A DNA stretch of 63,733 nt, the filler included, from Chrysochromulina tobinii (lineage: Eukaryota), in the NCBI GenBank assembly GCA_001275005.1. It is 9 parts of 9 records of this genome, joined end to end, with 100 filler letters (N's around TTAATTAATTAA, not from the genome) between each part and the next. Parts side by side here need not be neighbours in the genome. Positions count along the whole stretch, not along the records: positions 27,434 to 45,658 come from JWZX01000618.1; 8 more parts are not named here. One strand, written 5' to 3'. The translations under genes and the position numbers were made by a program. Below, in pieces: positions 1-63,733 of this stretch. Under the pieces are notes generated by a model. It was not told the DNA's origin. It did not search any database and saw only the letters and a list, made by a program, of their open reading frames with translations. How positions within the stretch are numbered: position 1 is the stretch's first letter; each line of letters opens with the position of its first letter.

Positions 1-2
1 AC

Positions 3-3000
3 ACGACAAGGACGGATGCGACGAACGAACTTAGGCTACACGAAGCCATTCGACAGGCACTTGGCGAGCTCAAGAGCGGCGCAGCCACCACACCGGTTGA
101 ATGGGAGTCTCTTCTGCGGAGCACCTTCCAAAACACCAAAACGCCGAGCGCAGAGGTGTGGTGCGTCGGAGGCGGCGACAGTCAGGCAGATGCCATAGGA
201 GGGCGGGTTTTCTGCGACATCGATAGCGCAGAGGAACCACGTGGCGGCGAGGCATCCTGGCTCTGTCGTTTAGACGTCGACGAGCAGGGGTTCCTCGAAG
301 GCTGGATGGAGCGCGCGTGCAGCGTGCGCGCAAAATTCAGGTTCGACGCGGAGGGCTATCTTTGTTTCCGTGACGGCCCGAGGCTTGACCTGCAACAGCT
401 AGCGCAGTTCGACCCGGCGGTGCAGCTCGTGGCGCGTGCGCGGATAGCGCTCAAGGACGTAGACGTCCTTCCTGGTGACGGGATTAAAAGGCAGGAGACG
501 CACGTGCAGCTGGCTGCGCAACGTAATCTATGGGAAAAACTCACAACCTGGTCGGCGAGGATTAAGGCGACACGGATTTATACGCTTGACGGCGGTTGGC
601 GCGAGGTTAAGACGGACGGAGGACGGGTGAAGATTGCTACGAGGGCTGCAATCGACCACGAGGGGCACGTGCTTGGAGGTCGGATATGCGAAGAGGACGT
701 GAACGAGGACAATTATATCGCAGAACTCGCTGCGCAGCTCGACGCGCTCACGGACGCGACTTCACGAGGGCCTGATGAGAGGATCATCATGGTTTTCGAC
801 GCCACGTCGCCGGTGCGGGCGATGCTTCGGTTTGGGCGACTTAGTGCTCGTGCGCGCGGAGATCGGCTCGCCGCGGAGCTGCTCGAGCATTTTGAACGTC
901 TTCGGCGGCGGGTGGCGGCCTTGGTACTCATCTGGCAGACGTCGCACGTGGGCGAGCCGGTCAACGAGTGGGTCGACGTGATGTGCGACAAGTTCGGGGT
1001 GGATGATGATTATCCGATCCCGAGGGGCAAGGTGGAATTTGCCTCTCTCATCTTCCCGGACCACAAGGGCCCGGCGCAGACGTACGCCTTGGATGGTATG
1101 AGTCGCGTCGTCGCGCAACGCTTACGCAACAGAGTGCAGGATACAATTTTGCGCGCTCCTGATGAGCATGTACAGCTTCTTGGGATGACAACGGAGGTGC
1201 AGCAGATTTGCGATGAGATCGCATCAAGACGCTGTCAGTATGTGGATCAGCCGTACGCAGACTTGCGGGTGCGGCGAGTGCTGGCAGCTGAATGGTGCCC
1301 ATTTGGATGCACTGAACACGGCGAGGGGTGGCGCGAAATTCATCCCTCTGCGGTTGCGAGGCGACGGGTGCTGCAGCTTCCAAAGCTCGCGACCCTGGTA
1401 GCGACTACTCTAGGCGCCCGACCTGGTGCAACAGGCCTGATCTCGGCGCAGGATCAGCAGGCTCTGGGCGGGGATACGGTGCAAGCCGGGGACGCGATTG
1501 GATGGCGGGGCAGATGGTTTGCGCGGGCGGAGCGGCCACCCACATGGTGGCATTTCCACTTTGAGTGCACAGGGGCACCTATGTTGGCGGCGCGGAAGTC
1601 CTACGCGCTGGCGGCGGTGGCGGCGCGACGCTGCATGGTAACGTTGCAGAGGGGCCGCGAGCTGGTTCCGCACAGTCAGCTCGACGATCTCATCCTGCTC
1701 ATACATCAAGGTCTGAGAGGCTGGGAGGCGGAAGACGGTGCCACAGGGTCGGTAGCCCAGCGGCAGAGCCTACGGGCTCGCATCCAGCGGAGCGTAACGG
1801 ATGCGTGGGAGACTGAGCTTCTGCGGGCAGGAGCGGCGGGCGCCATTCGAATTTCTGGATCCGGAGCAGACACCAGTGGGCGATGGAGGCTTGCGCTGAC
1901 GGAAATGGTGCTGAGTGGGTGCCAGATGCAGAAACTGGGCAAGGAGCATTGCGCGGAGGGGAGGAGGGCGTTCTGGGGACACCTCGGCGACCTTCGACTT
2001 CTGGGCAAGATCTTTACGGCCTGGAGTCGCGCACTTCTGCACACCACGGCACGCCGGGTGGCGGCGCTGCGGGAACTGCGGACGGCAAGAGAATTTGTCA
2101 CGAGTGTCACGACGGGAGAGAGGAGGCGTCTGCGTAAGGAGGTTGCGACGAGGCTGGCTGAAGTTGACGAGGAACCGGCGGGAAACGCACCAGGCGAGTG
2201 GCTCCGGTTGCGCGCGTGGGTGGCGTGGCGCATGGCGCTGGCACAAGGACTCGGCAGAAGCGGCAGGTGCATCGTCCACGGTGCGGTGCGCGAATCTCTG
2301 TGCGAGCAACTGCTCGAGGCTTCTACTGGGCGACGGCAGGAGATCTCGAGAGCCCGCGAAGGGGTGGCCACGCTGCGTGCGTGGAAGAAATTCGTCTGGC
2401 GGCGATGGCTACGCACGGGCGGGTGGGCTGCGTTTGACCTTTGCCTTCGTAAGGAAGACAGGATCAGGCGAAATCGGGCGCTTGCGGCTCAACGGGATGG
2501 CATGCGCCGATGGGCTCGCAGGGCGGACGGCACCAAGTGGCTCATTCTTACGGAGGCCGAGACGGAGGAGCGATTCGAGCTTTGTCACGAGGGGCTGCGG
2601 GCCCTCCTCGCACTCAAGCAGGTCCTCAGCGCTGGCGAATGGAAGGCGCTTGGAATTCACAATTTGCGACTCGGTCACTTCATTAGGGTCGGACAGTTGT
2701 TCTACGGCCCGGAGGAGAATCCCTCCGGCCACACTTTGAGTGGACACGAGGCGATGGACGTGGGTGAACCTGTGCGACTTGAGATTGAACCAAGATGGGA
2801 TCCACAACGTGGAAAGCGCCGCAGGCAGGAGGTGCAGCGCTCGCGGCGGGAGGTTCGACAGCGTGTCGCCATGGGCCCGGTCGTTGCTGGTCAGGAGGCG
2901 GACGATGGGGGGCGGTGGGCCGTGCGTCGCATCATGGCGGTGCGCCGACACGAGGGACGGCGCGGCCGCCCTCTGGACGTCCTCGTGGAGTGGGAAGGCG

Positions 3001-3236
3001 AAGATTCCGATGGAGATCTCTGGGAGGAATCCTGGGTCAGTGTCACATATCTCTCGAAGGACCTACGTGACGAAGCGAGGAAGCTCGAGAGCGAGTTGTT
3101 CGGGACGCGCGGTGCGCAGGCGCCTAGTCGGCGGGCCGCCCAGCGAGACGGGGCGCGACAGAGACAGGAGAGAGAGAGAGAGACCATGCAATGGAGCTCG
3201 CGACTACGAGAGCGGGCGAGAGGGGCGCTCGTGTAA
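3..3236 (+). CDS. Retrotransposon polyprotein C-terminal part (RNase H ~576-990, chromodomain ~2916-3090); 5'-partial and intronless
   Basis: >1070 uninterrupted codons. The four acidic RNase H catalytic positions (D,E,D,D) and the conserved His are present. Confidence 0.8.
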   Translation, partial: TTRTDATNELRLHEAIRQALGELKSGAATTPVEWESLLRSTFQNTKTPSAEVWCVGGGDSQADAIGGRVFCDIDSAEEPRGGEASWLCRLDVDEQGFLEGWMERACSVRAKFRFDAEGYLCFRDGPRLDLQQLAQFDPAVQLVARARIALKDVDVLPGDGIKRQETHVQLAAQRNLWEKLTTWSARIKATRIYTLDGGWREVKTDGGRVKIATRAAIDHEGHVLGGRICEEDVNEDNYIAELAAQLDALTDATSRGPDERIIMVFDATSPVRAMLRFGRLSARARGDRLAAELLEHFERLRRRVAALVLIWQTSHVGEPVNEWVDVMCDKFGVDDDYPIPRGKVEFASLIFPDHKGPAQTYALDGMSRVVAQRLRNRVQDTILRAPDEHVQLLGMTTEVQQICDEIASRRCQYVDQPYADLRVRRVLAAEWCPFGCTEHGEGWREIHPSAVARRRVLQLPKLATLVATTLGARPGATGLISAQDQQALGGDTVQAGDAIGWRGRWFARAERPPTWWHFHFECTGAPMLAARKSYALAAVAARRCMVTLQRGRELVPHSQLDDLILLIHQGLRGWEAEDGATGSVAQRQSLRARIQRSVTDAWETELLRAGAAGAIRISGSGADTSGRWRLALTEMVLSGCQMQKLGKEHCAEGRRAFWGHLGDLRLLGKIFTAWSRALLHTTARRVAALRELRTAREFVTSVTTGERRRLRKEVATRLAEVDEEPAGNAPGEWLRLRAWVAWRMALAQGLGRSGRCIVHGAVRESLCEQLLEASTGRRQEISRAREGVATLRAWKKFVWRRWLRTGGWAAFDLCLRKEDRIRRNRALAAQRDGMRRWARRADGTKWLILTEAETEERFELCHEGLRALLALKQVLSAGEWKALGIHNLRLGHFIRVGQLFYGPEENPSGHTLSGHEAMDVGEPVRLEIEPRWDPQRGKRRRQEVQRSRREVRQRVAMGPVVAGQEADDGGRWAVRRIMAVRRHEGRRGRPLDVLVEWEGEDSDGDLWEESWVSVTYLSKDLRDEARKLESELFGTRGAQAPSRRAAQRDGARQRQERERETMQWSSRLRERARGALV

Positions 3237-3375
3237 CCCCGCAGCTTTCGAGCCGCAACCGAGAGTTGACTGATGGCTTTCATCAGCTTCAACACTCGCG
3301 TTGTTGAACACCGTACACGCTTAGTATGCCTGGGGGAGACCCCCTCGCCACGTGTACGCTGCCGGTAGGCGTTGG

Positions 3376-3397
3376 TTACTTACTTACTTACTTACTT
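3376..3397 (+). repeat. (TTAC)5TT microsatellite, probable retrotransposon 3' tail
   Basis: ttacttacttacttacttactt seen directly. Confidence 0.8.
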
Positions 3398-4480
3398 CTT
3401 GCGTTCACGTGGTCGCGACGCAGGTCGCTGGTCGGGGGTAACCCCTGTGTGAGTGTGCGAATACGCCGGAGGGGGGTGCGCGTGTGCGCCTCGTGTACGT
3501 GTACATGTTCGGTATTTATACCACCACCCATGACCACCACCACACCTTGCTACCGGCACTCGCGTTTTAATCCGCGTCCGGTCCTCGCACCTCCGGTAGC
3601 CGAAACCTCAAGCTCAACGAAAAAGGACGTGGCGAGCATCCGTTCTCTCCGCTCAGAGTTTGCTCAGAGTCTCTCCTCGAGCTGCTGCTCAGCTGCTATA
3701 AGCACGGTCGGCGCCAAGCGGCGCGACTATGCACACTGACACCGCACAAAGCATGCTCGATGCTCCGCTTTTCGCCTAGCTTAGCTCAGATCGTCAACTG
3801 CTCAACTCCCCACGCAGGCGCCAGGAGCGAGGAGGAGGGCGGGGCAGGGTGCGTCGTGTCCGGTGGCCACTCTCCACGCGTCACCGGCGTCAGCGGTCTT
3901 CGGCTTGTCAAAAGCGCCTGGTCACAGCTTCCGACAGGGTCGCGGGCACGCGGCTCATGCACATCTTCACGCAGCAGCCCACCTCCGCTTCAGTGCGTCG
4001 CGCCATCGCCACGCCTTTTCAGGTCACGCCATACCGGCTCGGCACGATGCCCAACGCAAGACTCCCCCACCGGGCGTACCTCGGGCACCGGGCGCGGCCG
4101 CCTCTACATCCTCTCGCTCACGCCACCTCCCCGATGCCGCCCGCAGGGGGCCTCGAGCACGTACATGTCCGCCCAGCGGCCCGTGTCTTCATAGCATGCT
4201 TGCCATCAGCCACCCACCACCCGCCATACCCGCTGGAGACGGCGTCCCTCACGTAGTCGAGGCACCGCGCTGTACCGGGCGCTATTTGGAGCGGAGACGC
4301 GCCCCTCACGTAGTCGAGCGGCCGCCCGGCGCGACGCTCTTCACGCACCGACGCTCTTCACGCACCGACGCTCCATCCGCCGCTGTCGCCTACAGCTCGG
4401 TGCGCTCCTCTTCGGCTCCAGCCAGCGCTCACGACAGCGCACCTTCTTTTCGTACCGCCTCGTCGGCCGAGGGAGCGGCC

Positions 4481-6734
4481 TCAGAAGCCGGCGGTGAGCA
4501 CCGCGGGCGTTGTAGCGGGCACCGCGGGGCGGGCGGCGGCCCTGTCACGCGTCTGGAGAGCGGGCTCCTTCGGCTTGGTGAGAGGGCGCGTCAGCTGCTT
4601 GGTCACCACAAACGGCGCGCCCTTCATCACCGGCCGCGCCTTGTGAACGAGCGCCTTCTTGAGCTCCACGAGCGCCGCTGCCTCCTCGACGGCCTTCTGC
4701 TGCGCCGTCACGGCGACCTCGGCCTCCTTCTGCGCACGACGCGCCGCCAGCTGCGCCTCGAACTCCTTGCGGCGCTCGAAGCGGTTCTCCGTGCGCTGGA
4801 ACTTGGCAGCCGAGAGCGAGGTGAGCGGCTTGGTCGACTTGTGCGGCTCAAAGGGCGGCACGGAGAGCACCGTTGGTTTGGTCGCCTTGAACTCACGATC
4901 CTTCGCCGCCTGACGCTCCTCCTCTTGCCGCTTGGCCTCAAAGGCGCTCGAAGCCACCTCATGCCGTGCGTCCGTCGTGAGGCTAAAGGGCGCCGGCGCC
5001 GTATGCTTCGACTCCACGGTCGGCTTCCACGCCTCGGGCACGACGAGCATCTTGCGCGCCTTGAAGACACGCGCGGCCGCCTCCGCCTTGGCCTGCTCCT
5101 CGTGTCGGTGCTTCTGTGTCTGCTCGGCCATCTCGTGCCGCGCGACCGACTCGAGCTCAAACGGCTTGGGCATCGTCACCGGTCGCGTGGCCACCTGCTT
5201 CGCGGGCGAAGCCTTCGAGTGATCGGGCATCGGGCGCGCCTTGAATGCCTCGAACGTGGGCTCGACTGCGGCGGGCGCCTCGCGCGCGCGCAGGCTCGTG
5301 TTGAGCTTGGGCGAGATGGGTTTCGTAATCTTGCGCGGCGTCACAATCGCGAGCCCCGCCGCCTTGCCGGCCAAGAGCTTCTTGTTGACCGGTTTCGCCT
5401 TGAAACCAGGGTACGCGGGCGCCGACTGCGTCGAGCCCGCGTCTGAGCGCTCATCATCGTCCTTCGTCGCAGAGCGTCGGCGTTGCGACGAGGGAAGGTT
5501 AGTCGTCGCAAGGTTGAAGACGGCGAACTCGGTCGTCTTGCGCGGCTCGACGCGCTTGACGCCGAGATCGCCTGCCGACTCGAGGACGCGGCGGTCGACG
5601 GGACGCGCCTTGAAGGCAGGGATGCTCTTGAGGAGCTCTTCCTCGATCTCTGCGCTTGACTTGGGCTTGGGTTTACTAGCTGCGCGAAGCTCCGACATCA
5701 GCGTCGGCGCCACGGGCACCGTCTGCGTGAGCGAGGCCGGCGTAGGCACCTCGGGCGTGGCATCTGCCGGTTTGGAGCGGAAGCGCTGCGGCGTCTTGGT
5801 GAACTCCTTCACTTTCTCCATCATCGGCTTCTGTTCGGCATCGACGACGACCTCTAAGCTCTTGTTGCTCGCGTGCAGCTTGAACGGCTCGGGCATCGTC
5901 AGCTGCTTGCCCGAGCGTACCGGCATCGGAGGTCCCCCGTCGGCGAACGCCTTGGGCAGCTGCGCCGCCGCCTTCTCGCGCGCCTCCTTGTCGCGCTTGA
6001 GCTTCTCGAGCGCCGCGGCGATTTGGCGCTCGTCCGTCGTCGCCTTCGAGCCCTTGTCGGGCCGCGCCACTGTTGCCGTCATGAGGGTCGGCGGCACCGG
6101 TTTCGTCGGCTCACGCTTCGCCGCGGGTGCGGCCGGCGCGGCCGGCTTGGGCACGGCCACCGCCGCCGCCGATGCCTTGGTCGTCTTGTTGGCGACTGCG
6201 GGCACCGTGTCTGCAAGCAACGCGGGCTCAGGTGCGGGCACTGGCGCGGGTGCCGACTTCTGAGCCTCCGAAGCTTTGGTCATCTTGTTGGCGACCACTG
6301 GCACGGCGGCGCGGCTTGGCTTGACCGTCTTAGCCGACGAGGGCTGCTCGATGGCCGGCGCGGCGGGGGTGCTGGTCATCACAGGCGTCACATTGAACAC
6401 GGGGGTTGGTGGTGCGGGCGTGGGCGGCAGTGATGCCTCCGCAGGCGGCGGAGGCGGTTGCGGTGGCGGAGGTTGCGGCGGCGCAGCGACTGATCCGGGG
6501 GTCGGTACCGTCTCGCGCGCGTTCATGTCTGTGCAGAACGAGAGGCAGCCGCGATGCGATAGTCAGATGGGGGGATCGAGATCTTTGAGAGACCATGGCG
6601 AGGCCGCACGCACTGAACCAGTTGGTCGCGCCGGGCGACATCGCGGAGGCAGTCTGCTTCTCCTTGGTCAGGTCGGCGAAGCGCGGCGCGTCGAAGTTGT
6701 ACTGCTCCGATCGCACCTTTTTGGTCGCCGACAT
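4481..6734 (-). CDS. TPX2: TPX2-family spindle assembly factor; two exons (6734-6614, 6528-4481), intron 6529-6613
   Basis: Repeated FKARP/FKAKP and T.P.PF.L motifs plus C-terminal LVHKARPV...PLTKPKEPAL. The upstream exon encodes YNFDAPRFADL...NWF, like the TPX2 Aurora-A-binding motif. A GTGCGT...CACAG intron joins the exons in frame. Confidence 0.85.
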
Positions 6735-7137
6735 GGTTCCGACGGCCGGTGGCCTGGCGCGAGAAAGCCTCAAGTGCTGTGAAGGCAAGCAACTGTGGGG
6801 TCATGTGGGGTCAAGCAACTCCCCACGTTCTTCCCTAAAATTCTTTGCATACGGACTTGACTTAAACATCGGACAGTGTGGAGTGTGAGTGTCTTTTTTC
6901 GAGTTAAAACGGTTTCACCTCAGACGTCAATTGGAATTGCTCAGAATTCAACTCAGAATCTCAGATCAGTCACACTTACTCACTCAATTGTACTCACTCC
7001 GCCACTCTCTCCCCCCGTCGCGTGACCCCCTGGCGCCTTGATCGCGTCCTTTCGAGTCCACTAGTAATAAACCCGGGCGGATACGTTGTATCCGGAGCGC
7101 TCTGCACCTCTCTGCTCACGGTTGTACTAGGGGCATG

Positions 7138-7986
7138 CTATCGGGTCGGGCTGTTTTTGGCCCGCACCGTGGACGCGTCCGAGCGAGCATCCGAAGGCGA
7201 GCGTACGTGGTTCATGACTCGCTCGACCTTCTCAGGACCGGCAAGACCGATGAGGGCCGCGTCGAAGGCTGCTTTCGAGAGCTGGCCGCCATCGACGCGT
7301 GCCATGCCCTCGCGGAGCCGATCGCACGGGCGATCGACGCGCTTGCCAAGCGCCTTGTCGCGGAGCAGCTCGTCGAGCAGCTGCTTCCGCTCGCTCTCGT
7401 CCAGCAGTGACAGCTCAACTGTCACCCGCGCCGCTGCCGTCGCGTCCGCAGGGCTGCTGTTACCGGCAGGTACGACACCGCCGGCTACGGACGCGCCGCT
7501 GACGCCCGCGACAGCGCCTGTGCCGGCGCCAGCGCCTGTGCCGGCACCAGCGCCTCCAGCGCTGCCGCCGCCGCCCGCAATAGAGGCCCGCGTGCGCGCG
7601 GCATACGTAGGTGATGGCGGCGGCTCGGGGGCTTCGAGGCGTGGCTCGGGCGCCTCGTGTGCACCGCCAGAGCGCTGTATCGAGCGGCCGTTGGGCGACC
7701 AGCCCTCATCGAACGCGTCCTCGTGGGCGTCGTGCAGAGTCCCCTGCCTCCCCTGCCCCTCGTGCAACGAGCGAGAGAGAGCCATTGCCAACTGAAGGTC
7801 GTCATCCTCCTGAGAGGCATGCGGCGGCATTCGTGACGAGCAACTCGCGCCATTGTGAGCAGCACGGGCCTCGTCCACCGCCCCACCGGAGGCGCCCTTG
7901 GCCGCGCCGCCCTTGCCGGCCGCCCCACCCTTGTCGCGCGCACCCGCCGCCTTGGCCACCGCCTTGGACGGTGACGACGACGGTGA

Positions 7987-8024
<38 letters not shown>

Positions 8025-8520
8025 GCGACTGCGGCTGCGGCTGCTGCTGCTGCTTGCGCCGTTGCTTGCTGCTCCCCTTGCTCTTCGGCGAGCGGTCCGG
8101 CACGACTTGCCACTCACCGTCGTCGGCCACAGTATCCTCCGCCTCCTCCGACCTCACGCTCAGCCGCTCCAGGAGCGCGACTGCACTGCTGGAGGCTGCG
8201 CTGCTGGAGGCCGCGAGGCGTTCGGGCGTGTTCATCGGCGGTGCGTCCGCCTGCTTCTTGACCTTCTTGGCCTTTTTGTGCTTGGCGCCGTCCGCCTTCG
8301 CCTTGACCTTGCCATCCACTGGCCGCCGCAGGTACCACACCCCTGCAGTGCCCATAACAACGGTGGACACAACAAGTCCGACTTGCCAAGGCCGGAAGGC
8401 CTCGTCCCATGGCAGCGCGAGCGGCCACGGCAACGACACGAGCCCCCTCGCTCCCGTTCTGAATGCCTCGATGCTTCCGCTCGGTGACGTTTCGACGCTG
8501 CCGAGACCGCCGACTTGCAT
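7138..8520 (-). CDS. Uncharacterised single-pass membrane protein with a ubiquitin-interacting motif (UIM)
   Basis: 460-aa ORF with hydrophobic VGLVVSTVVMGTAGVWYL followed by a Lys-rich stretch, UIM-like EDDDLQLAMALSRSL and SP/Q low-complexity runs. Confidence 0.6.
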
Positions 8521-8722
8521 CAGGGGAGCGGTCCTGATTTAGAAAGGGTCTGGAAGCACCTTCGCTTGAGGTAGTCCACAAACTAGTCCACACCAAAGTT
8601 TGGCGAAGAACCGTTTCGGTTCGTGGGTTGTTCCGAGCTCGGGAGAGGTGTGACTTCACGGGAGTGTGTCGTGTGTATGGAATCTCGCCGCTGCTCCGCC
8701 CAGGAGGTTCTTTCCGACTCAG

Positions 8723-9258
8723 ATGCCTGACGAGGGCAGCCCTGCTGCGGCTGAGCCGACCCAGGACTCCAAGGGTCGAGCGTTCATGTGCGCGCACAAC
8801 ACACGTTTCGACCACGCACGGACAGCACTGGCGCTGGCGTGCGAGGCAATTGTCGACTGCGTGCGCTGACTGCCTCACTCTGCCTGCTCTGCCGTCGCAG
8901 CTCGATGGCCAAGCTTGCCGAGCACAGCAAGCGCGATTCCGTCTGGATGACCATCCATGGCAAGGTGTACGACGTCACCAAATACCTGGATGACCACCCT
9001 GGCGGCGAGGAGGTGCTTCTGGACCGCGCTGGCAAGGACGCCACGGAGGACTATGAGGATGTGGGCCACTCGAACGAGGCCCGCAAGGCCCTCCTTCCGC
9101 TCGAGATCGGCGAGATTTCGCCTTCAGAACAGAAGGCGTCGGGGAAGGCGAGCAAAGCCGGCGGCGGCGGTGGCGGCGGCGGGCTCGCGATGGCGATTCC
9201 GGTGTTGCTCGTGGCCCTCGGCGCCGGCTACTATTTCTACACCAACAACATGGCGTAA
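8723..9258 (+). CDS. CYB5: Cytochrome b5, tail-anchored; exons 8723-8787 and 8901-9258, intron 8788-8900
   Basis: WMTIHGKVYDVTKYLDDHPGG and EDVGHS heme motifs plus a C-terminal TM helix. The GTGCGC...CGCAG intron gives in-frame RAFISMAKLAEH. Confidence 0.92.
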
Positions 9259-9585
9259 TTTCCATGGATTTCGCTATGTAATGTCCCCTCAGATCACGCC
9301 TCGCGGCGCGTGGCTCAGCTGGTCAGGTGGGCCTAACCACGGCGCGCGACGAGAGAGAGCGGCAGGGCGTAGTCGTGCATAAAAGGCGTCCGAGCACAGT
9401 GCCTGCCGGCCAGAGAGGTGTCTGGAAATGGACACGGCATTTTTGTTCTCCCCAGTGCATACAGGATATAAGTACAGTCTGAGCAAACTCGAAGGGGGGA
9501 TCCGCATGCATGGCTCGTGCCGGTTCGGATCCCTTATCGTTCACTTCACACCTGCCGGTACTTCACATGTGAACTCCCTCACGTC

Positions 9586-11392
9586 ATGTTTCCGATGTTT
9601 ATGCTGCTGCTCAACACGTGCGTGGCGGCGGTCGTGTTTCGTAGCGCCACGATCCAGCGCATGGGTGTGAGTCGTAGCACCCCGCGCATGGCCGAACTCG
9701 CCTTCGGAGCGCCAGCGAACAGTGTTTGGAATGACGAAATCCGGCAGTCGTGGAGCCGTGCGTATTCATCGTACGCTGGTGGCACGACCAACTACGAGAT
9801 CACTGATGTTGAGGGTGTGATACCAGCTACCCTTCGTGGCACCGTGTTTCGCAACGGTCCGGGCAATTTTGAGCGTGGTGGCCGCCGCTTCAAACACGTC
9901 CTCGATGGCGATGGCCTGATCTGCCGCATTGCCATCGATGGCTCCACTGGGCGGGCCTCATTTGCATCCAAGTTTGTGCTGACGCCCTCTTATGTGGCTG
10001 AGGAGCAGGCCGACGACGTGCTCTTTCGCAACACATTTGGCACGCAGCCCGACAGTCTCCAACGTGTTCAATCTCAAGCTGAAGAACCCTGCGAACACTA
10101 ATGTGCAGATGTGGGGCGGCAAGCTGCTCGCGTTATGGGAGGCGGCACTGCCCGTGCGCCTCGACCCACACACGCTGGACTATATGAGCAAGGAGACATT
10201 TGATGGCGCGCTGCCCGACGGGTGGGCCACTGTCACCTCCGGCGCCGAGGCCATTGACCGCGGCCTCGGCCTCGGCGTGGCGTTCACGGCACACCCGCGT
10301 GAGGACCGCAAGCGCGGGCGGATGGTAGGGTGGTCATGGGCGGCCTCGGTGGGGCGCGAGGAGCTGGCGGCCACTCTGTACGAGATGGACACGATCAGTG
10401 GTAAGATTCTAGCCACAACGCCCGTCAAACTGCCCGCGGCCGTCGCGCCACACGACTTCGCCATCACCGACAACTACTACATTTTCGTACTCAACGGCAT
10501 GGAACTCAACCTGGCGCCGTACATCCTCGGCCTCACTGGTCCTGTAGGCGCGCTCCTCACAACGGGCCAGGGCGTTCGGCTCTACATCGTGCCGCGACCG
10601 GGCGGAGCGGCCGACGGGCGCAAGCCCGTCGCCGTCTCGACGGCCGACCCGTATTTTTGTATCCACCATGCGAATGCGTTCGAGGAACTGCCTGTCGCGG
10701 CGGGCGCTGCGCCACTGATCAGACTGTACACGGCGGCTTGGCCCTCGGTGGGGCGTGGCCCTTTCCTGGGGGACTGGGGCGGCGAAGTCCCCTTGTATGA
10801 CGACGGCAAGATTGCTCCCACCATGCTGCTGCAGTCGACGATTCGACTTTTCCCCGACGGGGCTAGCGTCGAGCGATCCATCGTGGCCGGCAAGGCGTGC
10901 ATTGACCACCCGCACGTCGACCCGCGCTTTGAGGGCGACGCTCGCTGCCGCTACCTGTACATGTCCTATTGCAACGACCTCGACAGTGAGGGCCAGCCGG
11001 GTGCCTCGGTGAGTGGCTCGCCGCCGATTGGCTACGCACGCTGGGACCGGCACACGGACGAAACAATCGTGTGGCGCGCGCCGCCCAACACGTTCTGCGA
11101 GGAGGTGGTTGTCATTCCCAGGCCGAGGGGCGGCAATGGCGGCAGCAGCAGCGGCGCTAGCGCCAGCAGCGCTAGCGGTGTTGGCAGCACGAGCGATGCC
11201 ATTCCCAGCAGTGACGAAGCGGACGTGTGGATCGCTGCGATGATGTTCGACGCGACCCGCGGCCAATCTTGCCTTGCGATCCTGGACGGCGATCGCATCG
11301 AGGATGGGCCGGTCTGCCAGCTGTGGCTCCAGCACCACGTGCCGCACGGTCTCCACGGCTGCTTCACCGAGCAGGTGTTCGGTCTCGATTGA
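9586..11392 (+). CDS. Carotenoid cleavage oxygenase (RPE65/ACO/CCD family), probably plastid-targeted; frameshift at ~10060
   Basis: ORF 9517..10101 has EGVIPATLRGTVFRNGPG and HVLDGDG. ORF 9992..11392 continues with LKNPANTNV and LALWEAALP and keeps four Fe-ligand His (TAHP, PHDF, IHHAN, GLHG). No intron bridges the two frames. Confidence 0.85.
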
Positions 11393-11610
11393 TCCCTAAC
11401 AGCTAAAACATGAAGGAACCGTCTCAGGTGGGTCTAAACACTAAGGTACCGGTAGGTCCCTCAACGCACTAAGTCGCTCGACGTTGCATAGTCCCTCAAC
11501 GTCGTTCTCGTGTTTTCTACTGAAGGGCGAGAGCCTCGGTCGAGCGCGGACGCTCACGCGAGCGCGCGATCGGGAGATCGCGACCTCGTGAGAGAGGCCT
11601 CCGACCCAGG

Positions 11611-12780
11611 ATGGGGGCCATTCACCTCCGCCAAAGGCCTGGAAGCCGTCTACAACACCATGCACCGCTTGTGCTCATTCTGCTTTCATGCGTGGCACCG
11701 GGTGGGCACAGCCTCCAAACCTTCGCGGCGCAGCAGCGTCCTTGGTTGCGCAACGCGCCAGCGTCATCGCGCTCCTCTCATCTCGCGGCGCTCGCTGCCA
11801 ATACGGCGTTCGCTGAGGGCACCTCTGGCGCCGAGTACAGCGAACGATACGGGAACAAAGCGCCGGCGCTCACGCTCCAGGCCCCCTCAAAGATCAACCT
11901 ATTCCTTCGCATTCTGCGCAAGCGCGAGGACGGCTATCACGAGCTCGCATCTCTTTTCCAAGCAGTATCTCTGACGGATACCCTTGACTTTTGGGTCGAG
12001 GGTGCCGACTCATCGAAGCCCATCTGTTCGATGGAGGTGTCACCCGACTCAGTCGGGCGGGCGGGCATCCCGACCGATGAGACCAATCTCGTCATGCGCG
12101 CGCTGAAGCTCTTTGCTGACAAGACGGGCACGAAGCAGCGGGTTCATTGCCGACTGCACAAGAATGCTCCGGCGCAAGCGGGCCTCGGTGCGGGCTCAAG
12201 CGACGCGGCGACGGCGATGCATGCCGCAAATCGGCTCGCGGGGTTCCCGGCGACGCAGCAGCAGCTCATCGAGTGGAGCGCCGAGTTGGGCTCCGACATC
12301 AGCTTCTTCTTCTCCCGTGGCACTGCGTATTGCACCGGCCGCGGTGAGATCATCGAGAATGTGCCGCCGCTGCCCGACACGCCGTGCTTCCTCGTGAAGC
12401 CGGCCGATGGCCTCTCCACACCCGCCGTCTTCAAGCAGCTTGGGCTCAACAAGGGACAGTCCCTCGACGGTCCTGACCCCCGTAAGTTGCTTGCGGACTT
12501 CCAGGCTTCCGTGACGGGGGGCACTTTCCTTAACGACCTCGAGCCGCCAGCGTTTGCCGTGATGCCCAAGCTGGACAAGCTGCGCATGGACCTGAAGGCG
12601 CTGGGCTTTGACGCTGTCATGATGTCTGGCTCGGGATCCACCATCTTTTGCATTGGGCGCCCCACCGTCGCGGGTGCAGCTTGGAAGGAGGACATCGTGC
12701 AGAAGCACGGTGCGAGCATATTTGAGGTGCGCTTCTGCCAACGGTCGCCCAACGAGCAACTGTGGTACAACGAGGCGTGA
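11611..12780 (+). CDS. ispE: 4-diphosphocytidyl-2-C-methyl-D-erythritol kinase (MEP pathway), plastid-targeted
   Basis: APSKINLFLRILRKREDGYHELASLFQ, PAQAGLGAGSSDAA, LGSDISFF, NDLEPPAF and MMSGSGS. The N-terminus has a hydrophobic signal-like segment. Confidence 0.95.
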   Translation: MGAIHLRQRPGSRLQHHAPLVLILLSCVAPGGHSLQTFAAQQRPWLRNAPASSRSSHLAALAANTAFAEGTSGAEYSERYGNKAPALTLQAPSKINLFLRILRKREDGYHELASLFQAVSLTDTLDFWVEGADSSKPICSMEVSPDSVGRAGIPTDETNLVMRALKLFADKTGTKQRVHCRLHKNAPAQAGLGAGSSDAATAMHAANRLAGFPATQQQLIEWSAELGSDISFFFSRGTAYCTGRGEIIENVPPLPDTPCFLVKPADGLSTPAVFKQLGLNKGQSLDGPDPRKLLADFQASVTGGTFLNDLEPPAFAVMPKLDKLRMDLKALGFDAVMMSGSGSTIFCIGRPTVAGAAWKEDIVQKHGASIFEVRFCQRSPNEQLWYNEA

Positions 12781-13182
12781 GCATGCAGGCCGCACAAACC
12801 GTCCAAGCCGTGCAGTAGTGTGCGTGGCTGCGCGTGAGAGCGCTGTGCGGCCGGACACGAGATGCGCGCGCGTGAGGCCGCCGGGACCCGATGGTCTCGC
12901 TGGTCGGGGTGTGGGGCGTCACACTCCAGTCCGGACAAGGGTCAAGGCGGTGCACGTTCCCGTGAGCGACAGCTCAGAATGCAGAACAATGACCCCTGTC
13001 CAAGGTACAGGTGCGGTGCGCGTATATCTAGGGGTGTCAGCCCAAACCCAGAACACCAAAAACGAGTTCGAAAATGATTTTTCATTTTTCTGTGCGACTC
13101 AAACGCCGCTCCCGCACCCGTCGCGACACACAAAAGTGCACGAAGGACCTCGACTGGGAGCCGGTCTGGGAGCCGGACGGGG

Positions 13183-13282
13183 NNNNNNNNNNNNNNNNNN
13201 NNNNNNNNNNNNNNNNNNNNNNNNNNTTAATTAATTAANNNNNNNNNNNNNNNNNNNNNNNNNNNNNNNNNNNNNNNNNNNN
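13183..13282. other. Artificial contig spacer
   Basis: N44-TTAATTAATTAA-N44, which places stops in all six frames. Confidence 0.98.
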
Positions 13283-15409
13283 CTGGCGACACCCGGGCGA
13301 GCATGACCTTGAGGTCCTTCATTGCCGCAGAGTAGGTGTAGGGCCGAGTTCTGTCCTTCGCCATGAAGAAAGGGGAATCCGCGTCCCTTGGGCCCGTGTA
13401 AAAGCGCATGAGGGCCGCGTACCACTTGAAAGGGCTGAGCTCATGCCCGGGCGCGTCCCCGATGTAGGAGAAGTCGTTGCCGCCCTTGGCCGCCCCGCCC
13501 CGCGCCACTTCAAGTCGATGATCTCCACGTGCTTCCGGGCGTTCGATACGGCGATCCTGCTTGATAGCCTTGAAGCGGATCGCGAGAACGTATCGCGCCG
13601 GCCACGAGCTGGATAGCGATGTCTCGCACCATCCAATGCTTGTCGGGGTTCCACCGGTCCTTGCCCGTGAAGGTCTTCGGGCAGGGGCACTCGGAGCGGG
13701 AAAAGGTGCCCAGCAAGATGATGAGGAAGAACGCGAATTGGACCTCCCAAAACTCGTCCATGTCCACCGTCGCGAGCATGGCCAGAATGAGGCGCATCGG
13801 GAGGGCCCGTCTAGGCTCGTGCGGAACGTGTGCACGTACGCGAACACTCACCATAAAGTCGTGCCAGTGCATGACGCCGAACACGGGGTCCGCCTGGTGC
13901 TCGAGTTTCATCTTCCACCGGAGGCCCCACACATACGTCTGGATCGAGTCCGCCACCAACTTCTTGTTCTCGAGCATACGGAGCACAAAGGTGGCCAACT
14001 TGCCTGCCCGCTCCGGGTCGTCCGTCAGGATGATCTCGGGCCATCCAAACTCCACCGTGAGGGGCTTCCAATACTTCTCGAAGGCGATGTCGACCTTGCC
14101 CATCGACTTGACCGCCAGCCGGTTGCCCATGAGCTCGTCCATGAGAGGCAGGTACTGAGCCGGCAGGCCGTCGTAGAGGATCGCCCGCGGGTACGGCACC
14201 GAGGCCTGTTGCGCCGAGTAGCCATCCCGAGCTGGCATCGCCATGCCGCATCCGAGCATTGACGCAAAGACCGCGGCCTTGAGCCCCGAGCCTCGTCGTC
14301 CCCGGCGCACGGTCTTATGCCCCCCACGCGCCGCAATTGATTCCGGAGTTTTCGAAGGGAGCTTCTCCGGGATCTTTTCCGGGACGAAAGCCAGGTTTCG
14401 GAGGTAAGCCCGCGCTAAAGGGCCGTAGGTGCACATGCGAAAGGGCTCAAACCCGTCGTCGTGCTCCTGCTCCCGTATGGCGCACGTGTTCGCCCGCGCG
14501 AGCCGGCACGCCCGCAGAGGGTAGCGCACGAGCCAGCCACGGATCCTGGATTGGATGCAAACGATCGCCGGGAGCTGGCGCGAGAGTTCTGCCATGTCCA
14601 CGCGCGTACGCGAGAGCGCCGCGATGGCAGCCATGTCCGTCGCATGGAATGGCGCCGACATGTCGAGCGTGCGCACCCGGCCAGCGTCTGGCATGCCCTG
14701 AAGCACGGCAGGCGGTACGACGAAGGCGCGTCGCTGCACTTCGATCAAGAAGGCATCGAGGCCATTCTCCCGGGAGAGCGGGTCCGCCATCGAGTTGTCT
14801 TCGGACGCGAGCCAAAAGAATCGGATCAGGCAGTCGAACTTGATCTGCAAGACGAAGAGTCTCTTGAGGAGCAAATTCAAGCGCTCGGCGCGCGACCACG
14901 ACTTCTCCGCCGACTTCTCGAAGGACTGGTTGTCCACGCCGAAAGGGATCCACTTCTGCCGCCACGACGGCCCCTGCGACTCGACGCACTGGACCACTGT
15001 GTCGCCCTCCAAGAAGTCGATGGGCTTCTTTGCGGCCGCCGCGCCATAGCGCCACCAGTCGTACGGGCCCGCGCTTGAGCACCAGCCCCCGCCCGTGTAT
15101 TTCTTGGACCTTGACGCATCCGAGTAAACCGTCGGGCCTTCCTTGAAATGGTCCGTACGGAAGTACCCGCGCCCCAGGTTGAGAGACAGGATGTCGTAGA
15201 AGTAGCGGTAGTCTTGCCGCTCCTTCCGCGTTGTACGCCGCTTTTGCCACGCCACCGTCAGGCCGACCATCAAGGCAAAGATGTTTGCCAAGAGGCAGCC
15301 CGCCCCGGGCGGCATCGACATAATCGCTCGACGCAACCGTCCCGCGGCTTGTTGCCGCTCGAGCAGCGTCAACGTCTTGCGCGTCGAGAACTCCAGGAGC
15401 ATGTCCATG
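13283..15409 (-). mobile_element. Internal fragment of a DIRS-like tyrosine-recombinase retrotransposon (RT C-terminus, RNase H, linker with IQ motif, YR); frameshift at ~13593
   Basis: DIRS-type RNase H motifs VYSDAS, IDFLEG, VDNQS and WLASEDNSMADPLSR. YR-like LLGTFSRSE, then in the shifted frame IRFKAIKQDR and SPFFMAKDRTRPYTYS. Both ends are cut by contig edges. Confidence 0.8.
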
Positions 15410-15509
15410 NNNNNNNNNNNNNNNNNNNNNNNNNNNNNNNNNNNNNNNNNNNNTTAATTAATTAANNNNNNNNNNNNNNNNNNNNNNNNNNNNNNNNNNN
15501 NNNNNNNNN
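15410..15509. other. Artificial contig spacer
   Basis: N44-TTAATTAATTAA-N44. Confidence 0.98.
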
Positions 15510-15762
15510 GCGCCTTTCGCCTCCTTTTGAAGCCATTCATTTTCTCAACCCCTTTGGCAGGCGTGGCCTTCTCTCATTTCCGACGATGCGACGATTCCCG
15601 GACACGCCGTGAGGGTCTGTGCGTCTCGCGCATCACGCCCTTTGCGTCCTTTCGCTTTTCTTTTCGAGCGCCTTTCACCTCCTTTTGAAGCATTCATTTT
15701 CTCAACCCCTTTGGCAGGCGTGGCCCCCAGACACGCCGTGAGGGTCTGTGCGGCTCGCGCAT
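15510..15762 (+). repeat. Imperfect direct repeat (~158-nt spacing)
   Basis: gcgccttt..cctccttttgaagc..attcattttctcaacccctttggcaggcgtggcc and gacacgccgtgagggtctgtgcg each occur twice. gtgagggtctgtgcgtc recurs at ~16110. Confidence 0.8.
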
Positions 15763-17674
15763 GGCCTCGCACCAGCACGCGCTTCGCATTCCAACCCCCC
15801 GTCCCAGTACATCCACCCTCACCCTTCCGCTGACCCCCTTGATCCTTTGCCCCCCTTCACAAGTTCTACTCTTCTTGCATTTTGCCCCCTTTTCTGCTAG
15901 TCCTTCGACACATTTGGATGATCACTCAGGGTCTCTTTCCAGGAGAGGGGTCTCCCACCTTTGGGAGACCTTACTCTCCACCACTCGCGAAATTTTTTCT
16001 GACGCGGACGGTCCGGATTCATCGCTCAAAAGGGATGTTAGGGATCAAGCCTGGAACAATGGTCTGGAAGGTGGAAGCACGGCCCGCAATCGGCGCAGTT
16101 CGTGGTGGAGTGAGGGTCTGTGCGTCACGCATACACGTGCCTTCGTCCCACGATTTCCCTATTTCCGAAGGCCTTCGTTACTTTCACGATTTTTGTTTTT
16201 TAACCCCCCTAACCCCCGCGCCTCCTCGAGGGCCGGGTGGGGCTCAACCGGCAATGGCAAGGCCATGTATGACTGGCTTGTCAATCATGGCTCCACTGAT
16301 GACGCGGCCACGCAAGAGCTCCTGCTGCCAGACGTTCGACCGGCGTTCCACACCTTTCAGGTATGGAGATGCGTGATACTTGGAGTCGGAGGTCTTGAGG
16401 AACGCTCGTGTTCGCCCACCTCTGTGGTTGGCGTATTCAACAAACTCGCCGCGGTCAACCTCTTCGACAACGGCGTCTTCGAGAGGCCCGAAGGCATATT
16501 AACTGACAATGGCTTGTTCAACATGATGCAGAACAGCGGCCGGTGCGCCGTCTTGCAAAGCCATCTGCCCACCCTCAACCTCAACGGCGGTTCCTCAGCA
16601 GCAGGCGAAGAGCTCGAAATCGGAAACGAGGACAAGCCAGATGCTAAGGCAAATTCCACGGGGAACGACAGGAACCGTGTTCTAATCAAGTCGCCGACCT
16701 ACCTGCGCTACCCGCCAGGCCTTGGATTCTCTGCGAGTTGTTCATCCGACAGCGGTACGCCCATCGGTAAAGCAAGCGTGGACATCAGCGGTGACTTGCT
16801 TGGCACGGCCTCACTGCAGCCACACTCTTCCACGTCATCCACGCCTCCTCTACTGCAAATCCCGCCAAAATGCCCTAAGCCTATTCCCACAGCTGGATGG
16901 AGAGGGGAGAGGACGCCTGCCTCATCTGGGGGGGGCGCGGAAGATTTTGATGAACAACCTCCGGCCCCATGCGGGAGCGAGCCCAATGCCACCTTCCGCA
17001 ACTACATGGCGCGCCTGTACATTACCTCTACATCCCTCTTCCGCTTCAGCCACACCACCTCTATGGAACACCCAGCCAAGAACTCTGACCATTGCAGATC
17101 AGGTCTTGACGCGGCTGTTTGGGGGGGGGAGAGGGGATGGCCTCATCTGGGGGGGAGAACCGAAACCGGAGCATTTCAAGGAAGAAATGCCAGCCTGATG
17201 TGGGGGGGATCATCAGGATGCATGTCTGCATGGCATGACTCTGACGCCTCAACACTCGACGAGCTCAGTGTCTCGTCGGGGGGGGTGACACAACCGTGTT
17301 CATGTGTGAATAGTGGTGGGTGTCTGTAACCGATCATCGTATGGTCGAGGTTGTCCAGTTGCCTTTCCAGGCAAGTATCCGGGCAGAGCCAGTCCCCGAC
17401 TCTGTTCCGTGACTGGACGACAGCGACCTCGATGGTGGTCCTTGTCTTTGTGCGTGTGCGCAGTGGCGCCAGTGCACAGCTCAGTGGAGCATACTAACAG
17501 TGAAACCAGTACGTCTTAGTGCAATAGCGATGTCAACTACTGGCTCTTCAAGTCTCGAAACACACTCTCGACTCTGGACACCTCCTCGCGTAAAGCAAAT
17601 GCAAGTACAGACGACCCTTTGAACATCACACCATACTCATCCTACATTTAACCTACTACATTACACAAACGTCA
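15510..17674 (+). mobile_element. Possible internally deleted Copia-like LTR element with a candidate 3' LTR at 17286-17674
   Basis: A G8 tract (17278-17285) immediately precedes a 389-nt segment bounded by TGAC...GTCA. The upstream ORF contains patches resembling gag (GNGKAMYDWL) and the Copia RT/RNase H junction (LMWGG...SAWHDSD). No 5' LTR is visible. Confidence 0.35.
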
Positions 17675-17790
17675 ACGTACCGGCTGGACGCAAAAAATCC
17701 TGACCTCTGAAGAGAAGAAGTGCTGGAAAAGTGAGGAGGCCACCGCACGACTCGCTGCGCCTCCTGCTGCAACGTCATCCCCGGCCCCCG

Positions 17791-20272
17791 CTACGTATGT
17801 GTGGCTTCTGACCCTCGCTGTGACTTCTGGCGCGCGCGCATATCGCGGCTCTCCGCCACGAAGCCATCGAGGCCGAGGCTGACACGCTGCGCCTTGTAGC
17901 CCGAGGCTAGCCACCCCTCGTCCTCCTCAGCATGCAGGCCACTTGCGGGCGCCCACTCGACCTCTGCCGCAACCGCGACCGCATGGCGCCGCACCAAAGG
18001 AGGGGGGGGGGCTGGAGGTCCTGTAGACTTGTGGCCTTCAGAACTTTGACGGGAAATGGGCGAGAAATGGACGGAAGATTGACTGGACAGGGGTGGCTTG
18101 AGGTTCTCGGAATATGCAGTCAGGTTCTCCGGCCGCAGTGCCACCTTGCTCGTCTGCCCGTCGATCAGCACGTGCCAGAGGCCCTTGATCGCGTCGTGCG
18201 CGACCACGCGTGCTTTCGTGCCGTTCAGGTCGGTGCGCTGCGAGAGCCCAGCCACTGTGCAAATGTCGCCGACGACGATAACCAGCTCAGCCGAGGGCGA
18301 GACGATGGCGACCGGCATGTCGCCAGAGGCATGCGTGCCGTTGAGCGCCGTGTCGCCCGAGGCATGCTTGCCGTTGAGCGCCGTGTCGCCCGAAGCATGC
18401 GTGCCGTTGCTCGACCCTCTCTGAAGCGCCGTCGTGGTACCGGGCATGCGCCTGTCATCTCTCTGAGCGTCGCTGCCCCCCTCAACGGCCGCCACCGCCA
18501 TCGGAAAGGGGTCGTCTTCCAGCGTGACCTTCTGGAGCAGGGCAGCGCTATCCTGATCACCCTGCTCAACGCCTGGCAACCACCGCTCAAGGCTCACAGT
18601 GCCGCCATCGGTGAAGAGCGTCCGCAGCACGCCGAGCAGAGCTCCCACACGCCTCTGCACGCGCGCCTCAGCTTGCTCATCTAACTGCAGCGTCGCCGGG
18701 ACTAGCACGCTTGGATCGCCGACGAAGAGCTCGTTGGTCACCTGTGGGGAAGGAAGGAAGGGCGCCGTGGTGAGAATTCGCATGCGCGCGCGCGCACGCT
18801 CGGAACGACCCGGCAACGAGCTCATTGGTCACCTGGCGGCGCTCCTCGTCGTGCTGCGAGCGGAAGTCGAGGATGATCAACTTCTCAGCGCTGAGTGCCT
18901 CGAAGAGACGCCCGTTGAGTCCCCACGTTGGTGCAGAGACGGTGCGTAGCTGGAAGTGTACGGGCACCGCGGCCGAGCCGGCGCCCAGAGACTTGGCGCC
19001 GGTGGCCAGTGACGCGCGGCTTCGCGCGCTCGCCCCCTCGATGAGAGCGACCGCGGTGCGGTGATTGCGATTGATGACGAGCCGCAGAAGCACGGGCGAG
19101 ACGAGGATGCTGAGGACGACGGCGAGGATGACTGAGGCGAAGGCGCGCTGATCCAGGAGCCCAGCGGAGCGCGCTGTCGTCGCGACGACAAAGGCGAACT
19201 CGCCCCAAGCCGACATCGCCAGCCCAACCGTCCAAAACTGGCCCCAGTTCAACGGCATGGCCCACAGGCCGGTCGCAATCTTGCCCAGGACGGCGACGCT
19301 GAGGATGGCGGCGCCCTTGAGGACCTCGAGGGACGCGAACTCATTGATGGGCACCGCGAACGCGATCGTCGCTGCGAAAAAGATGCGCAGCAGCCACTGC
19401 ATGAGGCGCTTGACCTGGCGGGCCCACGAGTCGTGGACGTCGCGATCGGTGCAAAAGGAGAGGCCGGAGAGGAAGGCTCCGAGGAGCGGTGAGGAGCCGA
19501 GCTCGTGGCAGAGCGGTACGAGGATCATCGCGAGCAGCATCAGCATGCCGAGCAGTACCTTTGGGAGCCTCTTCGGCGGTATCCGGGGCTTCAGCCGCCT
19601 CATGAGCCCGGGCACCACCTGCACGCCCAGCCAGAGGCCCAAGGCAAGGAGACCCACCGACGACACGATTGGGCGCAGCAGCGACATGGCCGATGCATCG
19701 TCGAGCGCCTGCAGCTCAGAGAGCAAGATCAGCGCGATGATGTCGTCCAGCACCGCGGCCGAGATCACGAGCTGGCCTGTCGGGGTGTTGAGCACTTTGC
19801 CCCGCTTGAGCACGTTCAGCGCGACGCCCATAGAGGTCGGTGCGAGCGTGCAGCCGACGGCGAGTGCCGAGCGCCAGCTGAGGCCGAGCACGCCAATGGA
19901 GAGCGCGGTCGCAATCGCGAGCGGTGCGAGCGAGCCCGAGATTGCCACACCCAGGCCACGCAGCCCGAGGAGGCGCAGCATCTCCAAGTCGACGTCTAGC
20001 CCCGCCTCGATGACGAGCAGCATCAACCCGACCTCGCCGTAGAGCACAAGCGCATGGTGCTCAGGCACCACGTTGGCAAAGTTAGGCCCGAGCAGCCCGC
20101 CCACGACGATCTCACCCACAAGGGCGGGGCACCCAATCCGATGGAAGCACTTGCCCGTAACCCAGACAAGCGTGATGAAGAAGACTATCCACAGGATATG
20201 GTGGAACTCGTTGGCGTCGTCTTCGATCGCGTCGTCTAGGGAAGACGCGCCGCACGATACGTTGCTCGCCAT
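17791..20272 (-). CDS. CPA2-family cation/H+ antiporter with a long cytosolic tail; exons 20272-18833 and 18741-17791, intron 18742-18832
   Basis: About 12-13 TM segments with PALVGEIVVG.LLGP, EAGLDVD, LAPTSMG, SAAVLDD, LLGAFLSGL and GEFAFVVA. The GT-AG intron joins the two ORFs in frame. Confidence 0.9.
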
Positions 20273-20820
20273 TCACGAAAAAGGAGATGAACGCACTCCC
20301 TCGTCCGCGAATACACCTGCCGAGGTCGTGTTTGAGCCACTCGACCTCAACCTCGCTGCAGCAGACAAAAACCCGCGGCGGCGAAGCGATAAACTTTCTA
20401 GATTTGGAATTTGAGGTGCGGCGCATTAGAAGAACAAAAATCCGTGTGCCCGCCGTGTGCCCCGTGTGTGTCCTGTGTGTGTGTGTCCCCCAATTTCGGG
20501 AGCTGAATAATTCCGGAAGCTCTGTCGAGCGGAAGTGCGGAACCGCATGTCGAACATGTCCCCAGCACATGGCCGCGTGACGCCAGGAGCAGCACGATCT
20601 GGTGTGCCCGCCGTTGTGACTAGTTTTCGCCGTAGTGCGAGAGCCCGCCAGCCCCCAGGCCCAGCGCGCCCAGCGCCACAGTGCACAGAGCATGAAAGAC
20701 GATTCTTACGTAGATGAAACGTATGCTGAATGTTCGACCAATCATCAGCATCATAAGGGCCCAGCAGCGAGCAGAAAGTGACCAGCAACTGCTCGAGCTC
20801 ACTCGTCTCGTCGCTCGGGC

Positions 20821-21231
20821 TCATAATTTCGACTTCGGCTCGGGCGCCTTTTTGAGCAGCTCGCCGAGCTTCTGCGCGAGCGTTGATTTCCCCTTTACCT
20901 TCAGCTTGCCACTCATGTACGCCGACATCGCATTCAGCTTACCAGTCGCGAGCGCGAGCAGGTCGGCGTCAGAGATGGTGATCTCGCAGTCTGCTTTGGC
21001 GCCGGCCGGGTCGTTAGCGACACTCACGCTGCCGACGGCGTTGGCGCCTGCCTTAGCGTCCACGACCCACGCAACCTTCGCCTTCTCGGGTCCTCCAGTA
21101 ACGTGAAAGAGGAACGTTCCATTCACCGTTTTGAGCAGCGCGGGATTGGCCTTGAGGTTACCGGCCATCTTGGCGAAGACCTCATTGCTCTTGAAGCCGA
21201 CGGGGCCCTGTGCTTCGTCCGTGTCGCTCAT
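20821..21231 (-). CDS. SCP2: Peroxisomal sterol carrier protein-2 domain protein
   Basis: WVVDAK, KADCEITISDADL and AYMSGKLKVKG, ending in the PTS1 signal SKL. Confidence 0.92.
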   Translation of the reverse strand: MSDTDEAQGPVGFKSNEVFAKMAGNLKANPALLKTVNGTFLFHVTGGPEKAKVAWVVDAKAGANAVGSVSVANDPAGAKADCEITISDADLLALATGKLNAMSAYMSGKLKVKGKSTLAQKLGELLKKAPEPKSKL

Positions 21232-21470
21232 GGCGTGGTCAAGTCAAGTCAAGTCATGTTGGATCCCCCCCGCCATCTCCATCGACTCCCGTCCTCCCCT
21301 GCTGGCTTCCGGAGCACATTCGATAGGCTTCCGTTTGGTTGACTGTTGATCATGAATGGAACTTATCCATGGAGTGCAATCTGCAGAGTGCAATCCCGCA
21401 TCCCCTTGGGCCGCCCCTTGGCTGGGTATAGGCGGCGCGGCGCGGCAGACTCAGTTCACGCCGTGCGCCA

Positions 21471-23133
21471 ATGGCGTGGACGCTCGCTGCGGTCAACTAC
21501 AATGAAAAGAGGAGGCTCGGCGCGCCCTTCTGCGAGCTGCGCGACGGCAAACTCGGCTCTGTGTACACCATGCTGACCGAGATGCTAGAGCGGCGAGGAG
21601 ACTGGAGACGAAAGACCGCAGCGAGGAGTCGTGGCGGACTCATGCTGCCACCGAGCTTCCACTTGCTGCTCGGCACTGCGCAAGGCAAGGGCATACCATG
21701 GGAGTACCACCAATGCAAAAGCACCGGTGGCCCTCCGCTCGTGAACTACTACTACGGCTTCGAGACTCTGACACGAAAGGCTGACCTGGTGGCCATGCTC
21801 CAGAACTCAGAGGCAACCTGTGGCGGCAACTGGCCAACGCACATGCCCGTCAGGCTGATGGCTCCCGTATGCGTGCCAGGCCACCTCGTATGGGAGCTCC
21901 TGCCCAAGTCATTTGCCTTCTATCCGGATCGTGGGATCACTCACCAGCGATTCCGCAGCTCCTTTTTCGCGGCCTTCGCGGCGGCAGAGCGCGCGCACGG
22001 ATCGCTCCACAACGTATGGATCGTCAAGCCGTCGAACGGTATGGTGATTGCGCTCGATTGCGCGCGATTGCGCGTGATTGCGCGTGATTGCGCTTGATTG
22101 CGCTTGATTGCGTCCGTGGAGGTCCAAAGGTATGGTGACCTCTCGTCTGTGCCCTCGCTGCATGTAAGGTTGCAAAGGCGAGCGCATCTTCCTCTCGAGC
22201 TCGTACAACGAGATTGTGCAGTTCCTGATGGAGGAGGCAATGCACGCCGCGTATGGCGAGGTGATTGCTTCCGCCTGGGTGGTGCAGCGGTACATTCACA
22301 ACCCGCTGCTACTCCGGGGTGGGCGCAAGTTTGACCTGCGCTGTTGGGTGCTGCTCGATGCGGACTACAACGTCTGGCTCTACCAGCAGGTGAGAAATAA
22401 GAGGACTGTATCCCTTTTTGGATTGAGCGATATTCTTTGCGTTCCATGACAACTTTGCGTCGAACCCGCCACTCCGACCGTCGCGCGCAGGGCGTCGCGC
22501 GAACGGCGGCTGTGCCCTACGACATTCACGACCTGGCGAACTACTTCGCGCATTTGACGAACCATTGCATTGCCGAGACACACGCCGCCTTTGGAGCGTA
22601 CGAGCCGAACAACGAATTGTTCTACGCGTCGCTGGACGCCGAGTTGAGCCATGCGCTTCCACAGTGCGCTGCCGCGGCAGGCGGCTCCGTCCTGTACGGC
22701 CGCATACTACCGCAGGTGCGCGCCTTTTGAGGACGCCTTTTGAGGACGCCTTTTGAGGACCCCTTTGATGGCCTCTGATGGCCGCGCATCGCCTCTCTGG
22801 TTGCAGGTGCGCAGGATTGTCGTCCAAACGCTGCTTGCGGCGCGTCCGACGCTGCAGAGTGCGGACGACGATTACTATGCGTTCCAGCTGCTCGGCTACG
22901 ATTTCGTCATCGACTGCGACCTTCGCGTGTGGTTGTGCGAGGTGAACGCCTCTCCTGCCGTTGCGAGCGCGTTGCTTCCAGGGCTAGTGCACGCTCTCAT
23001 CCGACGCGCGATCGATCCCATTTGCGTGCCCGACGTGTCCCGGGAGGACGTGCGGCCTCGCGAGGGCGAGGCGGAGGCGTCCAGGGCTAGGCGCGGGGAG
23101 GACTTTGAGTGCATCATGGCTGGACCTCAGTAG
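21471..23133 (+). CDS. TTL: Tubulin-tyrosine ligase; four exons, introns 22039-22168, 22390-22490 and 22716-22806
   Basis: LVNYYYGFETLTRKADLV, VWIVKPSNG|CKGERI, VVQRYIHNPLLL..GRKFDLRCWVL, HLTNHCI, FQLLGYDF and WLCEVNASP. All three introns keep frame. Confidence 0.9.
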
Positions 23134-23244
23134 ACGGCACCGGGGGTAGTCAGCTACGTAGTATGCTCGGGGGCGATAGAGTCCTGAAGAGCGTAGGAAA
23201 TAAGCTGTCTTTTGCTTCGCGTGAATTCACAGCGACTTCGAGCG

Positions 23245-24090
23245 ATGGCGAAAAAGGCCTGCGTCGCTCGCCTTCGCAAGGAACTCAAAGCCTTCGAGCC
23301 GCCACCGTACATTCGGGCAGCACCGCTCGAGCACGACTTGCAGGAATGGCGCTTCGTGCTGCAGGGTCCGCATGACTCGCCGTATGAGGGCGGCATGTAC
23401 CAAGGCAAGCTGCGCTTCCCGGACGAGTATCCATTCAAGCCGCCGTCCATCATGATGATCACACCTAACGGGCGCTTCGAGACCGATCGAAGGTTGTGCC
23501 TTTCCATATCTGACTTCCACCCGGAGTCGTGGATTCCGACGTGGAGTGTGGCGTCCATCATCAACGGCGTGCTCTCCTTCATGCTCGAGGACGGGCAGAC
23601 GACAGGGTCGATTCAGACGACGCTGGCGGAGAAGCACCGGCTGCGCGACGCCTCGGTGGCATGGAATAGCAAGGATCCCGTCTTTCGAGAGCTCTTTCCG
23701 GAGCTCGTCGAAGGCAAGCCGTTCACACCGAAGCTCTCGGCCGCGCCGCCGTCAGGGGAGCCGGACGCCACCGCCGCAGAAGGAGCCACAGCCGCGTCCA
23801 CAGCCCCTTCGATGGAGCCGCCGCCGCCGCTGCCCCCGCTCCCCCCGCTGCCCCCGCTGCCCCCGCTGCAGCCGCTGCAGCCGCTGCCACCGCCCGGCGG
23901 CGAAGAGGACAGCGCCGATGACGCGGAGCCGGGACAGGGCAGGAATGCCAAAGCGAATGCCAAGAAGCGAGAAAAGGAAAAAGCCAAAAAGGCGGCGGCA
24001 AAGGCGGCGGCGGCCTCGGCTGCAGAGGGCGGCACACCGGCAGCGACGCCGGCGCCCGAACACGCCGACGACGGCGTCGACGTAGAGTAA
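23245..24090 (+). CDS. UBE2J2: Ubiquitin-conjugating enzyme, UBC6/UBE2J class
   Basis: RLRKEL, SPYEGGMYQGKLRFPDEYPFKPP and ITPNGRF...RLCLSISDFHPESW, which includes the catalytic Cys. Confidence 0.88.
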   Translation: MAKKACVARLRKELKAFEPPPYIRAAPLEHDLQEWRFVLQGPHDSPYEGGMYQGKLRFPDEYPFKPPSIMMITPNGRFETDRRLCLSISDFHPESWIPTWSVASIINGVLSFMLEDGQTTGSIQTTLAEKHRLRDASVAWNSKDPVFRELFPELVEGKPFTPKLSAAPPSGEPDATAAEGATAASTAPSMEPPPPLPPLPPLPPLPPLQPLQPLPPPGGEEDSADDAEPGQGRNAKANAKKREKEKAKKAAAKAAAASAAEGGTPAATPAPEHADDGVDVE

Positions 24091-24304
24091 CGAAGATGGC
24101 TGCGCAGAACCAGATACAGCGCGAGCACCAGAGGCGAGACCGAGAGGCGCCACTTTGGTACCACTTTGGGGGGCCGCAGCAAAACGCCTTTGCGTGCTCG
24201 ACGGAATGACGTGGCAATAATCTCTAAAACAATAGTACAAGTAACGTAGCCCTGGGGTTACAGTAGTCACTTTTACTAGTCCGCGCTCGCGACCGCGTCC
24301 ACCT

Positions 24305-25156
24305 TCACCGGGGGCGCCGGGCGCTCGAGGCGGCCGCAATGGCGGCGCCCGCGACGACGACACTGAGCAATGTGCCCACGAGGACGCCACCACCGATGAC
24401 GAGCGCCTTGTTGTCGCACACCCAGTCGAGCACTGCATTCCGCAGCGAGGGCTTCATAGGACCATCGGGTAGGTTTCCGAGCACGAGAGAGCGCACGAGC
24501 GCTCCTGTGTCGCCGCTGCTCCGCGCGCCTTCCCACTCCCCCAGACGCGTCATGAAGTCGGTGAGGGTGGCCTCGGAGGTCGAGTCGCGCATCTCGGGCA
24601 GCCCGTGCTCGAGCCCGAACTCGACGATGAACGATGCGTGCAGCAGCCGCTCCTGCCGCTCCTCGAGCATGCCGGGCGAGTCTTGCATGCTCGTATGGTA
24701 CGCGATGAGCCGGCGCGCGATGACCTCGACCGGCTGCGACATATCCTGGTAGGCGAGCGCGTCGCCCTCCTCGGCGGCCGACGCCGCTTCGGCGGCGGGC
24801 GCCGGCTCGCCTAGCCCGATGGCCTTGACTGTGGCGATCATAGAGTTGTACACCGCCTCCTGCGAGACGAGGCGCTGGCACGCCAGGAACTCTTCGACGA
24901 GGCGTGGCGGCGGCGCGCCACTCCGGGTCGCCTCCACGCACGCCCGGATCCGGTCGGCGTACTCGAGCGCCATCGGCAGCCCGCGCTCGCGCGCAGCATT
25001 TAGGCCATCCTTCTCGTGACGCTTCTGCGAGAGATTCATGAAGTCGGCGTTGACGAAGCGCCAGCCGCTGATGACCGCGTAGTCGTGGCACGCCACGAGC
25101 AGCGCCCGCCACTCGTGCCATGGCGTCTGGCGCAGTGCGCGATCGTGCACCACCAT
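24305..25156 (-). CDS. Uncharacterised protein with a C-terminal transmembrane anchor
   Basis: GC3-rich ORF with natural composition, ending in LVIGGGVLVGTLLSVVVAGAAIAAA and a basic tip. Confidence 0.65.
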   Translation of the reverse strand: MVVHDRALRQTPWHEWRALLVACHDYAVISGWRFVNADFMNLSQKRHEKDGLNAARERGLPMALEYADRIRACVEATRSGAPPPRLVEEFLACQRLVSQEAVYNSMIATVKAIGLGEPAPAAEAASAAEEGDALAYQDMSQPVEVIARRLIAYHTSMQDSPGMLEERQERLLHASFIVEFGLEHGLPEMRDSTSEATLTDFMTRLGEWEGARSSGDTGALVRSLVLGNLPDGPMKPSLRNAVLDWVCDNKALVIGGGVLVGTLLSVVVAGAAIAAASSARRPR

Positions 25157-25376
25157 ACGAAAGCGATCGGAAACAAATCCAAACGAAACACCCATGCCGC
25201 GGAAAGAACACATCACAGCGGAGCCCCCACACCGGCGGTTTCAGGTCGTGAACGTGATTCCCTACAAGTTAACGAACCTTCCATGTTTGGTGCGCTCTCT
25301 GTCTTCGGCGCGCTCTCGACCGCGTTAGTCTCGCCCGATTCGCGCGGGTTCGCTCACATAATTTCTAGAGCAAGCG

Positions 25377-27333
25377 ATGGTGACGCCCGATGTGTCGCAC
25401 GAGACGATGCTCTACCCGTGGCACGACAGCTCCTACAACAAGGGCCTGCCGAGTGAGACGCACGTCGGCTCGAGCTCGGTCTTCTCCACCGTCGTCATGG
25501 CGCCGGCCGAGCTCGGCTTGCAGTTCAAGGTCAACCTGGAGAAGACGTTCCATAGCCCACGCCTGAGTGCGCTGCAGGTGGGCGCGTGTGCAGGCACGCG
25601 CAAGCCAAACGAGCAGCTCGAGTGGAGCGAGGCGCGCAGTCACGGCATCCGGTTGGGCTACAACTTTTACCAATCAACCCCGCCGCCGCATGGCGCAGAG
25701 GAGGAGGCGCCGCGCGTGAAGTGGCATGTGGACCCGTCGACGCTGGGAACCGTCTCCTTGGGCCACGCGCTGCTCACGCCCGCGGCACGCGAGAAGTGCG
25801 CACGCATCGAGCGCGCCATGCTGCGCTACGATGCCGACACGTTGCTCGCGACGGAGTCTGGTGTGCTCGCGACAGCGCTTGCTCAGCTCGAGAAGCACGA
25901 CGCGCGGCTCGTGAGGGCGTTCACGGCGCTGCAGTCGGTCGGCGGGCTGTCGGACAACGAGCGGCACGCGTTGCAATCGGCGCTGCAGTCCGTTCACACA
26001 TCCCAGAGACACGTGGGTCCAACACGCATGTCTGTGCAATCAACGCATGCGATCAACGTATCCCACGTGGGTTCGACACCACCCTCGCTTTCACACGACG
26101 AGAGCTCTCAAACCGGCCCGACGGGCAAGCAAACGAAGGCGCACCTGCCCATCGTCGGGGCGCTCAATACGGCGCCCAAATCTAGGCAGTCGGTGCTCGA
26201 CACGGCGCGTGCCCTGCTCAAGGAGCACGCCGCGGTGCATCAGGCGACAATGATGCTTGTGGACCGGTGGGACGTGGCATGGTGCGTGCGAACACAAGAG
26301 GGCGTTGCTGATATCCCTCCCTCGTTGCATGCTAACCGGCCTCCCTCGTTGCATGCTGACCGGCCTCCCTCGTTGCATGCTGACCGGCCTCCCTCGTTGC
26401 ATGCTGACCGGCCTCCCTCGTTGCATGCAGGCGTGCGATCATGGCCGAGGCCGAGGGTGTGCGAAAGGCCGCGCTCCACCGGATGATGGAAGCCGCCACC
26501 ATGGTGCACGCAGAGATGGAAGAGGTGAGCCCGGTTGGTGTGCGTCTGAGTGCGTCTGAGTGCGTCTGAGTGCGTCTGAGTGCATCTGAGTGCGTCTGGG
26601 TGCATCTGAGTGCGTCTGGGTGCCTCCCTCGTCACAGGTCGAGCTGCGTCTCACAGATCATGTCCTGCTCAACATAAGCGAAGAGGCCGAGCGTATGTCC
26701 AAGGCGGTAGGCCCCGATGGCGACCGACTACGCGACCTGCGGGCACAAGCGCGGCTGCTGCAGCAGAAGCAGTTCAAACAGAAGGCTGTGCTCGTAAGCG
26801 TGGCCAAGCGGGCCCTCGAGTGCGCCGACCGGCACAGCGACGAGCTCAGCCAGATGCGCAGCTCGCTCGACATCTCGGGGAGCCTCGCGGAAGGACTCGC
26901 GCACCCAATCGAGGGTTTCGTCAAGTCTCGTCGAGCCGGTGCGCCCTCCATCCTGGAGTTTGCGGCGGGTACGAGGGCGGACAATGAGAGGACGAAGAGG
27001 GCGGGGGCGGGCGGGCGGGGCAGCCAGCGCGCACGCCGATGCTGCTGCTCAGCGAGGCGGTCCAGAAGGCCTTGCAGGCATGCGATGCGCACCGCGCGGC
27101 TGCCGAGCTGCGGCGGCTCGCCGCGTTCGGTTTTCGTCCAGTCTCGGTGCACGCGCTGCAGGGCATCGAGGACGCCGAGGTCGCGGTCGCGCTCGCGGAG
27201 CAGGAGGCTCGCGCGGCAGCGGCCAAGGCGCTGGCCGCCGCCGCCGCGTCGCAGGCAGCCGAGGCGCAGCTCGAGGCAGCGCAGGAAAAGGAGGAGGAGG
27301 AGGCGGCAGGCGCGGCCGGCTCGAGGGGTTCGT
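25377..27333 (+). CDS. Uncharacterised helical/coiled-coil protein, 3'-partial; introns 26267-26430 and 26525-26637; probable frameshift at ~26986
   Basis: Splicing gives continuous ...MMLVDR|RAIMAEAEGVRKAALHRMMEAATMVHAEMEE|VELRLTDH.... Both introns are GT-AG and filled with tandem repeats. Confidence 0.65.
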
Positions 27334-27433
27334 NNNNNNNNNNNNNNNNNNNNNNNNNNNNNNNNNNNNNNNNNNNNTTAATTAATTAANNNNNNNNNNN
27401 NNNNNNNNNNNNNNNNNNNNNNNNNNNNNNNNN
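27334..27433. other. Artificial contig spacer
   Basis: N44-TTAATTAATTAA-N44. Confidence 0.98.
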
Positions 27434-27950
27434 TCAGGGGGGTGGTCTAGATGATCTGCAGCGCGAGAGGGCCGCGCCATTGAGTCTTCCTGGCGACAGA
27501 GGTGCCGAACATGGCCCGAACATGTCGGCGCGATACTGTTGCGTGAACCCCGTTCTTGGTTCTTCCCTCCCCCGACGGCGTGAAGAAAAGAGCCGTCCCT
27601 TGAGAATGAAACTGACTGTTGATGACTGATGCATATGAAGCCCCGCGAAAAGCCGATACAGCGCGCCCTTACAAAAAGGCGCGTTTTGACCTCTCTGTTT
27701 TCCTCTCACCGAGCCTCAGACAGACGGACCCGGTGACTGCGCGATCAATCAATAGCTGGAGGCGTGGGCGCCTTGTCGAGCCCCGTCGGCACTGCTCCTG
27801 GCTCGCTCCACCTGCCACAGCTCCCCATGCCCTGCGCGAACCCCAATCTCGTCGCGCTGCTCCGCCGGTGGACAGCGGCAGCCGAAGATGCTAATCATTC
27901 ATCGTGAGTGCCACGCATAGAACACGCGCGAGCACACAGCGCACTCGCAA

Positions 27951-30900
27951 ATGACGCCAGGACGCGCACCCTGTTTCGCTCGCAGACAGCAAGCGCAGAC
28001 CTTTCGCCGTGCGGCCAAATCGATGGCTGCACACCCGACGCCGATCACGTGCAAAGCGGAGGCGCTCGCCGTCAAGTTCGTCGGCGAGAAGATCGGCGAG
28101 GCGCTCGGCGACTATCTGGCCTTCGAGCGCGGTCAGCTGCTCGCCGATGTCCGGACCGTCGCGCGGCTGCGCCACGACGCCGAGGGCAAGTGGTGGAGCG
28201 TGCGGGTGTGCGCGGGCATGGCGTGGCGCTCGTGGGGCAAGCTCGCCAACGGCGCGGAGCAACCGGGGATGGACAACTGGGAGCACTGCCACGACGGCGC
28301 CGCTGCGCTCGCGTGGGCGGTCGAGAAGGCTACCAAACAGCTCAAGAAGGGCTACGCTCATGGCGTCGGCTCGGATGCGCAGTACGCAGCCGCGTGCGCC
28401 GAGGTGCCGACAGCACCACCTCGCGGCCGACGTGCGGGCGCCGCCATGGCTGCCGCCGCTCCGTCGGCGGCGCCGGCGCCAGCCGCACCGGCGCCCGCTC
28501 GAGCGACCTCCTCGGGCAGCAAGCCGCCGACCCTCGTCGCGTGGGATTCGGACGCGGACGCCGCCGACACTGACAGCGTCGCAGCGCCCTCGGCAGCGCC
28601 CTCGACGACGATGACGGCCGAGGAGGCGGAGGAGGCGGAGGAGGCGGAGGAGGCGGCGGAGGCGGAGGATCCCCTCCTGGACAACGACGGCGCCGAAAAA
28701 GAGGGCGAAGTGCGCAAGCGCGTGTACCACCCGAAGCTCACCAACCCCCGTGGGGAGGTGGCCGCTGCCCCCTCGATCTTAGTCGCGCTGTACCGGGCGG
28801 GCGCGATCGGCACCGGCAGTTTACACGCGCTCAGCACGGCGGAACTGTTGGGGCGCGCACAGAAGCTCTGCCCGGCCATTGGGCTCACGGCCACCTCGCT
28901 CGGTGGCAACGGGCGCGCACGCGGTGGGCGAGGCGGCGCCGGGCGGGGCGGCGGCGGCGGGCGTGGGGTGCACCGCGGCGCCGGGACGGGCGCTCTGAAG
29001 ACTCTTCTCAAGAATGAGCTGATCGTGATGCGCAAGGAGGGGCACACGCATGTGTATAGCCTCCTCACGACGCCCAGCGCGCTCGCGCCCTCGCGCCAGC
29101 AACCCGGCAGCGAGCTCGCCGCCACCCTTGACGTCGAGATGCATGCGCGCGAGGAGGAGGAGCGTCGAAGTCACGGCCGCCATGTGCACGGCCCGACACT
29201 CGGCGGCGGAGGGTATGTGCCGCCGCCGTGGGCGCCCGCCTACTGGCCCGACGGCGCGGGCGGCTACGTGCTCGCGCAGATCCCACTGCCCGCGACGGCG
29301 CCGCCTCCGGACGTTGCGAGTACGCTCAAGGCGGCGGGCTATCCCGTGCCGATTGCGAGTGGGTTCAGCTTCTTTGGGCCGCGCGTCGTGCCGCTGACAG
29401 ATGCGGCGGCGGCGGCGGCGGGACTGCCCGACGCGACCGCCGCGGCCTCGGCGGCTGCAGCGGCCGCGGCGGCCGCCGATGCCACGGGCTCCCTCTATGC
29501 GCGCCTCGCGCGGGCGACTGCGCAGCACGACGACGAGCACGGCGACGGGTATGGCGAAGACGACGACGAGGATGGCTCCTCGTGCTCGCACGCTGGGGAG
29601 ATGTATGGGGCGGACGACGAGGATCGACGGATGCGGAGGGCACTCGCGCTCTCGCGCGCGCAGCGTCGCGGTCAGGCAGGGGCCGCAAGCCGAGCGCTGT
29701 GCCGAGCGCGCACCGGCGCCGTTGCGGGCACGTCGGCCGGTGGCGCCTCCACCTCCTCCTCCGGGGGGGGGGGCGTGGCCCCCTTGGTGACTGCGACCGG
29801 CCCACAGCCACGCCCACAACAGCGCCCACAGCCACGCTCGCACGCCGAGTACCCAGCCCTCCCGCGCGAGGTGTATGACCTCACCTCGCCCTCGCCCACG
29901 GCGGCGCTCGCCCGGCCGTCACTGCCACGCGTCGTGCCGGGCGTGAGCGATGCCCTCGCGAACGCTGTGGTCAACCTTGAGGACGAGGATGGTGCCCATG
30001 ACGACGCTGGTCTCGAGGCGGGCAGGACGACGACGATGCCCACGACGACGCTCCAAGCGCCGTTCACAGCAGGCTCCCACTCGCACGCGCCGCCGAGACA
30101 TGATTGGGGCGCCGTCCTGGCGGCCGTTGCACCGCCGAGACAGGATTGGGGCGCCGTCCTGGCGGCCGTGGCACCCCGTGAGCATTGTGTTGTACAGCAG
30201 CAGCCCACTGAGCGGAACACCCGCCGCACGCTCGAGGCATCGATCGACGAGCCGGAGGAGGCGGACGAGGCGGACGAGGGCGCGGTGGCGGAGGAGAGCG
30301 CTGCGGCGCCCCCCTGGGATGATGACGATCTCGACTGGAGCTGCGACGCCGGCATGAGCGGCCGACCATCTGACAGCTGGCCAGCCCCCGCGGACGAGTC
30401 ACCGGGGGCGGCGGGGGGAGGGGAGGCGGCGCCACGACGTGCCAGCGGAGCTCCCGCGCTTGCTCCCGCGCTTGCTCCCGCGCTTGCTCCCGGGGCAGGC
30501 GCGGATGCGGCGGCAGACGCGGATGCGGCGGCAGGCGCGGACGCGGCGGCAGGCGCGGACGCGGCGGCAGGCGCACTGCTGGATGATGATCTCGATTGGT
30601 GCTGCGGCGCCGAGATGATGGTGGACGACGAGGACGAGGCGGAGGACGAGGCGGAGGACGAGGATCGTGCAGAGGAAGCGGCGGGGCCAGCCAGGCGCAG
30701 CTCGGTCGCCCGTCATCGCGCACCCGGGGGCGCGCGCGAGGCTGGGCGTGCGTGCAAGCTCTCGCGTGGTCCGTCCTCGACGGACATAGGCGCGGCGGCG
30801 CGGGCGGCGAGCGCCGCGGCGAGCGCCTCCTCGGCGGCCTCAAGAGAGCTCGATGCGGTCTCGATCTGCAGCACCGAGACCGACGAGGACGGGGAGAACC

Positions 30901-32258
30901 GATCTCTGAACACGGCACTCGTCGAGGACCAGCCCCACGCCCTCGGCGCTGTCGTGGGCGCGCCGCCGCTCACGGCCGAGTCGTCGTTCGTAACGGTCGT
31001 GGGCGTGAGCCCCAAACGGCGCCCGGCGCGCGCCGAGGCGAAGCAGGCGGTGCGCGGCCCCTCGGAGGCCGCCGGTGGTGCGCATGCCCTCCCTGCGGTC
31101 GCGGCGGGCACGGACGTCATGGACGAGGAAGCGAGCGCGGCGCAGGCGGTGCGTGCCTTCGAGCGCTGCCTGCAGCCGAGCGCGCGCGCGCCCGGCACGG
31201 CGCTCCTCGACGCGTACGACCTGGCGATCGTGGTCGACTGCCACGAGAAGCTCTCCAACGCCGAGAGGGCCGGGGCGCTCGTCAGTCGGCTGCAGGGGCA
31301 AGGCCTCAACGCCTTGAGCCGCCAGCTGCCCGTGGGTGACTTTCTCGTCGTCGCACTCCCCAAGCCAACTGGTAAGCCCACCAGCGGTCAGCCCGCTGGT
31401 AAGCCCGCTGGTGGAACCGCAGCTCGACCAGCATGCAAGTGCTCACCACGGCGCCTTGCCCCCTTCCCCACAGGTGTGAATACCGCTGGTGGAACCGCAG
31501 CTCGAGGCGCCGACGGCGTCGGCAGCAGCAGCGCCGGCAGCGGCTCGAGCGGCGGCGCCGGCGGCTCGAGCACGGAGTGGCTCGTGCTTGATACGGTCGT
31601 CGAGCGCAAGGTGCTGTGCGACTTCCTGTCGACCATCAAGTCGAAGCGCCACTACCACTCGCAAAAAGTGAGGCTACAGAGGTGCGGGCTGAACCGCGCG
31701 ATCTATCTCGTCGAAGGGCAGCTCGAGAGGTGGCCCCATGTCGCCGAGCGTCAGCGGATGGCACACGAGCTCGCCACGATCGAGATGGCCGACCGGCTGC
31801 TCGTGCACGTGAGCCGCTCGACCGACGATACGATACGCTTCCTGCGCGCGGCGGTCGAGCGGCTGCAACGGACGATCGGTGGTCGGGATGCAGCCGAGCT
31901 GCGCTGTGCCGGGCTGCTCAAAACCTATGAGGAGTTCGAGACGGCGACCAATCCGCCGGAGCTCGTCTCAGCTGCATTCGGGCGTATGCTACTCAACCTG
32001 CATGGCCTCTCGCCCCCGATGATCGCCAACGTGCTCGCAAAGTACCCGTCGCCTCGCGCGCTCGCGGAGGCCATGGAGTGCCACGAGCGTGCGTGCGTGG
32101 CGCGGGGCCTTCCCTCGGCCCACGCGCGTTGGCTGCTCGCAGATGACCTTGTGCCCGGCAAGCGCCGTCGCAAACTGAGCGAGACCATCACAGACTTTGT
32201 GATGGCTGAGGAGTACCCAACGCCGCCGGCGCCGCCGGCGTCGCAGACGCAGATCTGA
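27951..32258 (+). CDS. MUS81: MUS81-type structure-specific endonuclease (WGR-like, winged-helix, ERCC4 nuclease, HhH); probable in-frame intron 31399 (or 31372)-31473; start may be 28023
   Basis: ERCC4 motifs IVVDCHE, RQLPVGDF, VVERKVLCDF, SQKVRL and IYLVEG. HhH-like FGRMLLNLHGLS...YPSPRAL. Winged-helix-like SILVALY...LKTLLKNELI. Confidence 0.85.
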   Translation: MTPGRAPCFARRQQAQTFRRAAKSMAAHPTPITCKAEALAVKFVGEKIGEALGDYLAFERGQLLADVRTVARLRHDAEGKWWSVRVCAGMAWRSWGKLANGAEQPGMDNWEHCHDGAAALAWAVEKATKQLKKGYAHGVGSDAQYAAACAEVPTAPPRGRRAGAAMAAAAPSAAPAPAAPAPARATSSGSKPPTLVAWDSDADAADTDSVAAPSAAPSTTMTAEEAEEAEEAEEAAEAEDPLLDNDGAEKEGEVRKRVYHPKLTNPRGEVAAAPSILVALYRAGAIGTGSLHALSTAELLGRAQKLCPAIGLTATSLGGNGRARGGRGGAGRGGGGGRGVHRGAGTGALKTLLKNELIVMRKEGHTHVYSLLTTPSALAPSRQQPGSELAATLDVEMHAREEEERRSHGRHVHGPTLGGGGYVPPPWAPAYWPDGAGGYVLAQIPLPATAPPPDVASTLKAAGYPVPIASGFSFFGPRVVPLTDAAAAAAGLPDATAAASAAAAAAAAADATGSLYARLARATAQHDDEHGDGYGEDDDEDGSSCSHAGEMYGADDEDRRMRRALALSRAQRRGQAGAASRALCRARTGAVAGTSAGGASTSSSGGGGVAPLVTATGPQPRPQQRPQPRSHAEYPALPREVYDLTSPSPTAALARPSLPRVVPGVSDALANAVVNLEDEDGAHDDAGLEAGRTTTMPTTTLQAPFTAGSHSHAPPRHDWGAVLAAVAPPRQDWGAVLAAVAPREHCVVQQQPTERNTRRTLEASIDEPEEADEADEGAVAEESAAAPPWDDDDLDWSCDAGMSGRPSDSWPAPADESPGAAGGGEAAPRRASGAPALAPALAPALAPGAGADAAADADAAAGADAAAGADAAAGALLDDDLDWCCGAEMMVDDEDEAEDEAEDEDRAEEAAGPARRSSVARHRAPGGAREAGRACKLSRGPSSTDIGAAARAASAAASASSAASRELDAVSICSTETDEDGENRSLNTALVEDQPHALGAVVGAPPLTAESSFVTVVGVSPKRRPARAEAKQAVRGPSEAAGGAHALPAVAAGTDVMDEEASAAQAVRAFERCLQPSARAPGTALLDAYDLAIVVDCHEKLSNAERAGALVSRLQGQGLNALSRQLPVGDFLVVALPKPTGKPTSGQPAGKPAGGTAARPACKCSPRRLAPFPTGVNTAGGTAARGADGVGSSSAGSGSSGGAGGSSTEWLVLDTVVERKVLCDFLSTIKSKRHYHSQKVRLQRCGLNRAIYLVEGQLERWPHVAERQRMAHELATIEMADRLLVHVSRSTDDTIRFLRAAVERLQRTIGGRDAAELRCAGLLKTYEEFETATNPPELVSAAFGRMLLNLHGLSPPMIANVLAKYPSPRALAEAMECHERACVARGLPSAHARWLLADDLVPGKRRRKLSETITDFVMAEEYPTPPAPPASQTQI

Positions 32259-33079
32259 CAGCAACCAGCAGAGCGTCCATACGCGCACCCGGGCCTGACG
32301 AAACCAAGCTGGCAAGGCAGAACGCACAGGCATACTCGATGGAATACGTGTTTTACGGGGTGGCGCGTGCGGAGTGACCCCCCCTGCGATGGGCTATGGC
32401 CAATGCTATTTTGCGGACTATACGTATGAATCCGACGCTTATCCGACGCTGCCTGACGCACAGCACACGCGCTGCATGACGCTGAACACAGCCCCTTCGT
32501 CCCTTTAGTATTTCTGTGTATTTATAACGTAATTTAAGACAAAGCGGGGTGAGTGTGATCACTGATCTCAGATCAACCGATCTCAGAACTGTCATCTGAG
32601 ATGTGATCTGTGAAGACCGCGGCCGGGGCGCGACCGAGATCTCCACGTCTCGCAGACGTCTCGTGACCGGACTCTCGCTGTCGGAACGCGACCGCCACGC
32701 CTGGTGCTCGTTGCTCCTTCGTATTTGGCCGGCCGGCCATTTTTCTCTTTGGGGGGTCACCAGACACCGCCCTTACACCGCCCAGCGCGTCCCTCGTCCG
32801 TCGTAAGTCGCGTCGTAAGTCGCGTCTCGTCCCCCGAGCCCCGACACGTCGGCGCGGTCGCCCTCCCTCGTCCCGAGTGCACGGGTCACGCTGCACTCTC
32901 TATTGGTTGTCTCTCCGCTCTCCGTCTGCATGTGTCTCGTTTCGTTGGTCCTGTGCGGCTCTTGGTGGACCTGTGAATATGGTGGTAGTGTGAACGCGGG
33001 CGTCTTCGCGCGAAGAGGTATCGAGATGCCCGACTCCTATTGCGCGTCAATAGCCAACCTCTCTTGTGACAATAGCTGA

Positions 33080-36000
33080 ATGGTGGAAAAGAGCCAGATC
33101 GCCGATAGGAAGTTGCGGCTCCTTGCAGAGGAGCAGCGGCAAAGAATAAGCACCGACGCAATAATCGACGGTCAGCGCTCCAAGTCGAAGCAGTTGCAAG
33201 GTGAGCGCGGGCGCAAGGAGCGCGAGCAGCGCGTACAGGCCAATCACGATCAGATCGCTTCACTCTTGCTGCTCAAGCTCCACACTGAGGTGAGAGGTGA
33301 GGGCGTCGACCTTTCTGGCTGGACGGTGACCTTTGACATCGAGCGGATCACCGGCCATCCAGAGGGTGAGCGCACTGGCCAGCCTCTCAATACCCGCGAC
33401 AAGAGCGTTCGCTACATCTCGCCCGAGGGTCGCGCCTTCAAGACGCGAGAGGCCGTCGCCGAGCACCTTGGCGTGGCCAGAGAGGAGGAGCCGGAGGCTG
33501 AGGAGACGGAGGGCTCCTCCAAGGACGCGAAGCCTTCTAAGGACGCGAGGCCCGTCAAGGAGCCGCCGCCCGTTGAGGTGGCGGGAGAGTTGGCCTTCGA
33601 GGTGGACCGGCTGCTCGATGTGCGCCGGGGCGAGAACGGCAAGCGCGAGTTCCTCGTCCGGTGGGTCGGGTACGGCAGCGCGGATGACTCGTGGGAGCCC
33701 GAGGTGGGATTCCTAGACCGTGAACCCATAGTACTCTTCGAGGCGAAACGACCGATGCTCAGGCCGCGTGTCGAGACGATCTGGCGTCGTGAGCAGCGGC
33801 GGGGCCCGGAGCATCAGGCGGAGCTGCCAGACTGGCACGGGCCGGCGCGTCTGCTGCGTGCGCCACGCTCGGCGCGCGCGACTCGATCGCCCGCGGGCGC
33901 CGAGCCAGCGAAAGCCGAACCAACGACAGGCAATGCATGCAGCCGGCGCGGGACCGGCGTGCACGTCGACGGTGCGCAGCAGAGTGCGGCACTGCTCACC
34001 GCGGCCGCGTACGGGCCGCTCTCGCCGCTGTGCTTCGTCGCGCCGGCGGGCGGCTGCGACCTGGGGCTCTTTGCACGCGTCCACCTGCCTGCGGGCACGC
34101 CCGTGGCTGAATATGCAGGCCCGGTACTGCCGCGCGAGTGGCAGCAGCAGTCGGGGTATAACCTAGGCATCCCGAGCGGTAACGGCGGCGTGGGCAGCCC
34201 GGAGAGCCCGTGGTTCATTGACGGCGACTCGAGTCAAGCTCCGTTCCCTTGGGAGCAGCGCTCTCTCGGCCCGTATGCCAACCACTCCAGTGTGGCGCCG
34301 AACGCTGCGTATGTTTGGAGGGTCGCCGAGAAGCGCGTGCCGCATGCGCTGGCAGGGTCTCTGTGGATCGTAGCCACGGAGCCTATCCCGGCAGGCGCTG
34401 AGGTGCGCTCGGCCCCTGGCTGACTCTCCCCGAGCGCTTATCTCGGCGCATATCTCGGCCCCTGGTTGACACTCCCCGAGCGCTTATCTCGGCGCATATC
34501 TCGGCCCCTGGCTGACTCTCCCATCGCCTTCCGTGCCCCGTCCGATCACCTCTTCGATGACTCTTTCTGACAGGTACGCGTGAACTACGAGGCTGAGGGA
34601 CGCGAGGGACAGTACTGGAAGGCTCTCGGGCTCGCGCCTTCCGAGGGCTCGTGGAAGGCGCGCCGGCTGCCGCGGCTGCCACCGGCGGGCCTCGGGCTCG
34701 ATGACGTGCACGGCGCCGCGGACGTGCCACCCCCCCTTCCATGGGAGGGGGAGCGGGGAGGCGACGCGCGTCTTCGCCATTTGGTGCCTTGGCTCGCGCC
34801 GCACTGCACTACGAAATCGGGCGCGCTTCGCGCCGAGTTCTTCGGTGTGATTGCGACGCACGTTCCCTCGCGCACAGGCCTCGAATGCTACTACCGATGG
34901 TGCCAGCTCGTGCGCGAGGGAGAGACAGAGCAGAGAGGGGCTCAGGCGCGCGCGCCGCTCCCAGGCACGCGCGCACCCACCCGCCGAAAAGCGCCACCCG
35001 ACAATTGGCAGTGGCTGTTCGAGGGCGACACGATCGAGGTCGAGGTGGCACATCCACAGATCGAGGACGAGGTGGCGTGGATCAAGGCCAAGGTGCTTAC
35101 CGTCCTCGCCGACGGCACCTTCCAGGCACGCATCGTGCTGCCCGATGGATCGGACCAGTGGGAAGACTGGTTCTCGTGGCAGGAGGAGGGCACTGACTGG
35201 CGCCGGCCTGCCGAGGCCGAGGCCTCCACCACGGCCTCGGGCGGGGAGGAGGGCAGCAGCGAGGAGGGTGGCGGTGGCTTCTCTCTGGACCGGCTCTTGC
35301 CCGCCGCGGGCGCGTGCTTTTGTGGAACGAAACGCCACTTGCCCTCCTCCGGACTTCACTGGAATGGCGTGTGGCTCACCTGCGACGGCTGCGGCCGGCG
35401 CGTTCACGGCGACTGTGCCAGCATCGATTGCGAGCCGAGTGCGGGCGCGGCGCCGTATCGGTGCCCAGACTGCCCAGTTGGCTCCGGCGGCGGGGCGGCC
35501 AAGCGCTCGGTCAAGGTGCCGGTCAGTCTCACTGCGATGACGGGCCGGCACAGCCTCGCGCTAGGCGAGCGCATCCTTGTGGAATACGCCGGGGTCGTCG
35601 CGCGCCTGCATGGCGAGTGGTTTGGCGGCTGGGTGGCCGCGGTCTATGAAGACGGCACGTGCGACGTGCACTACCTCGATGGCGACAAGGAAGCGCGCGT
35701 GCCACGGAACCGCGTGCGCATCTTCGTTTGCGCGGAGACGGCGGAGCGCGCGATGGCGCGCGAGGCCATTCGCGAGCAGGCGGCCGCGGCCAAAGCGGCC
35801 GCCGCGGCCGAGCGCAGTGCCCTCAAGGAGGCGGCAAAGGAGGCGGCGGCCGCGGCGCGCGCGGCCGCCAAGGCCGAGCGTGATGCCGCGAAGGCCGCGA
35901 TGAAAGAGGCGGTTCGGCAGACGCGTGAGGCAGAGGCGATGGCGTCCGCCAAGTGGGTGGTCCTCGCCGAACTGCTCCCGTCTTGGAAGCTCGAGGGCAA

Positions 36001-36442
36001 GCGGATCCAGCCGGGCGATCGCGTCCAGGGCAAGTACCAGGGGCAGATAGGTGGTCTGAACTGGTTCGACGGCGAGGTGAGGGCGGTGCACGAGGACGGC
36101 ACGTGCGATCTGCACTATGACGATGGCGACTTCGAGGAGCGCGTGGGGCCGCGCTGGATCAAGGTGACCGCCACGGGCGCAGAGCAAGCGGCAGCCAAGG
36201 CAGAGCGCGCAGCACAGCAAGCTGCTGCCGCCGAGGCGTGCAACCCCACTGTGGCCAAGGGCACGGGCAAGGGCACGAGCAAGCGACCGGCAGCGAAGTC
36301 TGAGACGAGCGACGAGCCCAACGACGACGCCGCCCTCAAGCGGCTGCGCTCGCAAGCGACGGTGGGAAGTGGCGGCAGCTCGAGCTCATCTCCAGCCTCG
36401 GAGATCAACCAGGTGACGGTCGGGGCGTGCAGCCTCGTCTGA
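33080..36442 (+). CDS. Multidomain chromatin protein: MBD-like, chromo, ELM2-like, SET, SANT, Tudor/Agenet, PHD and two Tudor domains; intron 34403-34573
   Basis: MBD: YISPEGRAFKTREAVAEHL. Chromo: FEVDRLLD...FLVRWVGYG..DDSWEP. ELM2: GPEHQAELP. SET: LGLFA...AEYAG, YANHS and IPAGAE|VRVNY. SANT: IATHVPSRTGLECYYRW. PHD: CFC...CDGC...HGDC...CPDC. Tudor: two DGTCD.HY.DGD.E motifs. Confidence 0.85.
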
Positions 36443-36766
36443 GCCGGCGCGCCGCCAGGGGTGCGAGGCGAGCGGCGATTCGAGAGGTTGACCATCGCGC
36501 CGACCTCTTGAACTACGGGGATGGATTTGGTTGCGCCAACCGCCGATGGCACGGACGCGCCGAGCGAAGCACAATACGGATCGGGCTTAGACGTAAGTCG
36601 TGCGGTGCATGTGCCTGTGCGCGCTGCGCGGCACTCTCCTGTGCGCGCTGCGCTGGGCCTGAGAGACGCCTGTGCGCGCTGCGCTGCGGCGTGACGCTCA
36701 TTCACCTCACGAACGTGCAGAGGTCGAAGAGCGGCTTATATTTAATATTTTAAATAGCGCGGCCGC

Positions 36767-36934
36767 TCATTTTCCTTTCTTCTTGGCCCCCTTACCCGCT
36801 TTCTTCTCTGCCTCCATTTTCCTTTCCTCAGCATTCGCCGCCAGCAGCCGTGCTATTGCCCTCTCGTTTGCGGTCGGGCTCCTTGCTAGGGGTTCTAGTT
36901 TGGTTCCTGCTGCTGGGGCCTCAGGTGCTATGGT

Positions 36935-37005
<71 letters not shown>

Positions 37006-37837
37006 GTAGGGCCTCTGCTGGGATCAAATCGCCCTCCTTCTTCGTGCCTCCTTTTTTCTTTTTCGACTTGCCTGAGACCGACCGGTCAGTCGATCCTCCA
37101 GGGGTCATCTGGCGTTCATGAGCTGAGCGATCCGTCTCCGGTGGCTCCTCACCAGCTTCCCGCGCCGCGATACGAATTTTGAGTTTTGAATTGTCGGCCT
37201 TGAGCATCTCGCAGAGCATACCGCAGAGATCATTCCCCTCGTACATGCCAATCATGTACTCCTTGCGCGTCTCGGCATCCTTCTCGTTGACAATCTCCAT
37301 GGCCAGCTGGAACGGCGTTTTGTTCGCGGGCGGCAACTTGCGGTCAATCTCTGCACCATACTGAATGCACAGCTTCGCGATTCCCAGATTCTTCTTTTTG
37401 AGCGCGGCTTGCACGCTGGTGCTGCCGTCCTTGCGCGACAGATTCACGTCGGCGCCGGCCTCGAGGAGCAGGTGCACGCACTCGGCATTATTTTTAGAGC
37501 ACGCAATGTAGAGGGGCGATCCGCCATCCTGCGAGTTTGGTATGTTCAAGTCGGCCTTCTTTGCGATCAGCAGCTTCAAGCAGTCTGGTTTGTTCTCCTG
37601 GCACGTGAAGAAGGTTGGCGTGATGCCGTGCTTGCCCGCGAGGTTCGCATCCGCCCCGAAGTTGAGCAGCGCATCGACGCAGGGTGTGTGCCCGTAGCAG
37701 CACGCCATCAGCAGCGGCGTGGTTCCATCGTCATCTGCGTCGTTCACATGCATGAGGCCCTCACCCTCTAGGATGGCCGTGAGCTCATCGATACTGCCAT
37801 GCCTCGCAGCCGCACGGAGTTGCTGCGAGAGCACCAT
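36767..37837 (-). CDS. Ankyrin-repeat protein with a poly-Ala tract and Lys-rich tail
   Basis: Repeats GTTPLLMACCYGH, GITPTFFTCQEN, GGSPLYIACSKN and LLEAGADVN. Confidence 0.9.
36937..37005. repeat. (CTG)n microsatellite of 23 triplets with one interruption, encoding poly-Ala on the minus strand
   Basis: Seen directly. Confidence 0.95.
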
Positions 37838-38210
37838 GATCCCTTCACACGCAAGTTACGAAACTTTAAGTTTCCAAATTCTCAAACTACTGTAGAGCTC
37901 AACTCAAAGTCGTACAGTAATCTGACGCACAGTACATTGTACGCCCGACTTATATACAGTTGTACAGCTTCTTTCGCGCGCTCACGTCCGTGCCCGTATC
38001 CGATCGCCCCGGTCTCCGTCTCCGTCTCTCCGATCGCGCCGGGCGGCACACAGCCTTGCCTTGCCAGGCTCCACTCACTCCACACCGCATCATAGACGCC
38101 TTGTGCGGGCCCATGCAGGCTCTCTCTTTCTCGTCTCAGCACTCAAGGATTGAGCTGCTGCTCGTCTCAGGATCGAACCTCGAAGAGCAACAGCAATGCC
38201 ACGCACCTAT

Positions 38211-41200
38211 TCAGGCGGCGGCACCCTTGGGCCGTGGGTCCTTCATCTTTGTGATGGTCGGCATCCTCTTGGACTTCTCTTCGAGCCGTTGCATGAGGAA
38301 GGGGTGCATGTCCTGCGGCGTGATGAAGAGGAACTGGCGGCCCGGCTGCGAGTCGCACAGTTCAAGCAGCGTCTCGACCGCCTGCTTGCGGTACGTGTCG
38401 TCCATGAAGACGTCAAACTCATCGAGCACGCGGAAGGGCGTCGCACAAAACTCCCACATGGCAAGCTCGAAGGCGAGCGTTGTGAAGGAGCGCTCGCCGC
38501 CACTCAGGTTACGCGCGTCCTGCGTGGCCGCCGAGTCGACGTCTTGTGAGTTGCGCTTCACCTCCAGGCGCAGTGTCTCGTTTTGGTGGTCGAACATCAG
38601 CTCTCCCGCGTGGTTCTTGCGTGAGAGGCGCCGATTGAATTCGCTCGAGGCCATCTTCCCGCGTGCCTTCGCCTCCTTCCTGTAGTGCGACTTGCGCTCC
38701 TTGAACGCCTCCTCCTCCTTCTCGCCAATCTGCCTGACCATCTCGATGCCATCGCGCCCCTCGGTCGCAAGCTTGGCGGCGATTTCCGCCGCCTTGGCGA
38801 GCGCCTCGATCGACTTCCCCCCCGTCTTCGCCTCCTCCTTTTTCTGCTTCGCCTCGAGCGCGAGCTTCTCCCGCTTGAGGGTGTCCACATCGCGCTGCTG
38901 CGGGTCGTGAATGCGCTCGCCGTACGTCTGCTCAACCATCGGAATCACACTGGCGATGTACTCGCGCCTCTCCACGCACTCCTTCTCCAGCTGCTTCTTC
39001 TCCTTCTCCGCTTCGCTGAGCACCTTGCGCACCTGCGACATCGTGTGCTTCGACTTAGTGAGTGGTGCCTGCGCCTTCTCCACCGCGGCTTGCATCTGAG
39101 CCACGTGCTCAGCCATCTGGCGGTGCTGTTCCTCGTTGCTCGTATTCTTCTCCTTGAGAGGCTGGAACGTGGCCTCTGCCTCGGCGTAGCGCTGGGTGCC
39201 CTGGGCGAGCATCTGCTCGTACGTCTCGACAGCCTGCTGCGCCGCGTTGCGCTGGGTGAGGAATTGCTGGATCTCGGTCATCACCGACGACTCGACGGTC
39301 TCGCTCTGAAGCGTCGTCAGCTGATCTTCGATCTGGCTCAATATCTCTCTCGCTTTCTCATAGCCTTTGCGCGTGCCGAGCTCCTTCTTCTCCGCCTCCT
39401 TGCGCGCCTTGTCGGCCGCGCTCGCCGCGTGCTGCAGCCGCTGCGCCTCCTGCTTGGCCGCGTGCAGTTCCGCTTCGAGCTGCTTCTTCGCAGATGCTTG
39501 GTCGCGCGTGAACTTTTGGCCGTTCGAACCTCTCAGAGTCTCGGCTCCCGTCGTCTTGCCTTTGCGGAAGAAACGACGACCAGGCTGCCCGTACTGCGCC
39601 GCAAACACGCCCTCGACCTGAGGCTGGGCCGACGCGTAGGTGACGCGCTCCGCCGTCGAGATGTCGTTGAAGAGCAGCTTGAATTCGGCCCTGCAGCTGT
39701 CGAGCAAGTGGTTGTACACCATGTCCGAGTCCGCCTTCGTCTTGCACGTGATCTCGATCGCATCGATCAGCGTCGGCGCCTCGGGTGCTGCGGCCAGCGC
39801 ACCGTCCGACAAGCTACTCGCACCAGCTGACGAGCGACGACCACGCTCTCGCTTCACCGCCGGCTCAGCCGCATCTCCGCCCGCCGCCGTCTCGTCCCCG
39901 TCCGCGCCCGCAGCGCCCGCAGCCTTCGACGGGTCGTCTCGTATCAGCGTGTAGCGCGGCTCAGGCTTGCGAATCGTGACCTGAGTCACGTTGTCGAGGG
40001 GTGGGACATTCCTGAGGCTAGGGAGCTCCTTGAGGATCGAGCGCAGCTTGATCTCGTCGTCCTTGCACGACACAATCCACGTGAGCATCATTTTATGACC
40101 GACGGCCATTTCGACGGCAGGGCCGAGGGTAGCCTCGAACTCGGGCTTGACGGACATGTGCAGGCCGAGCGGCCCTAGCGGCGGCGCAGCGAATTGGCCG
40201 CGCCGTTGCTCCAGCCGCTGCAGCAGCTCCTTCATCGACGGATGGAGCATCAGCTCGCGGTCGAAGCCAGACTTCTTCATGGCGCTCAGCGACTGCTCCT
40301 TTGCGGCCACCTCTTCCTGGGCCGCCTCGAAGGCCGCGGCGGCCTCACGCCACGCTTCGATGGCCGCATTGTACGCCATCTTAGACGCATGGATGTGCTC
40401 GGCGAGCTCCTTCTCCGACTTGTCGGCGGCGTTGCGCTGCTCCTCGAGAGTGTGCACCTTGCGCATCAGCTCCTTCTCCCTCTTGTTCGTCGTGCCTTCG
40501 ACTGCAGCCATCGCGTTGTCGTACTCGCTCGCGTAGTGCGCCGCGTCCTGACGCTTCTCCTCGAGCTGCTCGCGCAGCACGTCGAGCTCCTTCTTGGCAC
40601 TCCTCATCTCCTTGAGAGCCTTCTTGGCCCGCTCGTGGTGCTGCTGCGCCTTGTTCCCAAACTGCTCGAGCTCCTTGCTCGACGCCTGGAACTTCTTCTC
40701 AGCGATCGCCAACTCCTCCTCGAGGTCTCGGCGCTTCTCGTCAGCCTCGAAGGTCGAGTCCTTCGCCTGCTGCTCCCTCTCGATCGCGGCGCGCATTGCC
40801 GCCTGCTTCTGCTCGAGCTCGCGCTCCTTTTCGCTCACGAGCGCCCAGCCGAGCATCGTCTCGTGCAGGTCGATCTGCTTCTGGATCTCCTTGAGCTTCT
40901 TGGCCCCTTCATAGTCGGCCTGCGCCTTGCGTGCGATCTCCTCCTTCTCGCTCATCTGCTCCGTGGCACGCTCGAGCTTCTCCTTCAGGTGCTTCACGTT
41001 CTGCTCCGTCTGCAGCAGGTCGTGCTGCCGACTCTCCAGGTTTGCCGCCTGCAAGAAGAAGCGGTACCTGTCCGCTTCGTTGCCTTGGTGCAGGAACTTT
41101 TTCGCGTGCTCTTGCGTGAGTAGCGCACACGGGTTGTCGGCCTGGATGTTGAAGTGCTGGCAGAGCTCGGCAAATTCCGCGTGCGTCGAGCGGCGTGCAG

Positions 41201-41756
41201 TGCCGTCGGGGCCGTCCTTGAGCTTGTACGAGCCCGCGCCCGTGCGCTCGAGCCGCCGTTCGGCAACAATAGTGTCACCAAACTCGTCCGCCTTCCACGG
41301 GTCCTCGCCGCCGTTGGCAAGGTGCACCGAGATCAGCGCATAGTCTGCGCCGTGCTTGATCAGGCTTTTGGCCGAGTTCGTGTTGCGCCCAGTGGCGCTC
41401 GCGCGGTGGCCGAAGCCCGCAATGAGAGCGTTTACGATCGCCGACTTTCCAGAGCCATTCTTGCCGATGATGAAGTTGACGTGCGGGTCGAAGTCGATGC
41501 GCAGGTGCGTGTGATTCATGAAGTTCTGAAGCTCGAGCGCTCGCAGCACGCCGTTTTCGAAGTCTTGCACGGCTGCACCGCGCCCCGCCTTCTTCGCCTT
41601 CTTCGCCTTCTTGGCTGGGTGCGGCTGCTCCTCGGCATCATTAAGCTCCTGCGAGACGTTCGGCTTGTACTCAACGTCGTCCTCCGCCATCAGGACGTCA
41701 TCCGTGTCCGCCGACGATGTCGCGCGTGCGGTCGAGCGTTTGGCCTTGGGCATCAT
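38211..41756 (-). CDS. SMC6: Structural maintenance of chromosomes protein 6, intronless
   Basis: LQNFMNH, Walker A GKNGSGKS, long coiled coils, hinge PPLGPLG, signature LSGGERSF and SMC6-type PFRVLDEFDVFMD and FLFITPQ. Confidence 0.95.
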   Translation of the reverse strand: MMPKAKRSTARATSSADTDDVLMAEDDVEYKPNVSQELNDAEEQPHPAKKAKKAKKAGRGAAVQDFENGVLRALELQNFMNHTHLRIDFDPHVNFIIGKNGSGKSAIVNALIAGFGHRASATGRNTNSAKSLIKHGADYALISVHLANGGEDPWKADEFGDTIVAERRLERTGAGSYKLKDGPDGTARRSTHAEFAELCQHFNIQADNPCALLTQEHAKKFLHQGNEADRYRFFLQAANLESRQHDLLQTEQNVKHLKEKLERATEQMSEKEEIARKAQADYEGAKKLKEIQKQIDLHETMLGWALVSEKERELEQKQAAMRAAIEREQQAKDSTFEADEKRRDLEEELAIAEKKFQASSKELEQFGNKAQQHHERAKKALKEMRSAKKELDVLREQLEEKRQDAAHYASEYDNAMAAVEGTTNKREKELMRKVHTLEEQRNAADKSEKELAEHIHASKMAYNAAIEAWREAAAAFEAAQEEVAAKEQSLSAMKKSGFDRELMLHPSMKELLQRLEQRRGQFAAPPLGPLGLHMSVKPEFEATLGPAVEMAVGHKMMLTWIVSCKDDEIKLRSILKELPSLRNVPPLDNVTQVTIRKPEPRYTLIRDDPSKAAGAAGADGDETAAGGDAAEPAVKRERGRRSSAGASSLSDGALAAAPEAPTLIDAIEITCKTKADSDMVYNHLLDSCRAEFKLLFNDISTAERVTYASAQPQVEGVFAAQYGQPGRRFFRKGKTTGAETLRGSNGQKFTRDQASAKKQLEAELHAAKQEAQRLQHAASAADKARKEAEKKELGTRKGYEKAREILSQIEDQLTTLQSETVESSVMTEIQQFLTQRNAAQQAVETYEQMLAQGTQRYAEAEATFQPLKEKNTSNEEQHRQMAEHVAQMQAAVEKAQAPLTKSKHTMSQVRKVLSEAEKEKKQLEKECVERREYIASVIPMVEQTYGERIHDPQQRDVDTLKREKLALEAKQKKEEAKTGGKSIEALAKAAEIAAKLATEGRDGIEMVRQIGEKEEEAFKERKSHYRKEAKARGKMASSEFNRRLSRKNHAGELMFDHQNETLRLEVKRNSQDVDSAATQDARNLSGGERSFTTLAFELAMWEFCATPFRVLDEFDVFMDDTYRKQAVETLLELCDSQPGRQFLFITPQDMHPFLMQRLEEKSKRMPTITKMKDPRPKGAAA

Positions 41757-42105
41757 GCTCCTGTCACACTGGGCGACCGGACTTCCAATGAGGCTCCCGC
41801 GCAGAGCGCTCGACCGCGCGCCATAGCGGGCACGTAAAAGCGGTGCGGCAACTTGGGACCCCCGTCCCACAGCACACCCGGCCCCGCCGCTCCGCCCCAT
41901 TGGTGACGTCATAAGCTGGTATGGCCCGGTTCTGGAAAATGAAAATGTCGTGTGCTCGCTCACGCTCAAGCGATCTGATGATCAATCTTTATCAATCTTC
42001 AATGATTGATCACTAGTCTTTCCCTTGTACGCCTGCCTCTCCGGGGCTTGTGGGTGTGCGTCTGGCCGGTAGGGCCCTGAAACGGAACGGAATATCAATG
42101 ATCTT

Positions 42106-43131
42106 TTACTTCATCCTGTCATACGGATTCTTTGAGTTCAGGGAGTTGGCGCGTCGAGAGCGCCATAGTTCCTGCTGTTCCTTGGCGCGCGCCTGCTGCC
42201 ACATGCGCAAGCGAGGCGACGGCCGGTGAACGCGCCCTCGGTGCGGCGTCGTGTCGAAGCCGCTAAAGTACCTGTCGATGTCGGGGTTGAGCGGCTTCGA
42301 GTCGTTGGGATCGTGCAAAATGGCGTCCTCAGATAGGTATACGGGCGCAGGCAGAGCGTTGCCATGGTTGACCTGGCACGCCGCCAGCTCCTCCGGCCAG
42401 CGCCACTTCCACACGAGCTGCTTCGCCTTGGCCTCGTCCATGACGTCCCGTAGATCTGGCAGGACAGTGTAAAACGGTTGGTTGACCCACGATTTCAGCT
42501 CGCCCAAGTCTGTTTCCTCGGCTGAGTAGCCGAGCGCGCAGCCGCGCTCGAGGCAGCCTGCGGCCTTGATCCACGCGTGCCCACGCACGCACTGCAGGTC
42601 GACATCCATGACGATCCCACGTAAACCCTCGCGATGCGCGTGGACCACAGCCTGGCCAACCTCGTACTTTGGCAGGCCCAGATTGGCCTTGACGGCGTCC
42701 AAATCTTCCTGAAAGATGTGCGCGAGCACATAATTACCAGCCTCGAGGGCTTCTGCTAGTCTCTCCTCCCGTGGTATGATGGGGTGCCGTGAGCGCAGCC
42801 GCTCGACGCGCTGCTTCAGCCCATCGGCCTCAGCGTACTCTTCGCGGTCGATGGCGCTCTGGAGCAAATACTCGCACTGCTCGATCTCAATCTCCTGCTG
42901 ACGAAGCTTGTAGTGCGCCTTTGCCCACGGCGAAACCCAGTTGTTGTCGTCGACTGGCCTCTTGTGATCCCAATCCTCCCCATACCAGTCCGAGAGCCGA
43001 AACGACCGTGATGGCGCCTTCATCTGCACGAGGTGACGTGGAACCTGCACAGCAGGCAGGCGCTGGCAACCGCAACTCACGTGCACGCTGCCGCTCAGCG
43101 CTGCGGTCGCGCTCGCGAACAATAAGGCCAT
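42106..43131 (-). CDS. UVR plus YccV/HspQ-domain protein (ClpF-like), probably plastid-targeted
   Basis: Two UVR-like helices (LQSAIDREEYAEA and LAEALEAGNYVLA). YccV-like YEVGQAVVH...RGIVMDVD...QPFYTVL...IDRYFSGFD. Signal-like N-terminus. Confidence 0.7.
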   Translation of the reverse strand: MALLFASATAALSGSVHVSCGCQRLPAVQVPRHLVQMKAPSRSFRLSDWYGEDWDHKRPVDDNNWVSPWAKAHYKLRQQEIEIEQCEYLLQSAIDREEYAEADGLKQRVERLRSRHPIIPREERLAEALEAGNYVLAHIFQEDLDAVKANLGLPKYEVGQAVVHAHREGLRGIVMDVDLQCVRGHAWIKAAGCLERGCALGYSAEETDLGELKSWVNQPFYTVLPDLRDVMDEAKAKQLVWKWRWPEELAACQVNHGNALPAPVYLSEDAILHDPNDSKPLNPDIDRYFSGFDTTPHRGRVHRPSPRLRMWQQARAKEQQELWRSRRANSLNSKNPYDRMK

Positions 43132-43388
43132 TGACTGCACCGCTTCGAGCGCCCCACTCGTGCGTGTGGCTCGAACCTTTTTACGTCGAGCTAAGTTCGT
43201 CGAGCTGCCTTTTAGTCTCCATGTGGGAGATCGCGCCGTCAACCGCAAGCGAATTTACATACACTGTATCATGACGAATTATTTGGCAGCGCTCTCCGCA
43301 ACGTCCCCGTAGGGCACCTTCTTTTCCAAACAAGGAAGGGAAAGGGAAGGGAAGATCGCCATCGCGAAGTGCCAAACACTTTCTCAGA

Positions 43389-44024
43389 ATGATGTTCCTC
43401 ACGCCTGTCACGCTCGCATTCAGCCTGTCCTCACCGTCGAAGGTGATGCTGCACCAACGCGTCGATGCCACCATGTACGCCGTGACCGGCGATGCGACTG
43501 TCACAGGCTACCTTGCCTCGCTGGAGGGTGCGGCCGCGAACAACATCCTTCCGATGATCAAGCCCTCGTCAACTGATGGCAGTCTCTCATCCTACCTGAG
43601 CAACCTCGAGGGCAAGGTGTCCTCGCTGTGCACAAAATACGACGTGCCCATGCCGCAGCAGTGCAACGAAGACGCGTGCCTCGACGTGCAAAGCTACACG
43701 GAGCTGCTCGAGGAGACGCTGAACACCCTTGATTTGCAGTGGCGTAGGCCCGTGAGCTCCTCCGACTGGGGGGGTTCCGATTCGGGGCGTGATGAGTGGG
43801 GCGGCGCATCGCCGGACGCCTCACTCACGGACGGCTCGCTCACCAGCTACCTCGCGCGCCTCGAGGCCAAGGTCGACAAGCTCACCGATGAGCTCGGCTG
43901 TGCGGCGCCGACTCGCTGCGTGAACGACGCATGCCTCGACCTGCAGACGTATCTCGCAATGCTCGAGGAGACGGCGAGTACGCTCGAGCGGCAGTGGCAG
44001 CCGCAGAAGAGCGCCACTTGGTGA
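43389..44024 (+). CDS. Uncharacterised signal/transit-peptide protein with two ~58-aa internal repeats, each containing C-x4-C
   Basis: TDGSL.SYL..LE.KV..L...C...AC LD.Q.Y...LEET..TL..QW occurs twice, plus a partial third copy (GDATVTGYLASLEG). Confidence 0.75.
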   Translation: MMFLTPVTLAFSLSSPSKVMLHQRVDATMYAVTGDATVTGYLASLEGAAANNILPMIKPSSTDGSLSSYLSNLEGKVSSLCTKYDVPMPQQCNEDACLDVQSYTELLEETLNTLDLQWRRPVSSSDWGGSDSGRDEWGGASPDASLTDGSLTSYLARLEAKVDKLTDELGCAAPTRCVNDACLDLQTYLAMLEETASTLERQWQPQKSATW

Positions 44025-44554
44025 GTTACGTCACGTCTCCCTTCATCGATAGGAATCCCTGGCCGGGAATCGACGATCGTGTGTGACGTGTGACGCGTGC
44101 GGTGACCGGTGTGACGTTGACCGGGATCGTTGCCGACGTGTTGCTGTGACCGGTTCAGCCTGTATTGTGATCACAAGTGTGCTGTCCGCCCGATGCCGCA
44201 ATCTCTACGATTGAGATCGGATGCACGCCGCGACTGCCTATGTGCTATGATCGCGTATAATGCGGTGGAGCCCGGTCTTGGTCGCCGCCCTGCCAGGGCG
44301 TCGCCGCGCACGATCGCGCGCCGGCCGACCGGACGGGACCGCATGCCGGACCGCAACAACGCCCCGCCCCCCGAGTACTCCCCTATTTGCTATTATCATT
44401 CGCAATGTGCTAAGAGAGCGACGCACCATCCATAGCGTACTGAAGCCTGCGAACAAGCCCGCCGCGCCGCCGCGCCCACACATGTACAAACACTCGTGTA
44501 GTTGAGTCACTGTAGACTATCGCGACATCTACACGTGCACCGCCGATGCCGTAT

Positions 44555-45658
44555 TTACAAGCTGGTCCTAGGCGCAAGCATCGTGGACAGCACGGTGAAC
44601 CAGCGGTCGCGCTCGGCGACGGAGGGGAGCCTGATGAAAATCGGCTCGTTGGTGACCAGGACGAGGGTGAGGTCGGTGGACCCGGGCTGGCCTGGGGTGA
44701 CGCCGGCGAGCGCCCTCCGGCTGCGTCCGACTGAAGTCGGGGGGCTCATTGTGAACTCGGCCTGGTTGTTGAAGTAGATCATCGTCTTGGACGATTCAAA
44801 CACAGCGGCATAGCGCCTGCTCCAACTCTTCAACAAGCCGCTGCCCTTCTTCTGCACCTCGCCTGCGATCAGCGGTAGCTCACCCAAACGGCGCGGGCTG
44901 GGCGCAGTCGAGCTCGAGGCTGCCGCCTCGGCTGCCGCTGACATCGCTCGGAATCGCGCTCTCTCCGCTAACGTCTCGGCGGATGGGCCCGCTTGTTGGC
45001 CGGCGTCTCCTCCCCGGGGCGCCTGCTGCGTGGCCGCAGTGTATGATGGAGGTGCGACAACGGCCAAGTACGATGGTGGGGCGTCGAATCCGATGGAGGC
45101 CGAGTACGATGTCGGCGCGTTCGTATCCACCGACGACGGCGGCGCGCGACCTGTCGACATTTGCATCCCGACAAAGGTTTCCTGGCTCGCCATGGCGCCT
45201 CCCCGCGCCACGACGACGATGCGCGCGCGGCACGATGGGCATTTATTCTGCGCGCCCCAACTCGTCTGGGCGACCGCGTTGATAAGGTCCTCAGTGCAGT
45301 CTTCGCAGCAGAGCATGTGACCGCATGCAAATCGGACGGAACGCGGCGCCGCCATGCAGATCACACACTCCTTCAGAGGCGTACCGGCGGCCTCTCGCTC
45401 GTCCACGCTTGCCTCATCGGCCATGCCAGGCAGAAGATTGGCGTCATCAGCGAGATCCTCGATCGCCTTGGTCGCTTTCGCGAAAGGCATGCGCTTCGCG
45501 AGCGTGGTGCCACACACGAGACCCTGGATGATGGAAGCAAGCCGCTCGGTGGTCTCGTTGGTCGGCCAGTCGGCTGTCAGGTCAGCCACTTCCAGCGCCT
45601 GGCTCGGGTCCTCGAGAACATTGTTCTCGAGGGTGGCCACGCGCATCGCATCCTGTGC
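44555..45658 (-). CDS. 5'-partial gene: kinase C-terminus, RING finger and PH-like domain
   Basis: RING: CVICM...CGHMLCCEDC...CPSCR. PH-like: GEVQKKGSGLLKSWSRRYA...ERDRWFTVL. 45207-45658 is nearly identical to 47334-47785. Confidence 0.8.
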   Translation of the reverse strand, partial: AQDAMRVATLENNVLEDPSQALEVADLTADWPTNETTERLASIIQGLVCGTTLAKRMPFAKATKAIEDLADDANLLPGMADEASVDEREAAGTPLKECVICMAAPRSVRFACGHMLCCEDCTEDLINAVAQTSWGAQNKCPSCRARIVVVARGGAMASQETFVGMQMSTGRAPPSSVDTNAPTSYSASIGFDAPPSYLAVVAPPSYTAATQQAPRGGDAGQQAGPSAETLAERARFRAMSAAAEAAASSSTAPSPRRLGELPLIAGEVQKKGSGLLKSWSRRYAAVFESSKTMIYFNNQAEFTMSPPTSVGRSRRALAGVTPGQPGSTDLTLVLVTNEPIFIRLPSVAERDRWFTVLSTMLAPRTSL

Positions 45659-45758
45659 NNNNNNNNNNNNNNNNNNNNNNNNNNNNNNNNNNNNNNNNNN
45701 NNTTAATTAATTAANNNNNNNNNNNNNNNNNNNNNNNNNNNNNNNNNNNNNNNNNNNN
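45659..45758. other. Artificial contig spacer
   Basis: N44-TTAATTAATTAA-N44. Confidence 0.98.
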
Positions 45759-47840
45759 GGCATCGCACTGGTCGGCCGGTACGCCATCGGCGAGCGCGTG
45801 CTGGTCAAACGGAGCGACGGGAGCGAGTCAGCGGCGGTGGTCGAGGCGTTTGACCCGGCGCACGATCCACCCATCTACGAGCTGAAGCTCGCGACTGGCG
45901 ATATGAAGCGTGCGCGCGAGCAGGACCTGCGCCTCGACCCGAGCTCGTGGCCAAGTTCGGTGCAGGCTCCACCGTGCCGGCGCACGTTCACCTTCGGTCG
46001 CGGCCCTCTGGGGCTCATCTTCGGCGATGGCGACGGTTTCGTCATCATCAACCATGTGGACGAAGGCTCGCAGGCGGGAAGGCTGGGCGTCGAGGTCGGC
46101 AGCAAAGTCATCAGCGTCTCTGGCAAGCTGATGGGGGGCGTGCCGCGCACGGCGGTGCTCGCCCGCATCAAGCAAGAGATGCAACGCGCGACGCAGCAGC
46201 AGCCGATGACCATGGAGCTCGAGCCGGAGATTCACATCATCCCCGCCGCCGCTGCCGGTGCGGATGATCTCGCGCAACTGATGATGGGGGCGGAAGGTGG
46301 CCAGACCCGTTGGCCAATGTCGCTCGATCCGAGCTCTATTGAGGTCTACACTAAGCGCTTCGAGGCGGCACACGCGCGGGCGGGGGGCGAGCCGGTCCTC
46401 GATGAAATGTGCCTCCACGAGGCCCGTGAGGCGGGAGTGAGCGACGAGGTGCTCAACCACATCTGGAGTCTGGTCGATGTCGACCGCGACGATCGGCTCT
46501 CGCTGCCCGAGTACCTCATGTGCTGTGCCCTCGTGGCCCAATTCCTTGGGAGGGGCGAGCCGCCGCCCGCTACACTGCCCGCGCCGATCCGCACCTTTGC
46601 GTACTCCGGCCGGGCAAACAAGGCCGCGATCACGCTGCGCGCGGGCACGGCGCTGCCCGAGCTCTCTGCCGCCGAGCTGGCCGAAGGTACTGGGCACTTT
46701 GACAATGCACAAATCATCGGCGCGGGCGGATTCGGCTCCGTCTTCCGCGTGGGCCCGGGCTGCCTGCCCTCACTGCCGCACACGGGCAGCTTTGCCGTCA
46801 AACGCCTCGATCGCGGCTCTCTCCAGGGGGTGCAAGAGCTGCAGAATGAGATCGAAGTGCTCGCGTTGTGCCGGCACGAGAGCCTCGTGCCCTTGCTCGG
46901 CTTCTGCCTCGACACGCGCTCGCTCTGCCTCGTGTACCCGCTCATGGAGGGCGGCACGCTCGAGCAGGCGATTGCGGAATCCTTCGGCTGCGGGCGACCA
47001 CTCCCCTGGCGCGCGCGCTTGCGCATCCTTCGCGCGGCGTGCCGGGCGCTTCTGTACTTGCACACGCCCAGTAGCACGAAGGGGGTTTTCCTGCACCGCG
47101 ACATCAAGCCGGCCAACATTCTGCTCGATGAGCATCTCAACGGGCGGTTGGCCGACGTGGGGCTCCTTGTAATGACGAACTCGAAGACGGACGCCGCCTC
47201 AGTGCACGCGACCAACATCAAGGGGACGCTCGGCTACCTCGACCCCTTATACATGAACACGGGCAAGTACACTGTCCACACTGACGCGTACGCGATGGGC
47301 GTCACCATGCTGGTGGCACTCACGGGGCGGGCGGCACAGGATGCGATGCGCGTGGCCACCCTCGAGAACAATGTTCTCGAGGACCCGAGCCAGGCGCTGG
47401 AAGTGGCTGACCTGACAGCCGGCTGGCCGACCAATGAGACCACCGAGCGGCTTGCTTCCATCATCCAGGGTCTCGTGTGTGGCACCACGCTCGCGAAGCG
47501 CATGCCTTTCGCGAAAGCGACCACGGCGATCGAGGATCTCGCTGATGACGCCAATCTCCGGCCTGGCATGGCCGATGAGGCCAGCGTGGACGAGCGAGAG
47601 GCCGCCGGTACGCCTCTGAAGGAGTGTGTGATCTGCATGGCGGCGCCGCGTTCCGTCCGATTTGCATGCGGTCACATGCTCTGCTGCGAAGACTGCACTG
47701 AAGACCTCATCAACGCGGTCGCCCAGAAGAGTTGGGGCGCGCAGAATAAATGCCCATCGTGCCGCGCGCGCATCGTCGTTGTGGCTGGTGCGGCGCGCGG
47801 CGTTTCGCAAACGACTTCGAGAGTCTTGAGGCGAGGCTAG
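45759..47840 (+). CDS. 5'-partial protein: SH3/Tudor-like, PDZ, EH, IRAK/Pelle-type kinase and RING
   Basis: PDZ: GPLGLIF...GSQAGRLGVEVGSKVISVSG. EH: IWSLVDVDRDDRLSLPEY...PATLP. Kinase: ELAEGTGHFD...IGAGGFGSVF, AVKRL, HRDIKPANILLD, DVG and GTLGYLDP. C3HC4 RING at the C-terminus. Confidence 0.88.
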   Translation, partial: GIALVGRYAIGERVLVKRSDGSESAAVVEAFDPAHDPPIYELKLATGDMKRAREQDLRLDPSSWPSSVQAPPCRRTFTFGRGPLGLIFGDGDGFVIINHVDEGSQAGRLGVEVGSKVISVSGKLMGGVPRTAVLARIKQEMQRATQQQPMTMELEPEIHIIPAAAAGADDLAQLMMGAEGGQTRWPMSLDPSSIEVYTKRFEAAHARAGGEPVLDEMCLHEAREAGVSDEVLNHIWSLVDVDRDDRLSLPEYLMCCALVAQFLGRGEPPPATLPAPIRTFAYSGRANKAAITLRAGTALPELSAAELAEGTGHFDNAQIIGAGGFGSVFRVGPGCLPSLPHTGSFAVKRLDRGSLQGVQELQNEIEVLALCRHESLVPLLGFCLDTRSLCLVYPLMEGGTLEQAIAESFGCGRPLPWRARLRILRAACRALLYLHTPSSTKGVFLHRDIKPANILLDEHLNGRLADVGLLVMTNSKTDAASVHATNIKGTLGYLDPLYMNTGKYTVHTDAYAMGVTMLVALTGRAAQDAMRVATLENNVLEDPSQALEVADLTAGWPTNETTERLASIIQGLVCGTTLAKRMPFAKATTAIEDLADDANLRPGMADEASVDEREAAGTPLKECVICMAAPRSVRFACGHMLCCEDCTEDLINAVAQKSWGAQNKCPSCRARIVVVAGAARGVSQTTSRVLRRG

Positions 47841-47940
47841 ACGTGGTTAAGGCTAAGAACCGTGCCTGTGGCGTATCTACAAATGGATGTCCAGTCAAAC
47901 TTTCGGTGCACCCGAAATATACGTTAGTTTCGAAACGTTC

Positions 47941-48060
47941 GCTACCGGTACAGTCTCCCCCCGGTGTCTTACCGGTACTGTACCGGTGTATTTTTACCGG
48001 TACAGTACTGTGCCTTTGTGTCCCGGCTCCCCCCGGTGTCTTTTTACCGGTACCGGTACT
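47941..48060. repeat. Cluster of ACCGGT palindromes and short direct repeats
   Basis: Six ACCGGT sites (47944, 47971, 47982, 47996, 48046, 48052) and ctcccccggtgtctt twice. Confidence 0.8.
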
Positions 48061-48161
48061 TTACCAAACACGGAAAACTTTGGTCAACCCGAAGTCCCGA
48101 ACGAAGCCACAGGGACGCCGACGCCCATGTCAGGGCAGTCAGGAGGCGGTGTAGCCCAGTG

Positions 48162-49167
48162 ATGGCACTGTCCCCAGCAAAAGGGGCGCCACCTATGCCG
48201 CCTCCGACGACGGCCCCCACACCGTGGACGTGCGAAAATTGCGGGCACGAGCACAGCACTGAGGGGCTTGATGCGCTGCTACGCTGTGAGATTTGCGACG
48301 AGAAGCGCTACTTGGCGCCACGCAGGAGTGGCACCGCCGACGCGAAGAGTTCGCAGCAGTCCAATCAGGTGTCAGATGCGTCGGATGCGGAGGATGAGTT
48401 ACAACTTGGCCTCCTGTCGGTTGTCCATGTGGCCACCGACAACATGGACGACGATGTGCGGCTTTGCCACGAGCTGTTTGGCGAGGGCAGCGTGACTTTC
48501 ACGCGGCTGGACAGTCTCTCGGCGCCCCAGGCACTCCACTTCATCTTTGAGCCGTTCAAGGTGATCCCGAGGGATGTGTGCACCGCGTGGGGCCTGCACA
48601 GCAAGCTTCAGCTCACCCTGTCCTTTGAGAACAGCGCGGCGTACGAGAGTCGGCGCCTCGACAAGGCGACGCTGTGGCACCCGGGTCGTGGCGAGGATGG
48701 CACGGCAATCGCGGCGAACGACGACGGTTGCATCGTCGCGCAACAGCTGCTACGCATCATCCAAGTCTTTTGGGAGTCTCTTGCTGCAGACGCGATGCGC
48801 GGCGGCGAAGAGCATGGCATCAAGATTGGATCCACCGCATCTCAGATCCAATCTCAGATCCAATCTCAGAAGGAAAGATCTAATCTCTCGGCGGTGGCAG
48901 CTCGAGGCACCTCCTCCTTTGGCGCAGTGTCGCCTGCAGACTGCTCGGCGGCCGAAGCACTGGCAGCATTGGAATACGGTGGCAGCAGCAGTGGCAGCCA
49001 TGCAAGCCTCACGAGCGTGATGCCGCGTCGCATGGACAGCCGGCACAGAGCGCGCGAGGAGGCTCTCGACTTCGTTCGCCCGGCGCCAGCAACCATCTCG
49101 TACGTCATCAGTCGGCTGCGATCGCTCAACGCCTACTGCGCCATCTGCGACGAGCCGCATCCGTTTG
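48162..49167 (+). CDS. PARP6/PARP8-like protein N-terminal region with a RanBP2-like zinc finger, 3'-partial
   Basis: WTCENC...CEICD zinc finger. YVISRLRSLNAYCAICDEPHPF matches the PARP6/8 pre-catalytic motif as I recall it (R...LN.YC.+CDE.H.F). Also AWGL and QQLLRIIQVF. The catalytic domain lies beyond the contig end. Confidence 0.65.
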
Positions 49168-49267
49168 NNNNNNNNNNNNNNNNNNNNNNNNNNNNNNNNN
49201 NNNNNNNNNNNTTAATTAATTAANNNNNNNNNNNNNNNNNNNNNNNNNNNNNNNNNNNNNNNNNNNN
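49168..49267. other. Artificial contig spacer
   Basis: N44-TTAATTAATTAA-N44. Confidence 0.98.
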
Positions 49268-50787
49268 TCACTGCTCAAGCTTGCGAGAGCGTTTTCACCT
49301 TGCGCGCTTCGTTACACGCCTTGAGGCGAGCATGATGAGCACGCTGAGCACGCTGAGGCGCCGACGGCGGGAGCGAGCCCCGCCAGAAGAGCAGCGTCTC
49401 GTCTCGGCCGTCGTCGCCCCAAGCTGCTGGCGTCGTGACGATAAACGGGGCGTCGTAGAAATCGATGAGAAACGAATCTGGCTGAACGACGCAGACCGCC
49501 TCCGCTGTGACACACCAGAGGCGGAGCAGTTGCGCCATGCAGGCGAACATGCGTCCGTCCGCAGCCTTGACCGCTGCCATTCCGAGACCCATGCGCGCGG
49601 CGTGCTGGCGGCCGTCGTGGACGGCGATCGCGCGTCGCCGCGTCGTCGTCGTGCGCGTGGTCGGTTTTCTGCTTCTTGGCGGGGCGCTCATCGCCATCCT
49701 CTCGACAGAGGCTCAAGTTGGCGCCCGCCGCTGCCCATTGGTGTTCCGTGCAGCCTTCTTTGTGCTTTTGAGGAAAGTCGCAGAATGACATTTCCGGTAG
49801 GTTGAGCGCTGCCGCAGCCATGCCTTTGAAGCAGCACCGCTTCTGAACCTTGGCACGCCCTTTGATGCGAGCCGTGACGTAGACGCGAGGCCTACCGGTC
49901 TTGGGGAAGACGGTGAGAGTGCCGGCTTTGTTGTTGAGGGACATGGTGACACCACGTGTGTCGCCTTTGCCGCCCTCGTCCGCTGGCCTCTTCTGCTTTT
50001 TGGCCGCGCCTCCGGCGCCGCCGTTGCCCTCTCGACCGCAGCTGCTGCCGGCGCCGCCGCCACCGTCGCCGTGGTGTCCGCCGGCGCCGCCCCCCGAGCC
50101 CCCGCCCGGGAGCGCCCAACAGCCTAGCGATGTGGCGCGCCCAGCTCTGCGTTGCGGCGTCGGTCGTCCTGCGCTCGTGAGCCAGGGAAAGGGGGTTCTT
50201 GCTGGCGATGGCCGCATGACGGACCCGCCCAAAGTGCTCGAGGGTGGCCACGACGTACGAGCGCCCTTCTGATGCAAGCTTGCTGAGGGTTTCCTCGGCC
50301 GCCCCTTGGCCGCCATAGAGCACCCACGACTGCCGCACCTCTTCGAGGATAAACGGTAGCGTTCCTTTGCCGGATCCGCTGAAGCCGCGTAGCATGAGGA
50401 TCGCTTCGGCCACCTCGAGGGCATCCTCGATGCTCTGCTTATTCGTGTACGCCTTCGCGGCCGGCGGGGGCGTGAACGTCTCGCCGCGCATCTGTGCACG
50501 CGCCGCTGCGCATCAGCCCTGATGATGCCGTATTCGCCGACGCTCTGGTCGGCGATGTCGTCACCGCACAGCGCAAATTCCATGCATACTCTGCCCAGCG
50601 TGCCCGGGAGGACTCCCGTGATGCCGTTGTCAACATCGCCGTCTCGCGGGATGGACTGCAGCCATGCATCGAGCTTGGTGCTGCCCGTCGCCTCGTAGAG
50701 CGGGTGCCGAGCGCGATCCTTTTTGATATCGTCGGCTCCAGCTCCCATGGCGGCCGGTTTGTAGTGGAGAGTGAACGAGACTGGCAT
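49268..50787 (-). mobile_element. Decayed retroelement-like region: frameshifted gag-like ORF followed by a cytosine-methyltransferase-like fragment
   Basis: The natural-looking frame switches between ORFs 49312..50787 and 49892..50491 and back. It ends in a Cys/His cluster (CCFKG...FCDFPQKHKEGCTEH) and basic motifs. The downstream frame 49275..49697 resembles phage-type C5-MTases. Confidence 0.45.
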
Positions 50788-51588
50788 CTGTGTTTTTATT
50801 CGAGAGCTTGAGCGTGCGTACGAGCGGGTCGGTGCGGGATTACGGGATGCCGTCGTCGGCTTCCATGTTTCTCGCAGAGTCCTGAGGGGTTTGATCTGAG
50901 ATTCTCAGCTCGGGCCCTCCGTTCACGGCCGACTGGTGCGCTAGTTCGCCCCTGTCATTGAGCCTTTAACCTTTGGGGGGTTATCTGCGGCTCTCTGTCA
51001 GGCGCGCCCGTAGCAGCGCTCCTTTCGTTCGTTTCCATACACTCTTGGAGCTCGGGGCTCAGTACACGCTTCGCCGCGTTGCTCGCCGTAGAGCCCTGGG
51101 AGGGAAAAAAGGAAGCCTTTTCTCTCCCCGTTTTCTTTTCGGCCTTCGATCTTTCCCCACACACTTCCTCCGCCACCGGGTCGCGTCTCGCGATGTCCTT
51201 TCAGATAGGCTCCCGCGCAAAGGCTTGAGTGGTGCATCGCTGGGCGACGTACCGCTGGCATCCGGCCAGCCGCGCCAGCAGCTAACCAGCTCGGCGGCGT
51301 GCGAGGAGTCCAAGCTTTGAGTTTCGTGCAGAATGAGCAACTCGAGTGCACGCTGCCAGTGCAAGAACGCTTTCGCTCCACGTCAACTAGGTGCGAGGCC
51401 CGCCTGCTTCCCAGCCTGCGCGCGCGCCTCGCAATCAAGCGGTGGACTCGGCATCCTCGCACTACCGTTCATCCATTCCCGCTAACGTTTGGATACGTGC
51501 TCGATCGGATTGCCTTCATCTCTCTGCACCACTCACGTACGCCGGATTGCTCCCGTGCGCAGATTTATCACCTGCCAAGGTCAATACG

Positions 51589-52100
51589 ATGGAGGACTAC
51601 CCGCTCTGGGCGAACATCGACGTGATCGTCGAGGCGCACGCGTCGGGCACGGGCGCGGAGCCGCCACACAGCTACGCGTTCACGCGCTGCATCACAAAGA
51701 AGGTGCTGCGCCGTACGCATGACCATGTGCTTGAGCTGATCAACAACGGCACCATCGCGCGCGGCACGCTGCTGGTGACCATGGTGCGCGTCGTTCTCAT
51801 CATATTGGGTGTGCGCCCGCCCACAGAGCCCTGGGCCGATGCCGATGCATGCGCTGACTCCCGCAGCTCCCGTGCGCACACACAACGTGTGTGCGCACGG
51901 GTGCCGCTTTTTCGTGCCCTTGTTCCCCTCGCAGGTGCCCTCCTCGCTATGAGCCTGCCGTTCGACTACCGCGTCGCCGCTTTCGAGCAAATCACCAACT
52001 TCACCAACGGCACGCGCGAGCCCTCCCGCGCGAGCCCTCCCCCGCGCGTCGCCACGCCGCTCGAGCTGCAAAAGGTCCGCTCGCTCGCGTGCGTGGCAGC
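51589..52100 (+). CDS. Uncharacterised 3'-partial ORF, possible in-frame intron 51809-51934
   Basis: GC3-rich codons from MEDYPLW onward. A GT...polypyrimidine-GCAG segment interrupts a hydrophobic stretch. Confidence 0.4.
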
Positions 52101-52200
52101 NNNNNNNNNNNNNNNNNNNNNNNNNNNNNNNNNNNNNNNNNNNNTTAATTAATTAANNNNNNNNNNNNNNNNNNNNNNNNNNNNNNNNNNNNNNNNNNNN
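52101..52200. other. Artificial contig spacer
   Basis: N44-TTAATTAATTAA-N44. Confidence 0.98.
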
Positions 52201-52489
52201 GGAGGTGGTGACGGTGGCGGTGAGGGCGGCGGCGGTGATGGTGGCGGCGGTAAGGGAGGTTGTGAAGGCGGTGGCGGCGACGGCGACGGCGGCTGCGGCG
52301 ACGGCGGCTGTGGCGACGGAGATGGTGGTGCACTGGGCGGCTGACAGAATGACTGACGCGCCACCGCCTGGCACGTGCTCAGGCCGCTCTGCAGGCGGCG
52401 GAGGTTGGGATGCAGCTCGCGTGCAGGCGACGATGCTGCGGAGGAAGATGCAGGAGTAGGCAAATGGAACACGCCGACGGTCGCTTGCC

Positions 52490-55400
52490 TTATGCGAGCG
52501 CCGGCTGCCCAAAAAGCTGCTTGAGTCGTGAGCGGAGCTCCTCGTCCTTGATGCTCGCAAAATCCTCTGGATGCTCCACGAGGTAGCTGCTCACGTCGCG
52601 CAGCCGGCCGCCAAGGATCTGCATGTCAACTTCGGTGTCGAGCGGCACCTCCGTGTCCATGCGCCGGCCGTTGCTTGGGCCGTTGCTTGGGCCGCACGCG
52701 ATCTCGCACTGTTGGGTGATGGAGTTGGAGTAGGTGCCAGGGCCGCATGTCATGGTCGGGCCACATGTCATGGGTGGTGGCGCAGGTGGAGGCGAGGGCG
52801 GCGGCGGCGAGGGCGAGGGCGGCGGCGGTGAGGGCGAGGGCGGCGGCGGCGAGGGTGGTGGCGGCGAGGCCCCGCACCACGTGCGCATCATCGAGATGAG
52901 CGGCGCTGGCGTGCTCGGCAGGCCGCCGCCGAGCCGCACGCCATCCAGCTGCGCCGGGCTGAGGGCGACGTCCCACACCAGCAGGTCCTTCATCTGGCCC
53001 GTGAACGTTGCCTCACCGGCCCAGTTGCTCTTGCCCACGTACAGGTTGGAGCGACTCACCGGCAGCGGGAAGCGCATCGACGACGTCGTCGCAACGCTCG
53101 CACCGTTCCAGTAGATCTGGGCGGGCCCGTAGGTGTCGGTGAGGCTCGCACGCGACTGCACGACCGCGACGTGAGTCCACACGTTTGCGGGGAATGATGG
53201 CGCCGAGCTTGCAGAGAGTGAGGAATCAGAACTCCCATGAGTCACATAGTACTGCATTTGGGAATAGAAATGCAGTACAATGCTGTCTGCAGCTTGACCG
53301 TTGCCGAAATCGATGACGCGTTCCCCTGTATCGCCAATCCGCGTGCGGTAGACCCACGCGCAGATCGTAAAGCCAAGCCCCCCGCCCACGATTCCGGTGC
53401 GCGACGTAGCCGTCAAGTAGGAGGTCGCCGCCCCGGTGAAGGTGTATGCGCCGTCGACGGCGCACAGCGGCGGAGGTGGCGAGGGCGGCGAGGGCGGCGG
53501 CGGAGGCAAGCGCGGCGGCGACGGGGGTGGCGAGTGCAGATCCAGGAACACAACCGTCAGCGATAGAGAACGACACCCCGGCACGTAAGCGTACGAGCCA
53601 CTTATGGCGACAAAATGAGCCTGTGAGCACAACACGTGAGCGCGAGCGAGCTTCAGCAGTCGGCGGCGCCGCAGGAGAAAGCATGATAGACGCAATCATG
53701 GCGCCCGAGGCCAACCGCGCGCCGCGGCTCTGGGTTATACGCACCCCATCCAGAAGGGACGATGAGACCACGCTGCCCCGGATGGCTGGAGACGCAGGAT
53801 TGCTCACGTCGACCACCACCAGCGCGTTGGAATTCGCCGCCGCCACGTATGCATACACGCCGCTCACGGCAACACCAACCGCATCTATCAGAAGGGACGA
53901 CGAGACCACGCTGCCCCGGATGACTGGAGATGTAGGGTTGCTCACGTCGACCACCACCAGCGAGCGGGAATTTTGGCCCGCCACGTAAGCGAACGAGCCG
54001 CTCACCGCGACGTCACGAGCCCCATCGAGAAGGGACGATGAGACCACGCTGCCCCGGATGACTGGATACGCAGGGTTGCTCACCTCGACCACCACCAGCG
54101 CGTCGGAATTGAACGCCGCCACGTAAGCATACACGCCGCTCACGGCGACGGAAATTGCCCCATCCAGAACGGACGACGAGACCACGCTGCCCCGGATGAC
54201 TGGAGACGCAGGGTTGCTCACGTCGACCACCGCCAGCGAGTCGGAATCAACCGCCGCCACGTAAGTGAACGAGCCGCTCACGGCGACGCCATATGCGTGA
54301 TCCAGAAGGGACGATGAGACCACCCTGCCTCGGATGACTGGAGACGCAGGATTGCTCACGTCGACCACCACCAGCGCGTCGGACTCAGCCGCCGCCACGT
54401 ATGCGTACGCGCCGCTCACGGCGACGTTACGAGGCCCATCCAGAAGGGACGATGAGACCACGCTGCCCCGGATGACTGGAGACGCAGGATTGCTCACGTC
54501 GATCACCACCAGCGCGTCGGAATTCGCCGCCGCCACGTAAGCGTACGAGCCGCTCAAGGCGACGGATATAGCGTAAGCCAAAAGGGTAGCTGAGGCGACG
54601 CTGCCCACGATCGACCCGGAGCCCACGATGGTTGTGGAGTGCGCGAGCTGTCGCCCATCATTCTGGCTGCCCGGTAGGGCTCGGGCGTAACGGCCGGGGG
54701 CGAGGACAATGCGGGGGAAGGATGTGGCGCCGAGTGCATTGATCAGGCCGGGAACGTTGCTCACTACTGTCGTTGGCGGTGACGGCAACGGCGACGGCGG
54801 TGACGGCAGCGACGGGGGCGCGGGCGGCGCGTCGAAGTACACCTCGAGCACCGGCTGCTGCGCAACGTTAGCCCAGGCTGCGGTGCGGATGCCGCACCCG
54901 TTGCCAAAGTACGGTACGAAGATCCAGCCGTGATTGGGCGTGCCCGTGAGCCACCTGTTGATGCTCGGCGTCACGTCTACGGTGTGCGTGGCCACGTTGC
55001 CAGCCAGGTCGTTGACAGTCGGGCCCCAGTACGTGTCGATGACCGCCGCAGAAAAGGGCCAAGGGGGCGTCGGCATCGGCAGGTTGTCGTACGTCACGTT
55101 GCTCGCAGTCCAGCCGCGGCAGAACTCATGCATCTCCGCCTGGTCGCCACCGTCATACACGGTGTAGCGGAAGAGCGCGCGGGAGATGGGAGCCATGGCC
55201 GAGAGCGCGCTCAGGTCGAACTTCATCAGCACGAAGTCGACATCAGTCCTGCGGGCAGCAGGTGGTTAAGGAGGAGAGGCACACACACGTGTGAGCACAG
55301 GAACGGTTCGAAATAGGACGAGGCCGTTGGGAGCAGCAGCAGTTGTAGCTGAGCCGACCACGTGTCGAGAGGGTTCGGTGCACTGCTGGCCGCGCACGCT

Positions 55401-55553
55401 GAATTTCCGTCCCAGAAGACCTCGGCGGCGGTGGCGTAGTTGGTGGTCGGAGCAGTCATGCGCAGCCACGCGTGCTGGGCGTTGCGGATCTGCATCACCG
55501 TGAACGGGGCGCGGGGCGGCGAGGGGGGCGGCGGCCGCCGCGCGGGCGGCGGC
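52490..55553 (-). CDS. 5'-partial extracellular mosaic protein: DNRLRE/CBM96-like domain, 7 LVIVD repeats, LamG/ConA-like domain and SP-rich linkers; introns 55249-55397 and 53621-53744
   Basis: VLMKFDLS...DVTPSINRWL.G.PNHGW. 46-aa units VAVSG.YAYVA...LVVVDVSNPASP. FTICAWV...RVIDFG...WTHVAVV...LYVGKSNW...FTGQMKDLLVWDVALS. Both introns restore frame. Confidence 0.85.
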
Positions 55554-55653
55554 NNNNNNNNNNNNNNNNNNNNNNNNNNNNNNNNNNNNNNNNNNNNTTA
55601 ATTAATTAANNNNNNNNNNNNNNNNNNNNNNNNNNNNNNNNNNNNNNNNNNNN
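55554..55653. other. Artificial contig spacer
   Basis: N44-TTAATTAATTAA-N44. Confidence 0.98.
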
Positions 55654-56707
55654 GAGGGGGGCGCGGGCGGGGGACGAGGCGGCGAGGGCGGCGCGGGCGG
55701 GGGACGAGGCGGGGCGGGCGGCGTGAGCGGCGGCGGCGGCGGATAATGCGTGTGAGGGGTATGCGTGTGGGGGGTATGCGTGTGCGGGGTATGCGTGTGG
55801 GGGTATGCGTATGACCAATGAAGAGTCTTCTCCGGTGCTCTCCTGGGACGTGCTTGTGAGCAGCCCGCTCAATGAGTGAAGGGGCGGCATCCTGGCTGAT
55901 GGTTGGGTCGCTTAGGATACCGCTCTTGGCCGAGGCGAGCAGCGTTGTAAAGTCGAGGAACGGGGAGAACACGGCGGTCGTTCCTACCCCTGAGGTAGAC
56001 AGCTCAACCTGGACTCCGTTGGTGCCGCCAGTGGGCAACACGATCCAGCCATGGTTTGCACGGCTACCCGCGAGCCACGCGGCAACCGACGAGGTCACGT
56101 CAATCCTCTGCCAGCCAGTGACGACACCTGGGAAGGCACCCGGCAATCCGACGCCGCCGACGTTGGTGGCGCTCCACGATGACGATGCGAATGGGAGGTT
56201 GATCCACGTGACTGTGGACTGTCGAAAGCAGGGAGGGGCAGAGAGGGACGCGTCGGTGGGAAGGGGTCTCAGCCAGGGTGCCGCACGCCGTTGTCATGGG
56301 AGAGTGCGCATCTTCGCGGGCGGCGAGCACACCTCATTCCATGGAACGACGAGCTCGCGGAGCGAGGCGTTGTCGCCCGCGTTGGTCACATAGTAGTTGA
56401 GCCAGGCGGGTTTGGTCGGCTCGAGCGTGGCACCGACGAAAGAGCTCAAGTCGAACTTGATCAGGAGGGCGGACGTATCAGAAGTGACGCCTGAGATGGC
56501 CCCTGTGGTGGCCGAGATCGTCAATGGGCCGTCCCACCACCCGGAAGTTTGGGCGTTGAAGTTGGTCGTAGCGTAGTTGATGATAGGAGCCGTAGTGGAA
56601 CTGCCGGCCCTGATGTACGTATCAGAGGTGACGCTCGGGCCTCGGACGATCACGCCCGTGACCGAGGCGACCAACGCGAGGAAGAGCGTGGCTTTCAGCG
56701 ACCTCAT
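55654..56707 (-). CDS. 3'-partial secreted protein: signal peptide, DNRLRE/CBM96-like domain, His-Thr repeat and Pro-rich stretch; intron 56219-56332; probable 1-nt frameshift at ~55800
   Basis: MRSLKATLFLALVASVTG, then SDTYIR, ALLIKFDLS, WNE|STVTW and IDVTSSVAAWLAG..ANHGW. A 15-nt repeat reads (HTHTP)n if one C is restored. Confidence 0.8.
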
Positions 56708-57114
56708 ATATTCGCGAGCAATCGATAAGCGTTCTTCTTCGCGGCGCAGACGCAGCCAGAAGAGAAGAACTTAGACGGCGTCGCCGACGGTTTCACAACG
56801 TCTCCTCAGTTTCGTCAGTGATCCAAAAACGTCGCGGTCCCCCAACGCAAACACCTAACCTACTCACAGAGGACGGCTCCGCACCCCTCGGTCAACACAA
56901 GCCTCAAGGTCACAGATTCAGATCACACCAGACGCGCGTTCCGTTCCACACACAGCTTCCCTCGCTTCGTCACCGCCCCAGCCGCAACGCCAAGCGCGAA
57001 CGCCACCACCGCACCGCTGGTGCCGAGGAGCTCACCGGCGCGGGACGCCCCTGGACTTACCACCAGCACTCGCCAGGCCCGTGCGCGTGACGTTAAGGAC
57101 ATGTTAAATGACGG

Positions 57115-57228
57115 CAATGACGTGAATGACGTCGGCTGTGAACTCGAGAGCTGTGAACTCGAGAGCTGTGAACTCGAGAGCTGTGAACTCGATAGCTGTG
57201 AATGACGTCGGCTGTGAACTCGAGAGCG
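57115..57228. repeat. 15-nt tandem repeat (CTGTGAACTCGAGAG) with a flanking duplication
   Basis: About four consecutive units. tgaatgacgtcggctgtgaactcgagagc occurs twice. Confidence 0.9.
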
Positions 57229-57614
57229 CTCCACCCGCGAATGTGCCCTTCGCCTCGCCCTCGGGCGGCTGCGCCGGCAGCGCGTTAGCAGATCGCATGG
57301 GATTGCCTCTGATTGCCTCTGATTGCCTATGTTTGCCTCTATCAAAACTTTGCAGGTGCTGCGCCAACCTGTCAAAAGGTAGGCATCATCCTTCGCGGGC
57401 GAGCGGCTCGCGGACCGACCGCGCGCGGAGGAGCCTCCGGCGCGCTGCGACACCGGGCCAACACTCGTCCCCTGCCCCTCGGCCACGGTGGTCACACCTC
57501 CCCGGTCAGCCACGGTGTTCACACCTCCCTGGTCTGCCCCACGGTGTTCCCTCTTTGTTCGCGCCCCCCCCCTGACGGTCACGTACGGCGGGGCTGGGCG
57601 GCGGCACGAATGCC

Positions 57615-58620
57615 TCAGAGCACGCCCAGCTCCGTCAGCAGGTAATCAACTTGCTGTGCGAGCGTGCCTTGGCCCTCGATGCCCATGGCCACATTCGCCT
57701 CGGCGACTGCCTTCGCCAACGGCAGCGAAGGGTCGAGTGAGAGTTCCTCCTTGATGCGCGCCACCTTTTGCGCCATCGTGAAGCGTATGGAGAAAGCGGC
57801 CGGGGAGCCAAGCGGCGCCGCGGCGGAAGTGGGCGCGGCGCTCGATGGTGCTGCTGTGGAGGCGGAGGAGGCGACGGACGGGGCCGCCGCCACCGCACCA
57901 CCGACAGGGGACTTAGCGACACCGGCGGTGCTGCTGCTGATGATGATGTCCGTGTCCGACGCACCCCCGGCGGGCGACGAGGCGTGCCGTGTGGTGGTCT
58001 GCTGGCTGGTCGCCTGATGCACGTTCACGCCCACGGGCTGACTCGTCGACGGCAGGTGCGCCGCCGTCGACCCGATGGTAGAGGCGTCCACGACGGCGCG
58101 GTGCTTGCTCGTGAGCGGGCTGCGATCCGCGCCGTCGTGGGCACATCTGGCCGACTCCGTTGCATGCTCGAGAGCGCCGCGCGCGGAGGAGCGCTGCGAC
58201 CCTAGGCTGCGCTGCGACTTGTTGCCAGCGTTCACGTTGGACATCGACGCGCGTGCGAGGCTGGCGGTCAGACCGATCGATGTCTTGTTCGCAGTGGCGG
58301 TGGAGGCCTCTGCCTTGCCGTCGAAAATGCGGTTGAAGGGGCTCCCCACGCTCTTCTCGGCCTTGCCATCAAAGGTGCTCTCAAAGGCCGAGCCGACAAA
58401 GGCCTTGCCATCAAAGGTGCTCTCAAAGGCTGAGCCGACAAAGGCCGCGGCACGGGTCGAGGGCTCGCCACGCGATGAGGAGGCGCCAGCCGGAGCGAGC
58501 TTCGAAAGGTTCCGGAATTTGGCCTTGGACGCGTTGTGAGCGGGGCTGGAGCGGGGCGAGGGAGCTTCATCGCCGCCACGCGCCGAGGGCGTGGCCACGG
58601 TGGCGTCGTAGGTGCCCTTG
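57615..58620 (-). CDS. 5'-partial low-complexity protein with a small C-terminal helical domain
   Basis: The frame is open to the contig edge. 42-nt repeats encode AFVGSAFESTFDGK. The C-terminus reads TMAQKVARIKEELSLD...AVAEANVAMGI...GTLAQQVDYLL. Confidence 0.6.
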
Positions 58621-58720
58621 NNNNNNNNNNNNNNNNNNNNNNNNNNNNNNNNNNNNNNNNNNNNTTAATTAATTAANNNNNNNNNNNNNNNNNNNNNNNN
58701 NNNNNNNNNNNNNNNNNNNN
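58621..58720. other. Artificial contig spacer
   Basis: N44-TTAATTAATTAA-N44. Confidence 0.98.
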
Positions 58721-59166
58721 TGGAGCTCTTTGCACGCGGCTCGGATACGGCTCGGGTGGCCCAATTGTTGCCACGATCCGCTGAGATTCAGCCTTGGTTC
58801 TGACGATTTGTCGCCACAGCGCGGCAACCCCACTCGTCGGACGCCCAACGCTTGTCTCTTATCTCTTCTCTCTCTCGCGTCTCGCGCTCCTGCCGCGCGC
58901 CCCTCCCCTCTGGGGTGGTGCCGCGCGCACGGAGCGCACGTGGCCCCGTGTGCATTCTACTGCTCCTGCCGCTGCTTCTTCTGTGCTGCTCTTGTTGCCG
59001 CTGCATCTCCTTGCCTGCCTCACGAGCAGCGCTGAGGTGTTGAAGACGGGGCAGTAGACAAGATCGACGGGGCGGCCTTCATCAACTATCACCATTGCAA
59101 CACCATGTTTCACCCCAATCACCAACCACCCTTTGTCGCCTTGTCCGTTTGTCGACTCATTACAAT

Positions 59167-60090
59167 TCATATCAGACGGAAATTCAAGCAAATTAAATCA
59201 GTCCACTTCCCATAGCCCCACGTCCCTCTTTGATTTGGAGGGTGCGCCGCAACGAAACCCTCTAGACTCAATGCGGTAGGATGTGCTCCTGGTCCAATGT
59301 CGAAGCACTGATATTGTAGCTCTCGGTGCAGCATGTAGAGCAGGTCCAGTGGATTGACACCAGCTGCCAACAGACCCTTTGGATAGAACTCGAGCAGTAG
59401 AACATAGACTGGGTGAGTCTTGATAAACCGTAAGGCGCCCTGCAACACATGGTACTCGTGACCTTGTGAGTCAATCTTTAGCAAGAATATGCCTTGCTCA
59501 TCGTAAAACTCGAGCACGTCGTCCACGGTCAAGAGGTGGACAGTAGTCTGAACTGCCTTGGTTCTGGGCGGAAGGGCCTTGCGTCCGCCCAGACTGTTCG
59601 AGATACCTCCACCACGAGTGTCCTCCATGAATAAAGCCGTGCCTGAGCGGTTAGACACTGCCACATTGAAAGCAGCCACGTGACCCGATGCTTTTCTGCT
59701 GGTTTTGTTCCGGAGTTGCATGTGTTGCTGCATTTCAAAGAGACCACTTTTGCTAAACGAGACGGACTGCTTGCGCAAGTTGTAAAGCAGCTTTTCAAAA
59801 GTGCTGGATGTTGGCTCGAAAGCATACACTGTGTGCCCGAGACGTGCAGCTGGAATGGTGAGGTCCAACCCAGCATTCGATCCAATGTCAAGGATCGGCA
59901 GATGGCGAAAGCGTGATGCAAGTGGTGTTTTTAGTATCGCTGGCACATGCCCATTTCGAAAAGAGGACATGCCCAGTGACGTGAGAGCGCTTGAAATGAA
60001 GTAGTTCCTCGTGCCCAACTCATCTTTCTCGCGCCCATAATCGGCGGCGGCAGAAAGGCCCGCGGCCAAATGCAGGAGACAGATCAGCAT
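59167..60090 (-). CDS. FkbM-family SAM-dependent methyltransferase with a signal peptide
   Basis: ILDIGSNAG, VYAFEP, NVAVSN, LLKIDSQGHEYHVLQGA and LLLEF. Confidence 0.9.
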   Translation of the reverse strand: MLICLLHLAAGLSAAADYGREKDELGTRNYFISSALTSLGMSSFRNGHVPAILKTPLASRFRHLPILDIGSNAGLDLTIPAARLGHTVYAFEPTSSTFEKLLYNLRKQSVSFSKSGLFEMQQHMQLRNKTSRKASGHVAAFNVAVSNRSGTALFMEDTRGGGISNSLGGRKALPPRTKAVQTTVHLLTVDDVLEFYDEQGIFLLKIDSQGHEYHVLQGALRFIKTHPVYVLLLEFYPKGLLAAGVNPLDLLYMLHRELQYQCFDIGPGAHPTALSLEGFVAAHPPNQRGTWGYGKWTDLICLNFRLI

Positions 60091-60618
60091 CTTCAAGCGC
60101 GGGACGCAGCCACCACACTGGCCACCAGCACAAGCTCCAGGAGTTGACTCGTGTTAAAGGCCCACGTCACGCCCTTGCAAACGACCCGAAAAAAGGCTCT
60201 TTTGCACACGCCTCTCCGCTGCGCGCCCTCGCGCCAGGCCGGGCCATGGAGGGCCAGGCGGGCACCGCGAGCGCGCCGGCGCCGCCCCGACGGTCCACTC
60301 GCTGCCACTGCGTGATGAGAAGCGGCTTCTCGCTGTCGTACGAGGACGAGGGTGGTGGCGCAGGCTGGTGCCACGGTTGACGCTATCCTGAAGGCATCTG
60401 CGCGGCTTGCCGCGCACGGAGCATCCGCCGCAGCCAGCTGGTAAGCTGGGGTGCCGCATCATCGGAGCAGTGGGCTCAACGCGTCGGCGATCAGCTCGTC
60501 GCAGAACCAGATGTGGCTGCAGCCCCGCCCGTAGCGCACGACGCGCAGGACAGCAGATGGCTCCAGGACAGCGCAGATAGCGTCGCATGGGCGGCTCACG
60601 GCATGCCGGAGTCGCCTC

Positions 60619-63600
60619 ATGAGATATCCCGACCGGGCTGATGATCGAAGAGACGACTACTCAGGCGAGTGGGTCGCTGACTCGACCTTTGTCGTCACGC
60701 TTATCTCCGTCGGCCAGGCGGCCCCGGCGCTCGGCACGGCGCGTGTAACCGTCGGTGGCGCCATCCGAGACCGTGATCACACGCGCCCGTCCGCCGCTGG
60801 GCAGAGCGCCATGCTGAGCGGCAACTATGGCCTCGACTCGCCGCCCGCACTCGTCTCGTTCGTCGCCGACGACCCCTTCGACCTCGATGCCGTCTACGGC
60901 GCGGGCGACACGCTCACGCTCACGCTCAACATGGCCACGAACCGAGGCGCCCTTTTGACGAACCTCACGTCCGTCGACGGCAGCTCGCACGAGGCGGCAC
61001 CCGAGTCGGGCATGGCGCTCGTCGATCGGCTCTTTGATATCAGCACGCCCCTCGGAAGCAACTACACGGGGCACTGGCTCGATGACTCGACGTTCCGCAT
61101 CGTGATCATCGAGCCGCCCGACCTCGCCGACGCCCCCGCCGTCGGGATCACGATGGCGAGTCTGAAGAATCAGAGTAACATCCGCAATCGCGCCGGCACC
61201 ACCCTCCCGAGCACCGGCATCCCCGTCGAGCTCACCGGAGATTTCGGTGCCGTCGCGCCGCGACTCGTCTCGTTCAAAGCGCGCCCGGCGAGTGCGACGA
61301 GCACCGCCTACACGTCGGGCACCACCTTCGAGGTGCTCTTCGATAAGTTCACCGACCGCGGCGGCGTGAGCGGCGGCAAGCTCTACGTCGACTCCCTCTT
61401 CTCCTTCTCCCATCCGATTGGCAGCTCGTACAGCGGCAGCTGGCTCGATGCCTCCACTTTCGAGGTGACCGTGGTCGCCTCGGGGGGCGCCCTCTGCTCA
61501 GAGACGTGTGCCCATGCCTCCGACGGCACGTGTGACGATGGCGGCCTCGGCGCCGAGTTCACGCGCTGCCCGTACGGCTCCGACTGCACGGACTGCGGCC
61601 CGCGCCAAGCGGCGCGACCGTCCCTCGACAGCACGATGCTCGTCTCGATCGCGGGCTCGGTCCGCAACCCGGCGCGTACCTCACGCTCGGCAACGTCTAC
61701 CTTTCGAGTCACGACCGACGCGTCGTCGCCGACGGGCTATTCGTCGCCCCCTATCGTTGTTGAAGCGCTCGCAATCGACCCGATCGACAATGACACCATC
61801 CTGGGCGCGGGCGACCGCCTGCGCATCACCTTCGACCGCGAAACCAACGGCTACGCCGGGCTGCCCGCCATTGGCGCCATTGGCCCTCTGCTGCCCAACC
61901 GCACGTATGTGGACGCTGTGCTCGCGTTTAGAGACGTGCGGGGAGCGCCGTGGCAGGCACCACCAGACGCGCACTACGAGGGCGAGTGGACCGATACGTC
62001 GACGCTGCTGATCACCTTTGGCGAGGGGCTTGGCAATTTCTCCGACACGACTGCGCTAGCGGCCCTCTCCATCCGGCCCGATGCGGACTTGCGCACCCGT
62101 GCCCTCGTGTCGCCTGCCACCACGTCCAGCGTGGCCATCACGGGTGACTTTGGCTCCTTTGCACCGCCGCGCGTCGCACGCTTCATGGCGCGCGACGATC
62201 GGTCCGCCGGCTTCGACTACAACCCGGGCGATGAGCTCGTCATCACGTTTGACCGAGCGACCATCCGCGCGGCGCCGTACCTCGTGTCCGAGGGTGGGCG
62301 TGAGCTTGTGGATCAGTTGCTCGCCTTCTCAGAGGTCGCCCAGGAGCACGCGGCGTGGGTGCTCTCGGGTCTCGCCGCCGCCCTCGGCACCAATGCCAAG
62401 CTGCAGCTCGCGCTCGCGCCGGAGCTTGTGCGCTCGCGCAACCCGCCGAAGATAGAGCCGCTGTTGCGCGTGCAGCCAGCCTCGGCCGCCGCATATGGGA
62501 ACGTGGTCTCCTTTGGCCATCGGAGTGAGTATGCGATCCAAAACCACTCGAGCGCCGAGCGCCGGCCGCTCCAGGAGCCCCCGACGCTAGCCCTCGTGCT
62601 GCACGGGGATCGCTGGGCGGCCTCCATCGGCACCGACTCGGATGCGACACGTGCGCTGCTCGCGGGCATCGTACCGGTGCAGGCGGAGCTTCACGGCTGG
62701 CTCCAGGTGGTGTCCCCGGCGCTCACCCACGACCACGTGTACCGCGATTCGGACAGTGTCTTGCGCATCGTCGTGCCGCGACTGCCTGAGTACAACATCT
62801 CGGTCCCTGAGACGCTGCGCATCGTGGTGCCCAATATCTCTGTGAGCTCGAACCAGAACCTGCCCGTGCCCTACGATGTGACCATCTTCCCGACGCCGGG
62901 CACCTTTTTTCTCGGGGGCGCCATGGTTGAGTCGGGCTCGGAGGTGGACGTGCGTGAGCGCGAGCTCAACCGCACGACCTCGGTGCATCTCGTCGAGGAC
63001 GAGTGGGACGACGCGATCCGAGTGGGGCGCGTGGCCTACGCGTTCGTCCGAGCAGAGGAGGCACCCGTGCCGTCGATCATCGACGCGCTGATCGCCAGCC
63101 TCGCCACCGCTCGGCCGCACCAGTCGGGCGGCTTCGACGAGCAGCTTGCCCTCAACCGCACTCAGATCCGGGTGCGCGTGCCCACGACGACGCAACTCGA
63201 CCTCGAGCTGCCCCTCTTGCCAAAGTACGATATCGTGCGCCCGGAGACGATCTCTCTCAAGGTGCCCGTCGCCGCCGTCAAGACTCGCGGCGCCCCCACG
63301 CTGACGAAACCCTGGATCATCCGGCCGTCCGTGGGCGTGCTGAGCGTGCGCACGCGGCCCAACGGTTCGCTGCTGGTCGCCGTGCGGGATACCATCCTGC
63401 AGACGAATGGGACCACCTTCGTCTTCCAGATCGCCTCCGACGGGTTCGCCGAGGAGGTGGGGCAAGATACTGCGGAGAGCGTGGCGCTCATCGACGGCGT
63501 GCTCTCGAAGCAGAATGAGGCAAGAGGCTGGAACGCCATCATCCGCCCGACCCTCGACTACCGCTCACTGGCACGCTCGGCCGACGGCACGCGGGTCGAG

Positions 63601-63733
63601 ATGCGAATCCCGATCTACTCGCAATACAATGTGCTCGCGCCCGACACGCTCACGCTGCGTTTCGACTCGTCGGTGCTGCTCTCGGCCCAGGCGATCACGC
63701 TCAGCCAGACCATTGAGATCCTCGCCACCTCGG
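60619..63733 (+). CDS. Large (>1030 aa) repeat-rich, probably extracellular protein, 3'-partial; absent from the ORF track because it has no stop in the window
   Basis: My translation of frame +1 is open from 60535 to the window end, with strong GC3 bias. Repeat A is P.LVSF.A.D...GD.L...FD..T....VD.L..F...Y.G.W.D.ST. A six-Cys module lies at 61495-61605. Repeat B is P.LP.Y.I..PET+.+.VP. The true start may lie on an upstream exon. Confidence 0.85.
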   Translation, partial: MRYPDRADDRRDDYSGEWVADSTFVVTLISVGQAAPALGTARVTVGGAIRDRDHTRPSAAGQSAMLSGNYGLDSPPALVSFVADDPFDLDAVYGAGDTLTLTLNMATNRGALLTNLTSVDGSSHEAAPESGMALVDRLFDISTPLGSNYTGHWLDDSTFRIVIIEPPDLADAPAVGITMASLKNQSNIRNRAGTTLPSTGIPVELTGDFGAVAPRLVSFKARPASATSTAYTSGTTFEVLFDKFTDRGGVSGGKLYVDSLFSFSHPIGSSYSGSWLDASTFEVTVVASGGALCSETCAHASDGTCDDGGLGAEFTRCPYGSDCTDCGPRQAARPSLDSTMLVSIAGSVRNPARTSRSATSTFRVTTDASSPTGYSSPPIVVEALAIDPIDNDTILGAGDRLRITFDRETNGYAGLPAIGAIGPLLPNRTYVDAVLAFRDVRGAPWQAPPDAHYEGEWTDTSTLLITFGEGLGNFSDTTALAALSIRPDADLRTRALVSPATTSSVAITGDFGSFAPPRVARFMARDDRSAGFDYNPGDELVITFDRATIRAAPYLVSEGGRELVDQLLAFSEVAQEHAAWVLSGLAAALGTNAKLQLALAPELVRSRNPPKIEPLLRVQPASAAAYGNVVSFGHRSEYAIQNHSSAERRPLQEPPTLALVLHGDRWAASIGTDSDATRALLAGIVPVQAELHGWLQVVSPALTHDHVYRDSDSVLRIVVPRLPEYNISVPETLRIVVPNISVSSNQNLPVPYDVTIFPTPGTFFLGGAMVESGSEVDVRERELNRTTSVHLVEDEWDDAIRVGRVAYAFVRAEEAPVPSIIDALIASLATARPHQSGGFDEQLALNRTQIRVRVPTTTQLDLELPLLPKYDIVRPETISLKVPVAAVKTRGAPTLTKPWIIRPSVGVLSVRTRPNGSLLVAVRDTILQTNGTTFVFQIASDGFAEEVGQDTAESVALIDGVLSKQNEARGWNAIIRPTLDYRSLARSADGTRVEMRIPIYSQYNVLAPDTLTLRFDSSVLLSAQAITLSQTIEILATS

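What the first reader, a model, noticed from the sequence alone, without database searches (positions are those of the whole stretch)
18719..18835. Introner-like intron 1: a shared 3'-splice cassette plus a duplicate of the downstream exon (antiporter gene)
Seen: the last 44 nt of this 91-nt minus-strand intron (GCATGCGAATTCTCACCACGGCGCCCTTCCTTCCTTCCCCACAG, 18785-18742) match the end of the MUS81 intron on another contig (GCATGCAAGTGCTCACCACGGCGCC-TTGCCCCCTTCCCCACAG, 31431-31473) at 37/44 positions by hand alignment, and both are followed by exonic GTG. The donor region CAG|GTGACCAATGAGCTC repeats the acceptor region CAG|GTGACCAACGAGCTC (17/18, extending to 22/26; VTNELVAG vs VTNELFVG). Inference: a small mobile cassette carrying the branch point (CTCAC), pyrimidine tract and AG inserts with a long duplication of exon sequence, and the upstream copy supplies the 5' splice site. 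Introners are established in other algae, mostly as short TIR elements with small TSDs. No TIR is apparent here, and the 18-26-nt duplication suggests a different, possibly retro- or repair-mediated, route to intron gain.
Basis: partly seen in the sequence, partly recalled or inferred. Interest (0 to 1): 0.88.

Follow-up and report, generated by a model that had tools for sequence, protein, structure and literature searches.

The report
Self-copying half-introns in a haptophyte alga
This spliced 91-base intron of the alga Chrysochromulina tobinii is one of hundreds that share only their back half while the front half repeats the start of the next exon, likely because DNA repair copies the end of an existing intron into an exon, a route to new introns that introner surveys appear to have missed.

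Summary
The window is Chrysochromulina tobinii. The 91-nt intron (18832-18742, minus strand) is spliced in two RNA runs. Its 3' 44 nt belong to a family (311 distinct copies in 728 kb of fetched loci) built from a 24-nt branch-point core, a variable pyrimidine tract and AG. In 147 of 216 acceptor-type copies the intron's 5' part duplicates the start of the next exon (5-44 nt, median 27; control 40 of 1080), and that copy supplies the GT donor. Copies lie in sense in genes and cluster locally. One site is empty in another allele. Two parent-daughter pairs show microhomology at both ends plus carried-over donor exon, so the template is unspliced. A second, unrelated 3' cassette shows the same anatomy, which argues for a host process and against an element-specific transposase. 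Best reading (0.5): template switching during break repair, with selection keeping precise introns. The enzyme and DNA-versus-RNA template are untested. The MUS81 copy is not shown to be spliced. A published screen lists zero introner families for this genome.

The parts
18833..20272 (-). Upstream exon of a Na+/H+ exchanger gene (Ctob_014421), ending in CAG
   Evidence: PF00999 E 6.5e-40; 100% to the C. tobinii protein P0002
18742..18832 (-). 91-nt GT-AG intron
   Evidence: RNA contigs of X11 and X16 skip 91 nt; removal restores the frame
18794..18832 (-). Intronic duplicate of the next exon's start; supplies the GT donor
   Evidence: 31 of 39 columns match 18741-18705
18786..18793 (-). 8-nt filler between duplicate and core; inferred to come from the parent copy's flank
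   Evidence: sequence; in the family 23 of 41 fillers recur beside another copy against 3 of 41 controls; the parent of this copy was not found
18762..18785 (-). 24-nt family core, 3 mismatches from the commonest form; holds the likely branch point CTCAC (A at 18771)
   Evidence: 311 distinct copies, shuffles 0, 0, 1; branch point inferred from motif and position, not mapped
18742..18761 (-). Pyrimidine tract and acceptor CCCCACAG
   Evidence: CCCCACAG is the first-AG ending in 146 of 306 copies
18705..18741 (-). Exonic original of the duplication
   Evidence: relatives keep the V-x-N-E-L motif once
17791..18741 (-). Downstream exon of the exchanger gene
   Evidence: ORF; covered by RNA contigs; aligns with relatives
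31428..31482 (+). Second copy, in MUS81: 55-nt insert made of 3 nt of parent flank, core 31431-31454, tract and AG to 31473, and 9 nt of carried-over parent exon; splicing not shown
   Evidence: near-identical to the copy in L088 on both sides; no RNA cover
31405..31427 (+). First copy of the 23-nt duplication at the MUS81 site
   Evidence: 23 of 23 identical to 31483-31505
31483..31505 (+). Second copy of the 23-nt duplication at the MUS81 site

Best explanation
This intron consists of a duplicate of the next exon's start followed by a 3' splice cassette shared with hundreds of other introns, and it likely arose when a host repair polymerase switched template from a broken exon to an existing unspliced intron end and back. 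Inferred steps: a DNA end at a break or staggered nick pairs through 2-6 nt of microhomology just upstream of the core of another copy, often in the same gene; synthesis copies a few bases of that copy's flank, the core, tract and AG; it then re-enters the exon 5-45 nt upstream of where it left, usually through the shared (G)GT(G), so that stretch is duplicated. Shown: when re-entry is at a donor-like GT the first copy serves as 5' splice site and splicing restores the mRNA exactly. Inferred: selection keeps such events (length floor about 65 nt, strong donors, sense strand), and every new intron is a new template, so the cassette spreads without coding for anything.
For: Splicing at this site. 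Duplication in 147 of 216 acceptor-type copies against 40 of 1080 controls, starting at the junction or up to 3 nt before it in 126 of 147; 96 non-tandem cases span 5-44 nt and 31 are perfect. Removal restores frame in 16 of 18 non-3n cases, 1 of 18 without removal. Empty allele: L122 has an 81-nt insert with a perfect 33-nt duplication, L016 and L054 have one copy; its best-matching relative sits about 480 nt away in the same gene region. Parent-daughter pairs L088/MUS81 and L078/L092 share flank, tract and 9 or 7 nt of donor exon, with 5+2 and 6+6 nt microhomology read from the printed pairs. Fillers recur beside other copies, 23 of 41 against 3 of 41. Neighbours share core variants, 44 of 176 pairs against 2064 of 26256 (pairs not independent). 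An unrelated cassette shows the same anatomy, 20 of 59 against 2 of 1180. Core-only inserts with flanking duplications: 25 of 41.
Against: No polymerase is identified and no de novo event was seen. The left edge of the core is sharp (157 of 176 acceptor-type copies reach its first base, partly forced by my search pattern), more than sequence-blind switching would predict. Copies are scarce outside sense-strand genes (133 sense, 14 antisense, 14 uncalled of 161; random 439/440/121), whereas blind DNA repair should leave many neutral intergenic copies in both orientations. Only one empty site was found among about 10 sites comparable across assemblies, and it could be a precise loss between the direct repeats. 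Only two carry-over pairs.
Confidence: 0.5

Rival explanations
1. Target-primed reverse transcription on unspliced nascent pre-mRNA. A retroelement RT or an RT-capable host polymerase primes at a nick through (G)GT microhomology, copies leftwards through AG, tract and core, and joins the far end of a staggered cut. The anatomy is the same, with an RNA template.
For: Geometry fits: one precise end, one variable end with microhomology, variable duplication. Strong sense and gene bias, with local clustering. Cassette-bearing contigs occur in RNA runs. It also fits two unrelated cassettes.
Against: No RT domain in 49 long ORFs scanned, a small part of the 342 found in loci and window. No poly(A) tail, no ladder of truncations through the core, no Rfam head among 5 loci.
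Confidence: 0.27
2. A non-autonomous HUH (Replitron- or Helitron-like) element: a Rep nicks at the AG|GT end, copies one strand to a palindrome in the core and reads a few bases past it.
For: Replitron-1/N1 insertions in Chlamydomonas have a precise end at a dinucleotide, a parent-derived fuzzy end and variable TSDs (PMC10288648 section 9), as here. One incomplete Replitron-like copy is listed for C. tobinii. The core is conserved with a sharp edge.
Against: No terminal direct repeats; the unit is only about 40-45 nt; the precise end varies (CTAATTAG and other endings among duplicated copies); core-only and exon-carrying forms ignore that end; a second cassette without the core behaves the same; no folding signal in 8 strands.
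Confidence: 0.1
3. A spliceosomal product supplies the AG|GT junction: mis-splicing from a cryptic exonic donor to a downstream acceptor gives an intron circle, or partial reverse splicing occurs, and its cDNA recombines into the gene.
For: Duplications start at strong donor-like sites (+5 G in 70 of 111 against 29% background). Spliceosomes can join intron 3' ends to 5' splice sites (PMC10996645, abstract). The parent of L122 lies downstream.
Against: It predicts downstream parents, but there is no such bias: 6 of 8 against 5.9 expected, and 10 of 16 against 9.3 (small numbers). An excised intron cannot carry donor exon bases or end right after the core.
Confidence: 0.06
4. These are old introns whose 5' halves were overwritten by spliced cDNA (incomplete intron loss), so no intron was gained.
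For: It explains why the duplication starts exactly at the exon junction. The window's intron is in all 15 conspecific proteins listed.
Against: Empty allele at L122. Relatives at about 55-72% identity, some called on 8.9-330 kb contigs, read straight through the site (their DNA was not seen). Fillers derive from other copies.
Confidence: 0.04

Closest known systems
Introners / introner-like elements (PMC9860276, PMC12130899)
   Same: Many similar introns from recent copying, enriched in genes; some carry the 3' site and co-opt the 5' site from the TSD (Symbiodinium, 4-bp TSD with TIR). Marine Chrysochromulina MAGs have introners.
   Different: Only the 3' half is shared; the duplication is 5-44 nt and variable, not 3-9 bp; no TIR; ends vary; parents are often neighbours. 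C. tobinii GCA_001275005.1 is listed with 0 families. The figured Chrysochromulina family carries the 5' site with a 4-bp TSD. E. huxleyi fam24 (5 copies, '10bp terminal direct repeats', co-opt 5' carry 3') may be a related case; its sequences were not seen.
Intron gain by tandem genomic duplication (reviewed in PMC3443670)
   Same: A duplicated exon stretch supplies a splice site and the mRNA is unchanged.
   Different: Here the acceptor, tract and branch point are imported from another intron, and the event recurs hundreds of times with a traceable lineage.
[quoted passage not shown]
   Same: Direct repeats from a staggered break flank a filler.
   Different: The repeats are longer, the filler is the 3' end of an existing intron, and each product is a new template.
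Replitron-1/N1 insertions of Chlamydomonas (PMC10288648)
   Same: One precise end at a dinucleotide, a parent-derived fuzzy end, and variable TSDs.
   Different: No terminal direct repeats, about 40-45 nt against 910 nt or more, two unrelated cassettes, and the products are introns.

Membership tests
Introner | Many introns of recent common origin in one genome | tested here: met
   311 distinct copies in 728 kb from several assemblies; depth over the cassette far above single copy in one DNA run
Introner | Similarity spans the whole intron, end to end | tested here: not met
   The 5' part is locus-specific exon duplicate; only 17 copies share a longer 5' extension
Introner | Precise removal by the spliceosome | tested here: met
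   RNA at one site; frame test 16 of 18; colinear Pfam hits
Introner | Recent gain (empty orthologous sites) | tested here: met
   One empty allele; protein-level read-through in relatives; outgroup DNA not seen
TIR (MITE-type) introner | Terminal inverted repeats and a short fixed TSD (3-9 bp) | tested here: not met
   5' ends differ among copies; duplication 5-44 nt; no TIR in the printed copies
Replitron (non-autonomous) | Short direct terminal repeats | tested here: not met
   None seen at the cassette ends in printed copies
Replitron (non-autonomous) | Precise end at a dinucleotide, parent-derived fuzzy end, variable TSD | tested here: met
   these signatures are called non-canonical for the group in PMC10288648
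Replitron (non-autonomous) | Autonomous Rep element with the same termini | not testable with these tools
   No whole genome held; one incomplete Replitron-like copy is listed, its DNA not seen
SINE / non-LTR retroposon | Structural-RNA head and poly(A) or simple-repeat tail | tested here: not met
   No Rfam match above gathering score in 5 loci; no tail in printed copies
SINE / non-LTR retroposon | Partner element with reverse transcriptase | tested here: inconclusive
   No RT in 49 of 342 long ORFs
Tandem-duplication intron | Both splice sites come from the duplicated segment | tested here: not met
   In 59 of 96 cases at most one base before the junction is shared, so the AG comes from the cassette; a minority do duplicate the AG
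Polymerase-theta-type templated insertion | Microhomology at both junctions of a templated insert | tested here: met
   Two full parent-daughter pairs; duplication runs 2-3 nt into the core in 12 of 23 cases that reach it, against 14% background for GC; the feature list is recalled, papers seen only as a listing
Polymerase-theta-type templated insertion | Dependence on POLQ | not testable with these tools
   needs genetics

The most novel reading that the evidence does not exclude
C. tobinii gains introns at scale by a protein-less chain reaction: any intron's 3' end can be copied into a nearby exon with a duplication that donates the 5' splice site, and each product is the next template. At least two unrelated cassettes spread this way, so a large share of this genome's introns would be half-intron copies invisible to whole-intron similarity screens, and the route may explain many 'unknown origin' introns flanked by repeats in other eukaryotes.
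Probability: 0.4. Interest if true: 0.92.

Novelty: new variant of a known kind. Interest (0 to 1): 0.8.

Why it matters
How new spliceosomal introns arise is a long-standing question; the review read here counted few cases for repair-based or transposition routes (PMC3443670, Table 1). This genome offers hundreds of dated events in a cultured alga, with parent-daughter pairs, microhomology scars and at least one polymorphic site, so the mechanism becomes directly testable. It also exposes a blind spot: screens that need whole-intron similarity scored this genome as having no introners. Prokaryote-style gene calls in metagenomes read through these introns (for example P0137), which distorts protein models.

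Tried and rejected
No whole genome is held and the loci's records cannot be searched by handle, so copy number is an estimate: depth ratios of about 240 and 540 (the tool warns this is no copy number) and 2 copies in 63 kb, which scales to about 1,900 in 59 Mb with a very wide interval. Viral contigs: 4 of 5 hits are 41-44% GC phage sequence without tract or AG (chance); L136 is 68% GC and looks like host DNA. Rfam: nothing above gathering score in 5 loci; a tRNA-like look of the antisense core was recalled by eye and is unsupported. Folding: z-scores -1.7 to +2.1 in 8 strands. RT or transposase: none in 49 ORFs. Penelope-like Chlamys elements: the passages read gave no TSD lengths and no haptophyte record. 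Parent direction: no bias; age order of neighbours 2 against 3. A cassette-blind census of duplication introns (first part) was uninformative, since control dinucleotides gave 72-253 hits against 210, because tandem repeats and shifted registers are recounted. Exact look-up of the MUS81 ORF failed, and the NCBI model P0154 skips the region. The intronless-junction search gave 51 hits, all but the L122 pair being tandem arrays or cassette-to-cassette matches. Earlier findings of this scan: none. An apparent third copy in the window is the same intron in minus-strand numbering.

Full report
Setting. The window is nine contigs joined by N-linkers. The exchanger protein is identical, where aligned, to Ctob_014421 of Chrysochromulina tobinii on an 11,824-nt contig, the length of the window's third contig. 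No whole genome is held. The genome paper gives 59 Mb, 16,777 genes, about one intron per gene and 40% coding; the word intron occurs once in its main text (PMC4580454, passages).

Observation. The intron runs 18832-18742 on the minus strand. Its last 44 nt match 31431-31473 at 37 of 44 columns (E 1.8e-7). RNA contigs of X11 and X16 skip exactly 91 nt; X12 does not bridge the site. The X16 contig fits the intronic copy at the one base that differs in the first 15 nt, so that strain's exon likely has the base kept in the intron (inference from table 8). The intron is present in all 15 conspecific proteins listed, with length variants, one of them an in-frame 87-nt form. Relatives at about 55-72% identity read straight through the position, some called on contigs of 8.9, 12, 26 and 330 kb; I infer they lack the intron but did not see their DNA. 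The MUS81 copy adds 78 nt in frame to a low-complexity linker, and no RNA contig of three runs covers it, so its splicing is open.

The family. A pattern that left out the tract and AG found 138 stretches in 3 of 64 parts of the metagenome collection, about 3100 estimated in all; 132 loci, 728 kb, were held. With up to 5 mismatches there are 311 distinct copies of the 24-nt core (window 31431-31454), against 0, 0 and 1 in shuffles. Seeds were chosen by the pattern, so core conservation is overstated. Of 298 copies with long flanks, 216 lead to a pyrimidine tract and AG, 41 are in tandem and 41 are neither; after the AG comes GT in 165 and GC in 20. The next exon's start is repeated upstream of the core in 147 of 216 (control 40 of 1080) and begins at the junction or within the 3 bases before it in 126 of 147 (tandem arrays included). 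In 96 non-tandem GT/GC cases the ungapped duplication is 5-44 nt (median 27), 31 are perfect, introns are 65-132 nt, and duplication length is anticorrelated with filler plus tract (rho -0.70). Donors resemble G|GTRCGC, with +5 G in 70 of 111 against 29% background. Genome-wide number is inferred at several hundred to about two thousand.

They are introns in genes. With a codon model trained on these loci, 79 of 131 copies have only sense-coding flanks, 3 only antisense, 3 mixed and 46 uncalled; random sites give 354, 381, 39 and 721 of 1495. Removal restores the frame in 18 of 21 cases with both flanks called, and in 16 of 18 non-3n cases against 1 of 18 without removal. With wider flanks, 133 of 161 clusters are sense, 14 antisense and 14 uncalled. 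Of 49 exon pairs sent to Pfam, 6 hit the same non-repeat family on both sides, all in order (RmlD, Mito_carr, UBA SCCH, ferrochelatase, His_Phos_1, AMPK1_CBM); 2 more hit repeat families on both sides, and the rest had one or no hit. RNA confirmation exists for the window's intron only.

Gain and parentage. L122 carries an 81-nt insert with a perfect 33-nt duplication where L016 and L054, 97-98% identical in the flanks, have a single copy. Its closest relative among fetched copies lies about 480 nt downstream of the empty site in L016. Of about 10 sites comparable across divergent assemblies, this is the only empty one; three differ in tandem number. Precise loss between the repeats is not excluded. 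Two pairs show the whole event. The MUS81 copy shares flank, tract and 11 exon bases with L088, a different gene, which reads as a 55-nt insert with 5 and 2 nt of microhomology and 9 carried-over exon bases. L092 relates to L078 with 6 and 6 nt of microhomology and 7 carried-over bases. An excised intron cannot supply exon bases, so the template is DNA or unspliced RNA. Fillers left of the core recur beside other copies in 23 of 41 cases against 3 of 41 controls, and where the duplication reaches the core it often runs 2-3 nt into it (12 of 23, with 3 of the 23 being alignment artefacts). Copies within 2.5 kb share core variants in 44 of 176 pairs against 2064 of 26256 distant pairs (not independent), and 47 of 49 neighbours within 500 nt share orientation. 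Parents are not preferentially downstream.

Other forms and a second cassette. Of 41 copies without an acceptor, 25 sit between duplications. Seventeen copies extend towards a longer form (L012:4879-4952, minus); in L040, L059 and L073 that form carries the donor and takes its AG from a 12-16-nt duplicate of the upstream exon's end, the mirror arrangement. Introns built from 10-nt repeats and ending in CCCTCATCAG, without the core, show the same exon-start duplication: 19 of 52 against 0.5%. A direct count gave 211 copies, 161 ending in AG, 102 followed by GT, and 20 of 59 non-tandem cases duplicated against 2 of 1180 controls. The route therefore does not need this core.

Mechanism. Shown: the anatomy, splicing at one site, one empty allele, microhomology and carry-over in two pairs, local kinship, two cassettes. 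Inferred: template switching at a staggered break onto an unspliced copy and back, with selection for precise, long-enough, strong-donor introns. I commit to host DNA repair synthesis (0.5). Reverse transcription on nascent pre-mRNA gives the same anatomy and explains the sense bias better (0.27). An HUH element matches the Replitron-1 signature (PMC10288648, section 9 read whole and supplement rows) but lacks direct terminal repeats and is undercut by the second cassette (0.10). Intron circles (PMC10996645, abstract only) and overwritten old introns are unlikely. Unexplained under my reading: the sharp left edge of the core and the scarcity of intergenic copies.

Comparison with print. PMC9860276 (passages and supplement rows) describes 3-9-bp TSDs, lists introners in marine Chrysochromulina MAGs, and includes C. 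tobinii among the genomes surveyed; a 13-nt piece of the core was not found in the held, cut file. PMC12130899 (passages, section 6, supplement rows) lists C. tobinii with 0 families. PMC3443670 (parts 1-2 of 6) covers tandem duplication and break repair as separate routes. PMC8557442 and PMC8469720 (passages) did not match. Nine searches returned no description of this family or anatomy; the library lacks most subscription papers. Features of polymerase theta are recalled; one search was seen only as a listing.

Verdict. A real, spliced, lineage-specific intron of a large family that works like an introner but fails whole-intron similarity, TIR and short-TSD tests. It is a new variant of intron gain, joining tandem duplication with copying of intron ends; interest 0.8.

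Noticed in passing
L017, L062, L011, L066, L027 and others: Second 3' cassette family of 10-nt repeats ending in CCCTCATCAG, 211 copies in the fetched loci, with the same exon-start duplication; none at that threshold in the window.
   Followed up: partly
L012:4879-4952 (-), L088:475-624, L001, L017, L052, L066, L078, L092: Head-to-tail introns with no exon between them (AG directly followed by GT); candidate recursive splice sites. Tandem number differs between assemblies.
   Followed up: partly
L040, L059, L073: Mirror class: the cassette carries donor and branch point, and a duplicate of the upstream exon's end supplies the AG.
   Followed up: partly
L065 (- strand, near index 9250); core variants in L014, L094, L106: Some repeat-type introns end in TTGCATGCAG followed by GTGCTC, which resembles the core's first 14 nt; the core may be a fossil acceptor plus a captured exon start. 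Speculative.
   Followed up: no
window 22038-22133, 22716-22806, 26525-26637 (+): Likely introns of 10- and 13-nt tandem repeats; the first repeats 9-10 nt of the next exon's start. No RNA contig listed spans them.
   Followed up: partly
window 21238-21348: Intergenic dispersed repeat of about 110 nt bounded by 5-nt microsatellites, high depth in the DNA run, related copies in L065, L026, L072; possible small transposon.
   Followed up: no
window 15510-17530: Lower-GC stretch with a 546-codon ORF without Pfam hit and multi-copy parts (15510-16299, 17286-17529); possible transposon remnant.
   Followed up: no
L136 (IMG/VR contig): A 68% GC 'viral' contig holding a full cassette; probably host DNA in the viral collection.
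   Followed up: partly
window 18833-20272 and 27921-32258: NCBI models P0002 and P0154 drop coding stretches that are open in the genome and, for the exchanger, covered by RNA; gene models of this genome look unreliable near such sites.
   Followed up: partly
L003, L010, L019, L052, L056, L063, L066, L067: Loci with 5-12 cassette copies within a few kb (one with filamin repeats), while 63 kb of the window has two; strong clustering.
   Followed up: partly

What the first reader, a model, noticed from the sequence alone, without database searches (positions are those of the whole stretch)
31372..31505. Introner-like intron 2 hidden in frame inside the MUS81 nuclease domain
Seen: a perfect 23-nt duplication CCGCTGGTGGAACCGCAGCTCGA (31405-31427 and 31483-31505) brackets a 55-nt insert: CCA, the 43-nt shared cassette ending CACAG, then GTGTGAATA. 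Two G|GTAAG donors (31372 and 31399) give 102- or 75-nt introns. Both are multiples of 3 and stop-free, so the ORF track reads through (ACKCSPRRLAPFPT). Inference: the perfect duplication marks a very recent insertion that is tolerated whether spliced or retained, so this may be an intron caught at birth.
Basis: partly seen in the sequence, partly recalled or inferred. Interest (0 to 1): 0.82.

Follow-up and report, generated by a model that had tools for sequence, protein, structure and literature searches.

The report
Self-copying introns with long site duplications
A 102-base intron in an algal DNA-repair gene, seen spliced in one RNA data set, belongs to a family of likely hundreds of introns built from a shared 25-base motif plus a roughly 30-base copy of the host gene, and it was likely copied from an intron in another gene, which would be an undescribed way of making introns.

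Summary
Observation confirmed. The intron is real: one RNA run joins 31371 to 31474 (102 nt, GT..AG); another holds the donor unspliced. The 75-nt form was not seen. The host is Chrysochromulina tobinii or very close. The 25-nt core recurs at about 120 sampled sites, likely hundreds per genome. At 68 of 99 sites with an acceptor tail, a 10-48 nt copy of the downstream exon precedes the core, and 64 of these begin with GT. Splicing there keeps the frame at 44 of 49 testable sites. There are no terminal inverted repeats. The MUS81 copy shares 62 nt (one mismatch) with an intron in an apyrase-like gene, including 9 exon bases native to that gene, with 5- and 2-nt microhomologies at the joins. This points to copy-and-paste by template switching from a non-spliced template; DNA versus RNA template is open. 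'Caught at birth' is not supported: like insertions with perfect duplications are shared by lineages 0.7-2.5% apart, and no empty site was found. Read-through is incidental: 43 of 68 introns are not multiples of three. Verdict: new variant of introner-like elements, not found in the papers searched.

The parts
27921..32258 (+). Host reading frame, MUS81-like crossover-junction endonuclease (likely start ATG at 28023; ERCC4 domain)
   Evidence: ORF; PF02732 E 7e-13; homologues
31372..31473 (+). 102-nt GT..AG intron, phase 1, seen spliced
   Evidence: RNA run X13 contig joint, depth 4.5, 127 letters on the shorter side
31372..31404 (+). 33 nt of likely former exon (low-complexity loop, repeats of about 12 nt) that carry the used donor at 31372 and a second GTAAG at 31399
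   Evidence: sequence; isoform translations; former-exon status is inference, no empty allele seen
31405..31427 (+). First, intronic copy of the 23-nt duplication; holds a third in-frame GT at 31411
31423..31484 (+). 62-nt block shared, with one mismatch, with the intron in locus L040 (apyrase-like gene): 5-nt microhomology, CCA, core, tail, 9 exon bases, 2-nt microhomology
31431..31455 (+). 25-nt family core: two 6-bp palindromes around a predicted branch point (CTCAC, 31442-31446)
   Evidence: branch-point role is inference from motif and a median 27-nt distance to the acceptor
31456..31473 (+). Pyrimidine tail and CAG acceptor
   Evidence: acceptor used in X13; tail variability
31474..31482 (+). 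Nine bases now exonic in MUS81, likely captured from the exon downstream of the parent intron
   Evidence: covered by the spliced X13 contig without other letters; native to the L040 duplication and frame
31483..31505 (+). Second, exonic copy of the 23-nt duplication
18742..18832 (-). Second family member in the window: predicted 91-nt intron in a Na+/H+ exchanger gene, donor GT at the start of its own duplication
   Evidence: removing it joins two open frames; no RNA laid here

Best explanation
This is a spliced 102-nt intron of a multi-copy family, likely made by copy-and-paste: a broken end in the MUS81 gene likely paired through a few bases with an existing intron copy elsewhere, copied its branch-point motif, tail and acceptor plus nine exon bases, and rejoined its own gene 23 bases back, which would leave the duplication. 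In typical members the return is at a GT, so the duplicated exon stretch supplies the donor and splicing restores the message exactly. Here the return overshot, nine foreign bases stayed in the exon, and an upstream GTAAG serves as donor. Shown: splicing at 31372/31473 in one run; family architecture; frame conservation; the 62-nt block shared with L040. Inferred: direction L040 to MUS81, the break, a DNA template, template switching, and a role of the core as the signal that is copied. The enzyme is unidentified. Confidence that it is a spliced member of a young mobile family is about 0.9; the figure below is for the whole mechanism.
For: RNA joint skipping 102 nt GT..AG, not the 78 nt between the repeats. 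68 of 99 tailed sites have a duplication anchored at the first exon base, against 0.4% of 3000 mismatched pairs; 64 of 68 start with GT. Length varies: median 28.5, range 10-48 nt. Frame kept at 44 of 49 confident sites (of 64 eligible), 42 of 43 when the duplicated part is skipped, against 597 of 1467 control pairs. MUS81/L040 is the only pair of 9863 among 141 tailed copies, besides one orthologous pair, that shares 8 or more bases to the left and 11 or more exon bases. Other sibling pairs share both flanks (L100/L012, L056/L007). 21 of 50 remaining sites have a duplication offset by 0-22 extra bases. Arrays of core plus duplication at 34-92 nt spacing suggest repeated switching. No inverted ends: longest match 2-3 nt at 68 of 68.
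Against: Splicing rests on one contig in 1 of 4 RNA runs laid (4 of 6 listed). No empty allele: 0 of 68 junctions found apart from tandem self-hits, and that test is weak because loci were fetched by the cassette. A general repair process does not explain why one 25-nt core is copied hundreds of times. Microhomology is short (5 and 2 nt) and measurable only in a few parent-child pairs. The G before the donor (53 of 68 against 250 of 964) fits selection for splice sites equally well. All sites were found by the core, so copies without it are invisible. 31 of 99 tailed sites lack an anchored duplication. L040 may be a sibling rather than the parent.
Confidence: 0.5

Rival explanations
1. Target-primed reverse transcription: a LINE- or Penelope-type enzyme acting in trans would nick the target, prime at a GT on unspliced pre-mRNA that holds a family intron, copy back through acceptor, tail and core, and jump to the second nick, giving a long variable duplication.
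For: Variable-length duplications flank non-LTR insertions (PMC9977147 passages). The 3' end is exact at 68 of 99 tailed sites while the 5' spacer varies (median 4.5 nt). Left-truncated copies outnumber right-truncated ones 29 to 10. RNA contigs hold unspliced cassette copies from other loci (loose ends). Penelope-like elements make short tandem insertions.
Against: No poly(A) or simple-repeat tail seen in the 99 tails listed. 19 of 118 sites end before the acceptor. Many left-truncated hits are sub-core tandem arrays, and 6 of 29 lie on the opposite strand and may be chance. No partner retroelement identified. The passages read on Chlamys elements give microsatellite targets, not this pattern.
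Confidence: 0.3
2. A non-autonomous relative of Replitrons: a Rep (HUH) transposase would copy the cassette, with an imprecise right end and variable duplication as seen for Replitron-1.
For: Replitron-1 is copy-and-paste, carries sequence from downstream of its parent and makes variable duplications (PMC10288648 section 9). A single Replitron-like fragment is listed for C. tobinii.
Against: No short terminal direct repeats evident. No significant hairpin in or around the core (z 0.07 to 1.22). The left end is not fixed and does not follow RG (base before the core: T 48, C 23, A 17, G 11 of 99). The C. tobinii element is described as an incomplete single fragment; its ends could not be compared.
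Confidence: 0.1
3. Not mobile as a unit: plain tandem duplications become introns, and the core is a conserved splicing signal spread or evened out later by gene conversion.
For: Tails differ between orthologous insertions in 4 of 4 tailed pairs while the core is the same (the core is fixed by the search). New Daphnia introns have direct repeats from staggered breaks (PMC4202315 passages).
Against: A duplication without the cassette has no acceptor at most sites. The RNA-supported 82-nt intron of the same gene lacks the core. Foreign exon bases in MUS81 need a copying event. Daphnia repeats are 4-12 bp.
Confidence: 0.06
4. A coding insertion in a variable protein loop that is mostly retained; the spliced form is minor or an artefact.
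For: The frame is open, the loop is length-variable in homologues, and X12 holds 51 letters past the donor unspliced.
Against: The joint has GT..AG ends and does not coincide with the direct repeats, so repeat-driven template switching in library making does not explain it. The family needs splicing at non-3n sites.
Confidence: 0.04

Closest known systems
Introner-like elements of Symbiodinium and Polarella glacialis classes 4/5 and 6/8/10 (bioRxiv 10.1101/2020.10.14.339549; PMC9860276 Fig. 2B)
   Same: [quoted passage not shown]
   Different: Those have fixed 4- or 8-nt duplications, and the Symbiodinium ones have inverted repeats. Here duplications are 10-48 nt and variable, make up about a third or more of the intron, there are no inverted ends, both ends are imprecise and only a 25-nt core is shared.
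Introners of marine Chrysochromulina sp. TARA genomes (PMC9860276 Fig. 2C)
   Same: Same genus label, multi-copy introns without terminal inverted repeats.
   Different: The family shown has 4-bp duplications, carries the donor and takes the acceptor from the target: the reverse of this one. The other families of those genomes were not compared by sequence.
Replitron-1 / Replitron-N1 of Chlamydomonas reinhardtii (PMC10288648)
   Same: Copying with sequence captured from downstream of the parent, and variable target duplication.
   Different: Those are 0.9-3.6 kb with a fixed left end after RG, terminal direct repeats and a hairpin; not reported as intron makers in the passages read.
New introns of Daphnia pulex attributed to staggered double-strand breaks (PMC4202315)
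   Same: Direct repeat between intron end and adjacent exon; some recruit neighbouring exon sequence into the intron.
   Different: Repeats of 4-12 bp, AT-rich inserts whose source was hard to locate; here there is a shared core and a traceable source intron.

Membership tests
Introner / introner-like element (broad sense) | Many sequence-similar copies at unrelated sites | tested here: met
   121 site clusters from 145 matches; rough estimates 290-700 exact-core sites per genome
Introner / introner-like element (broad sense) | Copies are spliced out as spliceosomal introns | tested here: met
   RNA joint for this copy; frame kept at 44 of 49 sites, which is indirect for the others
Introner / introner-like element (broad sense) | Similarity over the whole intron length | tested here: not met
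   5' part is a site-specific exon copy; 97 of 99 tails distinct
Introner / introner-like element (broad sense) | Presence/absence polymorphism or empty orthologous site | tested here: inconclusive
   none among held loci (weak test); distant homologues lack the peptide
MITE-type (cut-and-paste) introners | Terminal inverted repeats | tested here: not met
   longest match 2-3 nt for core plus tail, at most 5 nt for whole introns, 68 sites
MITE-type (cut-and-paste) introners | Short target duplication of fixed length (3-9 bp) | tested here: not met
   10-48 nt, median 28.5; the scoring could not have reported duplications under 10 nt
Replitron | Short direct terminal repeats, fixed left end after RG, terminal hairpin | tested here: not met
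Replitron | Ends shared with a Rep-encoding autonomous element | not testable with these tools
   no whole genome held; core halves not found in the paper's 7 supplementary files
Non-LTR / Penelope-like non-autonomous retroelement | Variable duplication, precise 3' end, 5' truncation | tested here: inconclusive
   variable duplication met; truncations on both sides, 29 left and 10 right
Non-LTR / Penelope-like non-autonomous retroelement | 3' end shared with an autonomous reverse-transcriptase element | not testable with these tools
   no whole genome held
Reverse-spliced intron (fungal ILE model) | Insert equals an excised intron, no duplication, no exon bases | tested here: not met
   insert lacks the parent's 5' part and includes 9 bases of the parent's exon

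The most novel reading that the evidence does not exclude
A transposase-free intron factory: a 25-nt motif that holds a branch point makes a host polymerase or reverse transcriptase copy intron 3' ends into breaks, returning at a GT so that each event yields a ready-made, frame-neutral intron and now and then moves codons between unrelated genes.
Probability: 0.3. Interest if true: 0.85.

Novelty: new variant of a known kind. Interest (0 to 1): 0.64.

Why it matters
How new introns arise is a long-standing question, and source sequences of new introns are rarely found. Here a source copy can be named, the joins can be read base by base, and hundreds of events likely sit in one culturable alga, so mechanism is testable. 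The architecture (site-specific 5' part, shared 3' part) would likely escape searches that need whole-intron similarity: C. tobinii was among the genomes screened in PMC9860276, and its name appears only in the list of screened genomes in the part of the supplement held. Such families may therefore be undercounted. The MUS81 case also shows three codons likely moved from one gene into another.

Tried and rejected
No whole genome is held, so no genome-wide count, empty-site scan or search for an autonomous element. The full-length homologue search found nothing at E 0.001 among proteins of 794-2529 aa; the C-terminal query worked. The first duplication statistic had a null inflated, probably by cassette copies in flanks, and was replaced by an anchored test. 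One search trained its codon model one base out of frame and is superseded; only its direct translation of the second window copy is used. The L007/L056 alignment was uninformative. Rfam: two matches far below gathering score, taken as chance. Folding: no significant hairpin in the cassette; the whole intron folds at z -2.4 (4 of 200 shuffles as good), from its 5' part. Viral contigs: one match at the end of a 4.5-kb contig, not followed up. My recalled idea that Chlamys Penelope-like elements make 20-40 bp duplications was not borne out by the passages read. Runs X18-X21 hold next to none of the words: no evidence either way. X14 (29 letters past the donor) and X15 (starts at 31473 with 5 unplaced letters) fall short of the 31-letter bridging rule. 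Look-ups of earlier findings by sequence, by words and among relatives gave nothing.

Full report
Observation. The duplication, insert, donors and open frame are as described. The host frame 27921-32258 has an ERCC4 domain, and the insert sits in the loop between the two conserved blocks, which varies in length among 12 aligned homologues, none with the cassette peptide (12 of the 26 non-self hits plus the window's own fragment were candidates, and I aligned P0001-P0006, P0008-P0011, P0013, P0018). P0007, named Chrysochromulina tobinii Ctob_011267, scores 94% over 25% of the query and by inspection matches the window frame letter for letter in the blocks it includes. The host is therefore C. 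tobinii or very close. That model leaves the window frame right at the 31372 donor.

RNA. Six RNA runs hold the stretch; four were laid, as assembled contigs. X13 has a joint skipping 102 nt with GT..AG ends (depth 4.5, 127 letters on the shorter side), which is the intron 31372-31473. It does not coincide with the 78 nt between the repeats. X12 has a contig running 51 letters past the donor unspliced (depth 2.5), and the same run splices an 82-nt intron upstream. No 75-, 63- or 78-nt joint appeared in the four runs. 45 pieces and 18 loose ends were not shown. Contigs cannot give levels, and DNA in the libraries was not controlled, so retention is possible but unproven. Two RNA runs and all DNA runs were not examined.

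Family. With the two window copies, 145 matches fall into 121 site clusters; 3 were dropped for short flanks, 99 have an acceptor tail and 19 do not. Loci with several copies are represented by their last copy, and one true site (L056) was merged with a neighbour. At 68 of 99 tailed sites a copy of the downstream exon, starting at its first base, lies upstream of the core (0.4% of 3000 mismatched pairs); 64 of 68 start with GT; predicted introns are 57-128 nt, median 78, with 25, 27 and 16 in the three length classes. Duplications are 10-48 nt, median 28.5. A codon model trained on 33 window frames called both flanks at 49 of 64 eligible sites. Splicing from the duplicated GT keeps the frame at 44 of 49, at 29 of 32 non-3n sites, and at 42 of 43 when the duplicated part is skipped; mismatched pairs agree in 597 of 1467. 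All 15 consistent 3n introns are stop-free, so read-through at MUS81 is what a third of members show. Flanks hold 51 more diverged full copies and 55 partial ones; independent neighbours share the strand 44 to 2. Copy number is rough: about 700 (274-2576) from 4 coincidences in 2808 cross-assembly pairs, or about 290 from extra loci per contig scaled to 59 Mb (genome size). Both assume those 20 assemblies are one strain, which rests on 4 identical pairs. They sit uneasily with the tool's total of 1400 stretches.

Source of this copy. The MUS81 copy lacks the typical anchored pattern: nine extra bases separate acceptor and duplication. Locus L040, an intron in a GDA1/CD39 apyrase-like gene, shares 62 nt with one mismatch: five bases that are also the end of the MUS81 duplication, CCA, core, tail, the nine bases, and two bases that are also its start. 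In L040 those nine bases begin its own duplication and lie in its frame, so L040 or a close copy is the likely parent. Among 9863 pairs of 141 tailed copies, only this pair and one orthologous pair share that much on both sides. Because exon bases were copied, the template was not an excised lariat. With the inferred earlier allele, splicing at 31372 removes 11 former codons and adds 3; the earlier allele itself was not seen.

Age. Anchored duplications show 74 mismatches in 1739 bases, and 34 of 68 are perfect. Seven sites are shared between assemblies 0.7-3.6% apart, including perfect 26- and 22-nt duplications in pairs 0.7% and 2.5% apart. A perfect 23-mer only bounds divergence below about 12%. 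The copy is young, not shown to be new or segregating.

Mechanism. Long variable duplications, no inverted ends, captured flanks, short microhomologies and repeated core-plus-duplication arrays fit template switching between target and an existing copy. I favour a DNA template at a staggered break (0.5) over target-primed reverse transcription on unspliced RNA (0.3) by a small margin; the data here do not separate them well. A Replitron-type enzyme gives similar right ends but the defining ends are missing. Unexplained: why the core is so constant while tails differ even between orthologous insertions (4 of 4 pairs).

Literature. Seen: PMC9860276 (passages; supplement searches, the file was cut when stored and the 17-base motif was not in the held part); PMC12130899 (passages; no mention of Chrysochromulina, haptophytes or Penelope in the main text; supplements not searched); bioRxiv 10.1101/2020.10.14.339549 (parts 1-2 of 4; supplements not seen); PMC10288648 (abstract, passages, section 9 part 1 of 2, supplement search); PMC9977147, PMC8557442, PMC4202315 (passages); PMC11282704 (part 1 of 5 and passages). 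Ten searches listed no paper whose title or abstract start describes this family. The library lacks most subscription papers, and unseen consensus tables could hold it. The branch-point motif and the idea that repair polymerases make templated insertions are from my own knowledge.

Verdict. A real spliced intron and a member of an introner-like family with an unusual build and a traceable source copy: new variant of a known kind, interest 0.64.

Noticed in passing
window 27904-27985 (+): An 82-nt GT..AG intron near the 5' end of the MUS81 gene is spliced in run X12; it has no core and no evident exon duplication.
   Followed up: partly
window 18742-18832 (-): Second family member, in a Na+/H+ exchanger gene; 91 nt, so it must be spliced to keep the frame.
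   Followed up: partly
L040 771-1151: A second, complex intron with several partial cores, one switching at GCTCAC back into a copy of upstream exon, mixed with short tandem repeats of about 10-11 nt.
   Followed up: no
L030 and L075 flanks: Tandem arrays of 18-21 nt pieces of the core, a possible source of intronic minisatellites.
   Followed up: no
L014/L111, L033/L052, L041/L120, L066/L095: The pyrimidine tail differs in all four orthologous pairs although flanks differ by only 0.7-2.5%.
   Followed up: partly
RNA runs X13-X15, loose ends at window 31428-31457: The same unspliced cassette copy from another locus appears in three runs, at depth up to about 30, well above the MUS81 contigs; a highly expressed or retained copy that could serve as an RNA template.
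   Followed up: no
L132 3001-3060: One core with tail at the end of a 4.5-kb contig of the viral collection; host DNA or a viral copy not decided.
   Followed up: no
window 45207-45658 and 47334-47785: 452-nt inverted repeat, 98% complementary, 1675 nt apart, next to a gap; possible transposon ends or assembly effect.
   Followed up: no
window 53744-54733: Six 138-nt tandem units, likely a coding repeat.
   Followed up: no
window 15534-15752: Direct repeats of 35 and 23 nt at 157- and 129-nt spacing just after an assembly gap.
   Followed up: no
protein P0007: The public C. tobinii gene model skips most of the nuclease domain after the 31372 donor and so looks mis-predicted.
   Followed up: partly
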